A stretch of DNA of 24,000 nucleotides, taken from Pseudomonadota bacterium (GTDB lineage: Bacteria; Pseudomonadota; Gammaproteobacteria; Halothiobacillales; Halothiobacillaceae). The notes beneath the pieces were generated by a model. It was not told where the DNA came from, did not search any database, and saw only the letters and a list, made by a program, of their open reading frames with translations. The DNA lies in NCBI GenBank assembly GCA_040758295.1, contig JBFLVZ010000011.1, forward strand, positions 13,917 to 37,916, read 5' to 3'. Both the position numbers and the translations under genes were made by a program. This document shows positions 1 through 24,000 of this stretch, piece by piece (position 1 is the stretch's first letter; each line of letters opens with the position of its first letter).

Positions 1-524
1 CTCGGGGGCGCCACGCTTCTCAGGCGTGCCAGCAGGGCTTGGGCGATGATCTCCTGCATTTCGCCGTGCAGGCGGGCCTCTTCCGAACCTCGGCTGAGGA
101 CGTTGGTCGGGGCATCATGCATGTTGCGGGCGGCCTCGAACACCTCGTTGTCGAGCAGCACCAAGCCCTGCGCATCCTCGGCCTTCACCCGCAGCCGCAG
201 GGTCAGCTCCACCTCGCGGGCGCGGGCACGGGGGTCCAGCACGACCTGGCGGCGGCTGGTGCCGTAGTCGGTGACGGTCAGGCGCAGGCTGGCCTTGGCC
301 GCGTCGCTCACCAGTTCGCCGCCGTTCTGTCGCAGCAGGCGCCCGAGGGCCGCAGCCAGGGCAGGGTCCGGCTGCTTGCCACCGAGGTGGACGCGCTGCA
401 TGACCGGCGGCAGCTCGACCATGCCGCGCGGCTGGAAGCCGCAGGCGGAGAGGGCGAGGGTAAGCCCTCCAAGCAGGAGGGTGCGGCGGGATGGCGCTTG
501 GTGCCTTGTTGGATACTTGCTCAT
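1..524 (-). CDS. lptE: LPS-assembly lipoprotein LptE; C-terminal end runs off the left edge of the window
   Basis: Absent from the ORF track because there is no stop in the window. My translation from the ATG at 524-522 (minus) gives MSKYPTRHQAPSRRTLLLGGLTLALSACGFQPRGMVELPPVMQRVHLGG..., open to position 1. It has a lipobox (L-S-A-C) after a hydrophobic stretch and an AAGAGGG RBS just upstream. It lies immediately downstream of leuS, as in the conserved leuS-lptE-holA arrangement. Confidence 0.7.
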   Translation of the reverse strand, partial: MSKYPTRHQAPSRRTLLLGGLTLALSACGFQPRGMVELPPVMQRVHLGGKQPDPALAAALGRLLRQNGGELVSDAAKASLRLTVTDYGTSRRQVVLDPRARAREVELTLRLRVKAEDAQGLVLLDNEVFEAARNMHDAPTNVLSRGSEEARLHGEMQEIIAQALLARLRSVAPP

Positions 525-543
525 TCACCCTCTTCCCCCCACA

Positions 544-563
544 CCTCCCCCTCAAGGGGGAGG
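544..563. repeat. REP-like GC hairpin, family 1 copy A (CCTCCCCC-TCAA-GGGGGAGG) in the leuS-lptE spacer
   Basis: Perfect 8-bp stem with a 4-nt loop, read directly. A C-rich run precedes it. Same style as the copies at 600-624 and 1128-1164. Confidence 0.6.
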
Positions 564-599
564 GGAGTGTCTAGGAAACACGGAAAGCCTGGTGCGTTC

Positions 600-624
600 C
601 CTCCTCCCCTGGCGGGGGAGGAGG
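600..624. repeat. REP-like GC hairpin, family 1 copy B (CCTCCTCCCC-TGGCG-GGGGAGGAGG), abutting the leuS stop codon
   Basis: Perfect 10-bp stem, 600-609 pairing with 615-624. It starts one nt after the leuS TAA (625-627, minus strand). No U-tract follows, so it looks more like a REP or mRNA-stabilising hairpin than an intrinsic terminator. Confidence 0.6.
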
Positions 625-3847
<3,223 letters not shown>

Positions 3848-3880
3848 ACCAAGCAGAATCTATCGATCACGCACAAAACT

Positions 3881-3918
3881 TATGGTCATGGGTTTTTGAC
3901 CATATTCACCATATGGTC
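3881..3918. promoter_or_regulatory. Candidate operator or RNA switch: three interlocking copies of the half-site TATGGTCA upstream of the TonB-receptor operon
   Basis: TATGGTCA (3881-3888) is followed after 8 nt by TGACCATA (3897-3904), a perfect inverted repeat. GACCATAT (3898-3905) is followed after 5 nt by ATATGGTC (3911-3918), a second perfect inverted repeat that shares the middle arm. The middle arm overlaps a TTGACC -35-like hexamer (3896-3901). The site lies in the only AT-richer stretch of this region, about 120 nt upstream of the ATG at 4036. Confidence 0.4.
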
Positions 3919-4035
3919 TTTGAGTCCTTTCACCTTTGGGCATCCGTAGGGTGTCCAATAAATCAGTGACTTGGATGTTGGCATGATGGTTGCCCTCCTT
4001 GCCGCGATTTTTTTCGCGCAAGGAGTTCATGTGTC

Positions 4036-6216
4036 ATGCACCGTTCAGTGATCCCCGTGGCGACGATGGTGGCGGGGGCGTGGGCCCTCGTTGCCGCCGC
4101 CGAGCCCACCGCCCTCGACGCGCTTCGCATCGAGTCCACCACGATCGACGACCGATTCGGCCAGCGCCGCGACGAACCCTCGAGCATCGCGGTCATCAGC
4201 GGTGAGGAGGTGGACCGAAGCCATGCCGAGAACCTGCAGCAGATCCTGCAGGCGATTCCCGGCATCACCACCGAGGTCCAGGGGGGCGACTCGATCAAGA
4301 TCCACATCCGCGGGGTCGAGAACCAGCGCTACATGGGGGAGAAGCCCGGTGTGGCGGTCGTGATCGACGGTGTGCCGGTGTTCGAGCGCACCGGGCGGGT
4401 CAACATCGACCTCGACGATATCGAGTCGGTGCGGGTGATCAAGGGAGGGGCGTCCTACCTGTTCGGTGAGGATGCCCTGTCCGGCGCGGTCATCATCACC
4501 ACCAAGCGCGGCGCACAGAAGAACAAGGTTGAGGCCGAGGCGGGCAGTTTCGGCTACCGCAAGGGGCTGGCGCGCGCCGCCGGCCAGTGGGGCGACCTCG
4601 TCGGCCACCTCCAGGCCTCCACCCGCCAGTCGGACGGTTACTGGCATGATTCCGAGTATCGCGCCGACTACCTGACCGGCAAGCTGCAGTGGTTCGCGGA
4701 TGAGCAGAGCGACGTGACGCTCGGCTTCGAGCGCTCCTGGCGCGAAAAGGACAGCCACGGCACGGTGGACGGCATCACCCAGGCCCGGATCGATCCGCGC
4801 AGCGTCGAGGGACAGGACTACGCGCGCATGTACGACGTGGATCTCGGCAAGGTCTTCCTCAACTACAACCGCGATCTCGCCTCCGGCATGAACTGGCTGA
4901 CGAACGTCTACCGCTTCACCGACCACACCCGCTTCGTCTCCTCCCCCCAGCGCTTCGACGCCCGCGGCCGGGCGATCAGCGATCCCAACGCCTACACCAC
5001 CGGCAACGACTACGAACAGGTCCAGCAGGGGGTCAAGTCCGAGCTGCGCGGCACGGCGGGCCGCCTGGCCTGGCTCGGCGCCATCGACCTGCGCTTCAAC
5101 ACCTATGACAATCGCACCTTCAACCTGGTCGACTACAAGACCTCGCCATCCCCGCGCGCCCCGGTGCGGTATGCGGGGGAGGTGACCTCGCAGGACACCA
5201 CCGACGAGACCGTCACCGCCGCCTACGGCGAGTTGCGTTATCGCGCCACCGACGCCTTGACCCTCACCGCCAACCTGCGCCAGGAGCGCATCGCGCTCAA
5301 TTACGATGATCAGCTTCGCAACCTGGGCCTCGACCGCAGCTTCGATCAGACCTCCTGGCGGTTGGGGGCGAACCATGCCCTCGGCAAGGACGCGGACCTG
5401 TTCGCCAACGTCTCCACGGGGTTCCGCATTCCCACCATCCAGCAGTTGTTCGCCGGCACCATCGACCCGCAGGGCAGTACGGCGAGCAACCCGGCCCTTG
5501 CGCCCGAGCGTTCGCTGACCAAGGAGATCGGCGTGCGCGGTCGTATTGCCGCGGGCATCCCGCTGCGCTACGAGGCCGCCCTGTTCCAGATCGACCGCAA
5601 CGACTACATCGTCGCCACGGCCGGCCAGTACGCCGTGCCAGAAACGGGGGAGGTCAACCGTTACGAGAATGTTGGCGGTGCGCGCTCGCGCGGTATGGAA
5701 CTGGCCCTCAGCGGCGTCGTGAATCCGCAATGGTCCTTCGATCTGGCCTACACCCTGCTCGATGCGGAATACACCAGCCACGCCAACTTCAACCTGCTGT
5801 TGGGCGATCGTTGGGGCGGGAACTACCTGATCGAACACTACGACCTGCTTGGCAACAGCATCCCGCGCACCCCTCGCCACCACGCCAACCTGCGCATGCA
5901 CTACCGTCCCTCCGAACCGTGGCTGGTCACCGCGGAGCTGGACACCGTGTCCGGCTACTACGCCGACGAGCTGAACCGCCTGCGCATCGGTGGACACACC
6001 CTCGTCAACCTGTTCGGCTCCTACGAGATCCGGCGCGGCCGAAGCGTGACCTGGACACTGTTCGCGCGCATCGACAACCTGTTCGACCGCGACTACTTCA
6101 ACACCGCGCGCGCCCACTACGACGCCAACGGCGATGGTGTGTTCGACCTGGAGGACACCAGCCTGACCGTCAATCCCGGCCGGGTCTGGACGGCGGGCTT
6201 CAATGCCCAGTTCTGA
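4036..6216 (+). CDS. TonB-dependent outer-membrane receptor, substrate unknown
   Basis: 726 aa. N-terminal signal peptide (MVAGAWALVAAA), a TonB-box-like LRIESTTI, and a plug region (IAVISGEEVDRSHAENLQQILQAIPGI...IHIRGV...VVIDGVPV...IESVRVIKGGASYLFGEDALSGAVIITTKRG). A long beta-barrel follows, ending in the terminal aromatic ...WTAGFNAQF. AAGGAG lies 10 nt upstream. No cysteines. Confidence 0.9.
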   Translation: MHRSVIPVATMVAGAWALVAAAEPTALDALRIESTTIDDRFGQRRDEPSSIAVISGEEVDRSHAENLQQILQAIPGITTEVQGGDSIKIHIRGVENQRYMGEKPGVAVVIDGVPVFERTGRVNIDLDDIESVRVIKGGASYLFGEDALSGAVIITTKRGAQKNKVEAEAGSFGYRKGLARAAGQWGDLVGHLQASTRQSDGYWHDSEYRADYLTGKLQWFADEQSDVTLGFERSWREKDSHGTVDGITQARIDPRSVEGQDYARMYDVDLGKVFLNYNRDLASGMNWLTNVYRFTDHTRFVSSPQRFDARGRAISDPNAYTTGNDYEQVQQGVKSELRGTAGRLAWLGAIDLRFNTYDNRTFNLVDYKTSPSPRAPVRYAGEVTSQDTTDETVTAAYGELRYRATDALTLTANLRQERIALNYDDQLRNLGLDRSFDQTSWRLGANHALGKDADLFANVSTGFRIPTIQQLFAGTIDPQGSTASNPALAPERSLTKEIGVRGRIAAGIPLRYEAALFQIDRNDYIVATAGQYAVPETGEVNRYENVGGARSRGMELALSGVVNPQWSFDLAYTLLDAEYTSHANFNLLLGDRWGGNYLIEHYDLLGNSIPRTPRHHANLRMHYRPSEPWLVTAELDTVSGYYADELNRLRIGGHTLVNLFGSYEIRRGRSVTWTLFARIDNLFDRDYFNTARAHYDANGDGVFDLEDTSLTVNPGRVWTAGFNAQF

Positions 6217-6225
6217 GGAGGCTGC

Positions 6226-7041
6226 ATGAACAGGATATTTCTGGCCCTGTTGGGGCTCGGCCTCGTCATGCCCGCCTGGGCGGGCGGCGAGCTGGCCTGG
6301 CGTCCTCCCGCCCCGGCGGCCGGGCAAGCCTCCCATGGAGGTCACGCCACGAAGTCCTCGGGCTGGCGCCTGGATGGGATGGGGGAGGGCGTGCAGGCGC
6401 GGATGATCGCCCCGGATCTGAGCGTCCACTCCTTGGAGGCACGCGGCGTAGCCTTCCCCATGCCGCGCACGGGAATGGACTACTACCACGCGCTGGTGGC
6501 CAGCCGTGCGGGGGAGTGGCGGGTGGAGACCGCCATCCGCTACGTGCCGCTGGGCGGCCGCCCCTCCGGGCACAGCCCGGCGGAGGTCGTGGCGCTGCCC
6601 AAGGCGCGGCTCGAGATCGTGCCCGATCCCCTGCCGCGCGAGCACTGGCGCTACCAGGGGGACCAGGCGGCACGCTTCGCCCTGCGCTTCGACGGCCAGC
6701 CCTTGGCGGGGCGGGCCATGCGCCTGACCAGCGCGAAGGGGAGCGAGCTCGTCGTCCAGACGGATGCACGCGGCCGGGCCGAGATCGTTGTTCCGGACGA
6801 CCTGGACCCCGCAGCCGGACAGCGGCAGGCTGGGGAGATGACCCTCGTGGCCGAACACAGGGATGGGCAGGGCGTGTTGCACGTCACCACCCTGAGCGCG
6901 GCCTACGCGCCCTCGCCCGCGCACTGGAAGTCCCTGCCGCTCGGCGCCTTCATGGGGGTGGCAGGCCTTGTGGGCGGCCTCGCCGCCCGGCCCCTGCTCC
7001 TCCGCGCCGCCAAGACCCTTCCCAAGAGGAAGACATCATGA
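6226..7041 (+). CDS. Secreted, C-terminally membrane-anchored protein of unknown function; DUF4198-like beta-sandwich by motif resemblance
   Basis: GGAGG lies 5 nt upstream. Signal peptide MNRIFLALLGLGLVMPAWA. SHGGH motif near the mature N-terminus. The segment LEIVPDPLP...ARFALRFDGQPLAGRAMRL...VQTDARGRAEIVVP resembles the periplasmic DUF4198/NikM-type Ig-like domain. C-terminal TM helix (LPLGAFMGVAGLVGGLAA) plus a basic tail. High GC3 codon usage. The family call is from memory, not a search. Confidence 0.55.
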   Translation: MNRIFLALLGLGLVMPAWAGGELAWRPPAPAAGQASHGGHATKSSGWRLDGMGEGVQARMIAPDLSVHSLEARGVAFPMPRTGMDYYHALVASRAGEWRVETAIRYVPLGGRPSGHSPAEVVALPKARLEIVPDPLPREHWRYQGDQAARFALRFDGQPLAGRAMRLTSAKGSELVVQTDARGRAEIVVPDDLDPAAGQRQAGEMTLVAEHRDGQGVLHVTTLSAAYAPSPAHWKSLPLGAFMGVAGLVGGLAARPLLLRAAKTLPKRKTS

Positions 7042-8111
7042 ACCCGCTGAAGAACCTGTCCGTGCTGCGCAAGCTGGTCCAGCTCGCCGCCTTCGTCTTC
7101 CTGGTCTACGGTTCTGCCGTCGTCGGCTTCTACGCCGCTGACAAGCTTTCCGGTGCGTTGCCCGCCCTGGCCTGCGCCTACGATGGCCAGACCGCGGATT
7201 ACTGCGTTCTGGTCCCGGTCCAGCACCAGATGCATCACCGCCTGGGCGAGGTCCTGGTGGGCGGCGGCGAGATCCTCAAGGCGCTGATGCCCACCCTGAT
7301 CTCGCTCGGCACCTTCCTCATCCTGTTCGTCCTGCTGAACAAGGCCTTCTGCGGCTGGATCTGCCCGCTCGGCTTCTTCCAGGAGGTGACCCACCTGCTG
7401 GGGCAGAAGCTCGGCTTCAGGCAGGTGGAATCGCTGTCCGACAAGGTGGTGGACCGCATCCGGCCATGGAAGTGGGCGATGCTCGGCGGCCTCGTGTTCG
7501 GCCTGCCGGTGCTGGCGGGGATGGGGGTGGCGGCGCACGAGCTGGGCAACCCGTTCTGCGACATCTGCCCGAGCCGCATCCTCACCACCCTGGCCACCGG
7601 CGACACCGGGCAGCTGGTCGTCGACACGACCAGCACCACCACCATCGTCCTGTCCATGCTCGGCACCTTTCTGTTCGGTCTGATGGTGGCCCTGGGCATG
7701 ACCCTGCGCCAGCCCTTTTGCCGCATCTGTCCCATGCTTGCCCTGCACGCGGTGTTCCGCAGGCTCGGTCTTGCCCGGCTGGTCAAGCACGCCACCCCGC
7801 GCTGCGATCGCTGCGGCCTGTGTGCGAAGGCCTGCCCGATGGACATCCGCGAGATCCACACCGACATGACGCGCAAGGACGTCACCTTCGCGGACTGCAC
7901 GTTGTGCGGGCGCTGCGTGGAATTCTGCCCGGACAAGGGCGTGCTGCAGATCCGTTACCTCGGCCTGCCGCTGTTCCACTCGAGTCCAGCCTACTTCAAG
8001 GCGCGCAAGAAGGCCCAGACCGAGTGGGAGGCGGTGCGACTTCACACCTTCAAGGGCATTCCCATCGTCCCGGCGCGGGATGAGAGCGCCGCAGGTGAGA
8101 AACGCTCATGA
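7038..8111 (+). CDS. Membrane-bound polyferredoxin, NapH/MauN/YccM/CcoG-like (2x[4Fe-4S] plus CxxCP membrane motifs)
   Basis: Start at ATG 7038 overlaps the upstream stop (ATGA). The track ORF from 5730 is an artefactual N-terminal extension over other genes. 357 aa with about 4 TM helices. Motifs: FCGWICPLG, FCDICPSR and FCRICPM, then two ferredoxin motifs, CDRCGLCAKACP and CTLCGRCVEFCP. Confidence 0.8.
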   Translation: MNPLKNLSVLRKLVQLAAFVFLVYGSAVVGFYAADKLSGALPALACAYDGQTADYCVLVPVQHQMHHRLGEVLVGGGEILKALMPTLISLGTFLILFVLLNKAFCGWICPLGFFQEVTHLLGQKLGFRQVESLSDKVVDRIRPWKWAMLGGLVFGLPVLAGMGVAAHELGNPFCDICPSRILTTLATGDTGQLVVDTTSTTTIVLSMLGTFLFGLMVALGMTLRQPFCRICPMLALHAVFRRLGLARLVKHATPRCDRCGLCAKACPMDIREIHTDMTRKDVTFADCTLCGRCVEFCPDKGVLQIRYLGLPLFHSSPAYFKARKKAQTEWEAVRLHTFKGIPIVPARDESAAGEKRS

Positions 8112-8815
8112 ACGAGCTGGCGCCGCTGGGGTTCTTGTCCGCCCTCCTGCTCGGGCTCTCCTACGGGGCGACGGCGTGCAGCATCGCCTGCGTGCCGCTG
8201 GTCGGCCCGGCCCTGCTTGGGCGCGGGGGCGGTGCGGGCGAGTCGTGGCGGATGGTGGCCGCCTTCTCGCTGGGAAGGGTCAGCGGCTACATGGGCATGG
8301 CCTCGGCCTCCGCCCTGCTGGGGCACTGGATTGCGGGGCTGGACGTGCAGTGGGTCATGCGGCTGTTCGTCGGCGGCGGCACGATGGTGCTGGGGGCGCT
8401 CGTGATCCTGCGCGCGGGGCGGGGCGGCGCCTGCCGGGCGATCCCGCCTTCCGCGAGGGGCGATGTGCCCCTGCCCATGCCTGCGACGCGTCCCAGGAAC
8501 ACGCGCCGGGGCCTGCATCTGCTCGGGGCCTATACCACGGGTTTCGGCATGGCCTTCAGCCCCTGCGCGCCGCTGGCGACGATCCTGCTCGCCGCCGCGA
8601 CCGCGGGCAGCCTCGCCGGGGGCATGCTGCTGGGCGCGGGTTTTGGCCTCGGCGCGGCCCTGCTTCCGGCCCTGCTGCTTGGCTTCGGCGCCTCCGCACT
8701 GGCGCACGAGCTGCGCATGCGGGTGGGGCGCTGGCGGGGCATGCTGGAACGCGGGGCTGGGGCCTTCCTGCTGCTGCTCGGGGCCATGGTCGCCCTGGGC
8801 CGGGTGTCGCTGTGA
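8108..8815 (+). CDS. Polytopic membrane protein, DsbD_2 / UreH-like (CcdA superfamily): putative thiol-electron or metal transporter
   Basis: ATG 8108 overlaps the upstream stop (ATGA). 235 aa and very hydrophobic. It has a TM1 CxxxCxP motif (GATACSIACVPLVGP) and a later SPC..P motif (GMAFSPCAPL), as in CcdA/DsbD-core proteins. A Pro/Arg-rich central loop is present. The family call is from motif memory. Confidence 0.55.
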   Translation: MNELAPLGFLSALLLGLSYGATACSIACVPLVGPALLGRGGGAGESWRMVAAFSLGRVSGYMGMASASALLGHWIAGLDVQWVMRLFVGGGTMVLGALVILRAGRGGACRAIPPSARGDVPLPMPATRPRNTRRGLHLLGAYTTGFGMAFSPCAPLATILLAAATAGSLAGGMLLGAGFGLGAALLPALLLGFGASALAHELRMRVGRWRGMLERGAGAFLLLLGAMVALGRVSL

Positions 8816-8820
8816 GGGCG

Positions 8821-10332
8821 TCAGCCCCGGCGCTTCCGGATCAGGCCGCGCAGGGCGAGGCTGGCCAGTCCCAGGCCGGCCAGCAGCCACAGCGGCCACT
8901 CGCCCCAGCGCACGAACGGGGTGGCGCCTTGCATGGGGGTGATCTCGCCGCGCAGGAGGGCCTGCTCGAACTGGGGTGTGCGCGCCACCACCCGGCCGTG
9001 AGGGTCGATCAGGGCGGAGATACCGGTGTTGGTGGCGCGGGCCATCCAACGGCCGCTCTCCAGGCTGCGCATCGCGGCGATTTGCAGGTGCTGATGCGGT
9101 GCGAGCGAGTCGCCGAACCAGGCGTCGTTGCTGGCGTTGATGAGGAAGCGAGCCTCGGGCAGGGCGAGGCGGATCTCGCGCGAGAGCGCGGCCTCGTAGC
9201 AGATCGAGGCGCCCGCAGGGTGGCCGGCCAGCTGGAGGAGGGGCTGCTCATCCGCCCCGGAGGTGAGGTCGGACATCGGCACCTGGATGAAGGCCTTGAA
9301 CGGCTCGATCAAGAAGCGCAGCGGCAGGAACTCGCCAAAGGCGACCAGGTGGCGCTTGTGGTAGCGCCCTCCGTCCACGGGCAGGGTGATCAGGGCGTTG
9401 TAGTAGTGGCCGAAGCGGTCCTCGTCGAACACCCCGGCGACGATCTGGATACCGTGCTCGCGGGCCTTGTCCTGCATCTCGATCAGGAACGGTGCGGCCT
9501 GTGACACGAGGTCCGGCACCGCCGTCTCCGGCCACAGGATCAGCCGGGCATCCTGGTTCGCCTCGGTGAGCGTGCGGTAGGTCGCCAGGGTGGCCTCGAA
9601 GCGCTCGGGGTCGAACTTGCGCGCTTGTTCCACATTGCCCTGCACGATGGCCACCGACACCGGCTCACCGGCAGGCTGAACCCAGGCGATCTGTCCCAGC
9701 GCGAATCCCAGGCCCCACACCCCGGTCAGCAGCGGCAGGGCGATGCGGGCCGTGCGGCGCTTAAGCAAGCCGACGAGGGCGGCCGCGCTCAGCCCCACGG
9801 CAAGGCCCATGCCGTACTCGCCCAGCAGCGGGCCGTAGCCCGCGAGGGGCGTGGCCAGCATGCTCGCGCCGAGGTTCAGCCAGGGGAAGCCGCCGAGGAA
9901 GATGCCGCGCACAAGCTCCAGCAGCAACCAGGCCAGCGGCAGGGCGAGGAACAGCCGCGCAGGTGTGCCGGGCGCGCTCAGCCGCGCGGCGAGCTCGCCG
10001 GCAAGGGCCGGGAAGGCCGCCGCTACGGCGACGAAGAGGAAGGTGATGAGGCCCGCGATGGGAGCGATGGCGTCACCGAACAGGTGGAGGCTGTTGTAGA
10101 CCCAGCTCACCCCCACGCCGAACTGGCCGAGGCCGAAGGCGTAGCCGATCCAGCGTGCCTCGCGTGGCGTGGCCCCCTGCCAGAGCCAGAACAGCCCCGC
10201 GAGGGCGAGGATGGCGACGGGCCACAGGCCGAAGGGGGCGAAGGCCAGCGGTAGGACTGCACCGAGCGGGAGGGCGAGGAGTCGGGCGGTCCGGGGGGAG
10301 AGGCGTGGCATGATGGGGGGCCGGGGGCTCAA
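8821..10332 (-). CDS. lnt: Apolipoprotein N-acyltransferase
   Basis: 503 aa with an N-terminal polytopic membrane part and a C-terminal CN-hydrolase domain (VAIVQGNVEQ..., ILWPETA..., ASICYEA...). Last gene of the conserved miaB-ybeZ-ybeY-corC-lnt cluster. Confidence 0.93.
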   Translation of the reverse strand: MSPRPPIMPRLSPRTARLLALPLGAVLPLAFAPFGLWPVAILALAGLFWLWQGATPREARWIGYAFGLGQFGVGVSWVYNSLHLFGDAIAPIAGLITFLFVAVAAAFPALAGELAARLSAPGTPARLFLALPLAWLLLELVRGIFLGGFPWLNLGASMLATPLAGYGPLLGEYGMGLAVGLSAAALVGLLKRRTARIALPLLTGVWGLGFALGQIAWVQPAGEPVSVAIVQGNVEQARKFDPERFEATLATYRTLTEANQDARLILWPETAVPDLVSQAAPFLIEMQDKAREHGIQIVAGVFDEDRFGHYYNALITLPVDGGRYHKRHLVAFGEFLPLRFLIEPFKAFIQVPMSDLTSGADEQPLLQLAGHPAGASICYEAALSREIRLALPEARFLINASNDAWFGDSLAPHQHLQIAAMRSLESGRWMARATNTGISALIDPHGRVVARTPQFEQALLRGEITPMQGATPFVRWGEWPLWLLAGLGLASLALRGLIRKRRG

Positions 10333-10366
10333 TGATGCGGGGGGATCACAGCGGCACGTGGGCTTT

Positions 10367-10436
10367 CTGTAGGAGGCCCGCCCTCGGGTCGAGGGGCCCT
10401 TCGGCCCTTCATCGCGGCAAGGGCAATGATCCTACG
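10367..10436. repeat. REP-like palindromic element, family 2 (TGTAGGAGGCCCGCCCTCGGGTCGA ... TCCTAC)
   Basis: Located in the corC-lnt spacer. GTAGGA (10369-10374) and TCCTAC (10430-10435) bracket internal GC hairpins: CCCTCG-GGT-CGAGGG, GGGCC-CTTC-GGCCC and GCCCTT-N9-AAGGGC. The first ~24 nt are near-identical to the copy at 12881. Confidence 0.6.
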
Positions 10437-10489
10437 GGGATGCGATGGAGTCGTGAGGAACCCATCCGCGCCAACGGTCTTAGCTTGCC

Positions 10490-11383
10490 TTACCCCGCTT
10501 CCATGCCCTCCGCGGGATGGATACGCGATACCCGCAGGCGGTGCAGGCGGCGGCTGTCGGCGCTGACCACGCGGAACTCGAAGCCATCCAGCACGATGCG
10601 CTCGTCCTTCTGCGGCAGGTGGCCGAGGGTGTGGGTGACCAGTCCGCCGACGGTGTCGAAGTCCTCGTCGGGCAGGTTTGCGCCTACCTGTTCGTTGAAC
10701 TCGCCAATCGGCGTTAGGGCATGGACGATGTAGCGGTCGCTGCCGGCAGCGCGGATGTGGACATCCTCCTCCACATCGTACTCGTCCTCAATGTTGCCGA
10801 CGATCTGCTCGAGGATGTCCTCGATGGTGATCAGCCCGGCCACACCGCCGTACTCGTCGATGACCACAGTCATGTGGTTGCGCGAGGCGCGCAGCTCGGC
10901 CAGCAGGGCATCCACGCGCTTGCTCTCCGGCACGAACAGCACCGGGCGGAGGTGGGCGGCGATGTCGAACGGGGCCTGGCCCTCGCCGTTCCCCTCGCCG
11001 TTGGCCCCCAGCGGGATGGCGTGCAGCAGGTCCTTGACCAGCAGGATGCCCACCACCTCGTCGCGGTCCTCGCCGATCACCGGATAGCGCGAGTGGCCCG
11101 AGGCCAGCACCTGGCGCAGGATGTCCTCGAAGGGGGCGTCCAGGGCGACCACGTCCATCTGGCCGCGGGGGATCATGATGTCGCGGGCGCGCAGGTCGTG
11201 CAGTTCGAGCACGCCCTCCATCATGGCGAGCGCGGTGGAGTCGAGCAGGCCGCGCTCCTGCGCGGTTTCGAGGGTCTCGATCAGGTCTTCCCGGTTGCGG
11301 GGTTCGCCGCCGAGCAGCTGGGCGATGCGGTCAAGCCAACTTCGGGGCTGGCCTGCGTGTTCGCTGGGTGAGGAATCGTCCAT
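10490..11383 (-). CDS. corC: CorC/YbeX family Mg/Co efflux-associated protein (CBS pair plus CorC_HlyC domain)
   Basis: 297 aa. GEPRNREDL N-terminal motif, a CBS pair (ARDIMIPRGQMDVV..., HSRYPVIGEDRDEVVGILLVKDLL), and a C-terminal transporter-associated domain (GEFNEQVGANLPDEDFDTVGGLV...FEFRVVSADSRRLHRLRV). Conserved position. Confidence 0.92.
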   Translation of the reverse strand: MDDSSPSEHAGQPRSWLDRIAQLLGGEPRNREDLIETLETAQERGLLDSTALAMMEGVLELHDLRARDIMIPRGQMDVVALDAPFEDILRQVLASGHSRYPVIGEDRDEVVGILLVKDLLHAIPLGANGEGNGEGQAPFDIAAHLRPVLFVPESKRVDALLAELRASRNHMTVVIDEYGGVAGLITIEDILEQIVGNIEDEYDVEEDVHIRAAGSDRYIVHALTPIGEFNEQVGANLPDEDFDTVGGLVTHTLGHLPQKDERIVLDGFEFRVVSADSRRLHRLRVSRIHPAEGMEAG

Positions 11384-11838
11384 TAGTCGTCAATGGGTTG
11401 GTAGGGGTCGGGGTAGCCGAGTCTGGCGAGGATGTGTGTCTCCAGCGTTTCCATCTCCACCGCCTCCTCCTCGGTCTCATGATCGTAGCCCAGAAGATGC
11501 AGCACGCCATGCACGGTGAGGTGGGCGTAATGGGCCTCGAGCGGCTTGCCCTGCTCGGCGGCCTCGCGCGCGACCACCTCCGGGCAGATGACGATGTCGC
11601 CGATGTACGGGATGCCGCTCTCCAGCGGGAATTCGAGCGGGAAGGACAGCACGTTGGTGGCGTAGGCCTTGCCGCGGTACTGCTGGTTGAGGGAGGCCAT
11701 CTCGGCGGCGTCGGTCAGGCGCAGGGTCAGGCCGGTGGCGCGCTCGCCGAGGGCTTCGCGCACCCAGCGGGTGAAGGAGGTCTCGTCGGGCAGGCCGACG
11801 GGGCCCGCCTCGGGGTACTGGATTTCGAGATCAAGCAT
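11383..11838 (-). CDS. ybeY: Endoribonuclease YbeY (16S rRNA maturation factor)
   Basis: Zinc-binding motif HLTVHGVLHLLGYDH. I prefer the ATG at 11838 (MLDLEIQYPE..., GAGAAGG upstream, 8-nt overlap with the ybeZ stop) over the track start at 11856. Its stop shares one nt with the corC start (TAATG). Confidence 0.9.
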   Translation of the reverse strand: MLDLEIQYPEAGPVGLPDETSFTRWVREALGERATGLTLRLTDAAEMASLNQQYRGKAYATNVLSFPLEFPLESGIPYIGDIVICPEVVAREAAEQGKPLEAHYAHLTVHGVLHLLGYDHETEEEAVEMETLETHILARLGYPDPYQPIDD

Positions 11839-12808
11839 GGATGTCAGCCTTCTCATAGGCCGCGACGATGCGCTTGACCAGCGGGTGACGGACCACGTCG
11901 CGGGCCTGGAAGAAGGTGAAGCTCACCCCGTCCACGTCCTTGAGGATCTCGATCACGTGGCGCAGGCCGGAGGTCTGCGCGCGCGGCAGGTCGATCTGGG
12001 TCACGTCGCCGGTCACCACCGCGCGCGAGCCGAAGCCGATGCGGGTGAGGAACATCTTCATCTGCTCGACCGTGGTGTTCTGCGCCTCGTCGAGGATGAT
12101 GAACGCCTCGTTCAGGGTGCGGCCGCGCATGAAGGCCAGCGGCGCGACCTCGATCACGTTGCGTTCGATGTATTTCGCCACCCGCTCGAAACCGAACATC
12201 TCGTACAGGGCGTCGTACATCGGTCTCAGGTAGGGGTCGATCTTCTGCGCCATGTCGCCGGGCAGGAACCCGAGCCGCTCGCCGGCCTCGACCGCCGGGC
12301 GCACCAGCACGATGCGGCGCACCTCCTCCTTCTCCAGCGCCTCGACCGCCGAGGCCACCGCAAGATAGGTCTTGCCGGTGCCGGCCGGGCCGATGCCGAA
12401 GGAGAGGTCATGGGTGCGGATGTCGCGCAGGTAGCGCACCTGGTTGGTGCCGCGCCCGCGGATGAGGCTGCGCGGGGTGCGGATGCTGACCTCTTCGGGC
12501 AGGTCCTCTTCCGGGGCAGCCTCGGCCTCGTCGCCGAAGCCGCTCTCGACCAGGGCGAGATGCACGGCGCCGGAGTTGAGTACGGCCTGTTCGGTCTGGG
12601 CGTAGAGGTCGTTTAGCAACTTGACGGCGGTGACGGCCGCATCCTCCGGGCCGATGACTTGAAACTGGAAGCCGCGGTTGTTGATCTCCACGCCCAGGCG
12701 GCGCTCGATCATGCGCAGGTGACCATCGAGCTGGCCGCAGAGGTTGGCGAGGCGGGTGTTGTCCTCGGGGGCGAGGAGGAAGGATCGGGTCTGTAGCTGA
12801 GTGCTCAA
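11831..12808 (-). CDS. ybeZ: PhoH-like ATPase YbeZ
   Basis: 325 aa. Walker A motif GPAGTGKTYLAV, plus IVLVRPAVEAGERLGFLPGD and FIILDEAQNTT. The N-terminus (EDNTRLANLCGQLDGHLRMIERRLGVEINNRG) is colinear with E. coli YbeZ. Confidence 0.93.
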   Translation of the reverse strand: MSTQLQTRSFLLAPEDNTRLANLCGQLDGHLRMIERRLGVEINNRGFQFQVIGPEDAAVTAVKLLNDLYAQTEQAVLNSGAVHLALVESGFGDEAEAAPEEDLPEEVSIRTPRSLIRGRGTNQVRYLRDIRTHDLSFGIGPAGTGKTYLAVASAVEALEKEEVRRIVLVRPAVEAGERLGFLPGDMAQKIDPYLRPMYDALYEMFGFERVAKYIERNVIEVAPLAFMRGRTLNEAFIILDEAQNTTVEQMKMFLTRIGFGSRAVVTGDVTQIDLPRAQTSGLRHVIEILKDVDGVSFTFFQARDVVRHPLVKRIVAAYEKADIHA

Positions 12809-12880
12809 GTTCGGGAGTGGTGCGAGAGAATAACCACGATCATGGGCCGGGGTGGGGGAAATTTCAACCGGGGGGCTGGG

Positions 12881-12939
12881 GTAGGAGGCCCGCCCCCGGG
12901 CCGATTACGCATCGGCTCGCGACGGGGCGTCGCTCCTAC
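12881..12939. repeat. REP-like palindromic element, family 2 (GTAGGAGGCCCGCCCCCGGGCCGAT-TACGC-ATCGGCTCGCGACGGGGCGTCGCTCCTAC)
   Basis: Located in the miaB-ybeZ spacer. Outer arms are GTAGGAG / CTCCTAC, the inner stem is CCGAT / ATCGG, and the arms between are imperfect and GC-rich. The right arm overlaps the miaB stop codon (12936-12938). Confidence 0.65.
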
Positions 12940-14288
12940 ACGACCTCCCCGCGCAGGGAGTTGGGCAGCACCTCGGTGATGCGCACGTCGATCATCTGCC
13001 CGATCAGGCGCGCGCCGCCCTTGAAGTTGACCACCCGGTTGTTCTCGGTGCGTCCCATCAGCTCGTCGGGGTCCTTCCGGGAGGGGCCCTCGACCAGGAT
13101 ACGCTGGACGGTGCCGAGCATCGCCTCGCTGATCGCGCGGGCCTGGCTGTTGATCAGCTCCTGCAGGCGGTAGAGGCGCTCCTTCTTGGCCTCCAGCGGG
13201 GTGTCGTCCGGCAGGCTCGCCGCCGGGGTGCCGGGGCGGGCGCTGTAGATGAAGCTGAACGACTGGTCGAAGCCGACATCGCGGATCAGCTTCATGGTGG
13301 CCTCGAAGTCGGCCTCGGTCTCGCCGGGGAAGCCGACGATGAAGTCGGAGGACAGGCAGATGTCCGGGCGCGCCTCGCGCAGCTTGCGGATCTTCGACTT
13401 GTACTCGATGGCAGTGTGGCCGCGCTTCATCGCCGCAAGCACCCGGTCGGAACCGGACTGCACCGGAAGGTGCAGGAAGCTCGCGAGCTTGGGCACGTTG
13501 CGGTAGGCCTCGATCAGCCGGTCGGTGAATTCGACCGGGTGCGAGGTGGTGAAGCGGATGCGCTCGATGCCGTCGATGGCGGCGACGAACTCGATCAGCA
13601 GCGCGAGATCGGCGATGCCGCCGTCGTGCATCGCGCCGCGGTAGGCGTTCACGTTCTGGCCGAGCAGGTTGATCTCGCGCACACCCTGCGCGGCGAGCTG
13701 GGCACACTCGGCCAGCACGTCGTCGAACGGGCGGGAGACCTCCTCGCCGCGGGTGTAGGGCACCACGCAGAAGGTGCAGTACTTGGAGCAGCCCTCCATG
13801 ATCGAGACGAAGGCGGTCGGGCCTTCCGCGCGCGGCTCGGGCAGACGATCGAACTTCTCGATCTCCGGGAAGGAGATGTCGACCACCGCGTGGCCTGAGC
13901 TGCGCACCTCGCGGATCATCTCCGGCAGGCGGTGCAGGGTCTGCGGACCGAACACCACATCGACGAACGGCGCGCGTTCACGCAGCGCCTCGCCCTCCTG
14001 GCTGGCCACGCAGCCGCCCACGCCGATCACAAGCTCAGGCTTCGCGCGCTTGAGCTCCTTCCACTGGCCGAGCTGGGAGAACACCTTCTCCTGCGCCTTC
14101 TCGCGGATGGAGCAGGTGTTGAGCAGGATCACGTCCGCCTCTTCCGGGGTTTGCGCCAGCTGCATGCCCTCGCAGGCATGCAGCACATCGCCCATCTTCT
14201 GGCTGTCGTATTCGTTCATCTGGCAGCCCCAGGTCTTGATGTAGACCTTCTTGGGCGCGGCGTGGGAGGCGGTTTGGTCGCGATTCAT
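12936..14288 (-). CDS. miaB: tRNA-2-methylthio-N6-dimethylallyladenosine synthase (radical SAM methylthiotransferase)
   Basis: 450 aa. N-terminal UPF0004 cysteines ([29 protein letters not shown]), a radical-SAM CxxxCxxC motif ([12 protein letters not shown]), and a C-terminal TRAM domain. Confidence 0.95.
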
Positions 14289-14535
14289 GGAGGTTAACCA
14301 GTCGCAGTGGATGAAGGGGCGGCATTCTAAGCCCTTGATCCTGCAAAGGCCATGGGAGGGGTGGGTCTTGCTCAGACAGGAAGGGGCAGTCCGGTGTCCT
14401 CGTGGGTCTCCTCGAGTGCGAATCCGGCGGTGATTGGGGCCGTCGATGGTGGCGTTGGCAGAACTCGGCGCCTCGTGGATGCCCCGTGATGCGCCTTCTC
14501 AAGAGTAAGGCGCGATGGGCTCTAACCCGCGCATG

Positions 14536-14560
14536 CAAAAGGGCGGCCGAGGCCGCCCTT
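14536..14560 (-). terminator. Rho-independent terminator downstream of comEA
   Basis: The minus strand reads AAGGGCGGCC-TC-GGCCGCCCTTTTG. A GC stem of 8-10 bp is followed by a run of Ts, starting 18 nt after the comEA stop codon. Confidence 0.7.
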
Positions 14561-14578
14561 GATCCCGCGATGGTGACC

Positions 14579-14863
14579 TTACTTCTTCGCGCCGGCCGGC
14601 GCGCCCTTGACGGTCACCTCGGCCCTGATCTTTTCCAGCATCTTCGGCCCGATGCCCGCGACCTTCTCCAGGTCCTCGACCTTCTGGAACGGGCCGTTCT
14701 TGGCGCGGTAGTCGACAATGGCCTGCGCCTTGGCGGGGCCGATGCCGTTGATGGCTTCAAGCTGCGTGGCAGTGGCGCTGTTCAGATCGACCGGTTCGGC
14801 GGCGAAGGCCGCCAGCGGGCCGAGGGCAAGGGTAAGCACGAACGGGTGCATGAACTTCTTCAT
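14579..14863 (-). CDS. comEA: ComEA-family periplasmic helix-hairpin-helix DNA-binding protein
   Basis: Start chosen at ATG 14863 (AAGGAG 6 nt upstream). Signal peptide MKKFMHPFVLTLALGPLAAFA, then the HhH motifs VDLNSATATQLEAINGIGPAKAQAIVDYRAKNGPFQKVEDLEKVAGIGPKMLEKI. The track start at 14932 adds an implausible leader. Confidence 0.8.
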   Translation of the reverse strand: MKKFMHPFVLTLALGPLAAFAAEPVDLNSATATQLEAINGIGPAKAQAIVDYRAKNGPFQKVEDLEKVAGIGPKMLEKIRAEVTVKGAPAGAKK

Positions 14864-14967
14864 CCTGAACTCCTTGTTCATCAAACCGGCGACAGTGCCG
14901 GTACACCCTTGTTTAGATGGCGCACAAGCCATCCGCCATCAGAAAAATCCAAGAAGAGCTGAGATTT

Positions 14968-16806
<1,839 letters not shown>

Positions 16807-16826
16807 GATGGATTGCTATGAAATGA

Positions 16827-17024
16827 AAGGATTATGGTATCCGAAAGCCGGGCGGTCGTTCAGCCGAGGCTCAAATGGTCCTGGCGACACTGCTATACAA
16901 CCATCATCTGCCACAGAAAGCCTTGGGGCATGTCAGTCCCATCAAAGCAATGAAACAATGGCAGCAATCACGCCCTGAGCTGTTTCATAAGCGCGTCACC
17001 AATCAGGTGGGACACGACAACTAG
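16827..17024 (+). pseudogene. C-terminal fragment of a DDE transposase/integrase (IS481-like tail)
   Basis: My translation of this frame gives KDYGIRKPGGRSAEAQMVLATLLYNHHLPQKALGHVSPIKAMKQWQQSRPELFHKRVTNQVGHDN*. The LYNHxLPQxALG...P..AMK.W....PELF pattern is the end of an rve-type transposase. Only ~65 codons remain, and an in-frame stop lies immediately upstream. The family assignment is from memory. Confidence 0.5.
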
Positions 17025-18019
17025 CGATGCCTGCCGGGCCGGCTACCACAGAAATGCTTCACCTCCCACGCCCAGGCATGCTCGATGATGGTGCCCAAGG
17101 CATCGAACTTTGGCGTCCAGCCAAGATCACGACGCGCGGCGGTGGCATCTGCAACCAAACGAGCCGGATCGCCGGGCCGGCGTTCGCCGTACTGGATGGG
17201 GATGTTCAGGCCGGTCACTTCGCGCGCGGTGTCGATGACTTCCTTTACCGAGAACCCGCTGCCGTTGCCCAGGTTGTAGCGGGCGCTCTCGCCCGTTGCC
17301 ATCATGCGCTTGAGGCCGAGCAGGTGGGCCTCGCACAGATCCTGCACATGGATGTAATCGCGGATGCAGGTGCCGTCCGGCGTGTCGTAGTCCGTACCGA
17401 ACACCGTAATTGCTTCGCGTCGGCCGGAGGCGGCTTGGAGGATCAGCGGGATCAGGTGCGTTTCTGGATCGTGCCGTTCGCCGATCTCGCCCTCCGGATC
17501 CGCACCGGCGGCATTAAAGTAGCGTAGGACTGTGGATTTGAGGCCATAGGCCCGGTCGTAGTCTTCGAGGATCTGCTCCATCATCAGCTTGCTGCGCCCG
17601 TAGGGGTTGATCGGCTGCTGAGGGTGCGCTTCGTCCATCGGAGTGTTAACTGGCTCACCAAAGGTGGCAGCGGTGGACGAGAAAATGAAGTTCAGCACCC
17701 CGTGGCGCACCATCGCATCAAGCAGGTTCAGCGTGTTGGCCACGTTGTTGCGGTAGTACTTCGCAGGATCAGTCATCGACTCACCGACTAGGCTGAAGGC
17801 GGCGAAGTGCATCACCGCATCGAACCGGCTGGAGCTAAACAGTCTGTCCGGCAGCACGGAGTCCGCCATGTCACCCTGCACGAGTTCGCCGTAACGCACC
17901 GCATCCGCATAACCGGTGGTCAGGTTGTCCAGGGTGCTGACCTGGTGTCCGGCGCGAGCCAGCATCTTGACCATGTGCGAGCCGATATAGCCGGCCCCGC
18001 CGACAACGAGAATGTTCAT
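17021..18019 (-). CDS. galE: UDP-glucose 4-epimerase
   Basis: 332 aa. Rossmann motif MNILVVGGAGYIGSH, catalytic YGRSK (YxxxK), and colinear with GalE throughout. Confidence 0.92.
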   Translation of the reverse strand: MNILVVGGAGYIGSHMVKMLARAGHQVSTLDNLTTGYADAVRYGELVQGDMADSVLPDRLFSSSRFDAVMHFAAFSLVGESMTDPAKYYRNNVANTLNLLDAMVRHGVLNFIFSSTAATFGEPVNTPMDEAHPQQPINPYGRSKLMMEQILEDYDRAYGLKSTVLRYFNAAGADPEGEIGERHDPETHLIPLILQAASGRREAITVFGTDYDTPDGTCIRDYIHVQDLCEAHLLGLKRMMATGESARYNLGNGSGFSVKEVIDTAREVTGLNIPIQYGERRPGDPARLVADATAARRDLGWTPKFDALGTIIEHAWAWEVKHFCGSRPGRHR

Positions 18020-18130
18020 CTGTTCCTATGTGCTTGAAAAAAGGCCGCGTTATTGCGCCTGAAGGCCAAAACCATTCATGTTCACCTTGCATGGATTGAA
18101 CCGCCCCGGGTTTCGTGGAGGCCATTTGGT

Positions 18131-19045
18131 TCAAGCACAGGCCGCTGATTCGGCCTGCTTGGCGAGTTGCCGGTAGTAGTTTGCCTCAGCCTCGGCGGGC
18201 GGGATATACCCTATGGGTTCAAGCAGCCGGTGGTGGTTGAACCACGCCACCCATTCCAGCGTCGCCAGTTCCACCGCTTCCCGCGTCTTCCACGGCCCGC
18301 GCCGGTGGATCAGCTCCGCCTTGTACAGCCCGTTGATCGTCTCGGCGAGCGCGTTGTCGTAGCTATCGCCCTTGCTTCCCACGGAGGGTTCGACCCCCGC
18401 CTCCATCAGGCGCTCGCTGTAGCGGATGCTGAGGTACTGCGAGCCGCGGTCGGAGTGATGCACGAGACTCCCGTCGCGCTCCGGCTGGCGGGCATAGAGC
18501 GCCTGCTCCAGTGCGTCCAGCACGAAATCGGTCGTCATCGATCGGCTCACCCGCCAGCCGACGATGCGTCGGGCAAACACATCGATCACGAACGCCACAT
18601 ACAGCCAGCCCTGCCAGGTCGAGACGTAGGTGAAGTCCGAGACCCAAAGCTGATTCGGGCGCTCCGCCCTGAATTGCCGGTTGACCCGATCCAGCGGACA
18701 CGGCTGTTGGGGATCGGGCACCGTCGTGCGCACGGCTTTGCCGCGCACCGCGCCGGAGAGACCCAGACGACGCATCAGCCGCTCGACCGTGCAGCGCGCG
18801 ACCTGGGTGCCTTCGCGCTGCATCTGCCGCCAGACCTTGTCCGCCCCGTAGACCGACAGATTGGCTTGCCAGACGCGTTCGATCTCGGGTATCAACCCAT
18901 CGTCGCGTTGCGCACGCGCACAGCGCAGCGCGGGATCGCGCTGGCGCGCCGCATGACTCCGATAGCCCGACGGGGCAATCTGCAAGACTTTGCAGATCGG
19001 CTCGACCCCGAAGGACGCGCGATGCGCGTCAACAAAGGCGTTCAT
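18131..19045 (-). CDS. IS3-family transposase OrfB (DDE integrase core), in the -1 frame relative to orfA
   Basis: 304 aa with an rve-type DDE core (WVSDFTYV..., HHSDRGSQY..., [15 protein letters not shown]). Its ATG overlaps the orfA stop (ATGA at 19042-19045). The -1 frame stays open upstream of the ATG, consistent with an OrfAB frameshift fusion. Confidence 0.9.
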
Positions 19046-19374
19046 GATTTGAGTCGGCGGTCGAGCTCCGCCTGGGCGAAAAACGCGCTCGCCAGCTTGA
19101 GTATCTCGTTCGCCCGGCGCAATTCCTTGACCTCGCGCTCCAGCGCCTTGATGCGCTCGCGCTCTTCGCTGGTGACGCCATCGCGCTGGCCGGTGTCGAC
19201 CTCATGCCGTTTGACCCATTCATGCAGGGTGTGCGGTGAGCAGCCGATCTTGGGGGCGATGGACGCCACCGCCGCCCACGGTGAGGCGTACTCGCCTCGG
19301 TGTTCCTGCACCATGCGCACGGCGCGTTCACGGACTTCAGGGGAATACTTGATTGGCTTGGGTTTCTTCATCAT
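19042..19374 (-). CDS. IS3-family transposase OrfA (HTH / leucine-zipper part)
   Basis: 110 aa: ...[53 protein letters not shown]...[36 protein letters not shown]. This closely follows the IS629/IS3411 OrfA pattern. Confidence 0.9.
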
Positions 19375-19450
19375 GGCTCCATTCTCTTTGGAAAAAGAGC
19401 CTCCTCAAAATCCGGGGCGCTTCACACAGTTGCTGCTAGACAGAGCAGGT

Positions 19451-20860
19451 TCAATAGGCATTCTTGTTGATGAAACCCTTGAAGATCGTCAGGAAGATGA
19501 TCTTCAGATCGAACCACAGCGACCAGTGCTCGATGTAGTACAGGTCGTATTCCACCCGTTTCTTCATCTTCTCGAGCGTGTCCGTCTCACCACGGTAGCC
19601 ATTCACCTGAGCCCAGCCTGTAATACCCGGCTTGACCTTGTGGCGCTTCATGTAGTCATCGATCAGATCCTTGTACTTCTCATTGTGTGCGACCGCATGA
19701 GGGCGCGGCCCCACGATCGACATACGCCCCTGCAGCACGTTAATAAGCTGCGGTAGCTCATCCAGACTGGTGCGGCGCAAGAATGCGCCGATAGGTGTAA
19801 TCCGGGGGTCTCCCTTGCGGGCTTGGGTTACCTGTCCGGCATCCTCGGTATGAACAACCATCGAGCGGAATTTGTAGATCGTGATTTCTCTTCCATCCCA
19901 GCCATGCCTTTTCTGCTTGAAAAGCACCGGCCCAGAAGATGAAAGCTTCACCGCCAGGGCAATGCTCAGGAAAATAGGGCTGAAAATGATCAGGATCAAG
20001 CAACCAAGAACCCAATCTTCCACGCCCTTCACCAGCCTATTCATGCCCGTCATGGGCGTGGTTGAGAGATCCAGCATCGGTATGCCGGCGACCTCGCTGA
20101 CCCCATGGTTGAGCAGTCGGAAGGCGAAGATGTCCGGCACATAGCGGATGTCGGCGGTGCTGTGGCGAAGCAGGTGCAGCGCATCCCGCACCCGAGCCTC
20201 GTCCCTCAGGGGCAAGGTAATCCATACCTCGGCTACGTCATGCTCGCGCAGATAGCCATCAAGCCCAGCCAAATCGTGATGAAGAGGAATGCCTTCAAAT
20301 GTCACGCTCGACGAGGGCTTGTCATCGAATACGGCGACAACATCAAAGCCAGTCCAGTCTAATGATTTTACTCGGCGTAGCAGTTCCCGACCTGCCTCGG
20401 CTTGACCGATCATGACGACGCGCTTCTGGTTTTTACCATGCAGGTGGAACCAGCGAAGAAGGCTATACAGCGCGAGCCGTTCAGTTAGCAAAAAAACACC
20501 CGACAATAGAGCCCAGGTGCTGAGCCATAGGCGTGAATAAGTGTCTGATAATTTGAGGAAAAACAGAAGTAGGATCAGGGTCGCTACCACAGATGCCCAG
20601 CCAATCAACACGCGGCCGAACATGTCGGCCAGATTGGTGCCACGCCAGGATCGGTAAATTCCCATCCCGCTGAAAATCACCAGCAGCAGAAGGACACTAG
20701 TCAGAATCAGCAGAGCATAACGCGAGGGCATGGGGAACCCCGCCACGCCGAAGCGCCACAGGTAGGCGAGGGCGCCAGCAAGGCCAATGAAGATAGCATC
20801 CCCAAACTTTATGAAAAGAGCTGGAAAATCGTGCTCGATGTGCGAAGGACGGCCTGTCAT
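19451..20860 (-). CDS. wcaJ: Undecaprenyl-phosphate hexose-1-phosphate transferase (WcaJ/WbaP-type initiating polyprenyl glycosylphosphotransferase)
   Basis: 469 aa. An N-terminal multi-TM region is followed by a C-terminal bacterial sugar-transferase domain that is nearly colinear with E. coli WcaJ: [122 protein letters not shown] content is visibly lower than in the neighbouring genes. Confidence 0.9.
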
Positions 20861-20888
20861 GTGCTGGTTTACGATATTTTATGGGGTT

Positions 20889-21073
20889 CTACCCCGTTTT
20901 CACGGACGGTTGTAAAAGGCTCAAGAACGTCTGATCCTGCTGTGCGACTCTACGCCGCATCCGAGGGTTGTGGAATCGCTCGATGTAATCAAAAACATCG
21001 GATCGGGCGGCGTCCATGGTTCGATAGATGTTGTATCTCGGATGATTCACCAATTGGTCGTCGACGTGGTTTA
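20889..21073 (-). pseudogene. Decayed C-terminal remnant of an IS3-family orfB, split by the IS5-family insertion; the other piece is at about 22399-22458
   Basis: The minus frame gives ...NHVDDQLVNHPRYNIYRTMDAARSDVFDYIERFHNPRMRRRV..., matching the IS3 OrfB tail pattern (LKxELVxHxRYxTRxEAxxDVFDYIExFYNxxRRH). Removing the IS5-like element and one TA copy rejoins it in frame to SNSGHCPHRNGVRIELL, which corresponds to the (S)RKGNCYDNAVxESFF motif. The 134-aa track ORF (20889-21293) is a read-through into the IS5 end, not a real gene. Confidence 0.6.
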
Positions 21074-22398
21074 GCAGGCCGTTGAAAAAATGCCCATCGA
21101 AGCGGCCATGTACCCGTTTGCATGGGTCCGAAGCCAGCGCAAGCCGTTTTTTATGGCTCCGACAGCCGCTTGGGCTCCCCCTTTGGGAGCTGCTCGCCCA
21201 TTTTGGGCGCACTGACCCCTGATTCACACATGATGCGCATCCCACCAGCCAGCGATGGAGCCCATGCGCACCAGGTTGTACGCGGCAAAGCACATCAGCG
21301 CCTGCCCTGCCAGCTTGGCATGCCCGATGAGCCGGGTCTTGGCCAGACCGCCCACGGTCTTGCTCCAGCCAAAGGCTTCTTCGATGCGTTTGCGCACCCT
21401 CAGGCTGACCTTATAGCCTTCGTGCCGCTGGGTGCGTGCGTCAATGGCCGAGTGCTTGGCTTTGGCCGCCACGTGCGGGGTCATGCCCAGCTTGCGGCAG
21501 CCTTGGACAAAGGCACGGCAGTCATAGCCCTTGTCCGCCACCACGGTGAGTCGGCGGACTTTGCGCTTTTGGCGCTCGAGCATCTTGAGTGCGGCCTGCC
21601 GCTCGGCCGTGCCGCTGGCATGGGTGATTTCGACGTCCACCACCAGCCCGTGGCGGTTGTCCATGAGGATATGCCCCATGTGGCACAGACGGGACTTGTC
21701 GCCTGCGGCCTTCTTGAACAGCCGCGCATCGGCATCGGTCGTGCTTGCGTGGGTGTCGTTGCGGCGCTGCTCGCCTTTGAAGTCAACCTCGGCGTTTCGC
21801 CCCGCAGTCGGTGTGTGGTCGTCGTCTTTGCGCTTGAAGCTTTTGTGCGAGGCCCAGGCCTCAATGAGTGTGCCGTCGACGCTGAAGTGCTCGTCGCCGA
21901 TCAACTTTGCCCACTGCGCGGTGTATTTGACCCGCTCGAAGAACATACGGGCGAGGTCTTCGTTGAAGAGGCGCTCGCGGTTGGCGCTGAAGGTGGAGTG
22001 GTCCCAGACCTTGTCCTCGATGTTCAGGCCCACGAACCAGCGGTACAGCAGGTTGTAGTCGATGGCCTCCACCAGCAGCCGCTCGCTGCGGATGGAAAAC
22101 AGGATCTGCAGCAGCAGTGCCTTGAGCAGCATTTCGGGCGGCACCGAAGGGCGGCCACGGCGGGCATAGACCGCCTCGAACTCTGTGCTCATGCTGGCCA
22201 GCAAGGCATCGACCAGTGCCCGCAGCTTGCGCAGCGGGTGCTTGGCCGGGACCCGCTCTTCGATGCTGATGTAGCTGAACATCGCCCCCTGAAAGTTCTG
22301 TGTGCCTCTCATCTTCGCCGTCTGCTGTCTCGTCGTCGCCGTGGCTCACATGGTACCGGCAGCACGGACGGCTGCGGGGGAGTTTTTCAACGGCCTGC
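21074..22398 (-). mobile_element. IS5-family insertion sequence (~1325 bp) flanked by a TA duplication
   Basis: Perfect 16-bp terminal inverted repeats, GCAGGCCGTTGAAAAA at 21074-21089 and its reverse complement at 22383-22398. Similarity continues 6 nt further inward with 2 mismatches. TA lies on both flanks (21072-21073 and 22399-22400). The element encloses a single transposase ORF. Confidence 0.85.
21224..22312 (-). CDS. IS5-family DDE transposase (InsH-type N-terminal domain plus DDE_Tnp_1)
   Basis: 362 aa: ...FSYISIEERVPAKHPLRKLRALVD...GRPSVPPEMLLKALLLQILFSIRSERLLVEAIDYNLLYRWFVGL...FSVDGTLIEAWAS...LTVVADKGYD...RKRIEEAFGWSKTVGGLAKTR. Confidence 0.88.
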   Translation of the reverse strand: MRGTQNFQGAMFSYISIEERVPAKHPLRKLRALVDALLASMSTEFEAVYARRGRPSVPPEMLLKALLLQILFSIRSERLLVEAIDYNLLYRWFVGLNIEDKVWDHSTFSANRERLFNEDLARMFFERVKYTAQWAKLIGDEHFSVDGTLIEAWASHKSFKRKDDDHTPTAGRNAEVDFKGEQRRNDTHASTTDADARLFKKAAGDKSRLCHMGHILMDNRHGLVVDVEITHASGTAERQAALKMLERQKRKVRRLTVVADKGYDCRAFVQGCRKLGMTPHVAAKAKHSAIDARTQRHEGYKVSLRVRKRIEEAFGWSKTVGGLAKTRLIGHAKLAGQALMCFAAYNLVRMGSIAGWWDAHHV

Positions 22399-22482
22399 TA
22401 GGAGCTCGATGCGTACGCCATTCCGATGGGGACAGTGTCCTGAGTTACTACAGAAGGACTATGTCGCCCAATGGGGCTCGTT

Positions 22483-23181
22483 TCACGGCATGCTCGACTC
22501 CAGCAGACATTGTGCCAGACGAAAATCGAAGGCGGTGTCGATGTCCACCGATCGCTCTGCCGGCATGACATGGGCCAAGGTTTCTTCGGTGAGGAAGCTT
22601 CGCGTTTGCAGCAGCCAGTCGACCCGCGCTACGTAAATCGCGCCGTTGAGGGCGTAGAGTGTCGGTATATCCTGCCGCCGTGCGGGGCGCTGCTCAGGAG
22701 GGAGAAAGGAGTGCATACGCCCGTTATTGTTCAGGCTGAACATCCACCATGGCGAGGCACTCGCTTCGCATACGCTCACGCAGGCGGGAGCGCCGCCCGC
22801 AAGACAGTGCTCGATGGCGGCATCGATGTCTCCGACTGTGCGCAGCGGTGAGGTGGGCTGCAGAAGCACCACCCAGTCGAAGCCCGGAAGGATGTCGAGC
22901 GCGTGCAAGACGACGTCGATTCCAGGGGTGTCGTCCCGCGCCAGCGCTTGTGGGCGCACGAAAGGAATCTCTGCGCCGCATGCCCGGGCTACGGCCAGGA
23001 TCGATTCGTCGTCGGAGGACACCACTACCCGCGTCACATATCTGGAGGCCTTGGCAGCTTCGATGCTCCAGCCGATCAGCGGCTTGCCGTGCAGCGGGCG
23101 GATGTTCTTGCCGGGCAGGCCCTTGCTGCCCCCGCGCGCGGGGATGAGGGCCAGGATTCTCGGTCGTTCTTTCTCAGCCAT
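22483..23181 (-). CDS. CMP-nonulosonic acid synthetase (acylneuraminate cytidylyltransferase family; NeuA/LegF/PseF-like)
   Basis: 232 aa. N-terminal ALIPARGGSKGLPGKNI motif, QPTSPLR motif and NGAIY motif, typical of the CTP_transf_3 family. It overlaps the upstream gene by 8 nt. Confidence 0.85.
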   Translation of the reverse strand: MAEKERPRILALIPARGGSKGLPGKNIRPLHGKPLIGWSIEAAKASRYVTRVVVSSDDESILAVARACGAEIPFVRPQALARDDTPGIDVVLHALDILPGFDWVVLLQPTSPLRTVGDIDAAIEHCLAGGAPACVSVCEASASPWWMFSLNNNGRMHSFLPPEQRPARRQDIPTLYALNGAIYVARVDWLLQTRSFLTEETLAHVMPAERSVDIDTAFDFRLAQCLLESSMP

Positions 23182-24000
23182 GCTTCAGCACGCTCGCGGC
23201 GTCCTGCTGGGCCAGCTCGAAATCGTTCATGCGGCCGATGTCCAGCCAGTACTCGTGCACCGGGAACATCCGCACCTCCCGGCCCGCGGCGATCTCCGCC
23301 TTGAGGAGGTCGGGCATGTCCACGCGGGTTTCCGGCTGCATGGCGTGGACGACCTGCGGCGCGAGGACGTAGATGCCGGCGCTGACGAAAAAATGGTGCA
23401 CCGGCTTCTCGGTGATGCTGAGGATGCACTGCTCGTCGTGTTCGATGACGCCGTAGGGTACCTGGAAGTCGTACTGACGGGTGCAGACGGTGGCCGCCGG
23501 GGTGTGGCGGTCGTGGTCCTGCAGCAGGGCCTCGTAGTTCACGCGGGTCATGATGTCGCCGTTGACCACGATGATCGGGCGCTGGACCGCGTCCTTGGGC
23601 AGCAGCCCCAGGCAACCCGCCGTCCCGAGCGGGGTATCCTCGTGGATGTACTGGATGCTCACACCCCAGCGGCTGCCGTCCTGGAAGTGGTTGATGACCT
23701 GCTCGCGCAGGTAGTGGACGGAGATGTAGAAGCGGTAGAAGCCGTAGTCGACCAGATCCTGCAGGATGTGTTCGAGCATGGGCTTGCCGCCGACGGGCAG
23801 CATCGGCTTCGGGCAGGTGTCGGTCAGAGGACGCAGGCGCGTGCCGAAGCCGCCAGCCATGAGGAACACGGGATTTTCCAGCCGCGGACGCTTGAGCAGG
23901 TCGGTCAGGGTCTTGAGGCCGGCCAGCAGGCCGTGCTCGTCCACGATCGGCACCTGCAAGACCTGCGCGCTGCCGAGCAGGTGCATGGCCTGCTCCCGGC
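23174..24000 (-). CDS. CBS-domain nucleotidyltransferase (PtmE-like sugar-1-phosphate nucleotidyltransferase); N-terminus lies beyond the right edge
   Basis: The frame is open through position 24000 (REQA precedes the track Met), so Met 23986 is internal. The tail of a CBS domain (VLQVPIVDEHGLLAGL) is followed by an NTP-transferase domain (VFLMAGGFGTRLRPLTDTCPKPMLPVGGKPMLEHIL...DTPLGTAG...VNGD). Confidence 0.8.
   Translation of the reverse strand, partial: REQAMHLLGSAQVLQVPIVDEHGLLAGLKTLTDLLKRPRLENPVFLMAGGFGTRLRPLTDTCPKPMLPVGGKPMLEHILQDLVDYGFYRFYISVHYLREQVINHFQDGSRWGVSIQYIHEDTPLGTAGCLGLLPKDAVQRPIIVVNGDIMTRVNYEALLQDHDRHTPAATVCTRQYDFQVPYGVIEHDEQCILSITEKPVHHFFVSAGIYVLAPQVVHAMQPETRVDMPDLLKAEIAAGREVRMFPVHEYWLDIGRMNDFELAQQDAASVLKHG

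Follow-up and report, generated by a model that had tools for sequence, protein, structure and literature searches.

Systems related to the locus

The closest analogue of the locus described here is cruR-crtA-crpH of Bordetella, which combines a copper receptor with a putative periplasmic copper reductase and whose related loci occasionally include ExbBD/TonB, PCuAC and ScoI (PMC12914433, PMC13038864). In B. pertussis, a single transcript encodes the TonB-dependent receptor and an inner-membrane protein for which copper reduction on the periplasmic side has been proposed, and the system serves heme-copper oxidases. The oprC-PA3789 pair of P. aeruginosa is similar to crtA-crpH. Iron systems follow a shared logic, in which a receptor or binder and a transmembrane electron carrier alter the redox state of the metal before or during transport; in the FtrABCD iron system, FtrD is a polyferredoxin. 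Likewise, PepSY-DUF4198-DUF2271-ApbE iron clusters encode a membrane reductase alongside a periplasmic metal protein (bioRxiv 10.1101/2021.01.07.425746).

The locus resembles cruR-crtA-crpH in its co-transcribed receptor and inner-membrane candidate reductase, in its proposed service to heme-copper oxidases, in the occasional ExbBD/TonB, PCuAC and ScoI accessories and in a receptor without conserved Cys or Met. However, the Bordetella reductase is a heme-binding PepSY_TM protein whereas an Fe-S polyferredoxin is found here, the Bordetella system has neither a DUF4198-like binder nor a DsbD_2 partner, and it is regulated through the CruR upstream ORF rather than by a sigma-54 promoter or RegA-type boxes. 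The iron systems differ by their protein families, their metal, their Fur control and the lack of a DsbD_2 component. No characterised system of equal composition was found in the literature and NCBIfam holds no model for the second or the fourth protein, in line with the initial annotation, which had matched the cluster to no named system.

Organization of the operon

In the window, that is, the whole 24,000-nucleotide stretch analysed, ORF reading places four plus-strand genes (g1 to g4, 4036-8815) between ybeL and lnt, behind a leader with several candidate regulatory elements:

3848-4035, + strand: leader/regulatory region, 188 nt, GC 0.505
3882-3918, no strand assigned: two overlapping inverted repeats, candidate upstream activator/operator site (sequence reading)
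3961-3973, + strand: IHF-like site AATCAGTGACTTG, one deviation from the IHF consensus WATCAANNNNTTR
3979-3994, + strand: sigma-54-type -24/-12 element TGGCATGATGGTTGCC (GG-N10-GC)
4020-4025, + strand: RBS AAGGAG, 10 nt before the g1 ATG
4036-6216, + strand: g1, TonB-dependent outer-membrane receptor, 726 aa
6226-7041, + strand: g2, secreted two-beta-sandwich protein of distant DUF4198 fold with a C-terminal anchor, 271 aa
7038-8111, + strand: g3, NapH/YccM-type inner-membrane polyferredoxin, 357 aa
8108-8815, + strand: g4, DsbD_2 (CcdA-superfamily) six-TM protein, 235 aa

The g1 stop (TGA, 6214-6216) is followed by GGAGGCTGC at 6217-6225 and by the g2 ATG at 6226, ATGA overlaps join g2 to g3 (7038-7041) and g3 to g4 (8108-8111), and the g4 stop (8813-8815) lies 5 nt from that of the convergent lnt. 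No regulator gene is present between ybeL and lnt, and the leader is poorer in GC than the genes (0.505 vs 0.65-0.77). Coordinates and sequence agree on these points with the initial annotation, which had also taken the operon for accessory cargo in a conserved frame. This holds as well: the backbone of the window was confirmed as leuS, DUF1451/ybeL, lnt, corC, ybeY, phoH and miaB, and E. coli K-12 has the identical frame with unrelated cargo in the slot.

Properties of the four proteins

The receptor g1 possesses a signal peptide and no cysteine, and matches the Pfam families Plug (75.9 bits) and TonB_dep_Rec, the b-barrel (176 bits). Conservation is high in the plug and at M100, H191, H241 and H615. 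The best NCBIfam subfamily is a siderophore receptor (187 bits), and the nearest solved relative among PDB matches is the PQQ transporter YncD/PqqU (E 5e-30), which is the nearest for both receptor types found at related loci. An OprC-type receptor was rejected for want of CxxxM/HxM, and a close relationship to CrtA was rejected as its structure, 9RVQ, is not among the g1 PDB matches at E <= 1e-10. The absence of the OprC copper ligands and the proximity to PqqU are points against copper as a substrate.

Protein g2 scored 19.7 bits against Pfam DUF4198, under the cut-off of 34. Its AlphaFold model (pLDDT 89) nevertheless has two solved DUF4198 proteins as best Foldseek matches in the PDB, Zcp (E 1e-8) and Ni-DUF4198 (E 1e-7), with TM scores of 0.42-0.55 and 12-18% identity. 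The model thus places g2 as a distant DUF4198 fold, a family link made by fold alone. DUF4198 binders such as Zcp of N. gonorrhoeae and IsDUF4198 are secreted and often encoded beside TonB receptors; the characterised ones bind Zn (Zcp) or Ni (IsDUF4198) as their physiological metal (PMC12663993, PMC12537917), and Zcp structures have been solved with Zn, Cu or Co (PMC12663993). Unlike them, g2 lacks the N-terminal histidine brace and constitutes a small family apart (415 representatives in 1.84 billion proteins) with its own motif, PDPLPREHxxY, and a predicted C-terminal TM helix at about residues 236-254 followed by a basic tail. The motif is invariant in alignment A1, together with H88, H140, Y143, D192 and Y227. 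The protein had been described as secreted, tethered and carrying SHGGH; the anchor stands, but SHGGH falls in a variable His-rich stretch and is unconserved. The Zn/Ni physiology of DUF4198 proteins and the missing N-terminal His in g2 also count against copper.

The polyferredoxin g3 matches Pfam Fer4_5 (49.9 bits) and dicluster domains, is ~70% identical across gammaproteobacterial orthologues, and aligns over its full length with E. coli YccM (25% identity, E 4e-17), which has the same length and architecture. It contains the cluster motifs CDRCGLCAKACP and CTLCGRCVEFCP and the membrane motifs CGWICP, CDICP and CRICP; the two Fe-S clusters and three membrane motifs read earlier are there, the first membrane motif being Cx3CP and not CxxCP. 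Hydropathy and the positive-inside rule predict four TM helices, with both [4Fe-4S] motifs, CGWICP and CRICP facing the cytoplasm, and the conserved C46, C56, H63, H67 and CDICP (C174/C177) facing the periplasm. The Fer4_5 membrane domain, the Cx2-3CP motifs and the two cytoplasmic [4Fe-4S] motifs are common to CcoG, YccM, NapH and MauN, but g3 lacks the Ig-like FixG_C domain and is not set among cco or nap genes, and the invariant periplasm-facing residues are its own, YccM having no periplasmic Cys/His. A CcoG orthologue was rejected given the lack of FixG_C and a best NCBIfam match to NapH/MauN (69.8 bits, cut-off 213). CcoG, to which g3 is related, reduces Cu(II) and not Fe(III) and has a short homologue in YccM (PMC7558416). 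Copper reduction by CcoG is believed to take place in the cytoplasm, unlike the periplasmic action proposed for g3, another point against copper.

Protein g4 belongs to Pfam DsbD_2 (54.7 bits, cut-off 24.9); this and the fold of g2 bear out the families first given to the two proteins. No DsbD_2 protein is known to have had its substrate demonstrated. As in CcdA/DsbD and DsbD_2 proteins (COG2836, UreH-like), six TM helices are predicted, here N-out/C-out, with cysteines in TM1 and TM4 (motifs CSIACVP and SPC). Unlike these proteins, g4 has four conserved cysteines across 82 sequences, C24 and C28 (CxxxCxP, TM1), C109 (cytoplasmic loop) and C153 (SPCAP, TM4), and is usually found without a thioredoxin-like partner.

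Conservation and genomic context

The gene order recurs in about 80 other species, as the initial annotation required. Among 82 related loci of Gamma-, Beta- and Zetaproteobacteria, 78 keep g2-g3-g4 side by side in this order, and three loci sampled starting from g3 gave the identical cluster. A receptor gene usually lies upstream (a g1 orthologue is the first gene of the module in about 27 loci), and ExbB-ExbD-TonB genes are near the module in 58, unlike the window, which has none. Most carriers are sulfur oxidisers, but iron oxidisers and heterotrophs (Amphritea, Dechloromonas) carry the module too. A paralogous cluster associates g3-like and g4-like genes with an ATP-driven double-cubane reductase for small molecules.

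About 12 of roughly 88 loci, all in other genomes, show a copper-gene context; no copper gene was found near the module within the window itself. True OprC orthologues, with CxxxM and HxM ligands, adjoin the module in seven loci and PCuAC is present at three. In L039, the operon runs on into oprC, SCO1 and PCuAC, while TonB and then PCuAC follow in L085 and L089. In a Solemya symbiont, nosZ (nosZ cluster) lies directly downstream (one locus), and Rhodocyclaceae loci have a copper P1B-ATPase, NosL and a second DsbD_2 gene nearby.

Promoter and regulation

Transcription of the window operon would start at the sigma-54 promoter, with the upstream repeats as a possible enhancer. The -24/-12 element is identical in L003 and L004, and such elements stand ahead of the receptor gene at 23 of 61 loci, compared with 43 of 1145 control windows. 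Repeat 1, ATGGTCA(8 nt)TGACCAT (3882-3903), and repeat 2, GACCATAT(5 nt)ATATGGTC (3898-3918), would fit a sigma-54 enhancer since they lie 65-100 nt upstream of that element, and most related loci have tandem palindromes at the equivalent position. Both repeats are kept in L003, but the loss of repeat 2 from Thiofaba L004 makes their function uncertain. A TGCGTGA half-site is found on the other strand at 3867-3873, and IHF-like sites also occur just 5' of the -24 element in L046/L085 and L016. The leader (3848-4035) matched no Rfam family.

In Betaproteobacteria, a RegA/RegR-type box precedes the operon, oprC genes and tonB operons alike. This shared 17-bp palindrome, TGCGACAnnnTGTCGCA, agrees with the RegR box GNGRCRTTNNGNCGC and with individual RegR sites, among them TGCGACATCGGCGGC, described in the literature (PMC5506826, PMC4064962). 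Zetaproteobacteria and Competibacter modules also have such boxes, and regBA adjoins the module in L012, L059 and L084. The window, whose leader has no clear RegA box, and many gammaproteobacterial loci have the sigma-54 promoter instead. RegA-type control indicates redox regulation rather than copper sensing, and through the boxes the module would follow the respiratory chain's redox state. Sedimenticola has an ArsR/SmtB regulator, which says nothing on which metal is involved.

Substrate and proposed mechanism

The metal had been considered undeducible, but neighbouring genes in related loci now favour copper, and on balance we lean towards TonB-dependent copper acquisition for respiratory cuproenzymes (heme-copper oxidases, N2O reductase). 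Also in favour of copper are the box shared with oprC genes and tonB operons, the Cu-bound structure of Zcp, the Cu(II) reductase CcoG as a relative of g3, the invariant periplasm-facing Cys and His of g3, the HMA-DsbD_2 proteins of the Firmicutes CsoR regulon and the Bordetella analogy. Using TonB energy, g1 would admit copper, as such or as a chelate, through the outer membrane, and g2, tethered to the inner membrane through its C-terminal helix, would capture it. Electrons from the cytoplasmic [4Fe-4S] clusters of g3 would then reach its periplasmic Cys/His site and reduce Cu(II) to Cu(I), which g4 might carry through the inner membrane; alternatively, g4 could supply thiol reducing power that keeps copper-handling cysteines reduced. 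Gene families, the g2 fold, conserved residues, gene order, the shared operator and the copper-gene neighbours are observed; we infer what is transported, which way electrons and metal move, how the binder would pass metal to the reductase and on to the permease, and what g4 does. Redox-coupled uptake, proposed from the start, agrees with the conserved association of a polyferredoxin with a TonB receptor, which mostly has ExbB-ExbD-TonB of its own. The order of products across the envelope, from receptor to conduit, is a topology predicted from hydropathy. The route is not quite "self-contained", as first described, because the window has no ExbB-ExbD-TonB genes.

A CcdA-like g4 exporting thiol reducing power would mean that copper never crosses the inner membrane via the module and is delivered to the periplasm only, where the cysteines of the g3 loop, Sco and CuA are kept reduced. 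The TM1/TM4 cysteine pair and N-out/C-out six-TM topology are of the CcdA type, the clients NosZ, CuA, PCuAC and Sco are periplasmic, the invariant periplasmic cysteine pair of g3 would need reducing, and in Sedimenticola loci the module is followed by TonB and then a TlpA/ResA-like thioredoxin. However, a thioredoxin-like partner is encoded in only about 8 of 82 loci and not in the window, CxxxC and C109 provide two further conserved cysteines in g4, and HMA-fused DsbD_2 proteins occur in copper regulons, as in Firmicutes within the CsoR regulon (PMC4938975). We judge this a tenable but lesser prospect.

The same architecture might serve Zn, Ni, Co or Fe, with g3 reducing a chelate (e.g., a ferric siderophore) to free the metal, which we regard as rather unlikely. 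The solved DUF4198 proteins bind Zn and Ni, Fur-controlled iron clusters hold DUF4198 genes with PepSY reductases and TonB receptors, the top NCBIfam subfamily of g1 is a siderophore receptor, and g2 offers hard ligands, its invariant His, Glu, Asp and Tyr, of a kind that Fe(III) would prefer. Yet g4, with its four conserved cysteines, points to a soft metal, inspection by eye of the upstream regions read showed no Fur-, Zur- or NikR-like box, and the loci surveyed have no recurrent znu, nik, cbi, urease, hydrogenase or siderophore genes next to the module, the recurring metal-related neighbours all being copper genes.

Import and reduction of a redox-active organic or sulfur compound (PQQ-like quinone, disulfide, polysulfide) would accord with PqqU as nearest solved receptor, with the many sulfur-oxidising carriers and with the double-cubane reductase of the paralogous cluster, but is highly improbable given a PqqU equivalog score of 158.6, far under the cut-off of 1200, a g2 fold that is that of periplasmic metal binders, neighbours that are copper chaperones and enzymes and not quinoprotein or sulfur-carrier genes, and carriage by iron oxidisers and heterotrophs.

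If the copper-acquisition reading is true, the module would bring copper into the cell for respiratory enzymes by an uncharacterised route.

Operon layout and genomic frame

The space between ybeL and lnt is filled by four plus-strand open reading frames (ORFs), g1 to g4:

up to 3847: ybeL (DUF1451), end of the gene
4036-6216, plus strand: g1, TonB-dependent receptor
6226-7041, plus strand: g2, tethered DUF4198-fold protein
7038-8111, plus strand: g3, polyferredoxin
8108-8815, plus strand: g4, DsbD_2 protein
8821, minus strand: stop of lnt

The close packing described in the initial annotation was recovered exactly at the g1/g2 junction, where TGA, GGAGGCTGC and ATG follow one another at 6214-6228, and at the g2/g3 and g3/g4 junctions, with ATGA overlaps at 7038-7041 and 8108-8111. 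The leader was likewise found to be AT-richer, with a GC fraction of 0.505 over its 188 nt vs 0.65-0.77 in the genes. The window also carries leuS, lnt, corC/ybeX, ybeY, phoH/ybeZ, miaB and glmS as flanks, and E. coli K-12 indeed shares this frame, with unrelated genes between its ybeL and lnt. In the closest genomes, a Pseudomonadota MAG (94% g2 identity) and Thiofaba sp. EF100 (91%), the operon occupies the identical slot.

The g4 and lnt genes are convergent with stop codons 5 nt apart, and no terminator-like hairpin lies between these stops (8813-8823). Long ORFs antisense to g1-g3 (minus strand 4045-6924 and others, up to 959 aa) were rejected as genes, since their translations are rich in Arg, Gly and Ala, as is typical of artefacts at ~67% GC. 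Further downstream, the minus-strand segment 17871-19374 is a probable IS3-family insertion sequence, judging from an ALIL match and overlapping ORFs, and a 504-aa ORF (21122-22636, plus strand), without an NCBIfam match at E <= 1e-10, adjoins a glucose phosphotransferase gene:

18131-19045 and 19042-19374, minus strand: overlapping ORFs of the IS3-type element
18971-19087: ALIL frameshift pseudoknot (Rfam RF01497, 113 bits)
19451-20860, minus strand: undecaprenyl-phosphate glucose phosphotransferase gene

A constant triad with an exchangeable receptor

A degenerate-pattern scan with the alignment of g2 relatives (A1) yielded 80 loci, one per species, and synteny was established by searching six-frame ORFs of the loci with the window proteins. 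Among the carriers are Sedimenticola, Candidatus Thiodiazotropha, Amphritea, Thiohalomonadales, Halothiobacillaceae, Zetaproteobacteria, Rhodocyclaceae and Competibacter, with one locus in Campylobacterales. In 78 of 82 loci, g2, g3 and g4 follow one another without interruption in the order of the window. Of the four exceptions, two have an additional receptor gene between g3 and g4, one has an insertion and one falls at a contig end. Directly upstream, wherever room permits, stands an ORF of receptor size, except in Amphritea and a few other loci, and it is a g1 orthologue in only ~27 loci, so that the g2-g3-g4 triad is the constant core of the module and the receptor is exchangeable. Of the 82 loci, 58 have ExbB-ExbD genes no more than ~5 kb from the module; the window holds no ExbB-ExbD-TonB genes. 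Co-occurrence also held when g2 was not used in the search, as three loci found via g3 contain the identical cluster. A word-based homologue search with g4 returned only 11 proteins, too few to work with, and the g3 and g4 alignments were therefore built from the fetched loci.

Several loci depart from this layout in detail. The gene inserted between g3 and g4 in two Rhodocyclales (L071:11653-13614 and L072:11713-13623) encodes a non-OprC TonB-dependent receptor. The Solemya pervernicosa gill symbiont has a DsbD_2 gene of only 79 aa as called (L087:8039-8278), which may be truncated or a pseudogene, and a Crp-like gene upstream of the module is split into two calls. In two loci (L058:1-4261 and L036:4827-9162), a few kb separate the main module from a paralogous cluster. 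It encodes a double-cubane-cluster reductase (NF040772, 364.6 bits vs a cut-off of 350) with its ATP-dependent activase (TIGR00241), together with a g3-like polyferredoxin and a DUF4198-like protein; L058 adds a DsbD_2 protein resembling g4. An ATP-driven reductase of low potential that is wired to a g3/g4-like membrane pair may be a more unusual system than the main module.

Properties of the four proteins

The g1 product has the plug (PF07715, 75.9 bits) and the 22-strand beta-barrel (PF00593, 176.3 bits) of a TonB-dependent receptor, both above cut-off. Its nearest solved relative is YncD/PqqU (6v81/9c4o), at only E 5e-30, and its score of 158.6 bits with the PqqU NCBIfam equivalog falls short of the cut-off of 1200. 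The copper ligands of OprC/NosA, CxxxM and HxM, are missing from g1, and its lack of any cysteine makes an OprC-type CxxxM/HxM copper site impossible. The CrtA structure 9RVQ was not among the PDB matches of g1 at E <= 1e-10, and no gene for a PepSY_TM protein, the CrtA-type partner, is present in the operon.

The g2 protein begins with a signal peptide and ends in a transmembrane (TM) helix with a basic tail; its ectodomain is all-beta. The Pfam DUF4198 model (PF10670) matched only residues 126-190, at 19.7 bits, under the cut-off of 34, and NCBIfam has no model for g2. The AlphaFold model (pLDDT 89) had as its best PDB matches by Foldseek both solved DUF4198 metal binders, gonococcal Zcp and the Ideonella nickel protein IsDUF4198 (E 1e-8 and 1e-7, probability 1.00, TM 0.42-0.55), and the predicted fold of g2 is that of these two members. 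The PDPLPREHxxY motif, H88, H140, D192 and Y227 are invariant among relatives in A1; conservation of the SHGGH motif, to which the initial annotation had drawn attention, was not seen among them. Known DUF4198 metal sites are an N-terminal His brace in the nickel protein and a His triad in Zcp; the predicted mature N-terminus of g2 is a glycine, and A1 has no conserved N-terminal histidine. The g2 profile matched only Ig-like adhesin repeats among PDB sequences, leaving H88 and H140 unplaced on the Zcp site. A profile search recovered only 415 relatives among 1.84 billion representatives, and the family is, by sequence, a small separate clade.

The g3 protein matches Fer4_5 (49.9 bits) and dicluster domains, and has four TM helices, Cx2-3CP motifs and two Cx2Cx2Cx3CP motifs, with every cysteine invariant. 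These features place it, on sequence grounds, in the NapH/YccM/CcoG polyferredoxin superfamily, where its relatives all bear generic database names. It did not reach the cut-off of the NapH/MauN subfamily (TIGR02163, 69.8 bits, cut-off 213), and the window has no nap or mau genes. E. coli YccM aligns end to end (25% identity, E 4e-17) but lacks the periplasm-facing C46, C56, H63, H67 and CDICP of g3. CcoG has a C-terminal periplasmic Ig-like FixG_C domain, whereas g3 stops ~60 residues past the second cluster motif; FixG_C and Fer4_18 gave no match at E <= 0.01, and no cco genes (ccoNOQP/ccoHIS context) lie near g3. From hydropathy and charge, the two [4Fe-4S] motifs, CGWICP and CRICP are predicted to be cytoplasmic, and two predicted periplasmic loops hold the invariant C46, C56, H63, H67 and CDICP. 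Orthologues of g3 are ~70% identical across Gammaproteobacteria, against only ~40% for g2 and g4. The AlphaFold model of g3, from a 28-sequence alignment, had a pLDDT of 48.9, too low for a fold search.

The g4 protein matches DsbD_2 (PF13386, 54.7 bits vs a cut-off of 24.9, residues 12-225) and is predicted to have a CcdA-like topology of six TM helices, N-out/C-out; NCBIfam has no model for it. Four cysteines are conserved: two in TM1 (C24 and C28), one in TM4 (C153) and one, C109, in the large cytoplasmic loop.

Copper genes around the module

Copper genes are the only metal-related neighbours that recur beside the module; they occur in a minority of loci, all in other genomes, and the window itself has none. 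The second receptor of the Rhodocyclaceae locus L083 matches PDB 6FOK (E 1.5e-154) with CxxxM and HxM conserved, and OprC orthologues with both motifs stand as separate genes beside the module in seven loci from Beta- and Gammaproteobacteria. The operon of L039 continues into oprC, SCO1 (131.8 bits) and PCuAC (137 bits), L085 and L089 carry TonB then PCuAC, and the module of the Solemya symbiont lies directly 5' of nosZ and nosD. In Rhodocyclaceae loci, the additions are NosL, a copper P1B-ATPase (552 bits), a second DsbD_2 gene and a small protein rich in Met and His, and in Sedimenticola loci a TlpA/ResA-like thioredoxin.

Four-gene sets lie near the module in Rhodocyclaceae (L078:2543-7318, L076:16916-20252 and L071:2583-5595). 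Their products are a small Met/His-rich protein (~115 aa), another protein (~180 aa), a copper P1B-ATPase whose N-terminus is unusually long and a DsbD_2 protein, seen in L078, that contains the motif HCxxMCGG; the sets represent a second pairing of DsbD_2 with copper genes. A Sel1-repeat protein with HAHHQHH and a weak MerG-like match (38.6 bits) is encoded directly 3' of g4 in several Rhodocyclaceae, namely L083 (12722-13330), L075, L072, L078 and L076.

Two candidate neighbours were discounted. The P-type ATPase beside Sedimenticolaceae modules was dropped as copper evidence, being Ca-type and not heavy-metal, and SCO1 in Rhodocyclaceae L083 and L072 was given little weight because it lies several kb from the module and a regB-senC-regA linkage is known from other bacteria.

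The families themselves have ties to copper: CcoG, a relative of g3, reduces Cu(II) and not Fe(III) (PMC7558416), HMA-DsbD_2 proteins are part of the CsoR copper regulon (PMC4938975), and a Zcp structure with copper bound exists among the PDB matches of g2. A metal other than copper is nevertheless a main rival reading, as DUF4198 proteins have known zinc and nickel specificity; no zinc, nickel, cobalt or siderophore genes recur beside the module in the related loci. A non-metal substrate is less likely given this genomic company.

Regulatory region

Most loci carry tandem palindromes upstream of the receptor. Loci of the beta type, in Rhodocyclaceae, Competibacter, Mariprofundaceae and Thiohalomonadales, have TGCGACAnnnTGTCGCA as the unit, derived from 49 sites that differ from the 15-bp core GCGACAnnnTGTCGC by one mismatch at most. 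The same box lies 5' of oprC in L062, L075 and L083 (and, with two mismatches, L078), 5' of a second, non-OprC receptor in L061, L076 and L079, and 5' of tonB-exbB-exbD operons in L083, L068, L076, L077 and L079. It fits the RegR box GNGRCRTTNNGNCGC and RegR sites starting TGCGACA or TGCGTCA (PMC5506826, PMC4064962). RegB/RegA pairs adjoin the module in three loci from three classes of bacteria, and in L012 regBA is divergent from the module with boxes within the common spacer. The sharing of a RegA-type box by the module, oprC and tonB operons suggests that respiratory redox state tunes copper uptake. The window leader has only a TGCGTGA half-site of this box.

The window shares another arrangement with gamma-type loci. 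Between the repeats and the start codon, a sigma-54 -24/-12 element (-24 GG and -12 GC 10 nt apart, TGGCAC-N5-TTGCW) was found in 23 of 61 loci vs 3.8% of control windows, and the window leader carries a candidate sigma-54-dependent promoter that fits this pattern:

3882-3918: inverted repeats
3961-3973: IHF-like site
3979-3994: sigma-54-type element TGGCATGATGGTTGCC, by pattern match

Short sigma-54 activator genes (AAA+ plus HTH_8) adjoin the module in L085 and L089, and longer ones lie beside it in Amphritea; the window has none. The second repeat is not conserved in Thiofaba (L004), which makes the exact activator site in the window uncertain. A sigma-70 promoter scan gave zero sites, and the Rfam scan of the window found no riboswitch or leader RNA in 3848-4035, its sole match being the ALIL pseudoknot.

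Other candidates were set aside. A terminator-like match on the minus strand (3904-3881) corresponds to the first inverted repeat, at a place where no gene of that strand ends. An upstream ORF considered as a CruR-like sensor (3983-4051, 22 codons, MMVALLAAIFFAQGVHVSCTVQ) has no CxxC and is probably not translated, since its start lies within the predicted sigma-54 promoter or upstream of it. A histidine-kinase cluster of 27 loci proved heterogeneous, with a PhoPQ-like member in L058 and true RegBA pairs in three loci only. Crp/Fnr-type regulator genes occur upstream in L083, L063 and L072, and such a regulator was provisionally rejected as binder of the palindrome, as the 17-bp odd-centred form of the palindrome suits the RegR box better than Crp-family sites. 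Exact dyad enumeration in gammaproteobacterial upstream regions gave a zero result, and AT-rich intergenic composition and closely related genomes were partial confounders of the k-mer enrichment.

The upstream ORF runs across the g1 start in a different frame. Just 5' of the ribosome-binding site lies a short hairpin (CGCGA-T6-TCGCG, 4003-4018), which would stand at the 5' end of the transcript.

A possible reductive copper importer

The module probably belongs to a known kind of system, TonB-dependent metal uptake coupled to reduction. The analysis establishes its parts, their conservation, their predicted topology and their genomic surroundings; the identity of the substrate, the path of the electrons and the part played by g4 are deduced. 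Taking copper as the substrate, we infer a route in which the receptor would bring in copper or a copper chelate, and the tethered DUF4198-fold protein would take the copper at the inner-membrane surface. The polyferredoxin would then move electrons from its cytoplasmic clusters to the periplasmic Cys/His site, reducing Cu(II), and the DsbD_2 protein would either pass Cu(I) inward or export thiol reducing power.

The latter option corresponds to the other main rival, in which copper delivery would be purely periplasmic and g4 a CcdA-like reductant exporter. The CcdA-type cysteine pair, one each in TM1 and TM4, is conserved in g4 as C28 and C153; a gene for a thioredoxin-like (TlpA/ResA-like) acceptor occurs in ~8 loci only and is absent from the window. 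As for the import of Cu(I), it is a tentative proposal, and on balance a doubtful one, that g3 and g4 together represent a novel class of importer in the inner membrane that reduces copper and would jointly have four features: an Fe-S polyferredoxin (g3) reducing Cu(II) periplasmically, a CcdA fold (g4) repurposed into a Cu(I) channel lined by cysteines, a DUF4198-type chaperone, tethered to the membrane, feeding both, and RegBA, a respiratory redox sensor, or a sigma-54 activator switching the system on.

Searches of full-text literature turned up no characterised system with the g1-g4 composition. The closest functional analogue is cruR-crtA-crpH of Bordetella, in which the receptor takes a copper chelate and its partner, a PepSY_TM heme protein, is the proposed periplasmic copper reductase, and whose loci occasionally include ExbBD/TonB, PCuAC and ScoI, the same accessories as around the module (PMC12914433, PMC13038864). 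At the inner-membrane steps, however, the module proteins are unrelated to those of cruR-crtA-crpH.

Bacterial copper import, unlike export, is poorly understood. A 2020 review recognised one established type of inner-membrane importer, CcoA-like MFS proteins, with YcnJ-like systems uncharacterised (PMC7558416), and TonB-dependent copper receptors with a reductase partner were first described in 2026 (PMC12914433, PMC13038864). Periplasmic Cu(II) reduction has so far been proposed for heme proteins only, such as CrpH, and the module would add a second, mechanistically different solution, with Fe-S in place of heme and a DsbD_2 partner. It would also provide a first testable function for three widespread families, the short YccM-like polyferredoxins, DsbD_2 and the DUF4198-like clade of g2. 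Sulfur-oxidising symbionts, iron oxidisers and denitrifiers are among the carriers, organisms in which copper supply limits N2O reductase and cbb3 oxidase, and sulfide in their habitats is expected to make copper scarce. If the proposed regulation is true, these bacteria would sense their need for copper via the performance of copper oxidases and not via copper itself.
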